This document shows, in pieces, positions 1 to 62,490 of a stretch of DNA of 62,490 nucleotides. Within the stretch, counting starts at the first letter, position 1. Every line of letters begins with the position of its first letter. This stretch comes from Candidatus Aquitaenariimonas noxiae (lineage in GTDB: Bacteria > Omnitrophota > Gorgyraeia > Aquitaenariimonadales > Aquitaenariimonadaceae), in contig PEWV01000013.1 of NCBI GenBank assembly GCA_002780005.1, positions 1 through 62,490 on the forward strand, read 5' to 3'. The position numbers and the translations under genes were made by a program. The notes beneath the pieces are model-generated. The model was not told where the DNA came from. It saw only the letters and a program-made list of their open reading frames with translations, and searched no databases.

Positions 1-26
1 ATCGTCAGCATATAGATTATAAATCC

Positions 27-1184
27 ATGAAATCCGCGAGGGTTATAAAAGAGAAAAGCATACCGTTTATTAAGCCTTTTTATCCTAAGCCCCAAGCTTT
101 ATGTAAAAATTTTAGAGCATATTTTAAAGAAGGTACTTATAATGAACAGACTAATGCAATCTTGGAATTTGAAGAAAGACTTTCTAAATTTTTAGGAGTA
201 AAATATTGTGTAAGTGTCTGCAATGGAACGCTGGGCTTAATAATTGCACTTCGCGTTTTGGATTTAAAAGGAAATGTTATCCTACCTAGTTTTTCTTTTT
301 CTGCCACAGCCCATGCCCTAACATGGAACGGTATACGTCCAAATTTTGTAGATATCGATCCTAAAACTTTTAATTTAGAGCCTAAAAAAGTTAAAAAGGC
401 CGTTAATTCCAGAACTACTGCAATTTTAGCTGCACATATGTTTGGTAATCCCTGTCAGATAGAACAATTGCAAGATATCGCTAAACAGTATAATCTCAAA
501 TTAATTTTTGATTCTGCCCATGCCCTAGGATCGACGTATAAAAATAAACTCATAGGAAGATTTGGAGATTTAGAAGTTTTTAGCTTTCATGCTACAAAAC
601 TACTCCCCGTAGGGGAGGGGGGCGCCGTAGTAACTAATAGTAAAAAGCTTTACGAGAAATTAAAATACGTCAGAACCCAAGGCAACAGGGGTGACGGGAA
701 CTGTATTATTGTAGGGCTTAATGCTAAGATTAGTCCTTATGGCGCAATGATAGGGTTGGAGGGGCTTAAGAATTTTAAAGTAAAGCTTTCTGGCCGCATC
801 AAATTAGCGCAATACTATTTTGATTTGCTCAAAAAAATCCCAGGAATACATTTCCAAGAGATTACAGAATGTGCCGAGTCCAACTTTCAGTATATACCTA
901 TTGTAATCAATAAAAAACAGTTCGGATGTTCTCGCGACAGGCTTTTTGATATTTTGAAGCGAAAACACATTTATACCAGAAAATATTTTCATCCGCCTAT
1001 TCATAAATTTAGGTGCTATAAGCATATCTTTAATAAAGAAAACCTTAAAAACACCGAAGATATCTCCAATAACATTCTTTGCCTTCCATTTTATGATAAT
1101 ATTAAAAAATCCACCATAGAGACCGTCTGCAGCAATATTAAAAAGCTTGCAAACAGATTTACTTTGTCCGATGAGCATATATAA
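27..1184 (+). CDS. DegT/DnrJ/EryC1/StrS family PLP-dependent sugar aminotransferase
   Basis: Motifs CNGTLGL, IFDSAHALG and FSFHATKLL..GEGGAV (PLP lysine). Confidence 0.95.
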   Translation: MKSARVIKEKSIPFIKPFYPKPQALCKNFRAYFKEGTYNEQTNAILEFEERLSKFLGVKYCVSVCNGTLGLIIALRVLDLKGNVILPSFSFSATAHALTWNGIRPNFVDIDPKTFNLEPKKVKKAVNSRTTAILAAHMFGNPCQIEQLQDIAKQYNLKLIFDSAHALGSTYKNKLIGRFGDLEVFSFHATKLLPVGEGGAVVTNSKKLYEKLKYVRTQGNRGDGNCIIVGLNAKISPYGAMIGLEGLKNFKVKLSGRIKLAQYYFDLLKKIPGIHFQEITECAESNFQYIPIVINKKQFGCSRDRLFDILKRKHIYTRKYFHPPIHKFRCYKHIFNKENLKNTEDISNNILCLPFYDNIKKSTIETVCSNIKKLANRFTLSDEHI

Positions 1185-2265
1185 ATTTCCTAAACTCATA
1201 TACGGACTTCTCGCTGGTAGAGGTCCTTATACGGGGCCTTATTCAATTCAGTTAGATCTTACTAACGCCTGCAATGCCCAATGTATATATTGCATGAATT
1301 ATTCACCGTTGGGTTTAGAAAAAGAATATGATAAAGATTGGCAAAAAATAAGGCTGTCTTTAGAAGACATAAAAAAGCTCATTCCAGAATTTCAAAAATT
1401 GGATGTAAGAATAGTTACTCTGTGCGGCAATGGAGAGCCTTTTATGCATCCCGACATATTGGAGATTGTACGGTTAATAAAAAGTTCTAATATAAGCTGC
1501 ATAGTGAGAACGAATGGGATTTTGATAAATAGAAAAATAATAAAGGAACTTTTTAATGTTGGATTAGATACTATCGATTTAAGTCTATGGGCAGGAACGG
1601 CAAAAGAATACCAACAAATGCATCCCCAGGAAAACCAAGATACTTTCCATAGAATAAGAGATTGGTTATATTATCTAAATGAATTAAAAAAGAATCTTAA
1701 AAGAAAGAAACCGGAAATTAGGGTTGTTAATGTGATTGGCGCCTATAATTATAGCAGTATAGGCGAAATGCTTTCTTTCGCTTATGATATGAATATAAAC
1801 TATGTAGTTTTTAAATATGTTGTTACCGGTAGTTTTAAAAACGAGGTAGCTAAAGGATTAGAACTTACCGAATCTCAGAAAAAAGAATTGCTTAGAATGT
1901 GGGACCTTTCATGTTATAAAAATAGAGTTAGGACTAATTTTTACTATTTCAGAAAAGAATTAAAAAAATCTTTCATACCCAAGAGATGTTACTTTGGTTG
2001 GTTATATACTCGACTAAAAGTTACCGGAGAGGTGAACCCATGCTGTGGATGCTTAGACCTTGAAATGGGTAATTTTAAGGAAACGCCGCTTTCTTTAATT
2101 TGGGGACAAAGTCGATATCAAGAATTCAGAAGGGAAACGATAGCCTCTTTGGATGGTGAATACTTTCGTCACTGTTTATGTACAAAAATCTGCCCACATT
2201 GGTATAGCAACAGTTTTTTGGATAGATATTTTAAGATATTTGCACCCATCAGGAATTTGTTTTAA
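1171..2265 (+). CDS. Radical SAM protein with C-terminal SPASM/twitch-like Cys cluster
   Basis: CNAQCIYC (Cx3Cx2C), GNGEPFMHP, C-terminal CYFGW..G.VNPCC..C..C..C; ATG at 1171 overlaps the aminotransferase end (track start is 1147). Confidence 0.92.
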   Translation: MSIYKFPKLIYGLLAGRGPYTGPYSIQLDLTNACNAQCIYCMNYSPLGLEKEYDKDWQKIRLSLEDIKKLIPEFQKLDVRIVTLCGNGEPFMHPDILEIVRLIKSSNISCIVRTNGILINRKIIKELFNVGLDTIDLSLWAGTAKEYQQMHPQENQDTFHRIRDWLYYLNELKKNLKRKKPEIRVVNVIGAYNYSSIGEMLSFAYDMNINYVVFKYVVTGSFKNEVAKGLELTESQKKELLRMWDLSCYKNRVRTNFYYFRKELKKSFIPKRCYFGWLYTRLKVTGEVNPCCGCLDLEMGNFKETPLSLIWGQSRYQEFRRETIASLDGEYFRHCLCTKICPHWYSNSFLDRYFKIFAPIRNLF

Positions 2266-2273
2266 AGAAACTA

Positions 2274-3530
2274 TCATTTGTTTAATAAATTATTAAAGAT
2301 TTGAGATAACTTTCCCGTCAATTCTTTCCTTTGAAATTGCTTGGTTGTTTCTAAATTGTTGCATGCAGTCATGTTGCCCGATTTCCATTTTTGGTAAATA
2401 CTTAGTAAAGCCATCTTAATTTCAACTATATCATCGGGCTGTACTACAATCCCCGCGCCACATTCTTTTGTTAACGAAGCAAGTTCGCTCTGAAGGGGTA
2501 CTAAGGCCAGAATAGTTTTTCCAGAAGCAATGTATTCATAGGCTTTAGATGATATAAACATTTCTTCATCCCGCAGAGAAGATGTTATAAGCAACAGTAC
2601 ATCTGATTTTATAATTTCTTCTATGCATTTTCTGTGAGGAATGAGTCCCATATGACAAACAATGCTCTCAAGTTCTAATTCTTTAATCAACCTATCGAAA
2701 GATCTCAATTCCACTTCACCTATAAATCTTACTAAGATATGTTTGCTTATCTCTGGATTTTCTTTTAACATTGCACTTAATCCTTTTAGAAAATACGAAG
2801 GCGTACGACTCATATAAAAACTGCCGGTATATGTTATAAGCATTTTTTTTGAATAGAATTTATCATTTTGCTTCCAGGCATTAATAAAATCCTCATCGTC
2901 ATAACCATTAGGTATAACCTCTATTTTATCTTTCAGAAAACCGTATAAATTTAAATATTTCTCCTTTGTCAACGAAGAAGTACAAATCATAAAATCAGCT
3001 TTTCTTAATATTTTTTCTTCTATAACTCCTGCCTTAACACGATACTTAGCGCAGTTCCGGATTTCATAAGGATTCAGGCTCCACGGATCGCGGAAGTCCA
3101 ACACAATAGGTAGTCCTGTTATATCCTTAATTTTACTTGCAACTATAAAATTTACATATGGTTTTCCCGTTGCATATATAATATCAATGCCCTCCTTGTC
3201 TATAATATCGCAACCATGACTTACGGCGAAAGGAGTCCAAAATAATTTATGGTATTCTGAAGTTTTAATTGTTTGCCTTATTTTAAAACTTATCCATGGA
3301 GGTATAAGGGCAGCAGGATCAAAATCTAAAAAACGATATATTTTTATTGATTTTGGAACATCATTAAAAAAATAAAAATCTTTGCTTTTAGAATAAATAG
3401 TTTTAGCTGTAAAAACTATAGGATTCCAATTAAATGAGGGTAGATATTTAACAAACTTTGCAACCCTAAGAATCCAAGAAGTATTGCGAAACGGTGGAAA
3501 ATAGTATGATATTACCAAGACTTTTTTCAT
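2274..3530 (-). CDS. Glycosyltransferase family 4 (GT-B)
   Basis: N-terminal VLVISYYFPP, DFRDPW, VIPNGYD and SKAYEYIASG motifs. Confidence 0.9.
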   Translation of the reverse strand: MKKVLVISYYFPPFRNTSWILRVAKFVKYLPSFNWNPIVFTAKTIYSKSKDFYFFNDVPKSIKIYRFLDFDPAALIPPWISFKIRQTIKTSEYHKLFWTPFAVSHGCDIIDKEGIDIIYATGKPYVNFIVASKIKDITGLPIVLDFRDPWSLNPYEIRNCAKYRVKAGVIEEKILRKADFMICTSSLTKEKYLNLYGFLKDKIEVIPNGYDDEDFINAWKQNDKFYSKKMLITYTGSFYMSRTPSYFLKGLSAMLKENPEISKHILVRFIGEVELRSFDRLIKELELESIVCHMGLIPHRKCIEEIIKSDVLLLITSSLRDEEMFISSKAYEYIASGKTILALVPLQSELASLTKECGAGIVVQPDDIVEIKMALLSIYQKWKSGNMTACNNLETTKQFQRKELTGKLSQIFNNLLNK

Positions 3531-3640
3531 CAGATATATTATACCAATATTATAGAAACTAAAAAAGCTTTTCGATAAAAAAATATCATATCAGCGGTCT
3601 TATTATTTATCAAGACCCTTTTCTTTTATGTGTCTCTATA

Positions 3641-4408
3641 TTAAACAGACTTACTTAAGACAACAATAATACCGTTGCCAAGAAAGCCGAAGAATAGGTT
3701 TAGAATTTTAACTAATAAGATATATACATAACACAGCGGACGATACCTGTTTATCAAATCGTGTATTGTTTTGTTCACATAAAGAAGAAGGAAAAAATGG
3801 TATTTTAGATAAACTAATTTTACGTTCGATGAATCTTTGATAAATTTAAAAAACCATTTTACATCTATCTCATTCGTATAGTAACCATCGTAATCCGGCT
3901 TGATTAATCCTAGGCGTCTGCCAATTTTTGAAATAAAGCATTTTCTTCTGTCAACAATGCACACGATTTTTCCAATTCTTAACGATTCTCTTAAACAAAG
4001 TTCCATGCTATCCATATGATGTGCAGAATTGATTAAAAATACTATATCAAAAATAGAATTTTTAAACGGCAAGGACATTCCGTCGCCCAATACGGGGGTG
4101 CACTGAATATTTATATCCCTAAAATAATATTTACAAATTCGCAACCTCTTGAGATTGATATCCAAATTTACTGCATAGAAATCCTTAGAGTTGTTTTTTA
4201 TATATAATATTTCGTTGCCTTCGCCACCCCCTACGAATACCACTTTCTTGCCATGTATGTTTCCCATTCTTTTTAGAACGGTTGCAAGAATTTGTGTGTG
4301 CATGGTATGGAATGAAAGACTATAGTATAAGCTTTTTTCCACAGTCTCTTTTAATTGACGGGGATAATTGTCTAAGTTTCTATTTTTGTTTCGTCTCTCA
4401 AAATGCAT
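3641..4408 (-). CDS. Class I SAM-dependent methyltransferase
   Basis: VFVGGGEG motif I, GDGMSLPFKNSIFD, HH motif. Confidence 0.85.
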   Translation of the reverse strand: MHFERRNKNRNLDNYPRQLKETVEKSLYYSLSFHTMHTQILATVLKRMGNIHGKKVVFVGGGEGNEILYIKNNSKDFYAVNLDINLKRLRICKYYFRDINIQCTPVLGDGMSLPFKNSIFDIVFLINSAHHMDSMELCLRESLRIGKIVCIVDRRKCFISKIGRRLGLIKPDYDGYYTNEIDVKWFFKFIKDSSNVKLVYLKYHFFLLLYVNKTIHDLINRYRPLCYVYILLVKILNLFFGFLGNGIIVVLSKSV

Positions 4409-4743
4409 AATCTTAACTTATTTTTCTTTTATCAAGCATCTCTAACCCTCCCGCATTGGCTTTCCGATATGCCCACGCGGCATAAAATCAAAGTATCATT
4501 TTTTAGTAAAGTCTAATGTGAAATATGAAACTTTCGGAGTTATTATAGCACATTTTCTGTAGCATACATAGCAATGATGCAAAGCAATCTTAACGGATTT
4601 CTCTATTCGCAAAAACACACAAAAATGGTTGTTTAAAAAAATAGGCTTGTGTATAATGATATCCAGCATCAAAGGAGCGCGAGAAGGTGAAAGCTATATA
4701 TTCACATTAATTTCCTAGGGTTTGAAAAAAAGGAGAATAATGT

Positions 4744-5706
4744 ATGAAGATAGTGGAAAGCTGCCCGGTTTGCGGAAATAGCAATATAAAATGCTTATAC
4801 AAAAAGACTTTTTTATACCCTGGTAATGGCATTCAGTCAAATCTGCTCGATATAAATTATGAACGGTTAAGGATATTATTTGATTATATGCTGAAAGGAA
4901 CCAAATCAGCTTGTTTTGCATTCATAATATGCAAAAATTGCGGGTTTGTCTTTCTTAATCCACGCTTTGAAGACAGGGAAATGGAGCTTAAATATGATGC
5001 CATCAGGCAGCTTGGGTTGGTGCAGGCAAGATTATCGTTACTATCTGTGCGAAGTTTAAAAAGGCGTTCAGAAATTATTTATAATACCATAACAAAATAC
5101 AAAAACAAGAAAGTCGCTGGATTTCGAATACTCGATTTTGGGGGCGGAGGCGGTTATAATCTGCGCTTATTTGCAAAAAATAACCTATGTTATATAGTGG
5201 ACTATGAGAAGCCCCATCTTCAGGGAGATGTTAAATATTTATGCCAGACGGCAGATGAAATTACACAAGAGATAAAATTTGATATAATTTTGTGTTGTCA
5301 CGTTCTCGAACATGTAGCTGATCCTGTAAAAATATTGCAGAAGTTAGCAAGCCACCTTGTTCCAAATGGAATTTTATATATTGAAATACCATTTGAATGC
5401 TTTCCTAGTAAGTTTAAAAATCTACAAAACCCGCTGACGCACATCAACTTTTTTTCGCCATCTTCACTGTTATATCTACTATCAAGCTGTGGTTTTGGCG
5501 TAAAAAAGAGGTGTGGTGTTTGGAAATGGTTAATTCAAAATCAGCACTTTTGGCTAAGCGTAATTAGCGAGAAAAATGGGCAGGGGCTTCCTAAATACGG
5601 CGCGGGCTACAGGGATACGGTTCGCTGTATGAGTAATCCCTTGTTATCTTTATGTGCTAGATTGGGCGATTTCAAAGGAGGGATTTACAGTAATCCAATT
5701 TACTAG
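4744..5706 (+). CDS. Class I SAM-dependent methyltransferase with N-terminal Zn-binding CxxC pairs
   Basis: CPVC...CKNC, ILDFGGGGG, HVLEHV, HINFFS. Confidence 0.9.
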   Translation: MKIVESCPVCGNSNIKCLYKKTFLYPGNGIQSNLLDINYERLRILFDYMLKGTKSACFAFIICKNCGFVFLNPRFEDREMELKYDAIRQLGLVQARLSLLSVRSLKRRSEIIYNTITKYKNKKVAGFRILDFGGGGGYNLRLFAKNNLCYIVDYEKPHLQGDVKYLCQTADEITQEIKFDIILCCHVLEHVADPVKILQKLASHLVPNGILYIEIPFECFPSKFKNLQNPLTHINFFSPSSLLYLLSSCGFGVKKRCGVWKWLIQNQHFWLSVISEKNGQGLPKYGAGYRDTVRCMSNPLLSLCARLGDFKGGIYSNPIY

Positions 5707-5786
5707 TCAAAACAAAATGGTTCAGTTTTTGTCCATTGTTAAAATCCAAGATAAAATGGAATACCATATATTACCAAAGAGAAATT

Positions 5787-5957
5787 TCATTTTGGAGTCT
5801 TAGACCAGCCTTGTGGGGCCACGCTGCTCATATTTTTTTCATTGGCACTGATTATGCGTACCGAGAAATCAGCCCTAGCTAGATATTTCAAGAATTTGGC
5901 TATTCTTATGCTGCCTACTCCATCACCGCAGTACGAAATTGTTAATATTTTCTTCAT
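5787..5957 (-). pseudogene. Truncated GT4 N-terminal fragment (56 aa)
   Basis: Hand translation MKKILTISYCGDGVGSIRIAKFLKYLARADFSVRIISA... resembles the N-terminus of the GT4 at 2274-3530 (MKKVLVISYY...LRVAKFVKYL); stops at TGA after 56 codons. Confidence 0.65.
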
Positions 5958-5989
5958 AGATCGTAATTATTTAAAAAAGTGGTGCGTCT

Positions 5990-8089
5990 CTATTGGACAT
6001 ATTTCAACGCTTTAAGTTGTTGCATTAGTGCCTGGCCCCGAGTTTCTTTAAAAACATTAAGTCTTACCTTTTCACAATGGTTTTTATAAAAATCAAGTTT
6101 TTCCTGCATAAATTTTAAGATCCCAGGTTCTGCAGAAACTAAATTATTCAATTCGTACGGGTCGCTTGTCAGATTGTACAGCTCTTCACGGCCACTATTT
6201 TTTATATCTCTGCACTCTGATTTTATGGTGTAAATATACTTCCATCCGTCATTTTTTATTATACCCTTAAGCACAAATCTACTCCTGTCAAAATCTTCAT
6301 CAATAAACCCGTATTCAAAGAGTTCGGTATCGATCTCGTTTTCCATCAATTGTAAAAAGCTTACCCCGTCTAAATATGATTTGCAGGGTACATTTAGAAA
6401 ATCTAATATTGTGGGCATGATATCAATGCTTCTTACCCATTGGCTGATAACCTTTCCTTTAGGATGGGCTTTGCCATATTTTATAATCAAAGGTATGCTT
6501 AGCACTTCTTGATATATAGTTTGTCCGTGTCTCCAATTGTTATGTTCTCCAAGAGACTGGCCATGGTCTGCAGTGATTATAATCAAGGTTTTATTATAGA
6601 TCCCCAACGTTTTAAGTTTTTTTAAAAGTTCGCCTATATAAGTATCTGCAAAATGTATCTCAGCGTCATATAATGCGACATAATCCTCCTCATCGCTGTT
6701 TGAATCATAGGAAAACAAATTTCTATAAGGCCGTGGAAGTGAAAACGGCCAGTGCGGTTCCATGCAGTGTATGAACATAAAAAAGTTCTGATCTTTATAT
6801 TTCTCAAGCCACCCTATTATCCTGTCATTGTCGGCTTTTGCGTTCTTTCTATCAAGCCAGGTGAAACTCTTGCCGGTCACCTTTTGCATAAAAGATAAAT
6901 TTTGCAAGATAACGTGATGTATCTTGTCTCTCATTCTATAATCATCAAAAAAGTCAAAACCCTGATCAAAATTAAATATTTTTTTAAGTACTGGCGTAGC
7001 TACATACCCGTATGTTACATATCCCTCTTTTTTTAGTATCTCAGGAAGCGTAATCACTTCATCGGGCAGAATACTATTGTCATAAACAGCCATATGTACG
7101 CCGGGATACAGTGAAGTCAACAACGAAGCGACCGAAGGTCTAGTCCAAGATGCCTGGGCGTAACAATTTTTAAATAAGATTCCCTCTTTTGCGATAGAAT
7201 CTATGTTGGGGCTTGTCTGCCTTTCATAACCGTAACACCCAAGATGGTCGGCCCTTAAACAATCTATTACGATCAACAGTATATTCACATCGTTTTTGAC
7301 GCTGGAAGATATTTTTCTATAACCAGTAGTCGATTTTTTAGCAGCCCAATCAAATCCAAAAATAGCAATACAGGTAATAAGTACCACGGAAAGCAAGGCA
7401 ATCAATTTTAAATGAAATTTTATGCGCCGTCGGGTATAAAACCAAAATAAGGCTATATATAAAACACTGTAAATTAAAATTATGGCTAAACCCAAGACGA
7501 TTAAAATAAAAATGAAATGCAAAGAATTTCCTTTACTTATGATGTTAGACGAAACATCAAGCGGCTCGTATAAATTAAAAAAGACTATGAAAACAATAAA
7601 CGAAAACAAACTTAATACAGTGCATTTCTTGGCCATTCCTGCTTTGCTCATAAAAAAGTATACGGAATAAAATGCTATAAAAACCAAAAGACATAGGAGG
7701 GGTATTAAAAGCTCGGATAAAAAGACAGGTGTGCTTAATATTTGGATACCTGTTAAAGAAATCCAGGATGTTATTAGCAGTATGCAACATAAAAAAAAGT
7801 ATTTTTGAAGGTTAGTTTTTGATCTTACGAAAACATCAAAAATTTTATTAATAGTAAACAAAAATATAGAAACGGAAACGGAAAATAGTAAGAAAAAAAG
7901 AAAAACAGGATGGTTAACAAGCGGGTACCTTTCTAGTATGACTATTAATATAGAATGTTGATAAGATGTTATCTTTTTAATGACAGAGAGAAAGAAATGT
8001 GTGAAATTTGAATTGTTGATTAAAGATATAACCGGAATAATACCTAAAGCGCTAAACGTATATTTTTTTGTAAACCTCATTTTTATCAC
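5990..8089 (-). CDS. Membrane-anchored sulfatase-like (alkaline phosphatase superfamily) hydrolase/transferase
   Basis: Multi-TM N-terminus, IDCLRADHLGCYGY, SWTRPSVASLLT (Thr at the nucleophile position), TADHG. Confidence 0.9.
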   Translation of the reverse strand: MIKMRFTKKYTFSALGIIPVISLINNSNFTHFFLSVIKKITSYQHSILIVILERYPLVNHPVFLFFLLFSVSVSIFLFTINKIFDVFVRSKTNLQKYFFLCCILLITSWISLTGIQILSTPVFLSELLIPLLCLLVFIAFYSVYFFMSKAGMAKKCTVLSLFSFIVFIVFFNLYEPLDVSSNIISKGNSLHFIFILIVLGLAIILIYSVLYIALFWFYTRRRIKFHLKLIALLSVVLITCIAIFGFDWAAKKSTTGYRKISSSVKNDVNILLIVIDCLRADHLGCYGYERQTSPNIDSIAKEGILFKNCYAQASWTRPSVASLLTSLYPGVHMAVYDNSILPDEVITLPEILKKEGYVTYGYVATPVLKKIFNFDQGFDFFDDYRMRDKIHHVILQNLSFMQKVTGKSFTWLDRKNAKADNDRIIGWLEKYKDQNFFMFIHCMEPHWPFSLPRPYRNLFSYDSNSDEEDYVALYDAEIHFADTYIGELLKKLKTLGIYNKTLIIITADHGQSLGEHNNWRHGQTIYQEVLSIPLIIKYGKAHPKGKVISQWVRSIDIMPTILDFLNVPCKSYLDGVSFLQLMENEIDTELFEYGFIDEDFDRSRFVLKGIIKNDGWKYIYTIKSECRDIKNSGREELYNLTSDPYELNNLVSAEPGILKFMQEKLDFYKNHCEKVRLNVFKETRGQALMQQLKALKYVQ

Positions 8090-8444
8090 GTCTTTTTTAT
8101 ATTATATACTTTTTTTCAGATTTAAAATAGTTAATTTATACAAATATTAAGGAGTACAATAGCCAGCAGAAAGGCATTGTTTAAAACGGGAAACTGTTAT
8201 ATAATATAAAAAAATGTTATAAAACTCTTAACCCAGAACAACATATTAGGGTGATGCTTATTGTTTCAAATAACCACAAAAGACAGATTAAATCCCCTTA
8301 AACATAAGAAGTAGTAACTTTTTAGTTTGATAAGTTTTATTAAGCGGGGTAACTTAACGATTCTATTAGCCTATTTTTTGTCAGATGTAACCCTGACAAC
8401 ATGTTTCCAGCACGGCAGTTACTATAAGAAGGCGGATTTTTTAA

Positions 8445-10343
8445 ATGAAGATTCTCGATTTATGGTGCAGTCTTAAGAAAATAAAAACAGAGAGATCGGA
8501 CGAGTGTTTTTGTGAGCCGGAAACGCCAAGATTTTTTATAGATTTTAAAAAACGAAATGAAGTCGTATCGGTTGTAAACAAGTGTTTTCCGAGTGTTTTA
8601 GGTGAAATCAGCGGTCATGCCGACAAGATTTGTGAGCACACTTTTAATTTACTCGGTTCTGGCGACGTCTATTTGGGCGAGACAATTAACTGGCATTGTG
8701 ATTTTAAAACAGGCTATTGCTGGGACCCCAAACAACAATATGGGCGTATAAAAATACCTTATGGAAAAGCAGACATAAAAGTACCCTGGGAACTTTCGCG
8801 ATTTCAACATCTGACTATTCTGGGGTATGCCTATTGGTTGAGCGGCGATGAAAAATATACAAAAGAGTTTATTGGTCAGATAAATAGCTGGATTGAAAAT
8901 AATCCCCCCCGACGTGGCGTGAATTGGACCTGCACAATGGATGTTGCTATACGAGCCTGCAACTGGATCGCGGGGTATCATTTTTTCAAAAATTCATTCG
9001 AAATTGCCCCTAAGTTTCTAGATAGATTTTTAGATTCTCTTTATAAACACGGAAAGCATATTATGGCGAACCTGGAAGGCAGCATGCGATTAACCACAAA
9101 TCATTATCTTTCCAATATTGTAGGTTTGATTTATCTAGGTATGATGTTTTCTAAACTTAAAGAAGCAAGAAAGTGGCGAGAATTTGGTTTTAAAGAGCTT
9201 ATAAAGGAAATGGAGAGACAAGTTTATTCAGATGGCTGCGATTTTGAAGCCTCTACTTGTTACCACCGTCTCGTTTTGGAGCTTTTCTTTTTTGCTACAC
9301 TGCTTATAGTAATAAATGATAAGGAGTTTAAAGGAGAAAATTATAGTGAAATTGCCGAAAAGACCTTCGGTCGCATATATACTGAAAAACTTTACAAAAT
9401 GTTCGAAGTAGTCTTACATCTCTTAAAACCTAACGGACAGATGCCTCAGATAGGGGATAATGATTCGGGTCAGCTTGTTAACCTATACTACAGGGAAGTT
9501 TTGGATATGCGATATTTGCTTGCCCTGGGAGCAGTTTTTTTTAAGGAGCCAAAATGGAAAATTAAGGAATTTTTTAAGTCCAATGAGGAAATCCTTGAGG
9601 TTTTAATCACCTATGGAAAAAATGGAATACAAGTATGGAATTCGTTGGAATGGAATTCCATTGAAAATATAGGATCAAAAGCGTTTATAAACGCCGGTTG
9701 GTATGTGATGAGAAATAATAAAGATTATTGCTTGATTTCTTGCGGACCCAATGGAGAAAATGGCCTAGGGGGCCATTGTCATAATGATAAACTTTCTTTT
9801 GAGTTAAACATGAATGGGCATGATATAATAGTTGACCCTGGTACTTATGTCTATACTGCTTTGCCGGAAGCAAGAAATAGATTTCGAAGTACAGCACGCC
9901 ACAATACAGTGCTTATAGATGGCAAAGAGCAGAATAAAATTAATAAGCATAATATATTTAAAATGGGCAACGGGTCCCATTCAAGGTGTTTAAAATTTGA
10001 AACCGGAAAAGATACGGATATTTTTGTCGGCGAGTATTATGGATATAAACATTTTTTGAGCCAAGTAATTCATCAAAGAGAAATAAAATTTCACAAAAAA
10101 GAGAAGAAATTAGAAATAATAGATAGATTTAAAGGAAAAGGAAAACACGATTTAGAATGGAATTTTGTTTTATCGCCCCATCTTAGTAAAGATATAGAAA
10201 TTCACTCTGAAGAATTGGCATTCTATAAAGAATTTGCCAGCTATTCTTCCGAATATGGTAAAATTGAAAAAACAAAAAAAATTACTTCGAGATTAAACGC
10301 AACAATTCCTCTGGAAGTAAAAATTTTTATAAAGAGTATGTAA
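8445..10343 (+). CDS. Heparinase II/III family protein
   Basis: DIKVPWELSRFQH, NHYLSN, EASTCYH, GHCHNDKLSF, DPGTY, HNTV motifs. Confidence 0.92.
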   Translation: MKILDLWCSLKKIKTERSDECFCEPETPRFFIDFKKRNEVVSVVNKCFPSVLGEISGHADKICEHTFNLLGSGDVYLGETINWHCDFKTGYCWDPKQQYGRIKIPYGKADIKVPWELSRFQHLTILGYAYWLSGDEKYTKEFIGQINSWIENNPPRRGVNWTCTMDVAIRACNWIAGYHFFKNSFEIAPKFLDRFLDSLYKHGKHIMANLEGSMRLTTNHYLSNIVGLIYLGMMFSKLKEARKWREFGFKELIKEMERQVYSDGCDFEASTCYHRLVLELFFFATLLIVINDKEFKGENYSEIAEKTFGRIYTEKLYKMFEVVLHLLKPNGQMPQIGDNDSGQLVNLYYREVLDMRYLLALGAVFFKEPKWKIKEFFKSNEEILEVLITYGKNGIQVWNSLEWNSIENIGSKAFINAGWYVMRNNKDYCLISCGPNGENGLGGHCHNDKLSFELNMNGHDIIVDPGTYVYTALPEARNRFRSTARHNTVLIDGKEQNKINKHNIFKMGNGSHSRCLKFETGKDTDIFVGEYYGYKHFLSQVIHQREIKFHKKEKKLEIIDRFKGKGKHDLEWNFVLSPHLSKDIEIHSEELAFYKEFASYSSEYGKIEKTKKITSRLNATIPLEVKIFIKSM

Positions 10344-10358
10344 AATTAACATCAAAAT

Positions 10359-12026
10359 ATGCAATCGAAAGTTATAGTAATAGGTCTAGACGGTGCAACT
10401 TTTAAGATTATAGAACCCCTTCTAGCCCAGAATGCCCTGCCCGGCATCGGAAAACTTGTTAAAAATGGGACGAAGGCCACTCTTTTAAGCACCATCCCTC
10501 CAGCCACCATACCGGCTTGGCCTTCTTTTATGACAGGCATGAATCCGGGAAAACATGGCGTATTTGATTTTTTTAAATATGATAAAGGACGAAATAGGAT
10601 TATTACGGGTGACGATATTTGCGCTAAGACAATTTGGGAAGTTTTAAGCGACTTTGGCAAGAGAAGCATCGTTATGAATGTCCCTGCGACTTATCCTCTA
10701 AAGAAGATAAATGGAATAATTGTCAGCGGGTTGTTAACCCCCGAAGGCGAAGAATTTATAAGCCCTCCCGCAGAAAGAGAATTTATTGATAGCGCTGCGG
10801 ATGGATATAGAATTAATGAGAATATATGTTTATTATCTGACAAAGAAATCCTTTCAGATCTTTACTTAGTTACTCAAAAACAAAGAAAGGCCTTTTTAGC
10901 ATTATTGCAACAAAAAGAGTGGGACTTTGCTATGATAATGTTTCGAGGAACAGACGTAGTGCAGCATCTCTTTTGGGAACAGCAAGAAATTATAAAACAA
11001 TTTTATCGGTTCGTGGATTCGACAGCGGAAGAATTAATCGATATTTTTCCAGATGCTATGATAGTAGTTATATCCGACCATGGTTTTCAGTCCCAAGAAA
11101 AAGATTTTCATATTAATAAATGGCTTGTTGATAATGGGTTTATGAGTATAAAAAGAGGCGGCAAAGATAAATTACAGATATATCAAGAAATCGAAAAACT
11201 TTCCGGGAGGAAAGGTTTTATTTTGAGAACGATGCCGCGGCTGCAATGTCTTGGAAAGTTTTGCAGATGTCTTGGTATCAATAGGGATAAAATTGAAAAT
11301 TTTCTTTCGGGGATAGGAATAAAATGGGCTAAGATGAATATCCCCGATTGGATAAGGAGACTCGTAGCTTCTAAAGATTACCAAATAGATTGGTCGCATA
11401 CAAAAGCCGCGACTTCTCAGTTTTGGACACCCGAATCCAAAGCTATTAGTATCAATGTTAAAGAAAAATTTATGCAAGGAACCGTAGAATCTCATGAATA
11501 TGAAAACATAAGAAAAAAAATATTGGAACAACTTTGTAGATTAGAAGATCCCGAAACAAATAAGCCTATCGTAAAAAAGATTTGGTTAAAAGAAGAATTA
11601 TATTGGGGCCCCTGCCTAGAAGAAGCGCCGGATATGATTTTAGAATTACAAAATGGGTATAATATAACCGATATTTTTACAGCTGAAAGTTATGTGAGTA
11701 AACGAAAGAACTTAAAGGGATGCCATCATAGGGAAGGTATACTTGTAATAGCAGGAAAAGACATTAAGAAAGAACAAATATTGGCAGAAAAGAATATTTT
11801 ATTATGGGATCTGGCTCCAACTATTTTACATTACTTAAATATTCCTATTCCGCAAGATTGCGATGGACGTGTGCTATTAGAACTTTTTGACGAAAACTCA
11901 GATGTTAAAAAAAGGAAAATACAGAAAATACAGATGAATGTCAGCAAGCCTAAACAGGGACCCTATATTTCCAAAGCTCAACAAGAACAAATCAAAGAGC
12001 GTTTACGGGCCTTAGGGTACATTTAA
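10359..12026 (+). CDS. Type I phosphodiesterase/nucleotide pyrophosphatase family protein (alkaline phosphatase superfamily)
   Basis: IGLDGAT, STIPPATIPAWPSFMTG, SDHGF, C-terminal RLRALGYI. Confidence 0.92.
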   Translation: MQSKVIVIGLDGATFKIIEPLLAQNALPGIGKLVKNGTKATLLSTIPPATIPAWPSFMTGMNPGKHGVFDFFKYDKGRNRIITGDDICAKTIWEVLSDFGKRSIVMNVPATYPLKKINGIIVSGLLTPEGEEFISPPAEREFIDSAADGYRINENICLLSDKEILSDLYLVTQKQRKAFLALLQQKEWDFAMIMFRGTDVVQHLFWEQQEIIKQFYRFVDSTAEELIDIFPDAMIVVISDHGFQSQEKDFHINKWLVDNGFMSIKRGGKDKLQIYQEIEKLSGRKGFILRTMPRLQCLGKFCRCLGINRDKIENFLSGIGIKWAKMNIPDWIRRLVASKDYQIDWSHTKAATSQFWTPESKAISINVKEKFMQGTVESHEYENIRKKILEQLCRLEDPETNKPIVKKIWLKEELYWGPCLEEAPDMILELQNGYNITDIFTAESYVSKRKNLKGCHHREGILVIAGKDIKKEQILAEKNILLWDLAPTILHYLNIPIPQDCDGRVLLELFDENSDVKKRKIQKIQMNVSKPKQGPYISKAQQEQIKERLRALGYI

Positions 12027-12095
12027 ATTCTGTGCAGTTTTTGCGATATTGATCAGTACAATAATAAAAGGCAAAAATATCAAGAAAAAACTCAT

Positions 12096-13106
12096 ATGCA
12101 TAGAAGATATAATAAATACAAGATTTTCGCAGTTATAGTTGTTTTTGTAACAGCAGTTGTGGGGTGCTGTATATATAGCCACCGCGTAGCCTCTTTGACG
12201 AGTCTTCAGAAAGAAGTTTATAATTATCTATGTCTGAATTCTTATGTGGGTTCAAAAAACTGGAAGAAGTATCAATATAATCCAATTATAAAATTTGAAG
12301 GAACTGCCGCTGACCCATGTGTGGTGTGGGTAGAGAATGGATATGTTATATTTTTTTGGCACAGGGATTCCAAAGGCATGTTTACGATAAAACGTGCAGA
12401 ATCCAAAAATGGCTTAGAGTGGGAGAATTTTGAAAATGTGCTACTTCAAGGCAGACAGAACGAGTGGGATTCCATTAGTGTAGTGTCTCCAAGCGTAGTT
12501 ATATATAATGGGATATGGTACATGTGGTATCATTCGGGTAAATATCCCCATTATCAAATAGGTTTGGCCACCTCTAAAGATGGTGTTTATTTTGAGAAAT
12601 ATAGAAATAACCCAGTATTAAAACCAGGACTTATGGGCTGTTGGGATTCGCTTGCAGTAAATGCTCCGGAGGTAATTGTAATTGATGGGTTATTTTATAT
12701 GTATTATTCAGGTTATGGGTATTTGAAAAAATCGATCGGACTAGCTATATCTAGAGACGGAATTACATGGAAAAAATTTCCTGGCAACCCGATACTTAAC
12801 CCAGAAGAGAGATGGGAGGGTAACCGCCTACAGTCACCCACCATTTTAAAACATGGAGAGACTTTATATATGTGGTATACAGGCACAAATAGAGTCCGCC
12901 GGATTGGAATAGCGGTGTCAAAAGACGGACTTAATTGGTACAAATGCCCAACTAATCCAGTTATTGAACCTTCTCAAAAGTGGGAAAAATTGCGTAACGG
13001 CGGCATGGCTGTCATGGAAGAAAAAGATAGAATAATTATGTGGTATCACGGAGATAATGATGCATGTTTCAAAATAGGAGTTATGTTTCTAGAGAAAAAC
13101 CCTTAG
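12096..13106 (+). CDS. Exported five-bladed beta-propeller glycosidase-like protein (GH32/43/130-like)
   Basis: N-terminal hydrophobic segment; repeated IGLAxSxDGxxWxKxxxNPV/IL blades. Confidence 0.8.
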   Translation: MHRRYNKYKIFAVIVVFVTAVVGCCIYSHRVASLTSLQKEVYNYLCLNSYVGSKNWKKYQYNPIIKFEGTAADPCVVWVENGYVIFFWHRDSKGMFTIKRAESKNGLEWENFENVLLQGRQNEWDSISVVSPSVVIYNGIWYMWYHSGKYPHYQIGLATSKDGVYFEKYRNNPVLKPGLMGCWDSLAVNAPEVIVIDGLFYMYYSGYGYLKKSIGLAISRDGITWKKFPGNPILNPEERWEGNRLQSPTILKHGETLYMWYTGTNRVRRIGIAVSKDGLNWYKCPTNPVIEPSQKWEKLRNGGMAVMEEKDRIIMWYHGDNDACFKIGVMFLEKNP

Positions 13107-13167
13107 CAAGCTGATCGTGCATGCCGCACGCTTATTGTTGTCGCTGCTTATTAAAAAAGGCTACCGC

Positions 13168-14217
13168 ATGGAAATAGCGTTAATAGGTCCGTATCCGCCA
13201 CCCATGGGAGGGGTTTCCGTTCATATTCAAAGGTTGGCCATGCGCTTAATAGAGAACGGAATTAATTGCACTGTTTATAAAACAAACCGCATTGGCTATA
13301 AAAATAATGCGGATAGTTCAAAAAACCGTTTCTTTAAGTTCTACTTCGTGCCAAAAGAAAATATTATTCATTTCCATTCTTCCGGGTATGAGCTTAAGAT
13401 TTTGATAATAGTACTATATTATATAATTTTAGGCAAAAAACTCGTAATCACATATCATAGCCTAAGAAAAACACGCAAGATTATAGAACTATTAGGCAAA
13501 GTTTTAATCAATTGCATATCAAAATTCAACATTTGCATTATCGCCGTTAATTTTCACATTAAAGAAAATTTTATTAAAATGGGAGTAAACGAAGGGGATG
13601 TTAGACTTATTCCGGCATTTATTCCACCCGTCGTGAACAAAGAGGAAATGACAGCAATTCCTAAAGGAACAAGGGATTTCATCGATATACATAAACCAAT
13701 AATCTCGACAAATGCGGCTAATTTAGTCTATTACAACAACGAAGACCTTTACGGTATTGATATGTGTATAGATTTGTGCACTTACCTTAAAGACGGATAT
13801 CCCAAAATAGGTTTTATCTGCTGCTTGCCGTATATTAAAAACGATTGCTACATAAACATGCTGAAAGAAAGAGTAAAAAAGAATAACATAGAAAATAACT
13901 TCTTATTTCAAGTAGAATCTTGCCAGCTATACCCCATCCTTATGGAGAGTGATATATTTTTGAGACCGACTAATAACGATGGCGATTCGGTATCGCTTAG
14001 AGAAGCGCTCTATTTTTCTATCCCATCGATAGCAAGCGATGTAGTTTCTCGTCCTAGCGGAGCCGTAGTGTTTAAAAATAGAAATATAGATGATTTTATT
14101 TCGAAAGTTAAAAATATGTTAATTGATTATGAAAAGTATAAAGAGAAATTAAAAGGCCTAGAATACGAAGACGGTTTTGATAGTATTCTCAAAAGTTACC
14201 AAAAGTTAAACGGATAA
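13168..14217 (+). CDS. Glycosyltransferase family 4
   Basis: IGPYPPPMGGVSVH, FLRPTNNDGDSVSLREAL; ATG at 13168 preferred over the track start 13117. Confidence 0.9.
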   Translation: MEIALIGPYPPPMGGVSVHIQRLAMRLIENGINCTVYKTNRIGYKNNADSSKNRFFKFYFVPKENIIHFHSSGYELKILIIVLYYIILGKKLVITYHSLRKTRKIIELLGKVLINCISKFNICIIAVNFHIKENFIKMGVNEGDVRLIPAFIPPVVNKEEMTAIPKGTRDFIDIHKPIISTNAANLVYYNNEDLYGIDMCIDLCTYLKDGYPKIGFICCLPYIKNDCYINMLKERVKKNNIENNFLFQVESCQLYPILMESDIFLRPTNNDGDSVSLREALYFSIPSIASDVVSRPSGAVVFKNRNIDDFISKVKNMLIDYEKYKEKLKGLEYEDGFDSILKSYQKLNG

Positions 14218-14231
14218 TCGTTTGCAAAAAA

Positions 14232-14957
14232 ATGCATATATTCAATAATGTTTTAAAAACTCCAAAATGCCCTGACCCTAGAGCGCGATGGAGATGGAAG
14301 TTGCCTCGCGTAAAAGTGATAAACAACCATGATTTCTACTGTAGCATTGTAAAAGGGCGAAGTGTTTTACATGTCGGTTGCGCAGGTCACAAAGAAATGG
14401 TAGATATAAGAATGCACAATAACACTTTTCTTCACAAAAAGTTAATGCCTTATGCTAAAATAACGCATGGGGTAGATATAAACAAGGAAGCAATAGAGTA
14501 CCTGAAAGAAAAATATAATATAAATAATATATTTTATAGTGATATTACGCAAGGAGATCAGCCGGTCGAATTGCTCAAGTTTTATGATATTATTCTTGTT
14601 CCGGAAGTTGTAGAGCATGTTTTAGATGTAGGTATTTTTCTAAAATCAATTAAAAAATTCATGTCCGCACAAAGTGTTTTATTAATAAGTGTTCCTAATA
14701 GTTTTAAAATTCACAATACGCTCACAACATTAAGAGGTTATGAGGAAGTTAACCCAGACCATAAATATTGTTTTAGTTATTCGACCTTGAAAGGCTTGAT
14801 GGAAACAGCAGGTTTTACTGTCGACAGATGGTATGTGACGTTATACGGAAACAAAATAAACGGATTGTTTAAACGATTGTTTATAAAAATCAATCCTTGG
14901 TTTGCCGACGGGATAATAGTTCAATGTAGAACAAATACGGAACAATTTGTGAAATAA
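14232..14957 (+). CDS. Class I SAM-dependent methyltransferase
   Basis: VLHVGCAG, GVDIN, EVVEHV, ISVPN. Confidence 0.88.
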   Translation: MHIFNNVLKTPKCPDPRARWRWKLPRVKVINNHDFYCSIVKGRSVLHVGCAGHKEMVDIRMHNNTFLHKKLMPYAKITHGVDINKEAIEYLKEKYNINNIFYSDITQGDQPVELLKFYDIILVPEVVEHVLDVGIFLKSIKKFMSAQSVLLISVPNSFKIHNTLTTLRGYEEVNPDHKYCFSYSTLKGLMETAGFTVDRWYVTLYGNKINGLFKRLFIKINPWFADGIIVQCRTNTEQFVK

Positions 14958-14991
14958 GTACTTGTTTATACATAATTCTGGGCTGATAAAA

Positions 14992-16119
14992 ATGAAAAAA
15001 ATTAAAGTAATCAATGTTGTTGGATGCAGGCCAAATTTCATCAAAATTTTACCCATAATGAATGAAATGAACAAACATCAAGAGCAATTCAAACAGATTT
15101 TAGTCCATACGGGACAACATTATGATGGCGCTATGTCGAAAACCCTTTTTGAAGATATTTACCTTCCCCAACCGGATGTTTATTTAGGTATTGGCTCAGG
15201 AGCACATGCCGAACAAACGGCAAAGATTATGATTGAATTTGAAAAAGTTTGTATTGACAAAAAACCGGACCTGGTTTTGGTGGTAGGCGACGTTAATTCT
15301 ACCTTAGCGTGTAGCTTAACCGCAGCAAAATTATGCATTCCCATTGCGCATGTAGAAGCAGGTCTTAGGAGCTTTGATCGCTCTATGCCTGAGGAAATTA
15401 ATAGAATAGTTACAGATTCTTTATCCAGTTTTCTTTTTACTACTTGCAGGGATGCAGATAAAAACTTGAAACGAGAAGGCATTTCCGGAAAAAAAATTTA
15501 TTTTGTAGGAAATATAATGATCGATACGCTTATTAAATTTAAAGCAAAAGCTGCAGCAAATACTTGGAAAAAAATGAAAAATATAGATTACGTGCTCTTA
15601 ACCTTACATAGACCAAATAATGTCGATGATAAACACGCGCTTGAAAATATACTTGAGGCGCTCCATGAAATATCAAAGAGGATGCCAATCATATTTCCAG
15701 CCCATCCAAGGACGCAAAAGCAAATCAAAGTCTTTGGTTATGAAAAATATTTTAGACCTTTTGATTTAAAGCAAATAAATTTTATTAACTCTAAAAACTT
15801 AATAAATCTAACAAACCCACTTCCTTATCTTGAATTTTTAAATTTAATGATTAATGCAAAATTTGTCCTTACAGATTCAGGGGGAGTGCAGGAGGAAACA
15901 ACATTTTTAGGCATTTCTTGTTTGACCATTCGTGAAAGTACCGAACGGCCCATTACAGTAGCAGAAGGAACTAATATATTGGTGGGGACCGATAAGGAAA
16001 GAATAATTAATGAAAGTTTGAAAATTATAAGCGGTAGAGGTAAAATGGGTAAAGTACCAAAATTTTGGGATGGTAAAACTGCAAAAAGAATTGTGAATAT
16101 TTTTAAAAAAACACTTTAA
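14992..16119 (+). CDS. wecB: UDP-N-acetylglucosamine 2-epimerase (non-hydrolysing)
   Basis: GCRPNFIK, HTGQHYD, HVEAGLRS, MPEEINR, TDSGGVQEE. Confidence 0.96.
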   Translation: MKKIKVINVVGCRPNFIKILPIMNEMNKHQEQFKQILVHTGQHYDGAMSKTLFEDIYLPQPDVYLGIGSGAHAEQTAKIMIEFEKVCIDKKPDLVLVVGDVNSTLACSLTAAKLCIPIAHVEAGLRSFDRSMPEEINRIVTDSLSSFLFTTCRDADKNLKREGISGKKIYFVGNIMIDTLIKFKAKAAANTWKKMKNIDYVLLTLHRPNNVDDKHALENILEALHEISKRMPIIFPAHPRTQKQIKVFGYEKYFRPFDLKQINFINSKNLINLTNPLPYLEFLNLMINAKFVLTDSGGVQEETTFLGISCLTIRESTERPITVAEGTNILVGTDKERIINESLKIISGRGKMGKVPKFWDGKTAKRIVNIFKKTL

Positions 16120-16151
16120 TTTAATTTTGCTAAAAGTGGTTACACGAATAT

Positions 16152-16227
16152 GCTGGCGTAGCTCAATTGGTAGAGCAGGGCTTTCGTAAAGCTCAGGTCA
16201 TCAGTTCAAGTCTGATCGCCAGCTCCA
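16152..16227 (+). tRNA. tRNA-Thr(CGT)
   Basis: Acceptor GCTGGCG/CGCCAGC, anticodon arm GGGCT-TTCGTAA-AGCTC, T arm ATCAG-TTCAAGT-CTGAT, encoded CCA. Confidence 0.96.
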
Positions 16228-16238
16228 TAGTTCAAAAA

Positions 16239-16349
16239 GCTGGGGGGTGGTTTCCCGCCTATGCTAGACTTTAAACATGCATGAGCGGGACCCCGCGCAC
16301 GAGTTGCAAAAAGGAAGCGTAGGCGGGGCAACTCCACTCGCCAGCTCCA
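16239..16349 (+). repeat. Palindromic element ending in a 12-bp duplicate of the tRNA-Thr 3' end; homologous in inverted orientation to 62304-62383
   Basis: TCGCCAGCTCCA at 16216-16227 and 16338-16349; arms CCCGCCTATGCT/AGCGTAGGCGGG; core CATGCATGAGCGGGACCCCGC. Confidence 0.8.
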
Positions 16350-16362
16350 CTATTCCACAAAA

Positions 16363-17619
16363 ATGGCTAGATTTCGGCATGTCTTAAAAAATAAGAACTT
16401 TTTTTGCCTCTGGGTAGGCCAGATCATATCTCAGTTCGGCGACAGGCTGAACCAGATGGCGCTGATAGCTTTAGTTTATCACAAATCTCCCGGTTCCACG
16501 ATTGAACTCGCCAAGCTTTTATTTTTTATAGTAATCCCGGTATTTGTAATAGGCCCAATAGCTGGGGCCTATGTCGACAGGTGGAACAGAAAATATACAA
16601 TGATCGTGTCTGATATTTTAAGAGGCGTTTTAGTCCTTCTTATACCTTTCTCTATTATTTTTTTAAAACAAACCGTTTTCATTTATCCACTTGTTTTTAT
16701 AATATTTTCGGTAACCCGTTTCTTTCTCCCCAGCAAAATGGCTATAATTCCGAGTATAGTGTCGCCGGATCAACTTCTTGTAGCGAATTCATTATCGGAT
16801 ACAACCAGGATGATCGCGACAGTTATAGGCTTAGGGTTCGCCGGTATTTTGGTAAAGTGGGTTGGCGTGATCGGGAGTTTCTATATTGACTCAGTATCAT
16901 TTTTTATATCAGCGCTATTAACAGCTGCGATAGTTGTTAAAGAAGCAAAGCCAAAATTTAAAAACGGGCTTTTAGTCGCTGAAGAAGCTATAAAAAATGC
17001 AATGAAAAGATCTATTTTTGCTGATATAAAAGCTGGGTTTGAGTATCTGATAAAATTGGAAAAGATACGCTTTGTCGTTTCTATTTTGTTTTTGCTCATG
17101 TCCGGTATAGGAGCTATATTTTGCGTTATTATAGTATTTATACAGAATTCATTTGGTACAATAACAAGCGATATAGGCCTTTTAGGAATGTTTTTGGGGA
17201 TAGGGCTTTTTGCAGGGACTGTTTTTTATGGCAGGGTTATGCAGAACTTCACCAAAAGTAAGGTTATATTTACAAATCTTGCTATAATAGGTGCGTCGAT
17301 TGTTGCGTTTACAGTTTTTGTAAAAGAATTCCAGTCGTTTCTATTCGCTTCGATATTAAGTTTTACAATAGGGTTCTTTGTCGGGCCCATTATTGTCCTA
17401 TGCAATACCCTGGTTCAAGAGGCCTTGCCGGAAGACGCCAGGGGAAGGGTCTTTAGTTCCGTGGAGGCAATTATGCATTTGGGTTTCTTGGTGTTTATGC
17501 TTCTTACTTCTTTCTTAGCTGAATTTATAGGTAACGCTTGGATATTGATAATAATAGGCGGAATATTTAGTCTCTTTGGGATAGGGGGGATTATCTTAAA
17601 ACTAAAGGCAAAGAATTAA
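16363..17619 (+). CDS. MFS transporter (DHA3/MFS_3-like)
   Basis: About 12 TM segments; LWVGQIISQFGD, AGAYVDRWNRK, RGRVFS. Confidence 0.93.
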   Translation: MARFRHVLKNKNFFCLWVGQIISQFGDRLNQMALIALVYHKSPGSTIELAKLLFFIVIPVFVIGPIAGAYVDRWNRKYTMIVSDILRGVLVLLIPFSIIFLKQTVFIYPLVFIIFSVTRFFLPSKMAIIPSIVSPDQLLVANSLSDTTRMIATVIGLGFAGILVKWVGVIGSFYIDSVSFFISALLTAAIVVKEAKPKFKNGLLVAEEAIKNAMKRSIFADIKAGFEYLIKLEKIRFVVSILFLLMSGIGAIFCVIIVFIQNSFGTITSDIGLLGMFLGIGLFAGTVFYGRVMQNFTKSKVIFTNLAIIGASIVAFTVFVKEFQSFLFASILSFTIGFFVGPIIVLCNTLVQEALPEDARGRVFSSVEAIMHLGFLVFMLLTSFLAEFIGNAWILIIIGGIFSLFGIGGIILKLKAKN

Positions 17620-17623
17620 TATG

Positions 17624-17800
17624 TTATCTGTCAGATAGATTTTTTTGATTTGGTTTTGTCGGACATTCGTTGTAATAATTGCACACTATGCAGCAGAGAT
17701 TTTCTTCATTTCTTTCGCCTCTGTACCATTTAGTTTCGCAAGTCCAGTATACCTGGCATTTTTCGCAGCAGTTTAACTTTTTTTCGTTCCGTATACTCAT
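17624..17800 (-). CDS. Small cysteine-rich protein (58 aa) with two CCx2Cx5C motifs
   Basis: Hand translation MSIRNEKKLNCCEKCQVYWTCETKWYRGERNEENLCCIVCNYYNECPTKPNQKNLSDR; AGGAGG SD just upstream; below the ORF-track cutoff. Confidence 0.8.
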   Translation of the reverse strand: MSIRNEKKLNCCEKCQVYWTCETKWYRGERNEENLCCIVCNYYNECPTKPNQKNLSDR

Positions 17801-17869
17801 TATTCCTCCTACTGTAATTATAATTCTTTTTGACCATATGTCAACCTCTTTTTAAAATATGTAATTATT

Positions 17870-17897
17870 TTGACAAAATCTTTTATTTGGGTATAAT
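17870..17897 (+). promoter_or_regulatory. Sigma70-type promoter upstream of the ASKHA gene
   Basis: TTGACA-16 bp-TATAAT. Confidence 0.7.
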
Positions 17898-18066
17898 AAT
17901 TTCTGACGATAGAGATAAAATGATGGCGATTACAGTATTTCTCGAGCAAGGCTTGCCTGCCCATATTCAAAAAGTTTACCTTAACGAATTCCATAAAGAC
18001 AAGAACTCCGCAACATATATTACCGGACATTCTGTCCGTTGTAAGAAAGGCTGAAAAAATCAATAA

Positions 18067-19257
18067 ATGGCTAACCTCGCTGCCGCGTTAGATATAGGAA
18101 CTACAAATATAGGCGGAGCCTTGATAGATCTCGATAAAAAAAGAGTGATTTCAAGCCTCGATGTTCCTAATGAACAGATAGCTTATGGCGATGATATCAT
18201 AAGCAGGCTGAAATTTGCCGGCGCTAAAGATGGAATAAGAGAGCTGAATAAAAAAGTATTAAATTCTATAAACAATATCATCGATTCTTTAATCAAGAAA
18301 TCAAAGGCGGATAAAGGCGATTTAGTGCGCATCTTGGCGGTTGGAAATACAGCAATGTACCATTTAACCCTTCTTTTTCCTGTCGAAACCCTTGCCACCG
18401 CACCTTATGAGGCCTTTGAGTCAAAACTTATCAAAAAAGAAGCAAGCGGACTTGGGCTAAAAAAATTTTCGAAAACAGAGTTTATATTCCTACCAAACAT
18501 AGGAGGATTTGTCGGTTCAGACGCACTAGGTGTAATTATCGCAACAAATATGCATAAAAACGGACCCGTGAAGCTGGCAATTGACTTAGGCACTAACGGA
18601 GAAATCATTTTAGGAAATAAAGATAAAATATTAGTGACTTCAACGGCCGCCGGTCCGGCATTTGAAGGGTGGCACATAAGCTGCGGCATGAGGCCTGCGC
18701 CGGGCGCCATTATACACTTTGATATAAAAAACTCCAAAACATCGGTAAAAACGATCGGAAATCTCCTGCCGAAAGGAATAGCCGGAAGCGGCCTGATTAA
18801 AATTATAGGCAAATTGGTAGAAAACGGCCGCATAGATAAGACAGGCAGGTTAACGCCGGACGTATTTACTGTTTATGAGAAGGGTAAAAGAAAAATATAT
18901 CTCAACCAGAAAGACATAAGGGAAGTTCAGCTTGCTAAATCAGCGATTTTTACAGCCATAACTTTTCTAAAAATAAATTACGATTTGGATTATCAAAATT
19001 TATACGAGACAATTGTTACAGGAAGGTTTGGCGGGGCATTAGATGCCAAGGACTTGCTGAGGATAGCTGCCGTTCCGAGAGAAGCCGGAGGAAAAAAGTT
19101 TAATTTTATAGAAAACCTTGCGCTCAAAGGGGCTTCTATTCTTCTGGCGGAAAACAGAATCGAAGAGATAGAATCTATTTTAAAGATCACAAAGCATGTC
19201 GAACTGCAAAAGGAAAAGGCATTCCAAGAGGAGTTTGCTAAAGGATTAGCGTTTTAA
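18067..19257 (+). CDS. ASKHA-domain ATPase of the RACo/DUF4445 corrinoid-activator family, lacking the N-terminal 2Fe-2S domain
   Basis: LDIGTTN, NEQIAYGDDIISR, VGNTAM, GGFVGSD, IDLGTNGE, AAGPAFEG, QKDIREVQLAKSAI. Confidence 0.9.
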   Translation: MANLAAALDIGTTNIGGALIDLDKKRVISSLDVPNEQIAYGDDIISRLKFAGAKDGIRELNKKVLNSINNIIDSLIKKSKADKGDLVRILAVGNTAMYHLTLLFPVETLATAPYEAFESKLIKKEASGLGLKKFSKTEFIFLPNIGGFVGSDALGVIIATNMHKNGPVKLAIDLGTNGEIILGNKDKILVTSTAAGPAFEGWHISCGMRPAPGAIIHFDIKNSKTSVKTIGNLLPKGIAGSGLIKIIGKLVENGRIDKTGRLTPDVFTVYEKGKRKIYLNQKDIREVQLAKSAIFTAITFLKINYDLDYQNLYETIVTGRFGGALDAKDLLRIAAVPREAGGKKFNFIENLALKGASILLAENRIEEIESILKITKHVELQKEKAFQEEFAKGLAF

Positions 19258-19265
19258 ACCTTGCG

Positions 19266-19295
19266 TTGACTTACAAGTCGTATATATGCTAAAAT
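19266..19295 (+). promoter_or_regulatory. Sigma70-type promoter for the purN operon
   Basis: TTGACT-18 bp-TAAAAT with TG extension. Confidence 0.55.
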
Positions 19296-19326
19296 TAGTA
19301 TCCTAAGAATAGCGTAAGAGGGTTAA

Positions 19327-19938
19327 ATGATAAATATAGCGGTATTATGCTCCGGAAACGGCTCCAATTTCCAGGCGCTGGCAGAATCTATAAATAAGGG
19401 GTATATAAAAAATGCGAAAATAGCTGTCATGGTAACCGATATCCCGGGTTGCTTTGCCAGAGAACGAGCTAAAAAATTAGGCATTGATACGCTGATTGCA
19501 GAGCGGAAAAATTTCAAGACTAAAAAAGATTTCGAAAAATACATTATAGACGAACTGAAGAAAAAGGATATAGGTCTCGTTGTGCTTGCAGGCTACATGA
19601 GGATGCTGGGCCAGGAATTTGTAAAAGAATACAGAAATAAGATCCTCAATATTCATCCGGCCCTCCTGCCTTCTTTTAAAGGCACGCAAGGAATAAAGGA
19701 TGCCCTGGACTATGCCGTCAAGGTGACAGGCCCTACAGTTCATTTTGTGAATGCAGAAATGGATCAGGGCCCTATTATAATTCAAGAAGCTATAGAGATT
19801 GAGGATACCGACACAGAAGGAACGCTTGCCCCGAGAATTCACGAAATCGAGCATAGAATTTATCCGAAGGCTGTAAAATTATTTGTGGATGGCAAACTGA
19901 AGATATCCGGACGAAAGGTAATTGTAAAAGATGAATAA
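19327..19938 (+). CDS. purN: Phosphoribosylglycinamide formyltransferase
   Basis: SGNGSNFQA, LAGYMR, NIHPALLPSF, DQGPII. Confidence 0.97.
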   Translation: MINIAVLCSGNGSNFQALAESINKGYIKNAKIAVMVTDIPGCFARERAKKLGIDTLIAERKNFKTKKDFEKYIIDELKKKDIGLVVLAGYMRMLGQEFVKEYRNKILNIHPALLPSFKGTQGIKDALDYAVKVTGPTVHFVNAEMDQGPIIIQEAIEIEDTDTEGTLAPRIHEIEHRIYPKAVKLFVDGKLKISGRKVIVKDE

Positions 19939-21160
19939 TAACGACATGGTGGACGTTTCTATAGTCGGAGGCGGTCCTATAGGCATCCACACCGCGATCA
20001 GGCTCGCAGACGCTGGTATAGGGGTGACAATAATAGAAGACGATTCTATCATTGGAGAACCCAGGTGGTGTACCGGGCTTATAAGCGAGGATGTATTTGA
20101 TATATTTGATATTTCAAGGGATTCCCTGCAGAATAGGCTTTTTTCAGCACGTGTAATATCCCCGCTGGGAAATGAAATGAAATTTGTTAACAGGCGGATG
20201 AAAGCATGCATCATAGATAGGACAAAATTTGACCAGGAGCTTTACAATAAGGCTAAGAAAAAAGGAGTAAGATTTTTATTAAGCACTCACTGTTTTGACA
20301 TAGAAAAGAATTCTTCACATATCAAACTATCCCTTAAATCAAACAATGAACCCTCTTATCTTTACGCAAAACTTTGCGTTTTGGCCACCGGGATAAAGTA
20401 TGATCTACACAGCAAAATTGGTCTGGGACAACCGAGCCAGTTCTTAGATTCTATACAATCGGAATTTTCTACAAAAGATGTTGAAAATGTCGAAATATAT
20501 TTAGGAAGCGTTTTTGCCCCGCAGTCTTTCGCATGGGTTGTCCCAGTAAATTCCGGCGTGTCAAGAATAGGAGTGAGCACAAGTTCGAATTCATATAGTT
20601 ACCTTATGAAACTGTTAGAATCAGATTACCTTAAAGACCGGGTTGTTAAAACAGATAAGCCAAAAATGGTTAAACGGCCTATTCCCGTGGGCACTATAAG
20701 GAAAACATTTGCCGATAGAATATTAGTTATCGGCGACGCTGCCGGGCAGGTTAAACCTATAAGCGGCGGGGGTATTTATTACGGGTTGATCAGCTCAAAC
20801 ATAGCATCGGAAGTTATTATAAATGCGTTTAAAAAAAGCCGCTTTGACGAAAACTCCTTGTCAACTTATGAAACCCGCTGGAAAAAAAAAATAGGTTTTG
20901 AACTAACGATAGGGCTGTGGTTGAGGGATTCTTTTAGCAATTGCACCGACGAGCAGATAGATTCTTTGGTGCAGTTATGCAGCCAGCCGAATATTTTGAG
21001 TGTTTTTCAAAAATATGATTATTTCAACAGTCACTCGAAGCTTTTCAAGACACTTATAAAAAAGCCGGCATTTTGGAGCACTATTTATAAAATATACAAA
21101 ATTTTGAGCGGTGAAAGCAATATAAACATGGAGCAACAGATGGAAGCAATTATAAAATAA
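19931..21160 (+). CDS. Geranylgeranyl reductase family FAD-dependent oxidoreductase
   Basis: IVGGGPIG, CTGLIS, DRTKFDQ, FAWVVP, IGDAAGQVKPISGGGIY. Confidence 0.9.
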   Translation: MNNNDMVDVSIVGGGPIGIHTAIRLADAGIGVTIIEDDSIIGEPRWCTGLISEDVFDIFDISRDSLQNRLFSARVISPLGNEMKFVNRRMKACIIDRTKFDQELYNKAKKKGVRFLLSTHCFDIEKNSSHIKLSLKSNNEPSYLYAKLCVLATGIKYDLHSKIGLGQPSQFLDSIQSEFSTKDVENVEIYLGSVFAPQSFAWVVPVNSGVSRIGVSTSSNSYSYLMKLLESDYLKDRVVKTDKPKMVKRPIPVGTIRKTFADRILVIGDAAGQVKPISGGGIYYGLISSNIASEVIINAFKKSRFDENSLSTYETRWKKKIGFELTIGLWLRDSFSNCTDEQIDSLVQLCSQPNILSVFQKYDYFNSHSKLFKTLIKKPAFWSTIYKIYKILSGESNINMEQQMEAIIK

Positions 21161-21175
21161 AAAGGAGGAGAGTAA

Positions 21176-22716
<1,541 letters not shown>

Positions 22717-22724
22717 AAAAAGAG

Positions 22725-22753
22725 TTGCATCACGCAATATATAGTGTTATAAT
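22725..22753 (+). promoter_or_regulatory. Sigma70-type promoter upstream of the structured region and tRNA-fMet
   Basis: TTGCAT-17 bp-TATAAT with TG extension. Confidence 0.65.
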
Positions 22754-22754
22754 G

Positions 22755-22927
22755 ACACTGGTTACACACAGGGGGATGTAAAATTTAGAAGCTTAGTTCT
22801 TTGATTATAAATACCTTTTAGGAGAGGATGAATATTAAGAAGGAAAACGACGTTTTCTTTCTTAAGAAAAACAAGGTCACTAAGACCTTTGTAGCCAGTG
22901 TGCACATAGTACACCCCCTAAAGGTAT
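22755..22927 (+). ncRNA. Candidate structured non-coding RNA of unknown family with a possible double pseudoknot
   Basis: Complementary pairs 22755-66/22890-901 (12 bp), 22770-80/22910-19, 22792-803/22872-84, 22811-18/22920-27 and hairpin 22835-65 (14 bp); wobble pairs are G-U on the + strand. Confidence 0.5.
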
Positions 22928-22970
22928 CGTATAAATTAACAGATTATTCAGTAGCACCGACGTTTTTCAC

Positions 22971-23047
22971 TGCGGGGTGGAGCAGCCTGGTAGCTCGTCA
23001 GGCTCATAACCTGAAGGCCGTCCGTTCGAATCGGACCCCCGCTACCA
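22971..23047 (+). tRNA. Initiator tRNA-fMet(CAT)
   Basis: Cloverleaf with anticodon loop CTCATAA, mismatched 1:72 pair (T:T), acceptor GCGGGG/CCCCGC, encoded CCA. Confidence 0.95.
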
Positions 23048-23109
23048 ATTTTTTATTTTATTATATTGTAAGCTATATAACGTGAACCAAATGAAGGAGG
23101 TGGAAAACA

Positions 23110-23511
23110 ATGACATTTGAAAGGATATTGAAAGAAAAAAAGGTTTATTTTGTAATGTTACTCTTGACATTGTGGTTTAGCTGTATCCCTTCCCCGTCAT
23201 TTGCTCTTCCGGTCAGCTCATGCGAGCAAGGAGTAAACCTCTCGCAAGATAAGGAAATTATAAATTCATTTCTCGAGCAAGAGCTGGTGGTTAAAAAATT
23301 AACCGACATGGGCCTATCTAAAGAGGAAATAAGTTCTCGATTAGATAAATTATCAGACACGCAAATTCATGCCTTAGCCATGAAGGTGGAGAGAATAAAG
23401 GCCGGCGGCGATGGTTGGGTGATACTGATCGTAATTATAGCACTTATCGCTGTAATCTTCTTCCTTCTGACACATGAAGTGACGGTAGAGCGCAAGGATA
23501 CCCGTAGGTAG
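23110..23511 (+). CDS. PA2779 family protein (signal peptide, conserved helical core, AGG motif, C-terminal TM)
   Basis: L..MGLS.EE...RL..LSD.QIH.LA......AGGDG followed by a hydrophobic helix; adjacent to a C39 peptidase. Confidence 0.8.
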   Translation: MTFERILKEKKVYFVMLLLTLWFSCIPSPSFALPVSSCEQGVNLSQDKEIINSFLEQELVVKKLTDMGLSKEEISSRLDKLSDTQIHALAMKVERIKAGGDGWVILIVIIALIAVIFFLLTHEVTVERKDTRR

Positions 23512-23530
23512 AAACATCCGCTTTTGAAAC

Positions 23531-24700
23531 ATGCAAAAAGGATCGCCAAAGATATTGCTTTGTCTCGTGTTATGTCTCCTTGTTACCAGCGGGTGCGGAA
23601 CATATACAAAAACAAAAGCATCTTCAGCCGCTTATCTTATAAACGGCTCTATAGGTAATGCGGATTCGCATTACTACATACAAAACATCCCTTTTATTAA
23701 GCAAAAGGGCAACTTATGCGGTCCGGCCGCGTTAAGCTCAATCCTTAAATACTATAACAAAGACATATCGCAGGAAGAGATAGCGCGCAGCATATATCTT
23801 ATTCCGGTGCACGGCGTATTGAATATAGACCTTGAGAATTACGCCAAAGACAGAGGATTCTGGACGAATGTATCTTACGATAAGGATTTTACAAAACTAA
23901 AAGAAAATATTAAAAGAGATCTCCCTGTATTGGTCCTGGTAAGGTCTTCCCATATCCCATTTAAGAAAACGTATCATTACCTGGTAATTTTAGGTTACGA
24001 AGACGCCGAAGAAATATTTATCGCCCACTCCGGAGACCAGGCGAACGAGTCGCTTCACTATAAAGATTTCTTAAAAAATTGGGCAGAAGCTGATTATTGG
24101 TCTTTGGTAATATGCCCCAAAGAAAAGGTGAATTGGGATTTAGACGCTCAGGAGTATAACAACCTGGGCTTGATCTTTGAGCAGGAAGACCAGCTGGATA
24201 CCGCTATAGAAAAATATAAAAAATCTCTCGAGAAGTTTGAAAAACCTGAAACACTTTTTAATTTAGGGAATGCGTATCTAAAGAGCAAAAAATACGAAGA
24301 CGCCATTTTTTATTACAAAAGAACCCTAGAACTAGACCCAAACTTTGCCGATTGCTATAACAATCTGGCTTATACATACATGGAAAAAGATCTGGATCTC
24401 GACGAAGCCATAAAATATGCAAATCAGGCGCTGCAACTAAAGCCGGCAAATAAGATGTATTACCTGGACACCCTTGGCATGATTCAATTTAAGAAAGGCC
24501 TCTTTAACGATTCTATCAAGTCTTTTGAAGACGCCTCGGAGTTTGCAGCCGATAAAAAGATAGGCTCTATGATTTATTATCACCTGGGTATGGTGAAGTT
24601 AAAAGCCGGTTTGAATGAAGAAGCTAAAAAGGCTTTGCAGAAATCTTTAGAACTGGACCCGCAAAGCGAGGCGCAAGAAACTTTAAAGGGCTTACTATGA
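23531..24700 (+). CDS. C39-family cysteine peptidase lipoprotein with C-terminal TPRs (PA2778-like)
   Basis: Lipobox TSGC, PFIKQ..LCGPAAL, HYLVILGY, several TPRs. Confidence 0.85.
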   Translation: MQKGSPKILLCLVLCLLVTSGCGTYTKTKASSAAYLINGSIGNADSHYYIQNIPFIKQKGNLCGPAALSSILKYYNKDISQEEIARSIYLIPVHGVLNIDLENYAKDRGFWTNVSYDKDFTKLKENIKRDLPVLVLVRSSHIPFKKTYHYLVILGYEDAEEIFIAHSGDQANESLHYKDFLKNWAEADYWSLVICPKEKVNWDLDAQEYNNLGLIFEQEDQLDTAIEKYKKSLEKFEKPETLFNLGNAYLKSKKYEDAIFYYKRTLELDPNFADCYNNLAYTYMEKDLDLDEAIKYANQALQLKPANKMYYLDTLGMIQFKKGLFNDSIKSFEDASEFAADKKIGSMIYYHLGMVKLKAGLNEEAKKALQKSLELDPQSEAQETLKGLL

Positions 24701-24734
24701 ATAAAGTAGTGATTTTAGAGAAACGAGGTAGGGT

Positions 24735-26027
24735 ATGATCGAAAGATATACGTTGCCAAAGATGGGAGAAATTTGGGGCGAAGAGAATAAATTTAAAAAG
24801 ATGTGTGAGATCGAAGTTCTCGCGTGCGAAGCCCTCTCTAAACTAGGCAAAATTCCTAAAACTTCATTATATAAAATTAAGAAAAATGCCCGCGTTGACA
24901 CCGACAGGATAAAAGAGATAGAAAAAAGCACAAAACACGATGTGGTAGCATTTTTAGTTGATCTATCCGATAAGATAGGCCCCGAGGCAAAATATCTGCA
25001 CATGGGGCTTACATCTAACGATATATTAGATACCACTCTCGGTTTGCTTATGAAAGAATCAAGCTCTCTTCTTTTGGATGACCTTAAGCAATTGGCCAGG
25101 GCTTTAAGAAAGAAAGCGAAGGAACATAAATATACGCTTATGATCGGCAGGACGCACGGGATCCATGCCGAACCTATTACCTTCGGGTTAAAATTAGCTT
25201 TATTTTATAGCGAAATGGAAAGGAACTACGAACGTCTTTTGAATGCCAGAGATGCCGTAAGCGTCGGCAAAATATCCGGCGCGGTCGGTACGTATGCGAA
25301 CATAGACCCTTCCGTGGAAAAATACGTGTGCAAAAAATTAGGCATTGAAGGGGCTAAGATTTCAAATCAGATCATCCAGAGAGACAGGCATGCCTATTTT
25401 TTATCAGTTTTAGCGCTAATAGGGTCATCGCTTGAAAAGATAGCCGTTGAGATCAGGCACCTGCAGCGCACAGAGGTCGGTGAGGCTGAAGAATATTTTT
25501 CAAAAGGACAGGCGGGATCAAGCGCCATGCCGCACAAAAAGAATCCGATTACATGCGAAAGGATTGCCGGACTTTCAAGGATCTTGAGAGGCAACGCTAT
25601 GGCCGCCTTTGAGAATATTCCGCTCTGGCATGAAAGAGACATATCCCACTCATCCGTAGAAAGGATAATAATACCGGATAGTACGACATTGCTGGATTAT
25701 ATGCTTAACACAATGACGGATTTAATAGAAAAATTAGTCGTGCATGAGGATGTCATGTTGAAAAATATCGGCAAAACAAACGGTTTGATATTTTCTCAGC
25801 AATTTCTTATTAAACTGATGGAAAAAGGATTTCCCAGAATGGTCGCCTATGCGATAGTGCAAAAATGCGCCCTTAAGGTATATGAGGAGAAAAAACATTT
25901 TAAGGAAATTATTTTGGAGAACGGGGATGTTTTAAAAGCGTTGTCTCCGGACGAGATAGAAAGTTGCTTTGATTTGAAACATCACACGAAATATGTGGAT
26001 AATATTTTCAGAAAAGTAGGCATATAA
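24735..26027 (+). CDS. purB: Adenylosuccinate lyase
   Basis: MIERY, HDVVAF, GRTHGIHAEP, GSSAMPHKKNP. Confidence 0.98.
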   Translation: MIERYTLPKMGEIWGEENKFKKMCEIEVLACEALSKLGKIPKTSLYKIKKNARVDTDRIKEIEKSTKHDVVAFLVDLSDKIGPEAKYLHMGLTSNDILDTTLGLLMKESSSLLLDDLKQLARALRKKAKEHKYTLMIGRTHGIHAEPITFGLKLALFYSEMERNYERLLNARDAVSVGKISGAVGTYANIDPSVEKYVCKKLGIEGAKISNQIIQRDRHAYFLSVLALIGSSLEKIAVEIRHLQRTEVGEAEEYFSKGQAGSSAMPHKKNPITCERIAGLSRILRGNAMAAFENIPLWHERDISHSSVERIIIPDSTTLLDYMLNTMTDLIEKLVVHEDVMLKNIGKTNGLIFSQQFLIKLMEKGFPRMVAYAIVQKCALKVYEEKKHFKEIILENGDVLKALSPDEIESCFDLKHHTKYVDNIFRKVGI

Positions 26028-26029
26028 AA

Positions 26030-26752
26030 ATGGGCCCTGAAGCGAAAAGAAGTGAATTGATTTACGAAGGAAAAGCAAAAAAACTTTATAAAACAGACGA
26101 TCCAAATCTCTTGGTGCAGGAGTTTAAGGACGACGCTACGGCGTTTGGCGCCACAAAGCACGGCATAATAAACCAAAAAGGCGTTATTAATAACAGGATC
26201 TCGGAAATTGTTTTTAAACTTTTGGAATCAAAGGGTGTAGCGACACATTTTGTGCAAAGATTAAGCCCGAGGGAAATGCTCATAAAAAAAGTGAAGGTAA
26301 TCCCTCTCGAAATTACCATACGCAATATTGTCGCCGGAGGCATGGCGAAGTTACTCGGCCTTGAAGAAGGCCTCATATTAAAAGAACCCGTTTTAGAATA
26401 TCATTATAAAGAAGACAACCTTCACGATCCAATGATCAACGAATATCATATAAAGGCTCTCGGGTTAGCCAATACGGCGGATTTAAAAGTTATTAATTCC
26501 GTGTCTTTTCAAATAAATAATATACTTAAAAGCTTTTTTGACAGAAAGCATCTAATTCTGGTGGATTTCAAATTGGAATTCGGCAAGCATAAAGGTAAAA
26601 TTCTTCTGGGAGATGAAGTATCTCCCGATACATGCAGATTGTGGGATAAGACTACAAAAGAAAAACTCGACAAAGACAGGTTTAGAATGGATCTTGGCGG
26701 AGTAGAAGACGCTTATCATGAAGTCTTGCGAAGATTGGAGGTCGGTAATTAA
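26030..26752 (+). CDS. purC: SAICAR synthase
   Basis: YEGKAK, FKDDATA, DFKLEFG, SPDTCRLWD, DKDRFR. Confidence 0.98.
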   Translation: MGPEAKRSELIYEGKAKKLYKTDDPNLLVQEFKDDATAFGATKHGIINQKGVINNRISEIVFKLLESKGVATHFVQRLSPREMLIKKVKVIPLEITIRNIVAGGMAKLLGLEEGLILKEPVLEYHYKEDNLHDPMINEYHIKALGLANTADLKVINSVSFQINNILKSFFDRKHLILVDFKLEFGKHKGKILLGDEVSPDTCRLWDKTTKEKLDKDRFRMDLGGVEDAYHEVLRRLEVGN

Positions 26753-27759
26753 TGGGAAAAGTTATAACTTATAAGAAGTCCGGAGTCGACATAGATAAAG
26801 CGGATAGATTTATCGACGCCATAATACCGATTATAAAAACTACCAAAAGACCCGAACTTTTAGGAGATATAGGCGGATTTAGCGGTTTGTTTAGACCGAA
26901 TTTTAGAAAATTTAAAGATCCTGTCCTTGTAGCCTCAACAGACGGTGTGGGCACTAAGGTCATGCTTACAAATGTGATAAAAAAATACGACACTGTCGGG
27001 ATAGATCTGGTCGCTATGTGCGTTAATGACATTATAACCTGCGGCGCCGAGCCGCTGTTCTTTCTCGATTATTTCGCTACAAGCGCGATCGAGCTTACTA
27101 AATCAGTTGCGATAATGAGAGGGATAGTTGAAGGCTGCAGGCAGGCAAATTGCGCCCTCATAGGAGGCGAAACGGCCGAGATGCCGGGATTATACCCAAA
27201 AGAAGAATTCGATCTGGCCGGATTTTGCGTTGGGATTGTGGATAAAAATAAGATCATAACCGGGGACTCGGTTAAAATAGGCGATGTTATTTTAGGCATA
27301 GAGTCAAGCGGCCTGCATTCAAACGGCTTTTCCCTCGTTAGAAAGGTATTCACAAAAAATGAAATTTTGAATACGTCTTTAAAAAGAGAATTATTAAAAC
27401 CTACTATAATATATGTAAAACCAATACTTGATATTTTGAAAAAGGTAAATGTAAAAAGTATCGCTAATATAACAGGCGGCGGGTTTTATGAAAATATACC
27501 CCGGGTTATCCCAAAGGGCGCGGCCATTATTATAAATAAAAATTCATGGATGATGCCAGCTATATTTAAATTGATCCAGCGAAAAGCAGGTGTTTCGGAT
27601 AGGGAAATGTATAGAACGCTTAATATGGGGATCGGAATAGTCCTTATCTTGAGCAAAAACGACGTATCTAAAACAAAAAATATACTTTTAAACCACAAAC
27701 TAAAGTCTTGGGTTATTGGTGAGGTCATTCGGGGTAAGCAGGAAGTAATTATAGAATGA
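26752..27759 (+). CDS. purM: AIR synthase
   Basis: TDGVGTK, GIDLVAMCVND, GGETAEMPG, SSGLHSNGFS. Confidence 0.98.
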   Translation: MGKVITYKKSGVDIDKADRFIDAIIPIIKTTKRPELLGDIGGFSGLFRPNFRKFKDPVLVASTDGVGTKVMLTNVIKKYDTVGIDLVAMCVNDIITCGAEPLFFLDYFATSAIELTKSVAIMRGIVEGCRQANCALIGGETAEMPGLYPKEEFDLAGFCVGIVDKNKIITGDSVKIGDVILGIESSGLHSNGFSLVRKVFTKNEILNTSLKRELLKPTIIYVKPILDILKKVNVKSIANITGGGFYENIPRVIPKGAAIIINKNSWMMPAIFKLIQRKAGVSDREMYRTLNMGIGIVLILSKNDVSKTKNILLNHKLKSWVIGEVIRGKQEVIIE

Positions 27760-27893
27760 AAATCACAAATTACAATATACAAGCCACAAACAATATACGA
27801 TACCAAATGACTGAAACTACAAATAGGTGTTTTGGTAATTGGAATTTCGAATTTGTGATTTGTTTGTAATTTGGGATTTATGGTTTGTGATTT
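27760..27893. repeat. Imperfect palindrome of degenerate heptamer repeats (AAATYAC...GTRATTT)
   Basis: AAATCAC AAATTAC AATATAC AAGCCAC ... GTAATTT GGGATTT ATGGTTT GTGATTT; terminal AAATCACAAA/TTTGTGATTT; sibling at 33070-33193. Confidence 0.85.
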
Positions 27894-27908
27894 ATGAAGG
27901 GTTTTTCT

Positions 27909-29249
27909 ATGAAAGTATTAGTTATAGGTTCAGGCGGCAGGGAGCATGCGATAACCTGGAAAGTTTCACAGTCAAAAAAAGTTAAAAAAATATATTGCGC
28001 CCCTGGTAACGGAGGCATGGCCCAGATTGCGGAATTGGTAAATATAAACGCAGAAAATATCGAGGGACTTTTAAAATTCGCTAAAGAGAACAAGATAGAC
28101 CTCACCATTGTCGGGCCTGAGACGCCTCTTGTCTTGGGGATAGTTAATAAATTTACAGCAGCCGGCCTGCGCATATTCGGACCCACTAAAGAAGTAGCCA
28201 GGCTTGAAGGCAGTAAGGTATTTTCTAAAAAGATAATGGCGGAATTGGGCGTCCCGACCGCAGATTTCCAAATTTTTAATAATACAGAGGATGCGATCAA
28301 GTATATTGAAAAAAAAGGCGCCCCGATCGTAATAAAAGCAGACGGATTATGCGGCGGTAAAGGCGTTATTGTGTGCAAGACTATTGCTGAGGCAAAAGGG
28401 GCCGTAGAGGCGATTATAAAAGATAAAAAATTCGGCGCTGCCGGAGAACAGATTGTTATAGAGGATTGTTTAATAGGGGAAGAGGCTTCAATAATAGTTA
28501 TAAGCGACGGGAAAAATGTGGTTCTCCTAGCTTCAAGCCAGGACCATAAAGCTATATATGACGGTGACAAAGGGCCTAATACGGGAGGAATGGGCGCGTA
28601 TTCGCCGGCGCCTGTGATTACGGATGATTTGTTTAAAATTATCATGAAAGATGTTATCTATCCGGTTATAAAAGGACTCGCGGATAAAAGCACTCCTTAT
28701 AAAGGCACTCTTTACGCCGGGCTCATGGTCACAAAAGACGGCCCAAAGGTCTTGGAGTTTAACGCTCGATTCGGAGATCCCGAAACGCAGGCTATATTCC
28801 CGCGGTTAAAAGATGATATAATAGAATTGATGGAAGCTTCTATCGATGGGACCTTAGGAAAAAAGAAATTAAATTGGAATAAAAAACCTTGCGTAAGCGT
28901 AGTTGTTGCCTCCGGAGGTTACCCTGAAAAATATGAAAAGGGCAAAGTGATAAATGGCCTCGAAGAGGCCGGCAAGACCAAGGATGTAGTTGTTTTTCAT
29001 GCAGGAACGGTGCTAATAGAAGACAAGAAAAACGGAACCAAAAATTTTATTACAAACGGCGGTAGAGTTTTGAATGTTACCGCCTTGGGCAATAATGTTA
29101 AAGATGCGATTGAGCGCGCGTATGCAGCCCTTGACAAGATAAAGTTTGACAAAATGTATTATCGTAGGGATATAGGCTATCGTGCCATGAATAGGAAAGG
29201 CGGGGATGGTTATGAGAAAGAATCTTGTCTCAGTAATTATGGGAAGTGA
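27909..29249 (+). CDS. purD: Phosphoribosylamine--glycine ligase
   Basis: GSGGREHA, GPNTGGMGAYSP, EFNARFGDPE; start placed at MKVLV. Confidence 0.98.
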   Translation: MKVLVIGSGGREHAITWKVSQSKKVKKIYCAPGNGGMAQIAELVNINAENIEGLLKFAKENKIDLTIVGPETPLVLGIVNKFTAAGLRIFGPTKEVARLEGSKVFSKKIMAELGVPTADFQIFNNTEDAIKYIEKKGAPIVIKADGLCGGKGVIVCKTIAEAKGAVEAIIKDKKFGAAGEQIVIEDCLIGEEASIIVISDGKNVVLLASSQDHKAIYDGDKGPNTGGMGAYSPAPVITDDLFKIIMKDVIYPVIKGLADKSTPYKGTLYAGLMVTKDGPKVLEFNARFGDPETQAIFPRLKDDIIELMEASIDGTLGKKKLNWNKKPCVSVVVASGGYPEKYEKGKVINGLEEAGKTKDVVVFHAGTVLIEDKKNGTKNFITNGGRVLNVTALGNNVKDAIERAYAALDKIKFDKMYYRRDIGYRAMNRKGGDGYEKESCLSNYGK

Positions 29250-29712
29250 TTCTGATTTACCTGTTTTGAAGGGAACGATAGAAACATTGAAAAATTTCGG
29301 CGTAGGATGCGAAGTAAAAGTTCTATCGACCCACAGGACGCCCGACGACGTTATAAAATATATAAAAGGTACCCCAAAAAAAGGCATCAAATTGATAATA
29401 GCCGCAGCCGGAGGCGCGGCGCATCTCGGCGGAGTGATCGCGAGCCATACTATTTTGCCCGTGATAGGGATACCGATCGAGACAGAATCTCTAGAAGGGC
29501 TGGATTCTCTACTTTCAACCGTTCAGATGCCGGTCGGGATACCCGTAGCGACCATGGCGATAGGGAAAGCCGGTGCAAAAAATGCCGCGATTTTCGCTGT
29601 TCAAATACTCGCGATAGAAGATAAAACTTTAGCAAAAAAAATTGTCTCTTTTAGAGGAAAATTAAGAGAATCCGTGTTGTCGAAAAACAAGAACTTAAAA
29701 ACCAAGATATAA
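29212..29712 (+). CDS. purE: N5-CAIR mutase / AIR carboxylase
   Basis: IMGSDSD, HRTP, AAHLGG, DSLLSTVQMP. Confidence 0.97.
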   Translation: MRKNLVSVIMGSDSDLPVLKGTIETLKNFGVGCEVKVLSTHRTPDDVIKYIKGTPKKGIKLIIAAAGGAAHLGGVIASHTILPVIGIPIETESLEGLDSLLSTVQMPVGIPVATMAIGKAGAKNAAIFAVQILAIEDKTLAKKIVSFRGKLRESVLSKNKNLKTKI

Positions 29713-29714
29713 AA

Positions 29715-30788
29715 TTGATCCTAAAAACAGAAATTCTAAAATTTGATCCGAAAAACCCAAAGGCTGTCGGCATACGAAAAGCGGCCCAGGTATTAAAAGA
29801 CGGCGGGCTGGTGGCTTTTCCTACCGAAACAGTATATGGTCTCGGCGCGGATCTCTTGAATACGAGCGCTTTAAGCAGGTTATATGACATTAAAAAAAGG
29901 CCGAAGGATAAACCTTTTACGGTGGCTATAGCGGATCTAAGGCAACTTGCAGCCCTTGACTGTGAGGTCTCCCCGTATACGTTTAGATTTATGAGCCGTT
30001 TTTGGCCCGGACCCTTGACCATTATATTATGGACGAAAAAGGAAGAAAAACTCGGCATTAGGATGCCGGATGATAATATAGCATTGAGTCTTTTAAAAGA
30101 ACTGTCAATACCGGTAGCGCTGCCAAGCGCCAATATATCAGGTAACCCCGCACCTACAACGGCCGAACAGGTTTTAAAAGACCTAGGGGGAAAAATAGAA
30201 ATGATTTTAGACGGCGGCAGGACAAGGATAGGGATCGAGTCCACGGTTCTTGATCTGACCATATCTCCGTATCACGTTCTTAGAGAGGGGGCCATAAAAG
30301 GAGAGGAATTTAAAAAGGTACCTAAAAAATCCGTCTTGTTTGTATGCACGGGCAATAGCTGCCGGAGCATGATGGCAGAGGGACTTTTTAAACACCTGCT
30401 TAAAGAAAGAGGGAGAAATGACGTAGAGGTCATATCGGCTGGGATAATAGGCCTGAATGGTTCTCCCCCTACCGGCGAAACAATACAGGTTATGGATGAA
30501 GCTGGGGTTAACGTAAGGGGCTTTAAGACGAAAGGAATAAATACGGATTTTATAAACCGCGCAGATCTTATTCTGGGAATGCAGGAAGTTCATAAAAGGG
30601 AAATTTTGGCCTTGGTCCCTCAGGCCGAAAAAAGAGTACATTTATTAAGGGAATTCACAAAGGACGAGGTGACAAACGACGGTTTTGCCTCAGAAGTACC
30701 CGACCCGATATCAAAGCCCTCGGAAGTTTATAAACGAGTTTTCGAAATCATAAAGCGAAATTTAGAAAAATTGGTGGATATGATATAG
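29715..30788 (+). CDS. tsaC: TsaC/YrdC threonylcarbamoyl-AMP synthase fused to a low-molecular-weight phosphatase (YwlE-like)
   Basis: FPTETVYGL, KKRP, PSANISG, then VLFVCTGNSCRS...VPDP in one ORF. Confidence 0.9.
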   Translation: MILKTEILKFDPKNPKAVGIRKAAQVLKDGGLVAFPTETVYGLGADLLNTSALSRLYDIKKRPKDKPFTVAIADLRQLAALDCEVSPYTFRFMSRFWPGPLTIILWTKKEEKLGIRMPDDNIALSLLKELSIPVALPSANISGNPAPTTAEQVLKDLGGKIEMILDGGRTRIGIESTVLDLTISPYHVLREGAIKGEEFKKVPKKSVLFVCTGNSCRSMMAEGLFKHLLKERGRNDVEVISAGIIGLNGSPPTGETIQVMDEAGVNVRGFKTKGINTDFINRADLILGMQEVHKREILALVPQAEKRVHLLREFTKDEVTNDGFASEVPDPISKPSEVYKRVFEIIKRNLEKLVDMI

Positions 30789-30894
30789 TCCCGTTAGAAC
30801 TCTTAAAAAATTGTTCTAATAGGGTGTAGCAATGGAAGGAATGGCAATAAAACGCTTCAAAACAAATAAATGCTAAATAGGAGTTCTAACGGGA
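30789..30894. repeat. Short element bounded by perfect 14-bp inverted repeats
   Basis: TCCCGTTAGAACTC at 30789-30802 and GAGTTCTAACGGGA at 30881-30894. Confidence 0.8.
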
Positions 30895-31349
30895 TGAAAA
30901 TAGCGATAGGCTCAGATCACGGTGGTTTTGAATTAAAAAAAGAATTAGTGGAGTTTTTAAAAAATAACGGTCACAACGTTAAAGATTTCGGCACGCACAC
31001 TGCGGAATCCTGTGATTATCCAAAATTTTCTTATTGCGTCGCGAACGCCGTGACGAAAGGAGAATTTGCAAGAGGTGTACTTATATGCAAAAGCGGCATA
31101 GGTTCGAATATAGTCGCAAATAAGGTTCCCGGTATCAGGGCTGCCGTTTGTAATTCCGAAGAAGAGGCGCGCCTTAGCCGTGAACATAACGACGCGAATA
31201 TTATTGTTTTCGGAAGCAAGTTCGTTTCAGCCCAGGATGCCAAGAATATCTTAAAGATTTGGCTGTCAACAGAGCATGTGGGAGAAAGGCACAAGAGGCG
31301 AATAGATCAAATAACGGAGATTGAAAGAAAAATTTTGGAGGGTGAATAG
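30894..31349 (+). CDS. rpiB: Ribose 5-phosphate isomerase B
   Basis: [31 protein letters not shown]. Confidence 0.96.
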
Positions 31350-32611
31350 TGCGTAGCTTAAAAAGGGCAGATCCAAAAGTTTATAGGGCCATATTGAGAG
31401 AACTGGAAAGAGAGAACGGGAATATAGAATTAATAGCCAGCGAAAATTTTGTATCGCTTGAGGTATTAGAAGCCCAAGGCTCGATCATGACAAATAAATA
31501 TGCCGAGGGATACCCCGGAGCCCGCTGGTACGGCGGATGCGAATATGTCGATGAGGTCGAAGAATTAGCTATAAAAAGGGCAAAGAAAATCTTTGGCGCC
31601 GAGCACGCAAACGTCCAGCCGCATTCAGGCTCACAGGCTAACATGGCTGTATATTTTTCCGCGCTAAAATTAGGCGACCCTGTCTTGGCCATGGATCTGG
31701 CTTGCGGCGGGCACCTAACCCACGGGCATAAGCATAATTTTTCGGGTAGATTGTTCAATGTATCCTCGTACGGCGTTAGCGATAAAAACGAAATGCTTGA
31801 TTATGACCAGATTTTGAGTATCGCTAAAAAACATAAGCCCAAAATGATCCTGGCAGGGGCATCCGCTTATCCGAGAAATATAGATTTTAAAAAATTCAGG
31901 GAAATCTGCGATAAAGTTGGAGCCTTCCTTTTTGTAGATATGGCGCACTTTGCTGGCCTTGTTGTAGCGGGTATTCATTCCAATCCCGTTCCTTATGCCG
32001 AATTTGTTACTACAACTACGCACAAGACCTTAAGAGGTCCTCGCGGAGGGATGATACTTTGCAGAAAAGAGTTTGCCTCTAGAATAGATAAAGAAGTGTT
32101 TCCCGGGATCCAGGGCGGCCCACTGATGCATGTTATTGCGGCTAAGGCGGTTGCGCTTAAGCTCGCCCAGACTAAGGCCTTTAAGGAGTACCAGAAAAAG
32201 ATAGTCGAAAATGCTAAAGCGTTAGCAGAAGGGTTAGCAAAAAGAGATTACAGGATAGTGTCGGGCGGCACAGATACGCATCTTCTATTAGTAGATCTTT
32301 CTTCAAAAGGAATAACAGGGTTGGAGGCGCAAGAAACGCTGGACAAAGCAGGGATAACAGTCAATAAAAACTTGATCCCCTTTGATACAAAAAGTCCCTC
32401 CCTGACAAGCGGCATCCGTTTAGGCACGCCAGCTGTTACAACACGCGGAATGGGTAAAAAAGAAATGGAGCTAATTGCCTCATATGTCGACGAGGCTTTG
32501 AGCTCTTCAAAAGATGAGAAGATTCTCCAGAATGTCAGAAAAGAAGTCACAAAGCTTATAAAAAAGCACCCTTTATATAAAGATATAATCAGAAAGTTTA
32601 AAAATGAATAA
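31349..32611 (+). CDS. glyA: Serine hydroxymethyltransferase
   Basis: [28 protein letters not shown]. Confidence 0.99.
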
Positions 32612-33071
32612 AAAGAAAAAAACTATACGGCCTTCCTGGGATGAATATTTTATTGATATAGCAAAGCTTGTGTCAAAAAGATCCACCTGTTTAAGACGCA
32701 AGGTTGGGGCTGTTATTGTAAAAAATAGAAGGATACTCGCAACAGGTTATAACGGGACCCCGAGCGGCATAAGGCATTGCGAGGAAGTAGGATGCCTTAG
32801 GGAAAAATTGAAAATACCATCGGGCGAAAGACATGAACTCTGCAGAGGACTGCATGCGGAACAGAATGCGCTTCTTCAAGCTTCTCTTTATGGAATTAGC
32901 CTGGAAGGCTCAAGTTTATATTGTACTAATCAACCATGCCTGATATGCGCGAAGATGCTTATAAACGCCGGCATAAGAGAAGTTGTAATTGTCGACGGAT
33001 ATCCGGATAAATTAGCGCAGGAGTTTTTAAAAGAAGCTAAGATCAAGGTCAGAAAAATAAATAATTTTTAA
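32604..33071 (+). CDS. dCMP deaminase / ComEB family Zn-dependent deaminase
   Basis: [24 protein letters not shown]. Confidence 0.93.
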
Positions 33072-33193
33072 ATTACAAATTCCAAATCACAACTCCAAAA
33101 TTACAATAACCAAAAATTTTGATATTAGATTTGATACTTTGTGTATTGGAATTTGTATATTGTTTGTAATTTGTAGTTTGTATATTGTGATTT
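33070..33193. repeat. Second heptamer-repeat palindrome
   Basis: AAATTAC AAATTCC AAATCAC ... GTAATTT GTAGTTT GTATATT GTGATTT. Confidence 0.85.
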
Positions 33194-33217
33194 ATTATAT
33201 CATATTGAGGTATTGCA

Positions 33218-33679
33218 GTGAAATGTCCATATTGCGGTAAAGATAAAGATAAGGTCATAGATTCGCGTGTCAGCGGCAAGGGCAAGAGCATCCGCAGGAG
33301 AAGGGAATGCCTTAAATGCAAGAGGCGTTTTACAACCTATGAGCATGTCGAAGAAATTCCGCTTATGGTCATAAAAAAAGATGGGCGCCGTGAACCTTTT
33401 GACAGAAATAAAATAATAGCGGGTGTTATTAAAGCTTGCGAGAAGCGGCCCATAAGCATCGATAAGCTAGAAGATATGGCGGATAAGATAGAGCAGCACC
33501 TGCAAAAAAATTTTGAAAAAGAAGTCAAAACAAAAGATATAGGCGAACTCGTCATGAAAAAATTGGCGGAACTGGACGAAATAGCTTATGTTAGATTCGC
33601 CTCCGTGTATCGCCAGTTTAAGGACATAAACCAGTTTATGAAAGAATTAAGGCAGTTGCTGGGCCGGGAGGGATTCTAA
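33218..33679 (+). CDS. nrdR: Transcriptional repressor NrdR
   Basis: [27 protein letters not shown] cone, YVRFASVYR. Confidence 0.98.
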
Positions 33680-35104
33680 ATCTATCTCTAATTTAGAGTT
33701 TTTAGATATTTCCTCAAACCATTTATTAAACGTATCAGCCCTTTTCTGAGCAAGCAGATTTTCCTTTAGTTTCCCTTTTTCTTCTTCAAATTTCTTCTCA
33801 TCGGGAGATATTGTTTCATCCGCCCTTGATATTATAAATCCTTTTTCACAATTAATAGGCGAATTTATTTGCCCTTTCGGAGAGGCAAATATTATTTCTT
33901 TCAATAATTGGGCTTGTCCGACGCCTTCGATATATGAACTTCTAGAAAAAGGCTTACTTTTTTCGACTATAAGGCCTAGTGTTTTTGCGGCTTCTTCAAA
34001 AGCAGCGCCTTTTTGAACAGCATCGTTTACTTTATTGTATATTTCAGAAGCAGCCTTTTCCGCCGATGTCGTGGCAAAGATCCTGGTTAATTCTTTACTC
34101 AGCAGGGGTTCTACTTCCGCAAAAGTCGGCAAGTAACCCGACCTTTTTTGGGTTAAATTTATTATGTAATACCCCTTTTCTGTGTATATCGGAAAGCTGG
34201 TCATTCTTTTATCCAGAGAAAAGGCAGCTTTAGCAACCTCGTACGATAAACCTATGCCTGGGATTTCGTCATTCATTCCGAAAAACCCGGTCTCTTCTAT
34301 TTTAAGGCCGTTTTCTTCCGCAATTTTTTCAAAATTTTTGTTGTTTCCGATCTCATCATTTAATTTATACAGAAGCTCTTTATTGTTCACATCTATATAT
34401 AGATATCGTATATTAGCTTCTTCGTTCCTTCGTAAATTTTCTTTCTTTTCGTCGTAAAATTTTTGTAGTTCCTTCTGGCTTATTTGTAAATCTTTTATGA
34501 AATCCTCGGACTTTATCAGAATATACGATATCTTTACCTGTTCATTGTCTTTCTTGTATGTATTCAAAACTTCCTCATCCGTTACTGACACATTTTTCAA
34601 AATCTCTTGTTTTAGTTTGCCTATTGCTATATCTTCTCTAACCATCTCTTCAAAATCCCTTGGAGAAGTTTTTAAATTATTTCTTATCATATAATCATAA
34701 AACATCTTGTCGAAAGAATTTCCTCTCCTAAAAAGAGGTTGTGAAGCTATCACGTTTACTATTTCGTTGTCACTGACATTTATTCTTTGTCTTTTTATTT
34801 CTCCAAGCAATATAAGCCTGTCCCATGCCATTATGTTTATGTTCATGGAGCCCATCAATTGTTCAAGGGCCTTAGAATCGCCTCCGGATGAAAGCACCAG
34901 CTCACTATAAGAGTTTTGGTAGCTTTTAGCAAAGCTCTTAAATGTTATTTTTTTGTTATATATTTTCCCGACATACGCAGGGGTGTTGGATGTTTCTCGC
35001 GAGCCGCTTCCTGCGCCCCAGAGAACAAACGCGGGCACGATCAATATCGCTAATGCCCATAGAATTCTTTTCATTGTCTTCTTTTTTCTTAATATTTTAA
35101 GCAT
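33647..35104 (-). CDS. SurA N-terminal domain / PpiD-like periplasmic chaperone
   Basis: N-terminal anchor [31 protein letters not shown], rotamase-like segment; AGGAGG SD; TTGTAT-17-TATAAT promoter on the minus strand. Confidence 0.85.
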
Positions 35105-35413
35105 GCGGAATTCCTCCTAAATGATTTATAGGTGTATTATACATATACTCTGACTTTTATACAAGGGAATTTTACTTTAACTATTTTTAAAATTAACTTA
35201 ATTTTGCAGTTGCCTAATATAGGGGAAGAATGAATTTTAAGAAGAAACCTTAAGAATAGCATAAATAATGACGCAATTGTATTACATATTAGCATTACAC
35301 ATAGCAAATAGCGTTAAGTTATAAAAAAGTTTAATTTTCTAATTGTATTTATCATAATCATGATATATACTTATATTAAGAGAATACAAAGCTAAATTAA
35401 GCTATTTTATAAA

Positions 35414-35492
35414 CTTTAGAAAAAGGCTAACTGCTGGGGACAGCAGGGCGCAAAGCTTTCAGGTCTAGAACAGACGGTTGGGCTGCCTAAAG
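35414..35492 (+). promoter_or_regulatory. c-di-GMP-I (GEMM) riboswitch aptamer
   Basis: P1 CTTTAG/CTAAAG; GGCTAA-CTGCTG-GGGA-CAGCAG (GNRA-capped P2); GGCGCAAAGC core; P3 with GTCT/AGAC; 3' GCTGCC. Confidence 0.85.
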
Positions 35493-35507
35493 GAAGGCGG
35501 CCCTTTT
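35480..35507 (+). terminator. Intrinsic terminator overlapping the aptamer 3' strand (expression platform)
   Basis: GGGCTGCCT-AAAGGA-AGGCGGCCC followed by TTTT. Confidence 0.7.
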
Positions 35508-35533
35508 CCATAAAGGAACAGAGTGCTTTCCTA

Positions 35534-36232
35534 ATGAAAGGGGTTGGAATGAGGCCTTCTGTGCGAAAGACGATAATTATCGACTGGATCGTGTTGATTA
35601 CATATTATATGTTGATAATCTCAACATTATATGTGTTCCCAAAATTATGGGATTTTTGTATTAGTGTCTTCGGAACCCCATTCCATTTGGTTGCTGACCT
35701 CGCTGTTTTTGTAATATTCTTTATATTTTTTGTAGCTGTAGTATATGATGACATATTTCATAAAAGCGTGAAAGATCTGATCCGTTATGCGTGGTTAATT
35801 ATCCTGGGATGGGCCATGCTAATAACGTTAAAAAGAATGCCTTTTCTTATGGAAGAAGTATGCATCCCCGAATACGCCTTAGTTTGTTATATTTCTTTTA
35901 GGGTGGTTTATCATTATGTTAAGACAAGGGCCCTGTATCCGATTCTGTTTCTTATAGTTGTAGGCTTTGCTTGCCTGGAAGAAGGGCTGCAATTCTTTAT
36001 TCCTACAAGATTTTTTAACCCGATGGATATTGTGAAAGATGTCTGGGGCGGAATATTGATAGTATTAGTAATAAATTTAGTGATACAACCTGAGTTTAAA
36101 AGCGGTGTAATCGAAAAGACTATTAGACGGATTGTAAAGAGAACAAAGTTCAGTACAGAAGATATTTTGGTAAATATAAGAGATTTCTGGTTTGATCTAG
36201 GGACCAAAATCAACGATTTCCTATTTTCTTAG
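35534..36232 (+). CDS. VanZ-like integral membrane protein
   Basis: Multiple TM segments; EYAL..., EEGLQFFIPTRFF..MDIVKD resembles the VanZ DE..Q...P.R..D motif. Confidence 0.7.
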   Translation: MKGVGMRPSVRKTIIIDWIVLITYYMLIISTLYVFPKLWDFCISVFGTPFHLVADLAVFVIFFIFFVAVVYDDIFHKSVKDLIRYAWLIILGWAMLITLKRMPFLMEEVCIPEYALVCYISFRVVYHYVKTRALYPILFLIVVGFACLEEGLQFFIPTRFFNPMDIVKDVWGGILIVLVINLVIQPEFKSGVIEKTIRRIVKRTKFSTEDILVNIRDFWFDLGTKINDFLFS

Positions 36233-36302
36233 TTACTCTTTATTAGTGCCATCCAAATGAGTAATTGACAATGTCTTCAGTCTGTGATAAGCTGAACCCG
36301 CC

Positions 36303-36902
36303 GTGAATAAAAAATCAATCATATTGAAGGATTTAGTCAATTTTGGCAAAGCCTGCTATGGTAATAGCCTTATTATATGCGGAGGCGGGAATATAAGCGC
36401 CAAGGCCGGCAGCAAAATATATATAAAACGAGAAGGTGTCTCTCTGCAACATGCGGCCCCTAGAGATTTTATGCCCATATCTATAAAAGAAGCGTCTGCA
36501 GTTTTTACCGGAAACTTCAGGCCAAGCAAGGAATTTCGTATGCATCTAGCCTGCTTTAAAGTAAGACCTGATATAGGGGCTGTAATCCATACGCATCCTG
36601 TATTTTCAACGGCCATGGGGAACGCAAGCAGGTCTCTTCTCAAAGATTTTACATATGAACTTAAATACACTATGAACTCAGAAGTACCGTGCGTGAAGAA
36701 TATAGAGCCGGGGACCGGTGTACTAGCCGAAGAAGTTGGAAAAAAAATAAAGAACGCTAATGGTGTAATTCTTTCAAATCATGGAATCGTGACCGTGGGG
36801 AAGACTCTTGAAGAGGCCTTTAATAGGAATCTTGCCCTAGAAAGGGCGGCAAAGGTGTATATACTTACCAGGATTTTACGCTTCATAGAGTCGAAAACTT
36901 GA
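36303..36902 (+). CDS. Class II aldolase/adducin family protein
   Basis: GGNIS, PSKEFRMH, AVIHTHP, LSNHG; TTGACA-17-TAAGCT promoter at 36265-36293. Confidence 0.92.
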   Translation: MNKKSIILKDLVNFGKACYGNSLIICGGGNISAKAGSKIYIKREGVSLQHAAPRDFMPISIKEASAVFTGNFRPSKEFRMHLACFKVRPDIGAVIHTHPVFSTAMGNASRSLLKDFTYELKYTMNSEVPCVKNIEPGTGVLAEEVGKKIKNANGVILSNHGIVTVGKTLEEAFNRNLALERAAKVYILTRILRFIESKT

Positions 36903-36982
36903 CTTTTACAGGCTTATTTAGTACAATTAACTAGAAATTACAATATAACACAAATATATAATAAGCAAATTAAGGAGAAGAA

Positions 36983-37852
36983 ATGAAACTTAAATTGGGC
37001 ATTCCAAAGGGCAGTCTTCAAGACGCCACTGTAGCCATCTTTGCAAAGGCTGGTTTTAAAGTATCGGTTGATAAAAGGTCCTATTTTCCTGATATCGACG
37101 ACCAGGAAATAGAACTAATGCTTTTCAGGGCGCAGGAGATGTCCAGGTATGTCGAGAACGGAGTTTTGGATTGCGGCATAACAGGCGCTGATTGGATAAT
37201 AGAGAACAACTCAAAAGTTGTTAAGGTGGCGGATCTTTCTTATGCCAAACAGACGCTCTCGCAGGTTAGATGGGTATTGGCAGTACCCCACGATTCAAAG
37301 ATGAAATCCGTAAAAGATTTAAAGGGTAAACGGATAGCGACAGAGCTCGTAAAAGTTACGGAGAAATATTTAAAGAAAAACAAGGTAAACGCAGAGGTCG
37401 AATTTAGCTGGGGAGCAACCGAGGCGAAAGTCGGAATAGGCGTAGATGCGATTGTCGAACTTACAGAAACAGGAAGGTCTTTGAGGGCGAACAACCTGAA
37501 AATAATAGATACCATATGCTATTCCACAACCGAATTTATCGCGAATAAAAAATCTTGGGAAAATCCGTGGAAAAAAGATAAAATCGAAAACTTAGTGCTT
37601 CTCGTAAAGGGGGCGATAGCAGCCCAAGAAAAAGTAGGTCTTAAAATGAACGTTGCGGAAAAAGATCTTAAAGCAGTATTGAAACTATTACCAGCCATGA
37701 AACGGCCTACTATTTCAGCGCTGGCGCAGGAAGGCTGGCTTGATGTTGATACTATAATTGATGAAAAAACAGCCCGCGTTCTAATACCACAATTAAAAAA
37801 AGCAGGAGCTCAAGGTATAATCGAATATCCGTTAAATAAAGCTATTTATTAA
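36983..37852 (+). CDS. hisG: ATP phosphoribosyltransferase (long form)
   Basis: [23 protein letters not shown]-terminal regulatory domain; TTGACT-17-TACAAT promoter at 36899-36927. Confidence 0.97.
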
Positions 37853-37868
37853 AGAAAGGAGCAGACTG

Positions 37869-37964
37869 ATGCCTTGTGGGAGAAAAAGAAAACGCCGCAA
37901 GATGGCAAAACACAAAAGGAAAAAAAGACTCAGAAGAGATAGACATAAGAAAAGAATAAGATAG
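37869..37964 (+). CDS. bS22 / AURKAIP1-COX24 domain small basic ribosomal protein (31 aa)
   Basis: MPCGRKRKRRKMAKHKRKKRLRRDRHKKRIR with AAGGAG SD; below the ORF-track cutoff. Confidence 0.88.
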   Translation: MPCGRKRKRRKMAKHKRKKRLRRDRHKKRIR

Positions 37965-37993
37965 TTAACCAACATAGAAAATAGATACCAGAC

Positions 37994-39544
37994 TTGAAAA
38001 AATATAAATTTATAATAGTAGAGGGCGTTTTTGTCTGTTGCCTTTTAATTTATTGCGTGAAAGGCTCTTTCGCAGCCCTAAGCCTTGGCAACTCCAAATG
38101 GGGTGAGATATTGCCTAAAAAGATGTCTCAAGAGGACAAGGCATTTTCGAAGTCATTAGCCCATTATACAATGGGCCTAATTTATGACAGGGAAGGAAAC
38201 CTCGAAACCGCGATAAAAGAATATAAAGAGGCCGTAGGATACGACTATAATAACACGCAGGTACACCTAAGGCTGGGTTCTGATTATATTATAGTAGGAA
38301 ACCTCCAGAAGGCGATAGAAGAGTTCAAAAACGTAAAGAAGATAGACCCGGAAGACACTAAATCCAGGTTTCTCCTCGCCCTTATATATACTGCTCAAAA
38401 AAAATTTACCGAGGCAAACAGCGAATATCAGGAAATTATCAGCATAAAACCCGGCGATTTGAACGCACTCACTTCTTTAGCGGACCTTTATGTTATTCAG
38501 GAGAACATGGTTGAGGCCGCGAAGGTTTACGAAAAACTCCTCCAGACAAATAAAGATTCGGCCCTCATGCATTTCAATCTTGGAATAATATATTCAAGGC
38601 TGAATAAAATAGACGAGGCTGTAAAAGAGCTTAAGGAAGCTATAAGGCTGAAAGATGATTATGTTGAGGCTCATTTAGCGCTCGGTGTATTGTATGAACT
38701 CAAAGGGCAAAAAAATGAGGCAATAGCCTGTTATGAAAAAGCCCTTCTTTTCGACCCGTTGAACGTTCGGATATACCACCATCTGGGCGAAGTTTACTAT
38801 AGGAACGATAAGATAGACGAGTCTATACATCAATACGAACTGATACTTAAACTGAACCCGAAAGACCTAGAAGCCTATGTAGGCCTGGCGTATGTATATT
38901 TAAAAAAGAAGGACCCCGAAAGCGCGATCAATATTATTCGGCGCGCTCAATCGTTCGGGCTTGATGATTTTAAATTATTGCTTGCCATAGGTTTCGCCTA
39001 CTCTTTGAAAGAAGATTACGAAAAAGCTATCCAGGCGTATAATGATGTCTTAAAGAAAGAGCCCACTAACGCCAGGGCCCATTTTTATTTAGGCACGGCG
39101 TATGAAAGAGTTAATAAAAAAGAGGCAGCGATACGCCAATTCAGGGAATCCATAAAATTTGATCCCGAGATGGCGGAGGCATATAATTATATAGGCTATA
39201 TGCACGCGGAAGAAGGGACAAATTTAGATGAAGCGATGGGCCTTATAAAAAAAGCTCTTGAATTGGAACCTAACAGCGGCGCGTACCTCGATAGCCTGGG
39301 ATGGGTATATTATAAAAAAGGCATGATAGACGAAGCGATTATATATTTAGAAAAAGCAAGAAAGATAGTCGGAGACGATCCCGTTATTGTCGACCATTTG
39401 GGCGACGCGTATGACAAAAAAGGAGAGTTCGATAAGGCGATCAAGATTTGGGAGGAATGTTTAAAATTTAACGGCGATCAGGCGGAACTGAAAGAAAAAA
39501 TAAAAAAAGAGAAAGAAAAACTTAAGGTAAAAAATGGAAAATAA
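37994..39544 (+). CDS. Exported tetratricopeptide repeat protein
   Basis: Signal-like N-terminus; many TPRs; NYIGY..LDSLGWVYY motif. Confidence 0.9.
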   Translation: MKKYKFIIVEGVFVCCLLIYCVKGSFAALSLGNSKWGEILPKKMSQEDKAFSKSLAHYTMGLIYDREGNLETAIKEYKEAVGYDYNNTQVHLRLGSDYIIVGNLQKAIEEFKNVKKIDPEDTKSRFLLALIYTAQKKFTEANSEYQEIISIKPGDLNALTSLADLYVIQENMVEAAKVYEKLLQTNKDSALMHFNLGIIYSRLNKIDEAVKELKEAIRLKDDYVEAHLALGVLYELKGQKNEAIACYEKALLFDPLNVRIYHHLGEVYYRNDKIDESIHQYELILKLNPKDLEAYVGLAYVYLKKKDPESAINIIRRAQSFGLDDFKLLLAIGFAYSLKEDYEKAIQAYNDVLKKEPTNARAHFYLGTAYERVNKKEAAIRQFRESIKFDPEMAEAYNYIGYMHAEEGTNLDEAMGLIKKALELEPNSGAYLDSLGWVYYKKGMIDEAIIYLEKARKIVGDDPVIVDHLGDAYDKKGEFDKAIKIWEECLKFNGDQAELKEKIKKEKEKLKVKNGK

Positions 39545-40373
39545 AAAACCGGATATAAAAGAGTTAAAAGAAAAGGCAATAGAGATAAGAAAAGATATAC
39601 TTACTATGTTAAACGCCGCCGGAAGCGGGCATACGGGCGGCTCTTTATCTATGGTTGAAATACTTATTACCCTTTATGGGTATGCCATGAGACACAATCC
39701 CAAAAAACCGGATTGGCCGGATAGGGATAAACTGATCCTTTCCAAAGGCCATGGTTGCCCGGCTCTTTACACGGTATTGGCTCATTACGGCTATTTTCCG
39801 AAAGAAGAGCTCATGACCTTAAGAAAATTAGGCAGCCGTCTGCAGGGGCATCCGCAGCGCGGCCTGCCCGGCATCGAGACAGCAAGCGGCTCTCTAGGGC
39901 AGGGGTTATCTATATCAAACGGGTTAGCATTAGCGGCGAGACTTGATAAGCGGAATACAAGAATATATTGTATCATGGGCGACGGCGAATTGAACGAAGG
40001 CCAGATCTGGGAAGCTGTTATGACGGCCTCTCAGTATAAGTTGGATAATATCTGCGGGATCGTAGACCATAACAAATATTGCATAGACGGCCTCTTGAAA
40101 GATATTAAATGCATGGATCCTCTTCCGGAAAAATGGTCGTCATTTGGTTGGAACACGATAGATATCGATGGCCATTCTTTTAAAGATCTGATGAGTGCCT
40201 TCGATAAAGCAAAAACCCTTAAGGGGAAGCCCACCGTTATAATAGCGCACACTATCAAAGGAAAAGGGATTTCGTTTATAGAATGCCAGAACAGATGGCA
40301 TGGGACAACGCCTAAAAAAGATGAACTGGAACGCGCCTTAAAAGAGTTGGACGAAGAGCGGAGAAAAATATGA
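39534..40373 (+). CDS. Transketolase, N-terminal subunit
   Basis: SGHTGGSLS, LSKGH, GSLGQG, GDGELNEG. Confidence 0.96.
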   Translation: MENKKPDIKELKEKAIEIRKDILTMLNAAGSGHTGGSLSMVEILITLYGYAMRHNPKKPDWPDRDKLILSKGHGCPALYTVLAHYGYFPKEELMTLRKLGSRLQGHPQRGLPGIETASGSLGQGLSISNGLALAARLDKRNTRIYCIMGDGELNEGQIWEAVMTASQYKLDNICGIVDHNKYCIDGLLKDIKCMDPLPEKWSSFGWNTIDIDGHSFKDLMSAFDKAKTLKGKPTVIIAHTIKGKGISFIECQNRWHGTTPKKDELERALKELDEERRKI

Positions 40374-41989
40374 CACCTAGAATATGGATAATGTATCTCA
40401 AAATGTATTGGGTCAGGCTTCTGGTGACATTTACTATAATACTCTTGATAATACTTTCCATAATAGGACTCGCCTCGCTCGAGTCATTTTATAGAAACAT
40501 AAGCATAGCCCAGATGCCGTTTAATATACTTATGGCGGGACTTAACGCGAGCGTATTTGTGTTTATGTATCTTGTATTTATGAGAGGCGGCTTTTCTAAA
40601 ATGGAGCGTTCCAGGATAAAAAGCAAGAACGTGAACATAAAGTGGGACGATGTTATTGGCATGGACGACGTAAAACGGGAAGCATGGGAAGTTGTAGAGC
40701 TGATAAAAGACAGGGCGTCATTAAGGCGCATAGGAGGAAAGATCATCAGGGGAATACTTATGGTCGGGCCTCCGGGATGCGGCAAGACGTATCTCGCGAA
40801 GGCAATAGCAACCGAGGCGAGCATCCCTTTTATTTCTATGTCCGGCAGCGAATTTACCGAAATATTTGTCGGGGTCGGCGCCAGCCGCGTGAGGCAATTG
40901 TTCAAAAAGGCAAGGGCGCTTGCTTATGGTTACGGTGCGTGCATTATTTTTATAGACGAATTGGACGCGATAGGACGGAAAAGGACTTTTAGTGTATTCG
41001 GAGGGACAGAGGAAACAAATTCTACCCAGAACCAGTTGCTCGCCGAGATGGACGGATTAAAAGAAAAGCAATACGATATAATAGTTATCGGCGCGACGAA
41101 CGCGGTAGAGGATATTTTGGACACGGCGCTATTGCGGCCGGGCAGATTTGACCGCAAGATCTATGTTGACAGGCCTAGTCTGGAAGACAGGGAGAGACTT
41201 TTTAAGTACTATTTGGATAAAATAAAGTATGATCCGTCTATAGACGTTGGGAGGCTTGCGAGAAAGTCGGTTTATAAAACGCCGGCAGATATAGAAAACA
41301 TAGTCAAAGAAGCAGCCCTCATTGCCATGCGAAATAAGAAAGACACGATAAGCCTAAAGGATATTTCAGAAGCGATAGAGCGTATAGATATGGGCATAAA
41401 ACATAAACGCACGATGACGAACCGCGAGAGACAAATGGTAGCTTATCATGAGACAGGGCACCTGGTAGTTCTTTATATTCTGCATCCTACGGATGATGTT
41501 TTCAAGGCCTCCATTATTTCCAGGCGCGATTCGCTTGGAGCGGTCTACAGACAGCCCAGGGAGGAGATCTTTACGTCAAATGAGGAAAGAATACTCGCTA
41601 ATATAAAAGTCTCCCTCGGAGGGTATGTCGCGGAGAAGATCAAATTCGGCGTGACAAGCGACGGAGTAGCCGCGGATTTCAAGCAGGCGGTCATATACGC
41701 GCATGATATGGTATGGAAATACGGCATGGGTAAATCCGGGTTTATTGGGGATTATACGATCGTGCCCGAAGGCCAACTCTCGGAATCGCTAAAAGAAAGA
41801 TTGAATAACGAGACCAATCGCATTATAGTTGAATGCGAAAAAGAAGTTCAAGAACTCTTAAAGAAAGAGTCGGAGATATTTGAGCATATCGCCAGCGAGC
41901 TTTTAAAAAGAGAAGAGTTAGATTACGACGAAGTCGAAGAGATATTTAAAAAATATGGCAAGAGTCGAACTTGGCTTAAAACGGAATAA
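40370..41989 (+). CDS. FtsH-like AAA+ ATPase with M41 metalloprotease domain
   Basis: Two N-terminal TM segments, [29 protein letters not shown]. Confidence 0.9.
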
Positions 41990-42944
41990 GAGAAGAGCAG
42001 TAACATTATTTTTATTTTTTACACTTTGTCTTCTACTTTTTAATCCGCTCGGCTGCAACCCCACCTATCCGAAAGAGCGCGTTGATAAGAGCATAATAAA
42101 CCTCTGCAAAAGAGAATACAAGGTAGACGTAGAGATTAAGGTGGTCGGGAAAACCATAGGTGTATATATCCCTATAGAAGATTTGATCGGTATAAACCTT
42201 GCTATCAATCCTGACAAGATCGGAAAAGTTGACGATGTTATTATGAGCGTGTCGCGAGTGGCCTTGAGCACGGACGCAAAGTTTAATTTTTATGTTTTAG
42301 TCGCTCAAGATCCCATAGTGCCCGATATAGAGCTAATAATAATAAGAAACGTTACGGATGTTAAAAGATTTTTAGTAACCGATATCTCGCAGAGCGAGTA
42401 CCTCAATAGGATGATAATACAATTAAAGCTTACGCCTCAAGCAGAGAAAGAAAGAGTCATCCGTGAGCTTTTCGCAAGGACCGGGGTCGATGTGTCAGAA
42501 GAGACCATAGAGGATTATTTTAAATCGGGTTACATAGATACGATCTCGGATATCGGGTATTGGAACGGCAAGTTCTTTTTGAAAGATGTAACGATGGGAG
42601 AATTTATCGCTAAACAGGTTGAAGAGCGGATGCGCAAAGATTTTACAACGGATAATTCTCTAAAGATATTCAAACTGAATTTTGTCGACAGCGCATACAA
42701 AAACGGCAATTTTAATTTTGACTTTGAAGTTAACTCACCCGATGCACCCGCTGACAGCTCTAAGGCAAACAGAAGTGTTGTGTTAAAATATATATACGGG
42801 GTTGTTTCAAAAGTCCTACATGGATATGGGTTCCAGGATTATTCTTATATAAACCTTTCTTATAACGGAGAAAAAGTAGTATTTACAAAAGAAAACCTCC
42901 AGGATATTAAAAAACGAAAACTAAAGGTAGAAGATATCATATAA
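41955..42944 (+). CDS. Hypothetical lipoprotein
   Basis: Basic N-terminus, hydrophobic stretch, LGC lipobox; no recognised domain. Confidence 0.7.
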   Translation: MARVELGLKRNKRRAVTLFLFFTLCLLLFNPLGCNPTYPKERVDKSIINLCKREYKVDVEIKVVGKTIGVYIPIEDLIGINLAINPDKIGKVDDVIMSVSRVALSTDAKFNFYVLVAQDPIVPDIELIIIRNVTDVKRFLVTDISQSEYLNRMIIQLKLTPQAEKERVIRELFARTGVDVSEETIEDYFKSGYIDTISDIGYWNGKFFLKDVTMGEFIAKQVEERMRKDFTTDNSLKIFKLNFVDSAYKNGNFNFDFEVNSPDAPADSSKANRSVVLKYIYGVVSKVLHGYGFQDYSYINLSYNGEKVVFTKENLQDIKKRKLKVEDII

Positions 42945-42987
42945 AAAATCAAATAACAATTTTTATGAAAGGCTAAAGGTAAACATA

Positions 42988-43941
42988 ATGGAAAAAAACA
43001 AGTTGCAGATGGTACCCACAAGAGACGGCTTTGGGAGGGGCGTTGTGGAATTAGGCAAAACCGATGAAAGAGTCGTTGTATTATCAGCCGACCTTACAGA
43101 TTCTACCAGGGCCGGTTGGTTTAAAAAAGAACTGCCGGAGCGTTTCTTTGCATTTGGCGTATCCGAGCAGGACATGTTCGGCGTTGCCAGCGGATTCGCC
43201 CTGGCCGGGAAGATACCTTATGCGTGCACATTTGGCGTATTCGCTACAGGCAGGGTTTGGGACCAGATAAGGGTATCCATAGCTTATATGAACTTAAATG
43301 TTAAAATTATCGGCACACACGGAGGAATAAGCGTCGGAGAAGACGGCGCGACGCACCAGGCATTGGAAGAAATAACGCTTATGAGGGTGCTTCCTAATAT
43401 GACCGTTATAGTGCCGGCCGATGCCGTTGAGGCCAAAAAGGCCACTATCGAGGCAGCGAAACACAATGGCCCGGTATATATAAGATTGGGCAGAAGCGAA
43501 GTTCCCGTGATCACAAAAGAGAGCGACCGCTTTGAGATAGGAAAGGCAAATGTTTTAAAAGAAGGAAACGACCTTGCCATATTTGCCTGCGGTATGATGG
43601 TTTATTATGCCTTGGAAGCGAGCGAGATTCTGTCTAAAGAAGGCATCAAAGCCAGGGTAATAAATTTGCATACCCCAAAACCCATAGACGCGGATACGGT
43701 AAAAAAGGCCGCAATTGAGACGAAGGCTATAGTTACCGTTGAAGAGCACACCTTAAGCGGCGGTTTCGGTAGCGCCATAAGCGAGATAGTTTCTCAAAAT
43801 TGCCCGGTTCCTATGAAAATGATAGGTATAAATGACAGATTTGGAGAGTCAGGGTCCCAGGAAGAGCTCCTTAAAAAATTTAATTTAGAGACAAAAGATA
43901 TTGTTAAAGCGGCAAAAGAAGTCCTAAAGGTAAAGAAGTAA
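42988..43941 (+). CDS. Transketolase, C-terminal subunit
   Basis: LSADL, GVSEQ, GEDGATHQ, YIRLGR, TVEEH. Confidence 0.96.
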   Translation: MEKNKLQMVPTRDGFGRGVVELGKTDERVVVLSADLTDSTRAGWFKKELPERFFAFGVSEQDMFGVASGFALAGKIPYACTFGVFATGRVWDQIRVSIAYMNLNVKIIGTHGGISVGEDGATHQALEEITLMRVLPNMTVIVPADAVEAKKATIEAAKHNGPVYIRLGRSEVPVITKESDRFEIGKANVLKEGNDLAIFACGMMVYYALEASEILSKEGIKARVINLHTPKPIDADTVKKAAIETKAIVTVEEHTLSGGFGSAISEIVSQNCPVPMKMIGINDRFGESGSQEELLKKFNLETKDIVKAAKEVLKVKK

Positions 43942-44829
43942 ATGCTCCGAAACAGCATGGATAGCATAACACTTAAGGCCCCCGCCAAACTTAACTTATT
44001 TTTAGAAGTCCTAGGCAAACGCCGAGACGGTTACCATAATATTATTACCATATTTGAACGTATTAATCTTTGCGATGATATAGTAATTTCCATCGTAGAC
44101 CGTGGTATTAAGGTGTTTTGCGACCAGAAAATCCCCGAAAAAGAAAACCTCGCCTATAAAGCCGCAAAATTAATACTTTCAAGAAGTAAGGTGAATCAAG
44201 GGGTTTTCGTTAAAATTACTAAGAATATACCCATAGCCAGCGGCATGGGTGGCGGCTCGAGCGATGCAGCATATACCCTCATAGGTATAAATAAGCTGTT
44301 TAAGCTTGGTTATAAGAAAGACGGTTTAATAAGGCTTGGAAGGCTTCTAGGCTCTGATGTGCCGTTTTTCATCCTGGAACGCAGTTTTGCTATAGGTAAA
44401 GGCCGTGGCGACAGTGTAAAAGGTCTAGATTTCACTCCGCCAAAAATATGGCATCTACTTATGTTTCCTGGGGTTAAGAAGCTTACCAAGGATATATATA
44501 GGGCTCTAAAATTAGACTTGACAAAAAAAGTTCATAATGTTAAAATGCTCGAGCATGCTTTGAAGATGGGTGATTTTGACTTGATGAAAGAAACAACTTA
44601 TAATCGTCTTGAAGGCCCTGCCTTTGATAGGGAACCAAGGCTCAGTGCTATAAAATCTAGTTTAATAAAATTAGGTATAAAGGGTGCAAGCCTTACGGGA
44701 AGCGGCCCTACTATTTTTGGTATAGTGAAATCAAGAAAGGAGGCAATTTCGCTAAGTGCGGAGGTCCTAAAGAAGAGGACCGGGTTCGAAAAGGAAGGCT
44801 GGCGATTATTCATCGCGCATACATTGTAA
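43942..44829 (+). CDS. ispE: 4-diphosphocytidyl-2-C-methyl-D-erythritol kinase
   Basis: APAKLNLFL, KNIPIASGMGGGSSDAA, GSDVPFF, TGSGPT; start may be 43957. Confidence 0.96.
   Translation: MLRNSMDSITLKAPAKLNLFLEVLGKRRDGYHNIITIFERINLCDDIVISIVDRGIKVFCDQKIPEKENLAYKAAKLILSRSKVNQGVFVKITKNIPIASGMGGGSSDAAYTLIGINKLFKLGYKKDGLIRLGRLLGSDVPFFILERSFAIGKGRGDSVKGLDFTPPKIWHLLMFPGVKKLTKDIYRALKLDLTKKVHNVKMLEHALKMGDFDLMKETTYNRLEGPAFDREPRLSAIKSSLIKLGIKGASLTGSGPTIFGIVKSRKEAISLSAEVLKKRTGFEKEGWRLFIAHTL
44518..44546 (+). promoter_or_regulatory. Internal sigma70-type promoter within ispE
   Basis: TTGACA-17 bp-TAAAAT with TG extension. Confidence 0.6.
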
Positions 44830-44855
44830 AACTTAAGTGAAAGGAGCACGCTAAG

Positions 44856-45368
44856 ATGGAAATTACAGAGGTAAGGCTTTTCTTAAAAGACGGTAATGAT
44901 AAGAAACTCAAGGCATATGCAACCATTACAATTGACAATGCCTTTGTAGTTCGGAACGTAAAAGTTATTGAAGGTAACAAGGGTTTATTTGTTGCCATGC
45001 CTTCAAGGAAAATAAAAGAATCTTGCCCCAAATGTAATTTTAAAAATACAGTAAGGAGCAAATTCTGCAATCAATGCGGTAGCGTTCTGCCGCCTCCGAA
45101 AAAAATTGAGACAACAAACCCGAAAAACAGAGAATCAGAGCATAAGGATATCGCTCATCCGATTTCTTTTGAGTGTAGGGATTATATCCAAAAGAAGGTT
45201 TTGGAAGCTTACGATATTGAGAAAAAGAAGCAAGGATCTCAACCCGTATCTCAACCCGTATCTGGGCCCGGAACGCAACCAAGCAGCATTTCCAGAGAAA
45301 AGCCCAAATTTGAAACTCCCGGGGCAGCAAGTCCCAATGCGGATATGGAAGGGGATCTGGCGCTCTAA
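44856..45368 (+). CDS. spoVG: SpoVG family protein with Zn-ribbon insertion and low-complexity tail
   Basis: MEITEVR, GLFVAMPSRK, CPKC...CNQC, DIAHPI. Confidence 0.92.
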   Translation: MEITEVRLFLKDGNDKKLKAYATITIDNAFVVRNVKVIEGNKGLFVAMPSRKIKESCPKCNFKNTVRSKFCNQCGSVLPPPKKIETTNPKNRESEHKDIAHPISFECRDYIQKKVLEAYDIEKKKQGSQPVSQPVSGPGTQPSSISREKPKFETPGAASPNADMEGDLAL

Positions 45369-45459
45369 ACGGGATTACTCTCTAGCTATAAATTAGCTTA
45401 AAGAGGAGCTTTTCTATTTGAAATTACAGTCAAAGACTGGCGACTGGTAACTTTTAGAA

Positions 45460-45534
45460 TGCCCGGTGGTGTAATTGGTAACACACCAGCCTTTGGAGCT
45501 GAGGTTCCTGGTTCGAGCCCAGGCTGGGCAGCCA
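45460..45534 (+). tRNA. tRNA-Gln(TTG)
   Basis: Acceptor TGCCCGG/CTGGGCA, anticodon loop CTTTGGA, T arm CCTGG-TTCGAGC-CCAGG, encoded CCA. Confidence 0.95.
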
Positions 45535-45583
45535 TCCTGCTTCGCTCAACAGTGTGGAAGTTGCAGTAGAGCTTCGCAGGGAT
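45534..45583. repeat. REP-like hairpin abutting the tRNA-Gln 3' end
   Basis: CCTGC-TTC-GCTC ... GAGC-TTC-GCAGG. Confidence 0.6.
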
Positions 45584-45661
45584 TCGACCATTATAAGTAA
45601 GATAGCAGCGCCATTTAAGAATATATAAAAAGTATATAAACGTAAAATAAGATATATAGAT

Positions 45662-46945
45662 ATGAAAGAACGTGAAACAGTAGCCATAATACTGGCGGCA
45701 GGCCAGAGCACCAGGATGAATTCCAGTTTTTCAAAGGTCTTGCACAAGATCTATGGAAAACCCATGTTAGAGTATGTGTTGGATGCCATAAAACCTCTTG
45801 GTGTAAAAAAAATTATACTCATTACAAATAATAAAGATGACATAAAGAAGAACTGCGCTTTAAGCAAGAATATGCATTTCATCCCGCAGAAGAAACTTTT
45901 AGGTACCGCGCATGCGGTCATGCAGACAAAAGATACTCTTATAAAATTCGAAGGCGACTTGCTGATCCTCTACGGAGACACCCCTCTTTTAAAAACCCAC
46001 ACATTGCAAAGATTACTCGAAAAACACAAAGGCAGCCTTGCTGCATGCACGCTTCTGACGACTTTTTTAAAAGAACCAGGTAGCTATGGAAGGATAGTCA
46101 GGGATTCGGATGATAATATAAAAAAGATCATAGAGGCAAGAGATGCGTCTGCATATGAAAAGACTATAAGAGAAATAAATGCCGGTGTGTATTGTTTCAG
46201 GTCAAAGGAATTATTCAAAGCAACAGAAGAAATAAAACCGGACAATAAAAAAGGCGAATACTATCTTACAGATACGATAGAGATCCTGTCAAAAAAGGGT
46301 TTTGGCATAGAAAGCCTGCAAACCGATGTAAGTGAGGAGATCACAGGGGTAAATTCGCGCCAAGACCTGGCCAGGGCCCAGGAATTCACAAAGAATAGGA
46401 TCCTAGACGAAATGATGTCAAAAGGCGTTGGTATAATAGACCCGATCACGACGCACATATATAATGACGTAGAGATCGGGCAGGATACTATTATATATCC
46501 GTTTACTGTAATAGAAAGCAACGTGAGTATAGGGAAAAAATGTAAAATAGGACCTTTTGCCAGGATCAGGCCGTATACCGAGATCAGCGACGAGGTAGAA
46601 ATAGGTAATTTTACCGAGATCACGCGCAGCAAAATAGGAGAACGGACACGAATAAAGCATCGTACGTTTTTAGGTGATGCCGAAATAGGCTCGGAAGTCA
46701 ATATAGGCGCGGGTACCACAACGGCTAATTATGACGGTATAAATTTTAGCAAGACCAAAATAGGAAATCGCTCATTTATCGGAAGTGGTACAACGATAAT
46801 AGCGCCTGCCGTTATCGGAGACGATGTAACTACCGGGGCAGGTTCTGTTATAGCGAGAGGAGAAAAGATCCCTCATAACTCTACGATACATGGAGTTCCG
46901 GCGAAGGTTTATAAAAAAACCAATAGGAGAAATTCACATGAGTAA
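45662..46945 (+). CDS. glmU: Bifunctional UDP-GlcNAc pyrophosphorylase / glucosamine-1-P acetyltransferase
   Basis: ILAAGQSTRM, GTAHAV, EYYLTD, hexapeptide repeats, NIGAGTTTANYDG. Confidence 0.95.
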   Translation: MKERETVAIILAAGQSTRMNSSFSKVLHKIYGKPMLEYVLDAIKPLGVKKIILITNNKDDIKKNCALSKNMHFIPQKKLLGTAHAVMQTKDTLIKFEGDLLILYGDTPLLKTHTLQRLLEKHKGSLAACTLLTTFLKEPGSYGRIVRDSDDNIKKIIEARDASAYEKTIREINAGVYCFRSKELFKATEEIKPDNKKGEYYLTDTIEILSKKGFGIESLQTDVSEEITGVNSRQDLARAQEFTKNRILDEMMSKGVGIIDPITTHIYNDVEIGQDTIIYPFTVIESNVSIGKKCKIGPFARIRPYTEISDEVEIGNFTEITRSKIGERTRIKHRTFLGDAEIGSEVNIGAGTTTANYDGINFSKTKIGNRSFIGSGTTIIAPAVIGDDVTTGAGSVIARGEKIPHNSTIHGVPAKVYKKTNRRNSHE

Positions 46946-47891
46946 GAAACCTAACAATAATATATCCGTATTTACCGGTAATGCGAACCCGGGCCTGGCT
47001 GGTAAAATATGCGATTTTCTCGGAGTGAAGCCATCGGCAATAGTTGTGGATAGGTTCAGCGACGGCGAGGTGCACGTAAAAATAAACGATAACGTAAGGG
47101 GGCAGGATGTGTTTGTCGTGCAGCCCACATCCCCGCCGGCAAATGATAATGCTATGGAACTTTTTATTATTATAGATGCGTTAAAAAGAGCTTCCGCGGA
47201 CAGAATTACGGCTGTGGTGCCGTATTTCGGATATGCCAGGCAGGATAGGAAAGACCAGCCCAGAGTCCCCATCACGGCAAAATTGATTGCTAACCTTTTA
47301 ACGGTTGCGGGAGCTAACCGGCTTCTGACGATTGATCTGCACGCCGGCCAAATACAGGGCTTTTTCGATATTCCGGTCGATAACCTATACGCGGCGCATT
47401 TATTCGGCGAGCATATTCAAAATATGAAATTGAAGGACATAGTGGTTGTTTCGCCCGATGTCGGCGGGATAAAAACGGCGAGGTCCTATGCGAAACGATT
47501 AGGGGTAGAACTCGCGATAGTCGACAAGCGGAGGATCAACGACAAACAGGCAGAGGTTATGCACATAATGGGGGAAGTGAAAGGTAAGAATGTCGTGATT
47601 GTCGATGATATGGTTACCACCGCAGGGTCTCTTGCCGAAGCGGCAGGCGCCCTGGGCAAAGCCGGATGCAAAGACATCTACGCCGCTATTACGCACCCTG
47701 TTCTTGCCGGCCCGGCTATTGAAAGAATAAAGAAATCCGCATTAAAAAAATTATTTACAACAGACACGATCGCTTTGGATGAAAGCAAAAAAATAGATAA
47801 GATAGAAGTGCTTTCCGTTGCCCAGCTATTAGGGGAAGGCATAAAGAGGATACATAACGAGGAATCGATTAGCACATTGTTTGATTTTTGA
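46938..47891 (+). CDS. prs: Ribose-phosphate pyrophosphokinase
   Basis: FSDGE, PYFGYARQDRK, DLHAGQIQGFF, VSPDVGG; start at 46938 after AGGAG. Confidence 0.98.
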   Translation: MSKKPNNNISVFTGNANPGLAGKICDFLGVKPSAIVVDRFSDGEVHVKINDNVRGQDVFVVQPTSPPANDNAMELFIIIDALKRASADRITAVVPYFGYARQDRKDQPRVPITAKLIANLLTVAGANRLLTIDLHAGQIQGFFDIPVDNLYAAHLFGEHIQNMKLKDIVVVSPDVGGIKTARSYAKRLGVELAIVDKRRINDKQAEVMHIMGEVKGKNVVIVDDMVTTAGSLAEAAGALGKAGCKDIYAAITHPVLAGPAIERIKKSALKKLFTTDTIALDESKKIDKIEVLSVAQLLGEGIKRIHNEESISTLFDF

Positions 47892-47915
47892 TCGATTAAG
47901 AAAGGGATTTGAACT

Positions 47916-48647
47916 ATGGAGAAAGTATTTTTAGACGGAAAAATCAGGGAAGAATTAGGAAAGAACGCCGTAGGCAGGCTTAGAAAAGAAGGTTTTATCC
48001 CGGCGGTTGTTTATAAAGGCGGCGGTAAGGCTGCAGCGATCAAGGTAGGGAAAAAAGACCTTTTCAAGACATTGCATACAAAGGCCGGAGAAAACGTAAT
48101 TATCACGCTCCGGATCGCCAAAGATAAGGCTAAGTCAAAGGCAGATGAGAGGACCGCCATTATAAAAGAAATACAAATCGACCCGGTAAAAGATGAGATT
48201 ATACACGTAGATTTTAACGAGATCTCCCTTACTGAGAGACTGAAGGTCAAGGTACCAGTAACGGATAAGGGCGAGGCGATCGGTGTGAAACGCGACAGCG
48301 GAGTTTTAGAGCATATACTTTGGGAAGTAGAAATAGAGTGTTTGCCTACCCAGATACCAGAGAAACTGGAAGTGGATGTGTCCAATCTGGAAATCGGCAA
48401 GGACATATTTGTTAAAGATATTCCCGCTTTGGAAGGCGTAAAAATATTAGCCGACCCGGAAGCTATAGTGTTTTCAGTAAAACCGCCTAGGGCTGAAGTC
48501 GTTGTGGAAGAAGCCGCACCTGCAGCCGAAGAGCCGGAAGTCATACGAGAAAAGAAACCTGAGGCCGAAGGAGAAGAAGAAGCAAAAGAAGAGACGCCGA
48601 AAGAGAAGGCCAAAGAGAAGAAAGAAGAAAAAGAAGCAAAAGCATAA
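47916..48647 (+). CDS. rplY: 50S ribosomal protein bL25/Ctc
   Basis: RLRKEGFIPAVVY, IHVDF, CLPTQIPE, charged tail. Confidence 0.96.
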   Translation: MEKVFLDGKIREELGKNAVGRLRKEGFIPAVVYKGGGKAAAIKVGKKDLFKTLHTKAGENVIITLRIAKDKAKSKADERTAIIKEIQIDPVKDEIIHVDFNEISLTERLKVKVPVTDKGEAIGVKRDSGVLEHILWEVEIECLPTQIPEKLEVDVSNLEIGKDIFVKDIPALEGVKILADPEAIVFSVKPPRAEVVVEEAAPAAEEPEVIREKKPEAEGEEEAKEETPKEKAKEKKEEKEAKA

Positions 48648-49220
48648 GTGAAACTTATAATAGGTCTCGGCAATCCTACACGGAAATATAAGTTTACAAG
48701 GCACAATATAGGATTTTTAGCTATCGACAGGATAGCTAAAGATTTTTCTATAAAATTACAGGAAGCACCTTTTAGTTCTTTGATAGGGGAAAAAAATGTA
48801 AGCGGTGAAAAAATAGTACTCATGAAACCCCTTACATTTATGAATCTTTCCGGTGAAGCGGTCAGGGCAGCTAAAGGCAAAACAAAGGCGAAATTTGAAG
48901 ATATAATTGTCATATGCGACGACGTGAACCTCGACCTGGGAAGGCTTAGAATAAGGAAATCCGGATCGAGCGGAGGCCATAATGGGCTTAAATCGATAAT
49001 AGAGCATCTCGGGACGAATGAGTTCGCACGTTTGCGCATAGGCATAAATACGGGGAAAAAAATCTGTGATCTTTCGGAATATGTGCTGGAAGAGTTTGGA
49101 GAAAAAGAGTTGAAAGTTGTTGATAAGATTTTAGATGTAGTCTCGGACGCGGTTAAGGTATATATCGGAAAAGGCGCCGAAACAACAATGACAAATTTTA
49201 ACAAACTTCTTATTTCTTAA
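48648..49220 (+). CDS. pth: Peptidyl-tRNA hydrolase
   Basis: GLGNP, TRHNIGF, KPLTFMNLSG, GGHNGLKS. Confidence 0.97.
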   Translation: MKLIIGLGNPTRKYKFTRHNIGFLAIDRIAKDFSIKLQEAPFSSLIGEKNVSGEKIVLMKPLTFMNLSGEAVRAAKGKTKAKFEDIIVICDDVNLDLGRLRIRKSGSSGGHNGLKSIIEHLGTNEFARLRIGINTGKKICDLSEYVLEEFGEKELKVVDKILDVVSDAVKVYIGKGAETTMTNFNKLLIS

Positions 49221-49231
49221 AAGGGGGATAA

Positions 49232-49522
49232 ATGGAAAAATACGAAGGAGTGTTTATAGTAAGGCCGGATCTTAATGCAGAAAACCTAAAAGGGCTTATC
49301 GGCTCCGTGGAAGATGAAATTAAGAAAGGCAAGGGTAGCGTTGATAAGTTGGAGAGCTGGGGGAAAAAGAACATGGCTTATTCTATAAAAAAATTTCCGG
49401 AAGGTGTATATTATAAGGTAGATTTTAACATTGCACCAGCCGCCTTACAGGATATGGAAAGAAAATTCCGGTTGAATGAAAACATATTACGGTTTATGAT
49501 AATAAAGAAAGATAAAAAGTAG
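49232..49522 (+). CDS. rpsF: 30S ribosomal protein bS6
   Basis: YE..FIVRP, WGKKNMAYSIKK, ILRF. Confidence 0.96.
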   Translation: MEKYEGVFIVRPDLNAENLKGLIGSVEDEIKKGKGSVDKLESWGKKNMAYSIKKFPEGVYYKVDFNIAPAALQDMERKFRLNENILRFMIIKKDKK

Positions 49523-49531
49523 AGGTATCTT

Positions 49532-50011
49532 ATGGCGATGAGTCTAAACAGAGTTTTTTTGATAGGTAATCTCACAAGAGATCCGGAGCTTAGGTATGTG
49601 CCCAGTGGAACGGCGGTCGCTTCTTTTACCGTTGCGGTAAATCGTTTTTATAGCAGCGCGGCAGGCGAAAAAAAAGAGGAAACCTGTTTCGTGAGGGTTG
49701 TCGTATGGGGCCGCCGCGCCGAAGTCTGCGGCGAATATCTTTCCAAAGGGAGCCCTGTCTTCATAGAAGGAAGATTACGCTCCAGGACGTGGGAAGGTAC
49801 GGATGGCCAAAAGAGAAGTACTATTGAGGTTATAGCGTCTAGCGTTCAATTCTTAAGGTCGTCATCAAAAACAGCGTTACCGCCGGACGAAAGCGGGGTG
49901 GATGAAAAGGTACCGGAAGATGCAGCTGTGGATCAAGGCGCAAAGGGGCAGGAAGCTAAAGGCGCCGAAGGCGAAACGCCTGCCGTTCCGGGAGAGGAAG
50001 TTCCGTTTTAA
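49532..50011 (+). CDS. ssb: Single-stranded DNA-binding protein
   Basis: LNRVFLIGNLTRDPELRY, C-terminal EEVPF. Confidence 0.97.
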   Translation: MAMSLNRVFLIGNLTRDPELRYVPSGTAVASFTVAVNRFYSSAAGEKKEETCFVRVVVWGRRAEVCGEYLSKGSPVFIEGRLRSRTWEGTDGQKRSTIEVIASSVQFLRSSSKTALPPDESGVDEKVPEDAAVDQGAKGQEAKGAEGETPAVPGEEVPF

Positions 50012-50070
50012 AAGTAAACCCTTCTAAGAGATTTTGCGATCTCTAACCGAGGTGTAAATGAGGAGAGACA

Positions 50071-50328
50071 ATGCGAAAGAAGATAGAAAGAAAAAGAAGA
50101 AATCCTGACAAGCGGCGTTTTATGCGCAAAAAGGTATGCGGATTCTGCAGGGCCAAAGCTACCGATATAGACTATAAGGAGATAGAGAGACTCCGAAAGT
50201 TTTTAACCGAAAGAGGCAAAATTGTCCCGAGCAGAATCTCAGGTAATTGCGCCAAACATCAAAGGCAGCTCGCGCAAGCTATTAAAAGAGCGCGCGTTAT
50301 AGCTTTATTGCCGTTCGTGGCTAAATAA
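50071..50328 (+). CDS. rpsR: 30S ribosomal protein bS18 (Zn-binding form)
   Basis: [25 protein letters not shown]. Confidence 0.97.
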
Positions 50329-50329
50329 C

Positions 50330-50773
50330 ATGAAAGTTATCTTAATAAAAGATATTGAAAATTTGGGTGTGGTCGGCGATGTGATAAACGTTTCCGACGG
50401 TTATGCCAGGAATTTCCTTATTCCCAGAGGGTACGCGAAGAACGCCACCCCTTCAAATTTAAAAACCGTTGAAGAGGAAAAAAGGAAAGCCCTTCGCCTC
50501 AAGGAAAAGGAAAAAGAAGGAATACTCTTATTGGCCGAGAAAATATCCAATAGTTCTTTTACTATCCCCATGCGCGCCGGCGAAGAAGATAAGCTCTTCG
50601 GCGCCGTTACAACAGAGATGATAGCAAAAGCTTGCGAAGCCGAAGGCATAAAGGTGGATAAGCATAATATCCAAATCGACGAGCCGATCAAGAAGCTTGG
50701 CGTATACCAGGTGAAGATAAAGCTGCATCCCGAAGTGAACGCCACATTGAAACTCTGGGTCGTGAAGGAATAA
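50330..50773 (+). CDS. rplI: 50S ribosomal protein bL9
   Basis: MKVIL, GYARNFLIP, KLFGAVT, LHPEV. Confidence 0.97.
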   Translation: MKVILIKDIENLGVVGDVINVSDGYARNFLIPRGYAKNATPSNLKTVEEEKRKALRLKEKEKEGILLLAEKISNSSFTIPMRAGEEDKLFGAVTTEMIAKACEAEGIKVDKHNIQIDEPIKKLGVYQVKIKLHPEVNATLKLWVVKE

Positions 50774-50796
50774 AAAGAGCCGAAAAAGGAATAAAA

Positions 50797-52146
50797 ATGG
50801 CAACTGCTTCCGTAGAGAACACAGAAAAAATTCCTCCGCAAAGCACAGAGGCGGAAACAGCCGTCTTAGGTTCCATGCTTATTGAGGAAGAGGCGATAGC
50901 CAAGGCGATAGAATTATTGGATGAGAATTGTTTTTATAAAGATGCTAATAAAAAAATATTTTCGTCTATTCTATCCCTCTATGAAGAACGCAAAGCGGTA
51001 GATCTCATTACATTAATAGATAAACTGAAAAAAGACAATATATTAGACGAAATCGGTGGGTCGTCGTATCTTACGTCTCTTACAACGGCAGTGCCTACGG
51101 CGGCCAATATAACCCACTATGCTAAGATAGTAAAAGAAAAAAGCCTCCTCAGGAATTTAATAAACACAGCTACGCAGATAGTTACTGAAAGTTATGAAAA
51201 TCAAGGCGAGATAGACAATCTTCTGGATAAGGCAGAGCGCCTTATCTTTGATATAACGAACGATAAGGTAGAAACCAAGTTCGTTCCGCTTAAAGAAATT
51301 ATAAAAGACAGCATAGAAGTCATAGACTCCTTGTACCAGAGAAAAGAGAATGTTACGGGTATCCCTACGGGTTATCACGATCTTGATGTTATGACGGCTG
51401 GGCTTCAGTCATCGGACCTGATAATAATAGCCGGCAGGCCCTCAATGGGTAAAAGTGCTTTTGTCACCTGCATAGCGGAACATATAGGGATCATTGAAAA
51501 AATCCCTGTAGCTTTTTTTAGTTTGGAAATGTCCAAAGAACAGCTTGTTCAAAGGATGCTTTGTTCTCACGCGAGGGTCGACGCGCATAAGGTAAGAACA
51601 GGTTTTTTATCTCAGAGCGATTGGCCGCGTCTTACAAATGCCGCCGGCAAGCTTTCCGAGGCGCCCATATTTATAGATGATAGCCCCGGACTTTCGGTAT
51701 TGGAGTTGAGGGCTAAGGCGCGACGCCTTAAATCTCAGCATGATATAAGACTTGTAGTTGTAGACTATATGCAGCTGATGCAGGGTCCGCCCCGCTCCGA
51801 AAGCAGGCAGCAGGAAATTTCGGAGATATCCCGTTCGTTGAAGGCGTTGGCAAGGGAGTTGAACGTCCCGCTAATAGGCGTAAGCCAATTGTCCCGCGCC
51901 GTAGAACAAAGATCCGACCATAGGCCGCAACTTTCGGATTTAAGGGAATCCGGAGCCATAGAGCAAGACGCAGATCTGGTAATGCTTCTTTTAAGAGAGG
52001 AATACTATACGCCTTCAGAGGAAAATAAAGGGTTAGCCGAAGTTATAATCGCTAAACAAAGAAACGGACCAACAGGCAATATAAAGCTCACATTTATTTC
52101 GGAATACGCGAGATTTGAGTCTATTGCCAAAAGGAGCGTATTATGA
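50797..52146 (+). CDS. dnaB: Replicative DNA helicase (no intein)
   Basis: GRPSMGKS, FSLEM, DYMQLM, DLRESGAIEQDAD, KQRNGP. Confidence 0.99.
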   Translation: MATASVENTEKIPPQSTEAETAVLGSMLIEEEAIAKAIELLDENCFYKDANKKIFSSILSLYEERKAVDLITLIDKLKKDNILDEIGGSSYLTSLTTAVPTAANITHYAKIVKEKSLLRNLINTATQIVTESYENQGEIDNLLDKAERLIFDITNDKVETKFVPLKEIIKDSIEVIDSLYQRKENVTGIPTGYHDLDVMTAGLQSSDLIIIAGRPSMGKSAFVTCIAEHIGIIEKIPVAFFSLEMSKEQLVQRMLCSHARVDAHKVRTGFLSQSDWPRLTNAAGKLSEAPIFIDDSPGLSVLELRAKARRLKSQHDIRLVVVDYMQLMQGPPRSESRQQEISEISRSLKALARELNVPLIGVSQLSRAVEQRSDHRPQLSDLRESGAIEQDADLVMLLLREEYYTPSEENKGLAEVIIAKQRNGPTGNIKLTFISEYARFESIAKRSVL

Positions 52147-54644
52147 AGAGAGGTCTTTTTATTTTTCTTATTATGAGTTTAATTTTAATATACTCGGATT
52201 GCAAGGGTTTTTCTCAGGATGAAGAAGCCGCAACCGCAGGATCAGCGAACGCTGATAGCGCGAATAAGGAAGAGACCTCCGTTACCAATGAAGCCGCGAC
52301 TAAAGAAGAAACCCCAACGCCTGAAGAGATAACCCCGCAGGAAAACGCCGCAACCGCGCCGGAAGCTTCTGTTGGCGAAGAAAAGCCTGTAGCGGAAACC
52401 GTACCTGCCGACACGCTTCCCGAGAAAGAAAAATTGGTCAAAATCATACGCGTCAAGGGGAATAAAGTCATAAGCACGGCTTCCGTGCTCTCAAAAATCA
52501 AATCAAAACCGGCCGAAAAATTTTCTTCCGAAATATTGAACGACGATTTAAAACGGTTGTATACATTAGGATATTTTACAGACGTCGCTATCGATATAGA
52601 AAACGCCCAGGACGGTGTCATAATAACGTTTGTTGTGGAAGAAAGGCCGTTGGTCTCAAAGATAGAATTCAAAGGAAATAAATTTGTCAGGACCGCGAAC
52701 CTCCAGAAATTGATGAAAATAAAAGAAGGAGAATTGCTGAATTATACGCAACTGAACGAAGACATGCAGGAAATGAAGAAATTTTATGAAAAAAAGGGTT
52801 TTCCGGCGACAGACATAAAATACGAAACGGCTGTGGATGAAAAAACGAACGAGACAAAGCTCGTCATAAATATAGAAGAAAAGGCTAAGTTGAGGATAAA
52901 GGACATCAAGGTAGAGGGCAATAAGGCGTTTCCCACAAAGAGGCTCCTCAACACCATAAGCACAAAAAAGGGCAATCTTTTCAGATCGGGCTATCTTAAA
53001 GAAGAAGAATTTGAAGAGGATATAAAAAAGATAAAAGACCTTTATAATAACTCGGGATATCTTGACGCCGAAATCACGCCCGAAAGAAGCTATAGTGATG
53101 ACGGTAAATTTCTCTTTATTACCATAAAGATCAATGAGGGCAAGAAATATCTTGTCGGTAGTGTTTCTATGAAGGGAAACATGCTTTTTCCTGAGCAAGA
53201 GATACGCGAAAAACTGGGCATGGTCAAAGATTCTCCCTTCAGCCATCAGGGATTAAGGAATGATATTTTTGGCATACAGCAATATTATTATCATAAGGGC
53301 TATATGTTCGCTCAAATAGATGCGGAGACTATTTTCAACGAATCTACAGGCATGGTCGATATAGTGTACAAGATCGTCGAGAACGAGCTTACCTATGTCG
53401 ATAAAATTAAAATAAAGGGAAACACCAAGACCAAAGATGTGGTGATAAGAAGAGAGCTTAGGGTATATCCAGGCGAACGTTTCGACGGCGATAAAATAAG
53501 AAGAAGCAAGGAAAGGCTTTATAATTTAGGTTTTTTTGAAGAAGTGAACTTTGATACCGAGCCTTCGGAACAACCGAACAAGCAGAACCTCTTAGTCGAG
53601 GTTAAGGAAGCAAAAACAGGCGAATTTAGTTTTGGCGCGGGATATAGTTCGATCGATCAAGTAATAGGTTTTGTAGAAATAGTACAGAAAAACTTCGATT
53701 TAATGAATGTACCCGATTTTACGGGTGACGGCCAGAGGCTCAGAATGAAGGCTCAACTCGGAACGGTCAGAAGGGATTACGAGATCGGATGGCTGGAGCC
53801 ATGGATATTCGATTACCCTCTTGCGTTTGGGACCGATGTGTACCAAAGGACCCACCAGAGGACCAGTAAGTCAGGGTATGGATTTGATGAAACGCGAAGA
53901 GGATTTGATCTGACCCTCGGAAAGGAGTTTACGGAATATACGAAGGGCGATCTCATCTATAAATTCGAAGACGTAAGGATTTCAGACGTCCCTTCGGAAT
54001 CTTCAGTCGACCTTAAAAGCGAGGAAGGAACAAATACCCTTAGTACGGCCGAATTCGCCTTGACGCACGATATGCGGGATAATGTATATAATCCTACCAA
54101 AGGTTATTTGTTAAGAGGTTCGATCGAGAACGCCGGAGGGGTTTTAGGGGCAGACAAGGACTTTTTGAAATATATAGGCATGGGAAGTATATATTTTACT
54201 CATTTTACAAAGCTTCTTTTAGAATTAAGAACAACGGCGGCCGTTGCCAACGCGTACGGAAACACGGCAAAAGTCCCGATATATGAGCGGTACTACGCCG
54301 GAGGCACCAACACGATAAGGGGTTATAGAGAAAGAGGCGTAGGCCCGAAGGATCTTTTATCGGGCGATGCAATAGGAGGAAATGCCCTGCTTGTCGCTAC
54401 GGCAGAATATACCTTCCCTGTAATAACGGATGTTATAAAAGGAGCGGTCTTTTACGATATCGGAAACGTGTGGGAGAAGATGAGCGATTTCGGAACGGGC
54501 GGTTATAAATCCGGAGCAGGTTTAGGCGTAAGGGTAAAAACGCCCATAGGCCCGGTTAAAGTGGACTATGGTTATCCGCTTAACGATATCCCCGGAGATA
54601 AGAAAAAAGGGAAAATTTATTTCACTATAAGTCAAGGGTTCTAA
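52143..54644 (+). CDS. bamA: Outer membrane protein assembly factor BamA
   Basis: POTRA repeats, GNTKTKDVVIRRE, IRGY motif, C-terminal F. Confidence 0.96.
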   Translation: MKRGLFIFLIMSLILIYSDCKGFSQDEEAATAGSANADSANKEETSVTNEAATKEETPTPEEITPQENAATAPEASVGEEKPVAETVPADTLPEKEKLVKIIRVKGNKVISTASVLSKIKSKPAEKFSSEILNDDLKRLYTLGYFTDVAIDIENAQDGVIITFVVEERPLVSKIEFKGNKFVRTANLQKLMKIKEGELLNYTQLNEDMQEMKKFYEKKGFPATDIKYETAVDEKTNETKLVINIEEKAKLRIKDIKVEGNKAFPTKRLLNTISTKKGNLFRSGYLKEEEFEEDIKKIKDLYNNSGYLDAEITPERSYSDDGKFLFITIKINEGKKYLVGSVSMKGNMLFPEQEIREKLGMVKDSPFSHQGLRNDIFGIQQYYYHKGYMFAQIDAETIFNESTGMVDIVYKIVENELTYVDKIKIKGNTKTKDVVIRRELRVYPGERFDGDKIRRSKERLYNLGFFEEVNFDTEPSEQPNKQNLLVEVKEAKTGEFSFGAGYSSIDQVIGFVEIVQKNFDLMNVPDFTGDGQRLRMKAQLGTVRRDYEIGWLEPWIFDYPLAFGTDVYQRTHQRTSKSGYGFDETRRGFDLTLGKEFTEYTKGDLIYKFEDVRISDVPSESSVDLKSEEGTNTLSTAEFALTHDMRDNVYNPTKGYLLRGSIENAGGVLGADKDFLKYIGMGSIYFTHFTKLLLELRTTAAVANAYGNTAKVPIYERYYAGGTNTIRGYRERGVGPKDLLSGDAIGGNALLVATAEYTFPVITDVIKGAVFYDIGNVWEKMSDFGTGGYKSGAGLGVRVKTPIGPVKVDYGYPLNDIPGDKKKGKIYFTISQGF

Positions 54645-54671
54645 GACTTAAAAAAAGAAAAGGAGGAGAAA

Positions 54672-55187
54672 ATGGTTAAAAAAATATTTGTGACATTATT
54701 GTTAGGGCTATTTTTATGCGGAAGTTTTGCCCCCATAGCCCAAGCTAAGGAGCTCAAGTTAGGCTATGTGGACATGCAGAGGATATTTACGGAATACTCC
54801 AGAACAAAAACCTCTGAAGCCAAGCTCGAGACTGAAGGTAAGGCTAAGAGTGATGAAAGGGAAAAGATGGTAGCGGTTGTAAGACGCCTAAAAGACGAAA
54901 TGGAGCTTTTGAGCGATAAAGGCAAAGAAGAGAAACAAGCGCAGATAGACGCGAAAATAAAAGAACTCCAGGAGTTTGACAGGGTTGCTAGGAACCAGCT
55001 TGGCCAGCAAAGAGAAAATATGATCAGGGATATCTCAAAGGATATAGAAAAGGTCATTACAGAATACGGTAAAAAAGAAGGCTATGACCTGATATTCGGC
55101 AAACAATTATTGCTTTTCCAGACAGAGACCCTTGACATAACCGAAGCTATACTGAAGACACTTAACGCGAACGCCCCGAAACAATAA
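54672..55187 (+). CDS. skp: Skp/OmpH periplasmic chaperone
   Basis: Signal peptide, KLGYVD, coiled coil, GYDLIF, DIT. Confidence 0.93.
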
Positions 55188-55221
55188 ACACGGCCGTTTC
55201 GCCCGTCAAAAAATAGGAACA

Positions 55222-56286
55222 ATGAAAAAAACAGTTAAGGAAATCGCCGAACTTATAAACGGAGAAGTCGTCGGCGATAAAAATATCGTTATAACAGGGA
55301 TCTCAGGCATAAAAGAGGCTAAAGAGGGGGATATCACGTTTTTAGCGAACCCGAAGTACGCCCCTCTTATGGAGACTACAAAGGCGTCCTGTATAATAGC
55401 TCCCAAGGATGTAGAGCCTAAAGGGAAGGCTACCTTGATAAAGGCAGACAACCCAGATCTGGGATTTGCAAAAGTAGTTTCGCTTCTTTCCCCGCTTGGG
55501 CCTGTCCCGGTAAAGGGAATCAGCAGCCTGGCTTCTATCAGTAAAAATGCCAAACTCGGGAAAAATGTCTCCGTGGGGCCTTTTGCTGTTGTAGAAGACG
55601 ATGCGGAAATAGGCGACAATACGATCATTTATGCCGGAGCATATATAGGCAATAACGCGAAAATAGGCAAAAGCACGATCCTTTATCCCCACGTTTCTAT
55701 CAGAGAAAAATGCGTGATCGGCGATTCTGTTATAATGCACAGCGGTGTGGTGATAGGCAGCGACGGCTTTGGGTTCGCCACTGTCGCGGGCGTGCATCAT
55801 AAAATTCCGCAAATAGGAATAGTGATCGTAGAAGATAATGTTGAGATAGGTGCCAATGTAACTATAGACAGGGCAAGATTCGGCAAAACCGTCATAGGTA
55901 AAGGCACAAAGATAGATAATCTTGTCCAGATAGCCCATAACGTCGTAATAGGGGAGAATTCGATAATAGTGGCCCAAGCCGGCATATCAGGATCGACAAC
56001 CATAGGTAAAAATGTTATCATGGCCGGCCAATCAGGCATAGTGGGGCATGTCGAGATCGGAGACAACACAATAATAGCGGCTCAGTCCGGCATCTCGAAA
56101 TCGCTCGATAAAAATATCTTTGTGATAGGCTCTCCTGCGAGACCTCAAAATATATGGAAGAGGATAAACGCGTCCATGGGACATTTACCGGAATTATTAA
56201 AAACGGTCAGCAAATTAAGTAAAAAAGTCAAAGTTCTTGAGGAGAAGGTGTATGGAAAAACAGAAGACAATAAAGAACGAAGTTAA
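55222..56286 (+). CDS. lpxD: UDP-3-O-acylglucosamine N-acyltransferase
   Basis: [33 protein letters not shown]. Confidence 0.98.
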
Positions 56287-57574
56287 TTTTAGTGGCATAA
56301 GCCTTCACAACGGTAAGGTAGTGCACGTTACCATAAAGCCGGCTCTCCCGAATAGCGGCATAAATTTTGTAAGAACCGACCTATCGGAACGCCCGGTCCT
56401 TAATGTCGAGACGAGTAAAATAGCCGATTTACACCTGACTCCCAGGCGCACTTCAATAGCCCGCGGTGAGGTCGAAGTCCAAACCATAGAGCATATTATG
56501 GCCTCTTTATCCAGTATGGGCGTTGATAATATAAGGATAGAGCTGGACAGCGACGAATTGCCGGGGCTCGACGGGAGTGCGATACAATTTTGGGACATTT
56601 TAAAAAAGGCGGAAGTTATCGAACAAGACGCGACGAAAAAACATTTTGATGTCAAAGAACCCCTGTGGTGTACCGACGGAGAAGCGTTCATAATGGCCCT
56701 GCCGAGTTCAAAATTCGAGGTCTCTTATACGTTAAGCTATAATCACCCCCTTCTTCAGTCTCAATATCTAAAGGTAGTCCTTAACGGAGATCAGCTAGTG
56801 TTCGAGAAAGAGATCGCTCCGGCACGGACATTCTGCATGGAAAGAGAAGTTAAACCCTTAAGAGAAATGGGCCTTGGCAAGGGCGCTGACTATGACAATA
56901 CGCTTGTCGTAGGCAACAGGCGCGTGATAAAAAATAGAGTGCGATTTCCCGACGAGTTCGTAAGGCATAAAATCCTTGACCTGATAGGTGACATGTACCT
57001 TTTAGGATGCCCGCTTCGGGGACATATAATAGCTATAAAAAGCGGACACGCCTTGAACGTAAAACTTATTTCAAAACTAAGACAACAGCGCGCGAAATTT
57101 TTGGAACCCGGCATAAAAGCCCCAGATGTCCAGATAGGCCTGGGCGAACTTGATACGAGCATGATCCAAAAGATCTTACCGCACAGGTATCCGTTCTTGT
57201 TGGTAGATAAAGTGATCGAGCTCGTCAGGGACAAACGAGCCGTAGGTATAAAGAATGTCACTATGAATGAAAATTATTTTACAGGGCACTTCCCCGGCAG
57301 GCCGATCATGCCAGGGGTGTTAATAATCGAAGCAATGGCCCAGACAGCAGGCGTACTTTTATTGAGCAAGGAAGAAAATATGGGAAGGCTCGCCTTCTTT
57401 TTGGGAATAAAGGACGCTAGATTCAGAAATCCTGTCGTACCCGGCGACCAACTGATCTTGGAAATCGATGTCATAAGGATGAAGTCGAAGACCGGGCAAG
57501 TCAAAGGTGTGGGAAAGGTAAAAGATAAAGTTGTTTGCGAAGCGGAATTAATGTTTATTCTTGTCGAAGGATAA
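56252..57574 (+). CDS. lpxC-fabZ: Bifunctional LpxC / FabZ
   Basis: QKTI, TIEH, DGSA, APARTF, RHKILD, then [26 protein letters not shown]. Confidence 0.96.
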
Positions 57575-57601
57575 GGGTTTAAAAAATAGGTTATTTGTAG
57601 C

Positions 57602-58372
57602 ATGAAAATCCACCCCACGGCGATAGTTCATAAGAACGCGAAATTGGCCGACGATGTTGAAGTCGGCCCTTATTCTATTATAGAAGAGAATGCCTCTATC
57701 GACAGCGGTACGATCGTGGGTAATCATTGTTTTATAGGTTCATTTACGACAATCGGTAAAAACAACAGGATATTCACGGGTGCGGTAGTGGGCAGTATAA
57801 GCCAGGATCTAAAGTTCAAAGGCGACGAGTCATTTCTCCAGATAGGTGACGAGAACTTGATCCGGGAATACGTGACGATGAATAGGAGCTCAGAAAAAGG
57901 CAAGAAAACCGTCGTCGGGAATAACAATCTTTTTATGGCGTATGCCCATATCGGCCACGACAGCGTTATTGGCAACGGCACAATTATTGCGAATTGCGGC
58001 ACCTTGGGCGGCTATGTGACGATCGAAAATAAAGCTATAATGGGAGGCTTAAGCGGAGCGCACCAGTTCACTAAGATCGGCAGGCTTGCCATTATCGGAG
58101 GATGCTCCAAGGTAGTCCAGGACATTCCTCCTTACTGCATGGCTGACGGCCACCCTGCGGCTGTAAGGGGCATAAATCTCGTGGGCTTAAGAAGGGCTGA
58201 ATTCCCGTCGGCAAAGATCGAGGCGATAAGAAAAGCCATAAAACTATTATTTTTCTCGAAGCTTACCATAAAAAGCGCTGTTGAAAAAATCATATCCGAT
58301 ATCCCCCCCTCTCTAGAAATAAATAATATCATAGATTTTATAAAAAGCTCAAAAAGAGGCCTTTCCAAATGA
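57602..58372 (+). CDS. lpxA: Acyl-ACP--UDP-GlcNAc acyltransferase
   Basis: IHPTAIV, QDLKF, IREYVT, AHIGHD, GINLVGLRR. Confidence 0.97.
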   Translation: MKIHPTAIVHKNAKLADDVEVGPYSIIEENASIDSGTIVGNHCFIGSFTTIGKNNRIFTGAVVGSISQDLKFKGDESFLQIGDENLIREYVTMNRSSEKGKKTVVGNNNLFMAYAHIGHDSVIGNGTIIANCGTLGGYVTIENKAIMGGLSGAHQFTKIGRLAIIGGCSKVVQDIPPYCMADGHPAAVRGINLVGLRRAEFPSAKIEAIRKAIKLLFFSKLTIKSAVEKIISDIPPSLEINNIIDFIKSSKRGLSK

Positions 58373-59172
58373 AGAAAATAGGCCTGATAGCCGGAGGCGG
58401 GAAATTTCCTATTATATTCGCGAAAGCCGCGCGCGAGAAAGGCGTCAGCATCGTAGCTGTCGCTTTTAAGGAAGAGACAAGTTTAGAGCTCGAGAAAGCC
58501 GTCGATAAGATCTACTGGATAAGCATAGCCGAATTAAAGAAGTTGATAGGCATATTTAAATCTGAAGGCGTAAAAAAGGCTGTAATGGCCGGCAGGGTAA
58601 CAAAGACCCGGCTTTTCAAAGATACTCCAAAACCCGATCCCGCCCTCGAGAGCCTGTTAAAGAACGTATCGGATAAAAGCGACATATCTCTTTTAAGAAG
58701 CGCGGCGCGGGTATTAAGATTTTTCGGCATTACTTTAATAGATTCGACTATTTTTTTAAAAGACATTCTTCCGGCAAAAGGGATCCTCACAAAAAGGGTG
58801 CCCACAAAAGAAGAATGGGATGATATAAAATTCGGTTTTTCTTTAGCCAAGGCCACAAGCAGGCTTGAGATAGGGCAGACCGTTGTCGTGAAGAATAAAG
58901 TGATCCTGGCGATAGAGGCTATAGAAGGAACGGATAAGGCTATACTAAGAGGTGGAGAACTCGGCAACGGAAGCGTCGTAATCGTAAAGACCGCAAGGCC
59001 GAACCAAGACAGAAGATTCGATATCCCGACGATAGGACCTGACACTATCAGGTCTTTGAAAGAGGCAGGCGGAAGCGTGCTTGCCATTGAGGCGAGAAGC
59101 ACGATATTTATAGATAAGGATGAGTGCGTAAGCCTGGCCGACTCGAATAATTTAAGCCTCGTGGTAGTTTAG
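58369..59172 (+). CDS. lpxI: UDP-2,3-diacylglucosamine diphosphatase LpxI
   Basis: IGLIAGGGKFP, IGQTVVV, AIEAIEGTD, QDRRFDIPTIG. Confidence 0.93.
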   Translation: MKKIGLIAGGGKFPIIFAKAAREKGVSIVAVAFKEETSLELEKAVDKIYWISIAELKKLIGIFKSEGVKKAVMAGRVTKTRLFKDTPKPDPALESLLKNVSDKSDISLLRSAARVLRFFGITLIDSTIFLKDILPAKGILTKRVPTKEEWDDIKFGFSLAKATSRLEIGQTVVVKNKVILAIEAIEGTDKAILRGGELGNGSVVIVKTARPNQDRRFDIPTIGPDTIRSLKEAGGSVLAIEARSTIFIDKDECVSLADSNNLSLVVV

Positions 59173-59181
59173 GAGGGATGA

Positions 59182-59961
59182 ATGACTGAAAAAGGATTAG
59201 CGATAAACGCGGCTTATGTAGAAAAAAAACTCACCGGATTCATAAAGAGGGAGTTTAAGAAAAAAAATTTTAAAAAAGCCGTTTTTGGACTATCCGGCGG
59301 AGTAGATTCGAGCTTGGTCGCATTCTTACTGGTCAAGGCGTTAGGCTCAAAAAACGTAACGGCGTTATTTATGCCTTATAGAACTACGGCCCAAGAAAGC
59401 AAGAGAGACTTCGACGCTATCGTAAAAATTTTAAAAATAAAACATAAAATAATCCCCATAACCTCTATGGTAGATTGCTACTTTAAAAAATTCCCGGAAG
59501 CCGACAAGGTCCGACGAGGGAATAAAATGGCCCGCGAAAGGATGTCTATTCTTTATGACCAGTCAAAAGTAGAAAACGCCCTGGTTATAGGAAGCGGCAA
59601 CAAAACAGAAATTCTTTTAGGTTACGCTACATTATTTGGGGATACCGCCTGTGCCATAAACCCTATAGGCAGTCTTTATAAAACTCAAATACGCCAACTC
59701 GCGCGTTGCATAGGTATGCCGGAGCGTATTATAAAAAAACCTCCGACAGCGGACCTTTGGCCTGGCCAGACAGACGAGTCGGAAATAGGCATTACATACG
59801 AAGAAGTCGACAAGATCCTTTATCTTGCCGTCGATAAAAAGTACAAACTTCCACGATTGGTAAAATTGGGATTCGGTAAAGATTCCATAGATAAGATATT
59901 GAAGAGAGTAGATAAGTTTAAGTATAAACGCGAACTTCCGGTAATAGGTAAGATAGATTAA
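59182..59961 (+). CDS. nadE: NH3-dependent NAD+ synthetase
   Basis: GLSGGVDS, GNKMARERM, NKTE, PPTADLWPGQTDE. Confidence 0.96.
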   Translation: MTEKGLAINAAYVEKKLTGFIKREFKKKNFKKAVFGLSGGVDSSLVAFLLVKALGSKNVTALFMPYRTTAQESKRDFDAIVKILKIKHKIIPITSMVDCYFKKFPEADKVRRGNKMARERMSILYDQSKVENALVIGSGNKTEILLGYATLFGDTACAINPIGSLYKTQIRQLARCIGMPERIIKKPPTADLWPGQTDESEIGITYEEVDKILYLAVDKKYKLPRLVKLGFGKDSIDKILKRVDKFKYKRELPVIGKID

Positions 59962-61094
59962 TTTTTAGAGATAAAATCCAAAACCGCAGCCGCTGCCCTT
60001 TCATTTGCCCCGCTCTCGCCGAGATTTGTCTTCACAGCATTAAGAGACCTCCTCATTTCATCTGCAGCTTTCGGATCTTTTAAGAGATTCAGTACCTCTT
60101 TGGCTATCAGGTCTGGTCTTGCGTCGTATTGCAAAAATTCAGGGACGACCATTTTCCCGGCTATCACATTTACAAGGCCTAGGTACGGCAGCCTTATAAT
60201 GATCTTCGTTATAAAGTAAGTCAGGAACGAAACCTTGTAAATTATTACCATAGGTTTTTGTAAAATGGCGGTTTCAAGGGTCGAGGTGCCGGACTTAACG
60301 ATGACCGCGTCCGCCACGCTTATAACGTCGTATGTTTTATTTTCTACGACGCGAATACCGGCTTTATTATCTTTTAAAACCTCGTCGAAGATGTCCATTT
60401 TTAAAGAGGGAAGCTTTGCCACCAGAAATTGCGTGTCAGGATATTCTTTTTTTATAAGTTCAGCGGCCTTCTTCACGATCGGGAGGAGCAGTTTTACCTC
60501 GAATTGCCTCGAGCCCGGCAGGATGGCTATTGTTTTTTTATTCGAGGTTAGGGAGAAATATTTATAAGCCTCTTCTCTTGAAAGATCGGGCTTTACTATG
60601 TCCAAAAGAGGGTGCCCTACGAACGCCACATCCATTCCGGCCTTCTTATAGAACTCCTCTTCAAATTTAAAAAAGACCACCATTTTATTTACCACTTTTT
60701 TTATAAGCTTGATCCGGCCTTTGCCCCAGGCCCAGACCTGTGGGCTTATGTAATACAAGAGAGGGATATTTCTTCTTTTAACTTGCTTCGCGAACCTTAA
60801 ATTAAAACCTGGATAATCTATCAAGATGACGCAATCGAACTTTTCCTCGTCCAACTTTTTTACTGTGTCGCTGAATATCTTTTTAAAAAATGAACATTTT
60901 TTCAATACTTCGAATAAACCCAATACCGCTACGGTGGCAAGGTTATAGTAGAGTTTTACGCCAGCTTCCTCCATCTTTTGCCCGCCCAGCCCGTAGAATT
61001 TGACATTTTTGGTTTTGGTTCTTATAGATCGGACCAGGTTTGCGCCATGTATATCGCCTGAGGCCTCACCGGCTATGATGAGTATCTTTTTCAT
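59958..61094 (-). CDS. lpxB: Lipid-A-disaccharide synthase
   Basis: AGEASGD, IDYPGFN, SPQVWAW, FVGHPL, LPGSR. Confidence 0.97.
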   Translation of the reverse strand: MKKILIIAGEASGDIHGANLVRSIRTKTKNVKFYGLGGQKMEEAGVKLYYNLATVAVLGLFEVLKKCSFFKKIFSDTVKKLDEEKFDCVILIDYPGFNLRFAKQVKRRNIPLLYYISPQVWAWGKGRIKLIKKVVNKMVVFFKFEEEFYKKAGMDVAFVGHPLLDIVKPDLSREEAYKYFSLTSNKKTIAILPGSRQFEVKLLLPIVKKAAELIKKEYPDTQFLVAKLPSLKMDIFDEVLKDNKAGIRVVENKTYDVISVADAVIVKSGTSTLETAILQKPMVIIYKVSFLTYFITKIIIRLPYLGLVNVIAGKMVVPEFLQYDARPDLIAKEVLNLLKDPKAADEMRRSLNAVKTNLGESGANERAAAAVLDFISKN

Positions 61095-61098
61095 TTTT

Positions 61099-62013
61099 TT
61101 AAGGGTTTATTTGTTTTGTGATTTCCAGCGCCATTCTCAGCGCCTCGCGCGCTTCCTCGCCGGATACAAGAGGTTTTTCGTTATTTTTTACGCAGTCCAC
61201 AAAGGCTTTAAGCTCTGATAAGAGGGATTCTTCTTTTTTTATTCTTATTTTTTTTCTGGTGATCTTCGAACCGGCCTTTCTGTAGATGTAGGCTTCCTGT
61301 TTTTCGTAATCGAGCGATATATAGGCGTCTTCCTGAAAAATCCTTATTTTTCTCATTGTCTTATTTGCTACACGGCTGGCGGTAATATTGGAGATCGTAC
61401 CGTTTTCGAACTGAAGCCTTACGTTTGCCAAATCTTCGTGAAGAGTAAGAATCTTTACGCCCAACGCGTCCATTTTTACGACTTTCGAATTCACCAAATC
61501 AAGTATTATATCTATATCGTGTATCATCAGATCCAGTACCACCCCGATATCAAGGGATCTTTTTTTAAACAGGCTCAAGCGGTGGCATTCTATGAAGACA
61601 GGCTTGTTAATTATAGATTTTATAGCCCTTATACCTGCGTTGAATCTTTCTACATGTCCGACTTGGATGATGAGATTCTTGTCCCGTGCCTTTTTTAATA
61701 ATTCATCGGCATCCTCCAGGGTTTTGGTGATGGGTTTTTCTACGAGTATATGGACGCCTTGCTCTAAAAATGCCTTCCCGACCTCTGCGTGCGTGTTCGT
61801 CGGGGTGACGATGCTTACGCCATTTACCTTCCCGAAGAGGTCTTTATACCTTGTGAATGCCTGGGTCCGATATTTGCGGGCTATTTGATTTGCCTTTTTG
61901 ACGTTTATATCGCAAACTCCGACCAATTCCACACCATCCAACCGCGAGTAGATCCTTGCGTGGTGCACGCCCAGGCTCCCTACGCCTATAACCCCTATTC
62001 TTACCTTTTCCAT
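61099..62013 (-). CDS. Gfo/Idh/MocA oxidoreductase, GnnA-like (UDP-GlcNAc 3-dehydrogenase candidate)
   Basis: GVIGVGSLG, EKP, GHVERFN, DLMIHD; co-oriented upstream of lpxB; start placed at MEKVR. Confidence 0.85.
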   Translation of the reverse strand: MEKVRIGVIGVGSLGVHHARIYSRLDGVELVGVCDINVKKANQIARKYRTQAFTRYKDLFGKVNGVSIVTPTNTHAEVGKAFLEQGVHILVEKPITKTLEDADELLKKARDKNLIIQVGHVERFNAGIRAIKSIINKPVFIECHRLSLFKKRSLDIGVVLDLMIHDIDIILDLVNSKVVKMDALGVKILTLHEDLANVRLQFENGTISNITASRVANKTMRKIRIFQEDAYISLDYEKQEAYIYRKAGSKITRKKIRIKKEESLLSELKAFVDCVKNNEKPLVSGEEAREALRMALEITKQINP

Positions 62014-62061
62014 AGATATGAAGTATAGCATTTAGGGGGTGTTTTTACAAGGTAAAATAAC

Positions 62062-62236
62062 TATGGTAGTAATAGGGGCTCGCGGCTTTAAGTAAATTTT
62101 TCCCGTGGTTTTGAACTTACTCCTCGCGCCTATGCGCTATTCATTCTGTACACCCCTCTCGGCACTCGTCGTAAGTTCGAAAACCACATTTGGGAAAAAT
62201 TTACGATTTCGCCGCTCACCCCATATTGCTACCATA
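62062..62236. repeat. Long imperfect hairpin (~175 nt)
   Basis: TATGGTAGTAATAGGGG/CCCCATATTGCTACCATA, GTAAATTTTTCCC/GGGAAAAATTTAC, GTGGTTTTGAACTTAC/GTAAGTTCGAAAACCAC. Confidence 0.85.
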
Positions 62237-62303
62237 TGCACCAGCCGCCGACAGGTGTTCTTGGTTCCTGTTTTTGCCTGCCCTTAAGTGAAGTTCCAAA
62301 ATT

Positions 62304-62383
62304 TTTCCCGCTTATACCTGACTTTACGCAACACATGGCGGGATCCCGCACATGCATGCCTAGATATTAGTTTAGACGGGAAG
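62304..62383. repeat. Inverted homolog of the post-tRNA-Thr element
   Basis: GCAACACATGGCGGGATCCCGCACATGCATG matches the reverse complement of 16276-16307 (GCAACTCGTGCGCGGGGTCCCGCTCATGCATG). Confidence 0.75.
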
Positions 62384-62386
62384 TTT

Positions 62387-62490
62387 TTTACGAGGAGGAA
62401 ATCGGTTTCAAAAAGGATGGGCATTGTCCGAACCCGCCATTGCATCAGTGGCGGGTGAGTTATGCCCATCCCCGATTTCTGACGAGTAAA
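62387..62490. repeat. Nested hairpin, possibly continuing past the window end
   Basis: GAAATCGG/CCGATTTC, GGATGGGCAT/ATGCCCATCC, ACCCGCCA/TGGCGGGT. Confidence 0.75.

Follow-up and report, generated by a model that had tools for sequence, protein, structure and literature searches.

Bacterial tRNA leaders are usually short and are regarded as disposable. The 3′ external transcribed spacer (ETS) of leuZ in E. coli is a tRNA spacer that acts as an RNA itself. Here, we analyzed a 62,490-nt stretch of DNA from Candidatus Aquitaenariimonas noxiae (hereafter the window, meaning the whole stretch), in which a candidate tRNA 5′ leader lies between ftsB and a tRNA-Met gene, and compared it with a counterpart in one other genome labelled Candidatus Omnitrophota (locus L004). 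Like the leuZ spacer, the leader belongs to a tRNA precursor but not to the mature tRNA, would be freed by processing, and possibly has a function of its own. It differs from that spacer in lying 5′ rather than 3′ of the tRNA, in its length (~210–270 nt), in its repeated hairpin modules, and in having no sequence or Rfam relation to it.

Three other kinds of described element resemble the leader in part. Csr/Rsm RNAs (CsrB, RsmY, RsmZ) share with it a variable number of hairpins with GGA-containing, purine-rich sites between them, but the leader described here is joined to a tRNA gene, belongs to another phylum, matches none of these families in Rfam, and carries many of its GGA sites in stems. 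Leaders of stable-RNA operons, processed by RNase III or RNase P, likewise connect a strong-looking promoter to a stable RNA gene and are comparable in their perfect 14–16-bp stems. The difference is that the conserved pairing found here ends 2–3 nt from the RNase P site; we know of no other tRNA leader with such a pairing. Imperfect palindromes of about 40–60 nt, arranged in tandem in L004, also recall REP/BIME palindromes and ToxI-like arrays. Unlike REP/BIME elements or MITEs, the module has no dispersed copies in the window or in the 80 loci searched with a covariance model (R1, below). Unlike a ToxI-like type III antitoxin, it has no ToxN/Abi-type gene next to it: the one module of the window is followed by tRNA-Met and the DUF6627 and Peptidase_C39_2/TPR genes, and the L004 array precedes tRNA-Ser and tRNA-Arg.

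RESULTS

Genomic context of the leader

The leader sits on the plus strand between the end of a −10 box (22753) and the start of tRNA-Met (22971), with no plus-strand terminator-like site between the two. The genes around it are all on the plus strand as well, with purN, an FAD oxidoreductase gene, eno, and ftsB upstream, and DUF6627, a C39-like TPR protein gene (Peptidase_C39_2/TPR), and purB downstream of the tRNA. The stop codon of ftsB is 8 nt 5′ of the −35 box and 254 nt from the tRNA. The features of the region are as follows.

22447–22716, plus strand: ftsB/divIC, upstream gene of 89 aa (ORF; Pfam DivIC PF04977, E = 1.1e-17)
22725–22753, plus strand: candidate promoter read from the sequence, with −35 TTGCAT (22725–30), a 17-nt spacer, and extended −10 TGtTATAAT (22745–53)
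22755–22766, plus strand: 5′ strand of helix P1, ACACTGGTTACA (inverted repeat; 12 bp, one G-U)
22770–80 and 22910–19: proposed pseudoknot helix PK1, AGGGGGATGTA with TACACCCCCT (6 + 4 bp, bulged A; duplex −15.3 kcal/mol)
22792–97 with 22799–803 and 22872–76 with 22879–84, plus strand: proposed inner stem P2, CTTAGT and CTTTG against CAAGG and ACTAAG
22811–22834, plus strand: conserved purine-rich, Shine-Dalgarno-like linker AUACCUUUUAGGAGAGGAUGAAUA (aligned with the L004 linkers; inside the match of covariance model R2)
22811–18 and 22920–27: proposed pseudoknot helix PK2, ATACCTTT with AAAGGTAT (8/8)
22835–49 and 22851–65, plus strand: module hairpin, an inverted repeat of 14 bp (one G-U) with a 3-nt loop GAC closed by C-G
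22866–22872, plus strand: GAAAAAC, proposed 5′ strand of helix P0, directly 3′ of the hairpin (unpaired in the MFE structure)
22873–22889, plus strand: local hairpin AAGGUC/GACCUU (22873–78 with 22884–89; MFE), a competitor of P2
22890–22901, plus strand: 3′ strand of P1, TGTAGCCAGTGT (inverted repeat)
22902–22961, plus strand: non-conserved 3′ part of the leader, which holds the tail TACACCCCCT-AAAGGTAT (22910–27)
22962–22968, plus strand: GUUUUUC, proposed 3′ strand of P0, at tRNA positions −9 to −3
22971–23047, plus strand: tRNA-Met (CAT), followed by a T-run (ARAGORN; Rfam tRNA, 59.5 bits)

An earlier note on this DNA had placed the region between a strong promoter and an initiator tRNA. 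The extended −10 element is indeed perfect (TG at 22745–46, TATAAT at 22748–53), but TTGCAT matches the −35 consensus at only 3/6 positions, and for this reason the site is missing from the list produced by the promoter scan. In L004 and in a further locus, L020 (10/12), the tool did list promoters in the corresponding position behind ftsB. Positions 1 and 72 of the tRNA-Met are unpaired, which is the mark of initiator tRNAs, and the downstream gene is accordingly initiator-like, as had been proposed. We also considered whether the region is the intrinsic terminator of the eno–ftsB operon and rejected this reading: a scan of 22300–23300 found no terminator-like site on the plus strand, and the 14-bp hairpin is trailed by GAAAAAC. 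The sole terminator-like site in that interval is on the minus strand and within the shuffle expectation of 0.9.

Predicted folding of the region

The earlier note had described five mutually compatible helices between 22755 and 22927, two of them formed by the 3′ tail and crossing P1. All of the sequence segments that it named are present, at the same or nearly the same positions. Only two of the helices, P1 and the 14-bp hairpin at 22835–22865, are above chance. No helix except the hairpin persists in all constructs, and the hairpin does so with a mean pair probability of 0.975. The duplex energy of P1 was not equalled in any of 2,000 shuffles of the downstream sequence, so its complementarity stands. 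Its predicted formation does not: the probability is 0.68 only in the construct 22755–22927 and drops to ≤0.02 when the 5′ end is set at 22760 or the 3′ end at 22970. The note had itself cautioned that P1 lies next to the −10 box. The 5′ strand begins 2 nt past that box, and only ~22760–66 of it is therefore likely to be transcribed. Its second caution, an alternative hairpin AAGGTC/GACCTT, was also well placed. This local hairpin dominates with a probability of 0.84–0.89, and the inner stem P2, which it displaces, reaches ≤0.03.

The two pseudoknot pairings fared no better. The best duplex between tail and interior was matched by 159 of 2,000 sequences when the interior was shuffled and by 98 of 2,000 when both parts were shuffled, and PK2 was matched by 158 of 2,000, so that 5–8% of shuffles reach such pairings. 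PK1 and PK2 cross each other, besides crossing P1. In the full leader, the two halves of PK2 form an ordinary nested helix with a predicted probability of 0.78. The five-helix model is thus one of several mutually exclusive folds.

As a whole, the 173-nt fold is better than expected on the plus strand (z = −3.0; 1/200 shuffles as good), and the minus strand folds equally well (z = −2.98). The note had favored the plus strand on the ground that all wobble pairs are G-U on that strand. This argument is weak: it draws on three wobble pairs of the window's copy, and the aligned hairpins of the family show six G-U cells against nine A-C cells; wobbles do not settle the strand.

A compact noncoding RNA, ribozyme, or riboswitch built from P1, P2, the hairpin, and two tail pseudoknots would account for the existence of all five complementarities, for a P1 that no shuffle equals, for the z-score of the fold, and for the lack of a known family. 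The pairing statistics above speak against such an architecture, as do the loss of P1 once the transcript ends are changed and the equal z-score of the minus strand. In addition, the four helices other than the hairpin have no recognizable counterpart in L004, the one homolog found, where the sequence before the tRNA corresponding to 22902–22961 of the window is about 14 nt long. There is no indication of a ribozyme or a riboswitch, and we regard this reading as very improbable.

Relatives of the locus

The protein set searched contains hardly any relatives of FtsB; among 5.8 billion proteins, three were found, namely the window's own, one that is 99% identical, and one that is 41% identical. 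Relatives were for this reason anchored on enolase. The enolase-anchored genome scan yielded at least 600 stretches, 599 of which were confirmed by tblastn, and the best 80 were used as loci. The best enolase matches among these are 71–72% identical, and most of the top ones are labelled Candidatus Omnitrophota (L002, L003, L004, and L049; also L020). The comparison set consists of relatives at ≤72% enolase identity, and helices outside the module were seen against these only. Among the best 80 of at least 600 stretches, 72 loci have at least 600 nt downstream of eno. A plus-strand tRNA lies within 1.5 kb in seven of these 72, and it is tRNA-Met in six of the seven. Distances from the ftsB stop codon to the tRNA in four relatives are as follows.

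L001: 52 nt
L027: 40 nt
L025: about 53 nt (by eye)
L004: 318 nt

The short gaps of L001, L027, and L025 are filled by promoter-like sequence (by eye), from which it follows that the long leader is an addition to an old ftsB–promoter–tRNA arrangement. Two relatives carry other sequences at this place. L049 has a 129-aa ORF (5261–5650) between ftsB and tRNA-fMet, which from inspection by eye we take to resemble an S1 RNA-binding domain; the same order of divIC, yabR, and tRNA-Met occurs in Bacillus subtilis. A pseudogene of this S1-domain gene was considered as the source of the window's leader, and tblastn found no remnant of it in the region. In L020, an ORF of about 90 codons, presumably GIY-YIG-like, is situated between the post-ftsB promoter and tRNA-fMet (4668–5055). 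The eno–ftsB interval of L020 (4100–4330) contains repeated palindromic blocks (by eye).

A conserved module in a second genome

Enolase and FtsB of L004 are 71% and 49% identical to those of the window, respectively. Directly after its ftsB is a promoter (TTGAAA-17-TATAAT with TG, 11/12), followed by hairpins over about 270 nt (MFE −93.1 kcal/mol, z = −6.3, 0/200 shuffles) and then by tRNA-Ser(GGA) and tRNA-Arg. The hairpins are three to four tandem modules with a period of 42–47 nt. The window has one module (22811–22872, 62 nt) that consists of a purine-rich linker, the 14-bp hairpin with a C-NNN-G loop, and GAAAAAC. Common to both genomes are the linker CCUUUUAGGA(R)GGAUGA..., a hairpin of 13–16 bp whose 5′ arm is rich in purines and whose loop is C-NNN-G, and GAAAAAC after the last module. 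The window module is identical to module U3 of L004 in 46/64 columns and to U4 in 47/67; modules U1 and U2 are degenerate. The first 8 nt of the window's linker are also the 5′ half of PK2.

A plain sequence search with 22717–22970 against the 80 loci gave weak matches (blastn E ≥ 0.041; for L004, nhmmer E = 0.27 and blastn E = 0.14). Because such a search barely detects the homology, an independent test was made with a covariance model (R2) built from three L004 modules alone and searched over the window and the 79 loci other than L004 (777,538 bases). Its best match is the window at 22811–22872 on the plus strand (37.4 bits, E = 2.7e-5), with a runner-up of 21.2 bits (E = 0.24); E-values of this model and of R1 are rough because calibration was short. 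In an alignment of five copies of the hairpin, both partners vary in 9 of 15 pairs and none of 500 shuffles reaches the observed values; these changes are not independent events because four of the five copies are paralogs from one genome. In the same alignment, 80% of cells pair, compared with 43%–64% when the partners are slid.

Model R1, built from the five copies, was applied to 785,211 bases, which comprise the window and 80 loci. Its only plus-strand hits with E < 0.01 were four of the five source copies (U2 is not returned as a separate hit), and other hits in the window have E ≥ 6.5. Within the 62-kb window and the 79 other loci, the module is locus-specific and not a dispersed repeat, and it is known from two genomes only, that of the window and that of L004. 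Further degenerate modules were considered at 22770–22805 and 22911–22968 and rejected, with unfiltered R1 scores of 1.9 and 0.1 bits; with filters off, no extra module appears in 22700–23000. A shared closing helix was also rejected. The closing helix of L004 is within chance (775/2,000 shuffles), and we therefore claim no conserved P1. Besides the module, there is a direct repeat of 19/23 bases between the 3′ end of ftsB (22677–22699, encoding ...EGEVVYKV...) and the linker (22820–22842). Such a repeat may arise by chance where the sequence is rich in purines, or it may reflect the origin of the module.

A functionless insertion, such as a decaying tandem or palindromic repeat or a small mobile-element remnant that is tolerated because RNase P removes it, has some appeal at a site that takes other inserts (the ORFs of L020 and L049), and both the degeneracy of U1 and U2 and the resemblance of P1 to terminal inverted repeats fit such an origin. 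It is harder to reconcile with a module that is kept at the same locus despite FtsB identity of 49% and with hairpin pairing that survives changes on both sides. Moreover, neither the 62-kb window nor L004 holds further copies, phage and plasmid collections hold no match, and no target-site duplication is visible beside P1. We consider a functionless insertion rather improbable.

It is also conceivable that no RNA structure is involved, and that either an 85-codon ORF (22828–23085) or a 50-codon ORF on the minus strand represents a gene, or the palindrome serves as a DNA operator through which a repressor acts on the tRNA promoter. A AGGAGAGG box does precede the ATG of the 85-codon ORF. This ORF spans the whole tRNA-Met gene and has no Pfam family, and we took it to be spurious; the corresponding start context in L004 yields frames of three codons only. 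The hairpin is a near-perfect DNA palindrome, as an operator might be, but its arms change together and yet stay complementary, unlike those of a protein operator, and 80 nt separate it from the −10 box upstream. Both versions of this explanation are hardly credible.

Purine-rich sites in the linker

The linker bears on another explanation, in which the RNA is a trans-acting sponge of the Csr/Rsm type whose GGA or Shine-Dalgarno-like sites would sequester 30S subunits or a CsrA-like protein, with the tRNA providing a promoter and a 3′ end made by RNase P. UAGGAG/AGGAUG-type sites occur in the conserved linker, which is partly unpaired between hairpins in the MFE structure of L004. The number of modules varies by genome (one versus three to four), as in sponge RNAs, and AGGA occurs eight times in L004 versus 2.6 expected (0/1,000 shuffles). 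The window does not repeat this excess, with four GGA versus 3.5 expected (464/1,000 shuffles), and many GGA sites are inside stems and not in loops. The Csr/Rsm families of Rfam have no match in the window leader or in L004, and a CsrA or Hfq domain is found in none of the 66 ORFs of the 62-kb window. To our knowledge, CsrA-titrating RNAs have been described in Gammaproteobacteria only. A sponge of this type, as the sole explanation of the region, is unlikely.

A complementary segment beside the tRNA

The GAAAAAC that follows the hairpin is complementary to the GUUUUUC at 22962–68, which is also part of the repeat CGACGTTTT. In the window, this complementarity (P0) spans 7 bp, stops 2 nt short of the tRNA, and was equalled by 116 of 20,000 random 12-mers. 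In L004, GAAAAACU (6821–28), located after the last hairpin, is complementary to AGUUUUUC (6858–65) over 8 bp (29/20,000 random 12-mers as good), and the complement ends 3 nt before tRNA-Ser. The motif is absent from the ten other tRNA upstream flanks inspected. Judged from the sequences, GAAAAAC/GUUUUUC is the putative long-range pairing conserved in both genomes; the complementarity was noticed after the fact, and since P0 is identical in sequence in the two genomes, it has no covariation.

The helices crossed by P0 would be P1 in the window and, in L004, the closing helices. Should P0 form together with them, the result would be a pseudoknot, different from the one described in the earlier note. 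Nested folding gives P0 a probability of 0.0 in the window and 0.08–0.43 in L004; these values are low because P0 crosses or competes with other helices, and nested folding cannot judge it.

Searches for known families

At the gathering threshold, Rfam 15 matched only three tRNAs in the whole window and, elsewhere in it, a c-di-GMP-I riboswitch. With a cutoff of E ≤ 10, the interval 22600–23150 gave, besides the tRNA, eight hits of 13.8–21.3 bits versus thresholds of 50–82. In the corresponding part of L004 (6500–7000), the tRNA alone passes the threshold. Searches of phage and plasmid collections gave no match to the leader region, and a phage or plasmid origin of the leader was rejected for lack of a match in either collection. 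A search of the literature for noncoding RNA of Omnitrophota found no description of this RNA. The RNA element is undescribed and has no match in Rfam, in agreement with the earlier note, which had recognized no known family. The c-di-GMP-I riboswitch lies at 35415–35490 on the plus strand (RF01051, 50 bits versus a threshold of 35), and just downstream of it is a 232-aa ORF (35534–36229) without a Pfam family.

Other tRNA loci of the window

Observations were also made at the two other tRNA genes of the window. The sequence GTGGTTACAC (16136–16145, plus strand) is 7 nt before tRNA-Thr, and the similar CTGGTTACAC (22758–22767, plus strand) makes up most of the 5′ strand of P1. These are the only two matches in the window at ≤1 mismatch; at ≤2 mismatches, the same pattern is not enriched (18 found versus 24.9 expected). 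The two may represent a motif that tRNA genes share in their start region or leader. Positions 16329–16360 on the plus strand repeat the 3′ end of tRNA-Thr (16207–16238), which is 122 nt upstream (32 nt, 72% identical, shared core TCGCCAGCTCCA). To the left of tRNA-Thr, the G+C content is lower (0.32–0.38 over 1–18 kb, versus 0.38–0.45 for most of the rest), and the genes there include a glycosyltransferase, a sulfatase, a heparinase, and a methyltransferase. The repeat resembles the remnant of an attachment site at an island boundary. At 44856–45534, a SpoVG-family gene and tRNA-Gln are followed by genes with glmU and prs domains (hexapeptide/NTP transferase and ribose-phosphate pyrophosphokinase). 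The gene order SpoVG, tRNA-Gln, glmU, and prs is familiar from Firmicutes.

DISCUSSION

The explanation that we favor, and to which we give about an even chance, is that the region is a lineage-specific, modular, and structured plus-strand 5′ leader, or external transcribed spacer, of a tRNA transcription unit. With the same evenly balanced confidence, we place the leader at roughly 22760–22970 (~210 nt) and suppose that it is carried by a subgroup of Candidatus Omnitrophota between an old post-ftsB promoter and the tRNA. The proposal of the earlier note thus survives in its general form, as an undescribed structured RNA on the plus strand of the interval between promoter and tRNA-fMet, with a core that is kept at the same position in L004. 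Its five-helix architecture does not. The note had also suggested a leader that controls the tRNA, and the region may be one. The downstream tRNAs differ between the two genomes (fMet versus Ser and Arg), so a function specific to the initiator tRNA is unlikely.

What the sequences show is the layout of the locus, the homology of the module, compensatory changes in the hairpin, and the P0 complementarity; beyond this, we infer the following course of events. The extended −10 promoter would drive transcription of the leader and the tRNA together, and the hairpin would fold first. GAAAAAC could then pair with leader positions −9 to −3, and the P0 helix, stacked on the hairpin, would sit at the foot of the acceptor stem, which is the RNase P site. 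There it might delay or order 5′ maturation. Cutting by RNase P would free a stable leader RNA protected by its hairpin, and the exposed GGA-rich linker of the released leader may bind a protein or the 30S subunit.

A bolder version of the structured leader joins these steps into a new, Omnitrophota-specific family of modular RNAs inside tRNA precursors, in which the hairpin and the P0 clamp gate RNase P and the leader, once cut, serves as a sponge for a protein or for ribosomal subunits through its Shine-Dalgarno-like sites. We put this forward as a speculative idea that is probably not correct in full. If true, it would join cis-acting control of tRNA supply to a trans-acting sponge.

In an uncultured phylum that has hardly been studied, a structured insert of 200–300 nt has been kept at the same place in two distant members. 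If P0 works as proposed, either the maturation of a tRNA would be gated by its own leader or a regulatory RNA would arise as a by-product of tRNA processing. The module is a candidate RNA motif for Omnitrophota, with two representatives.
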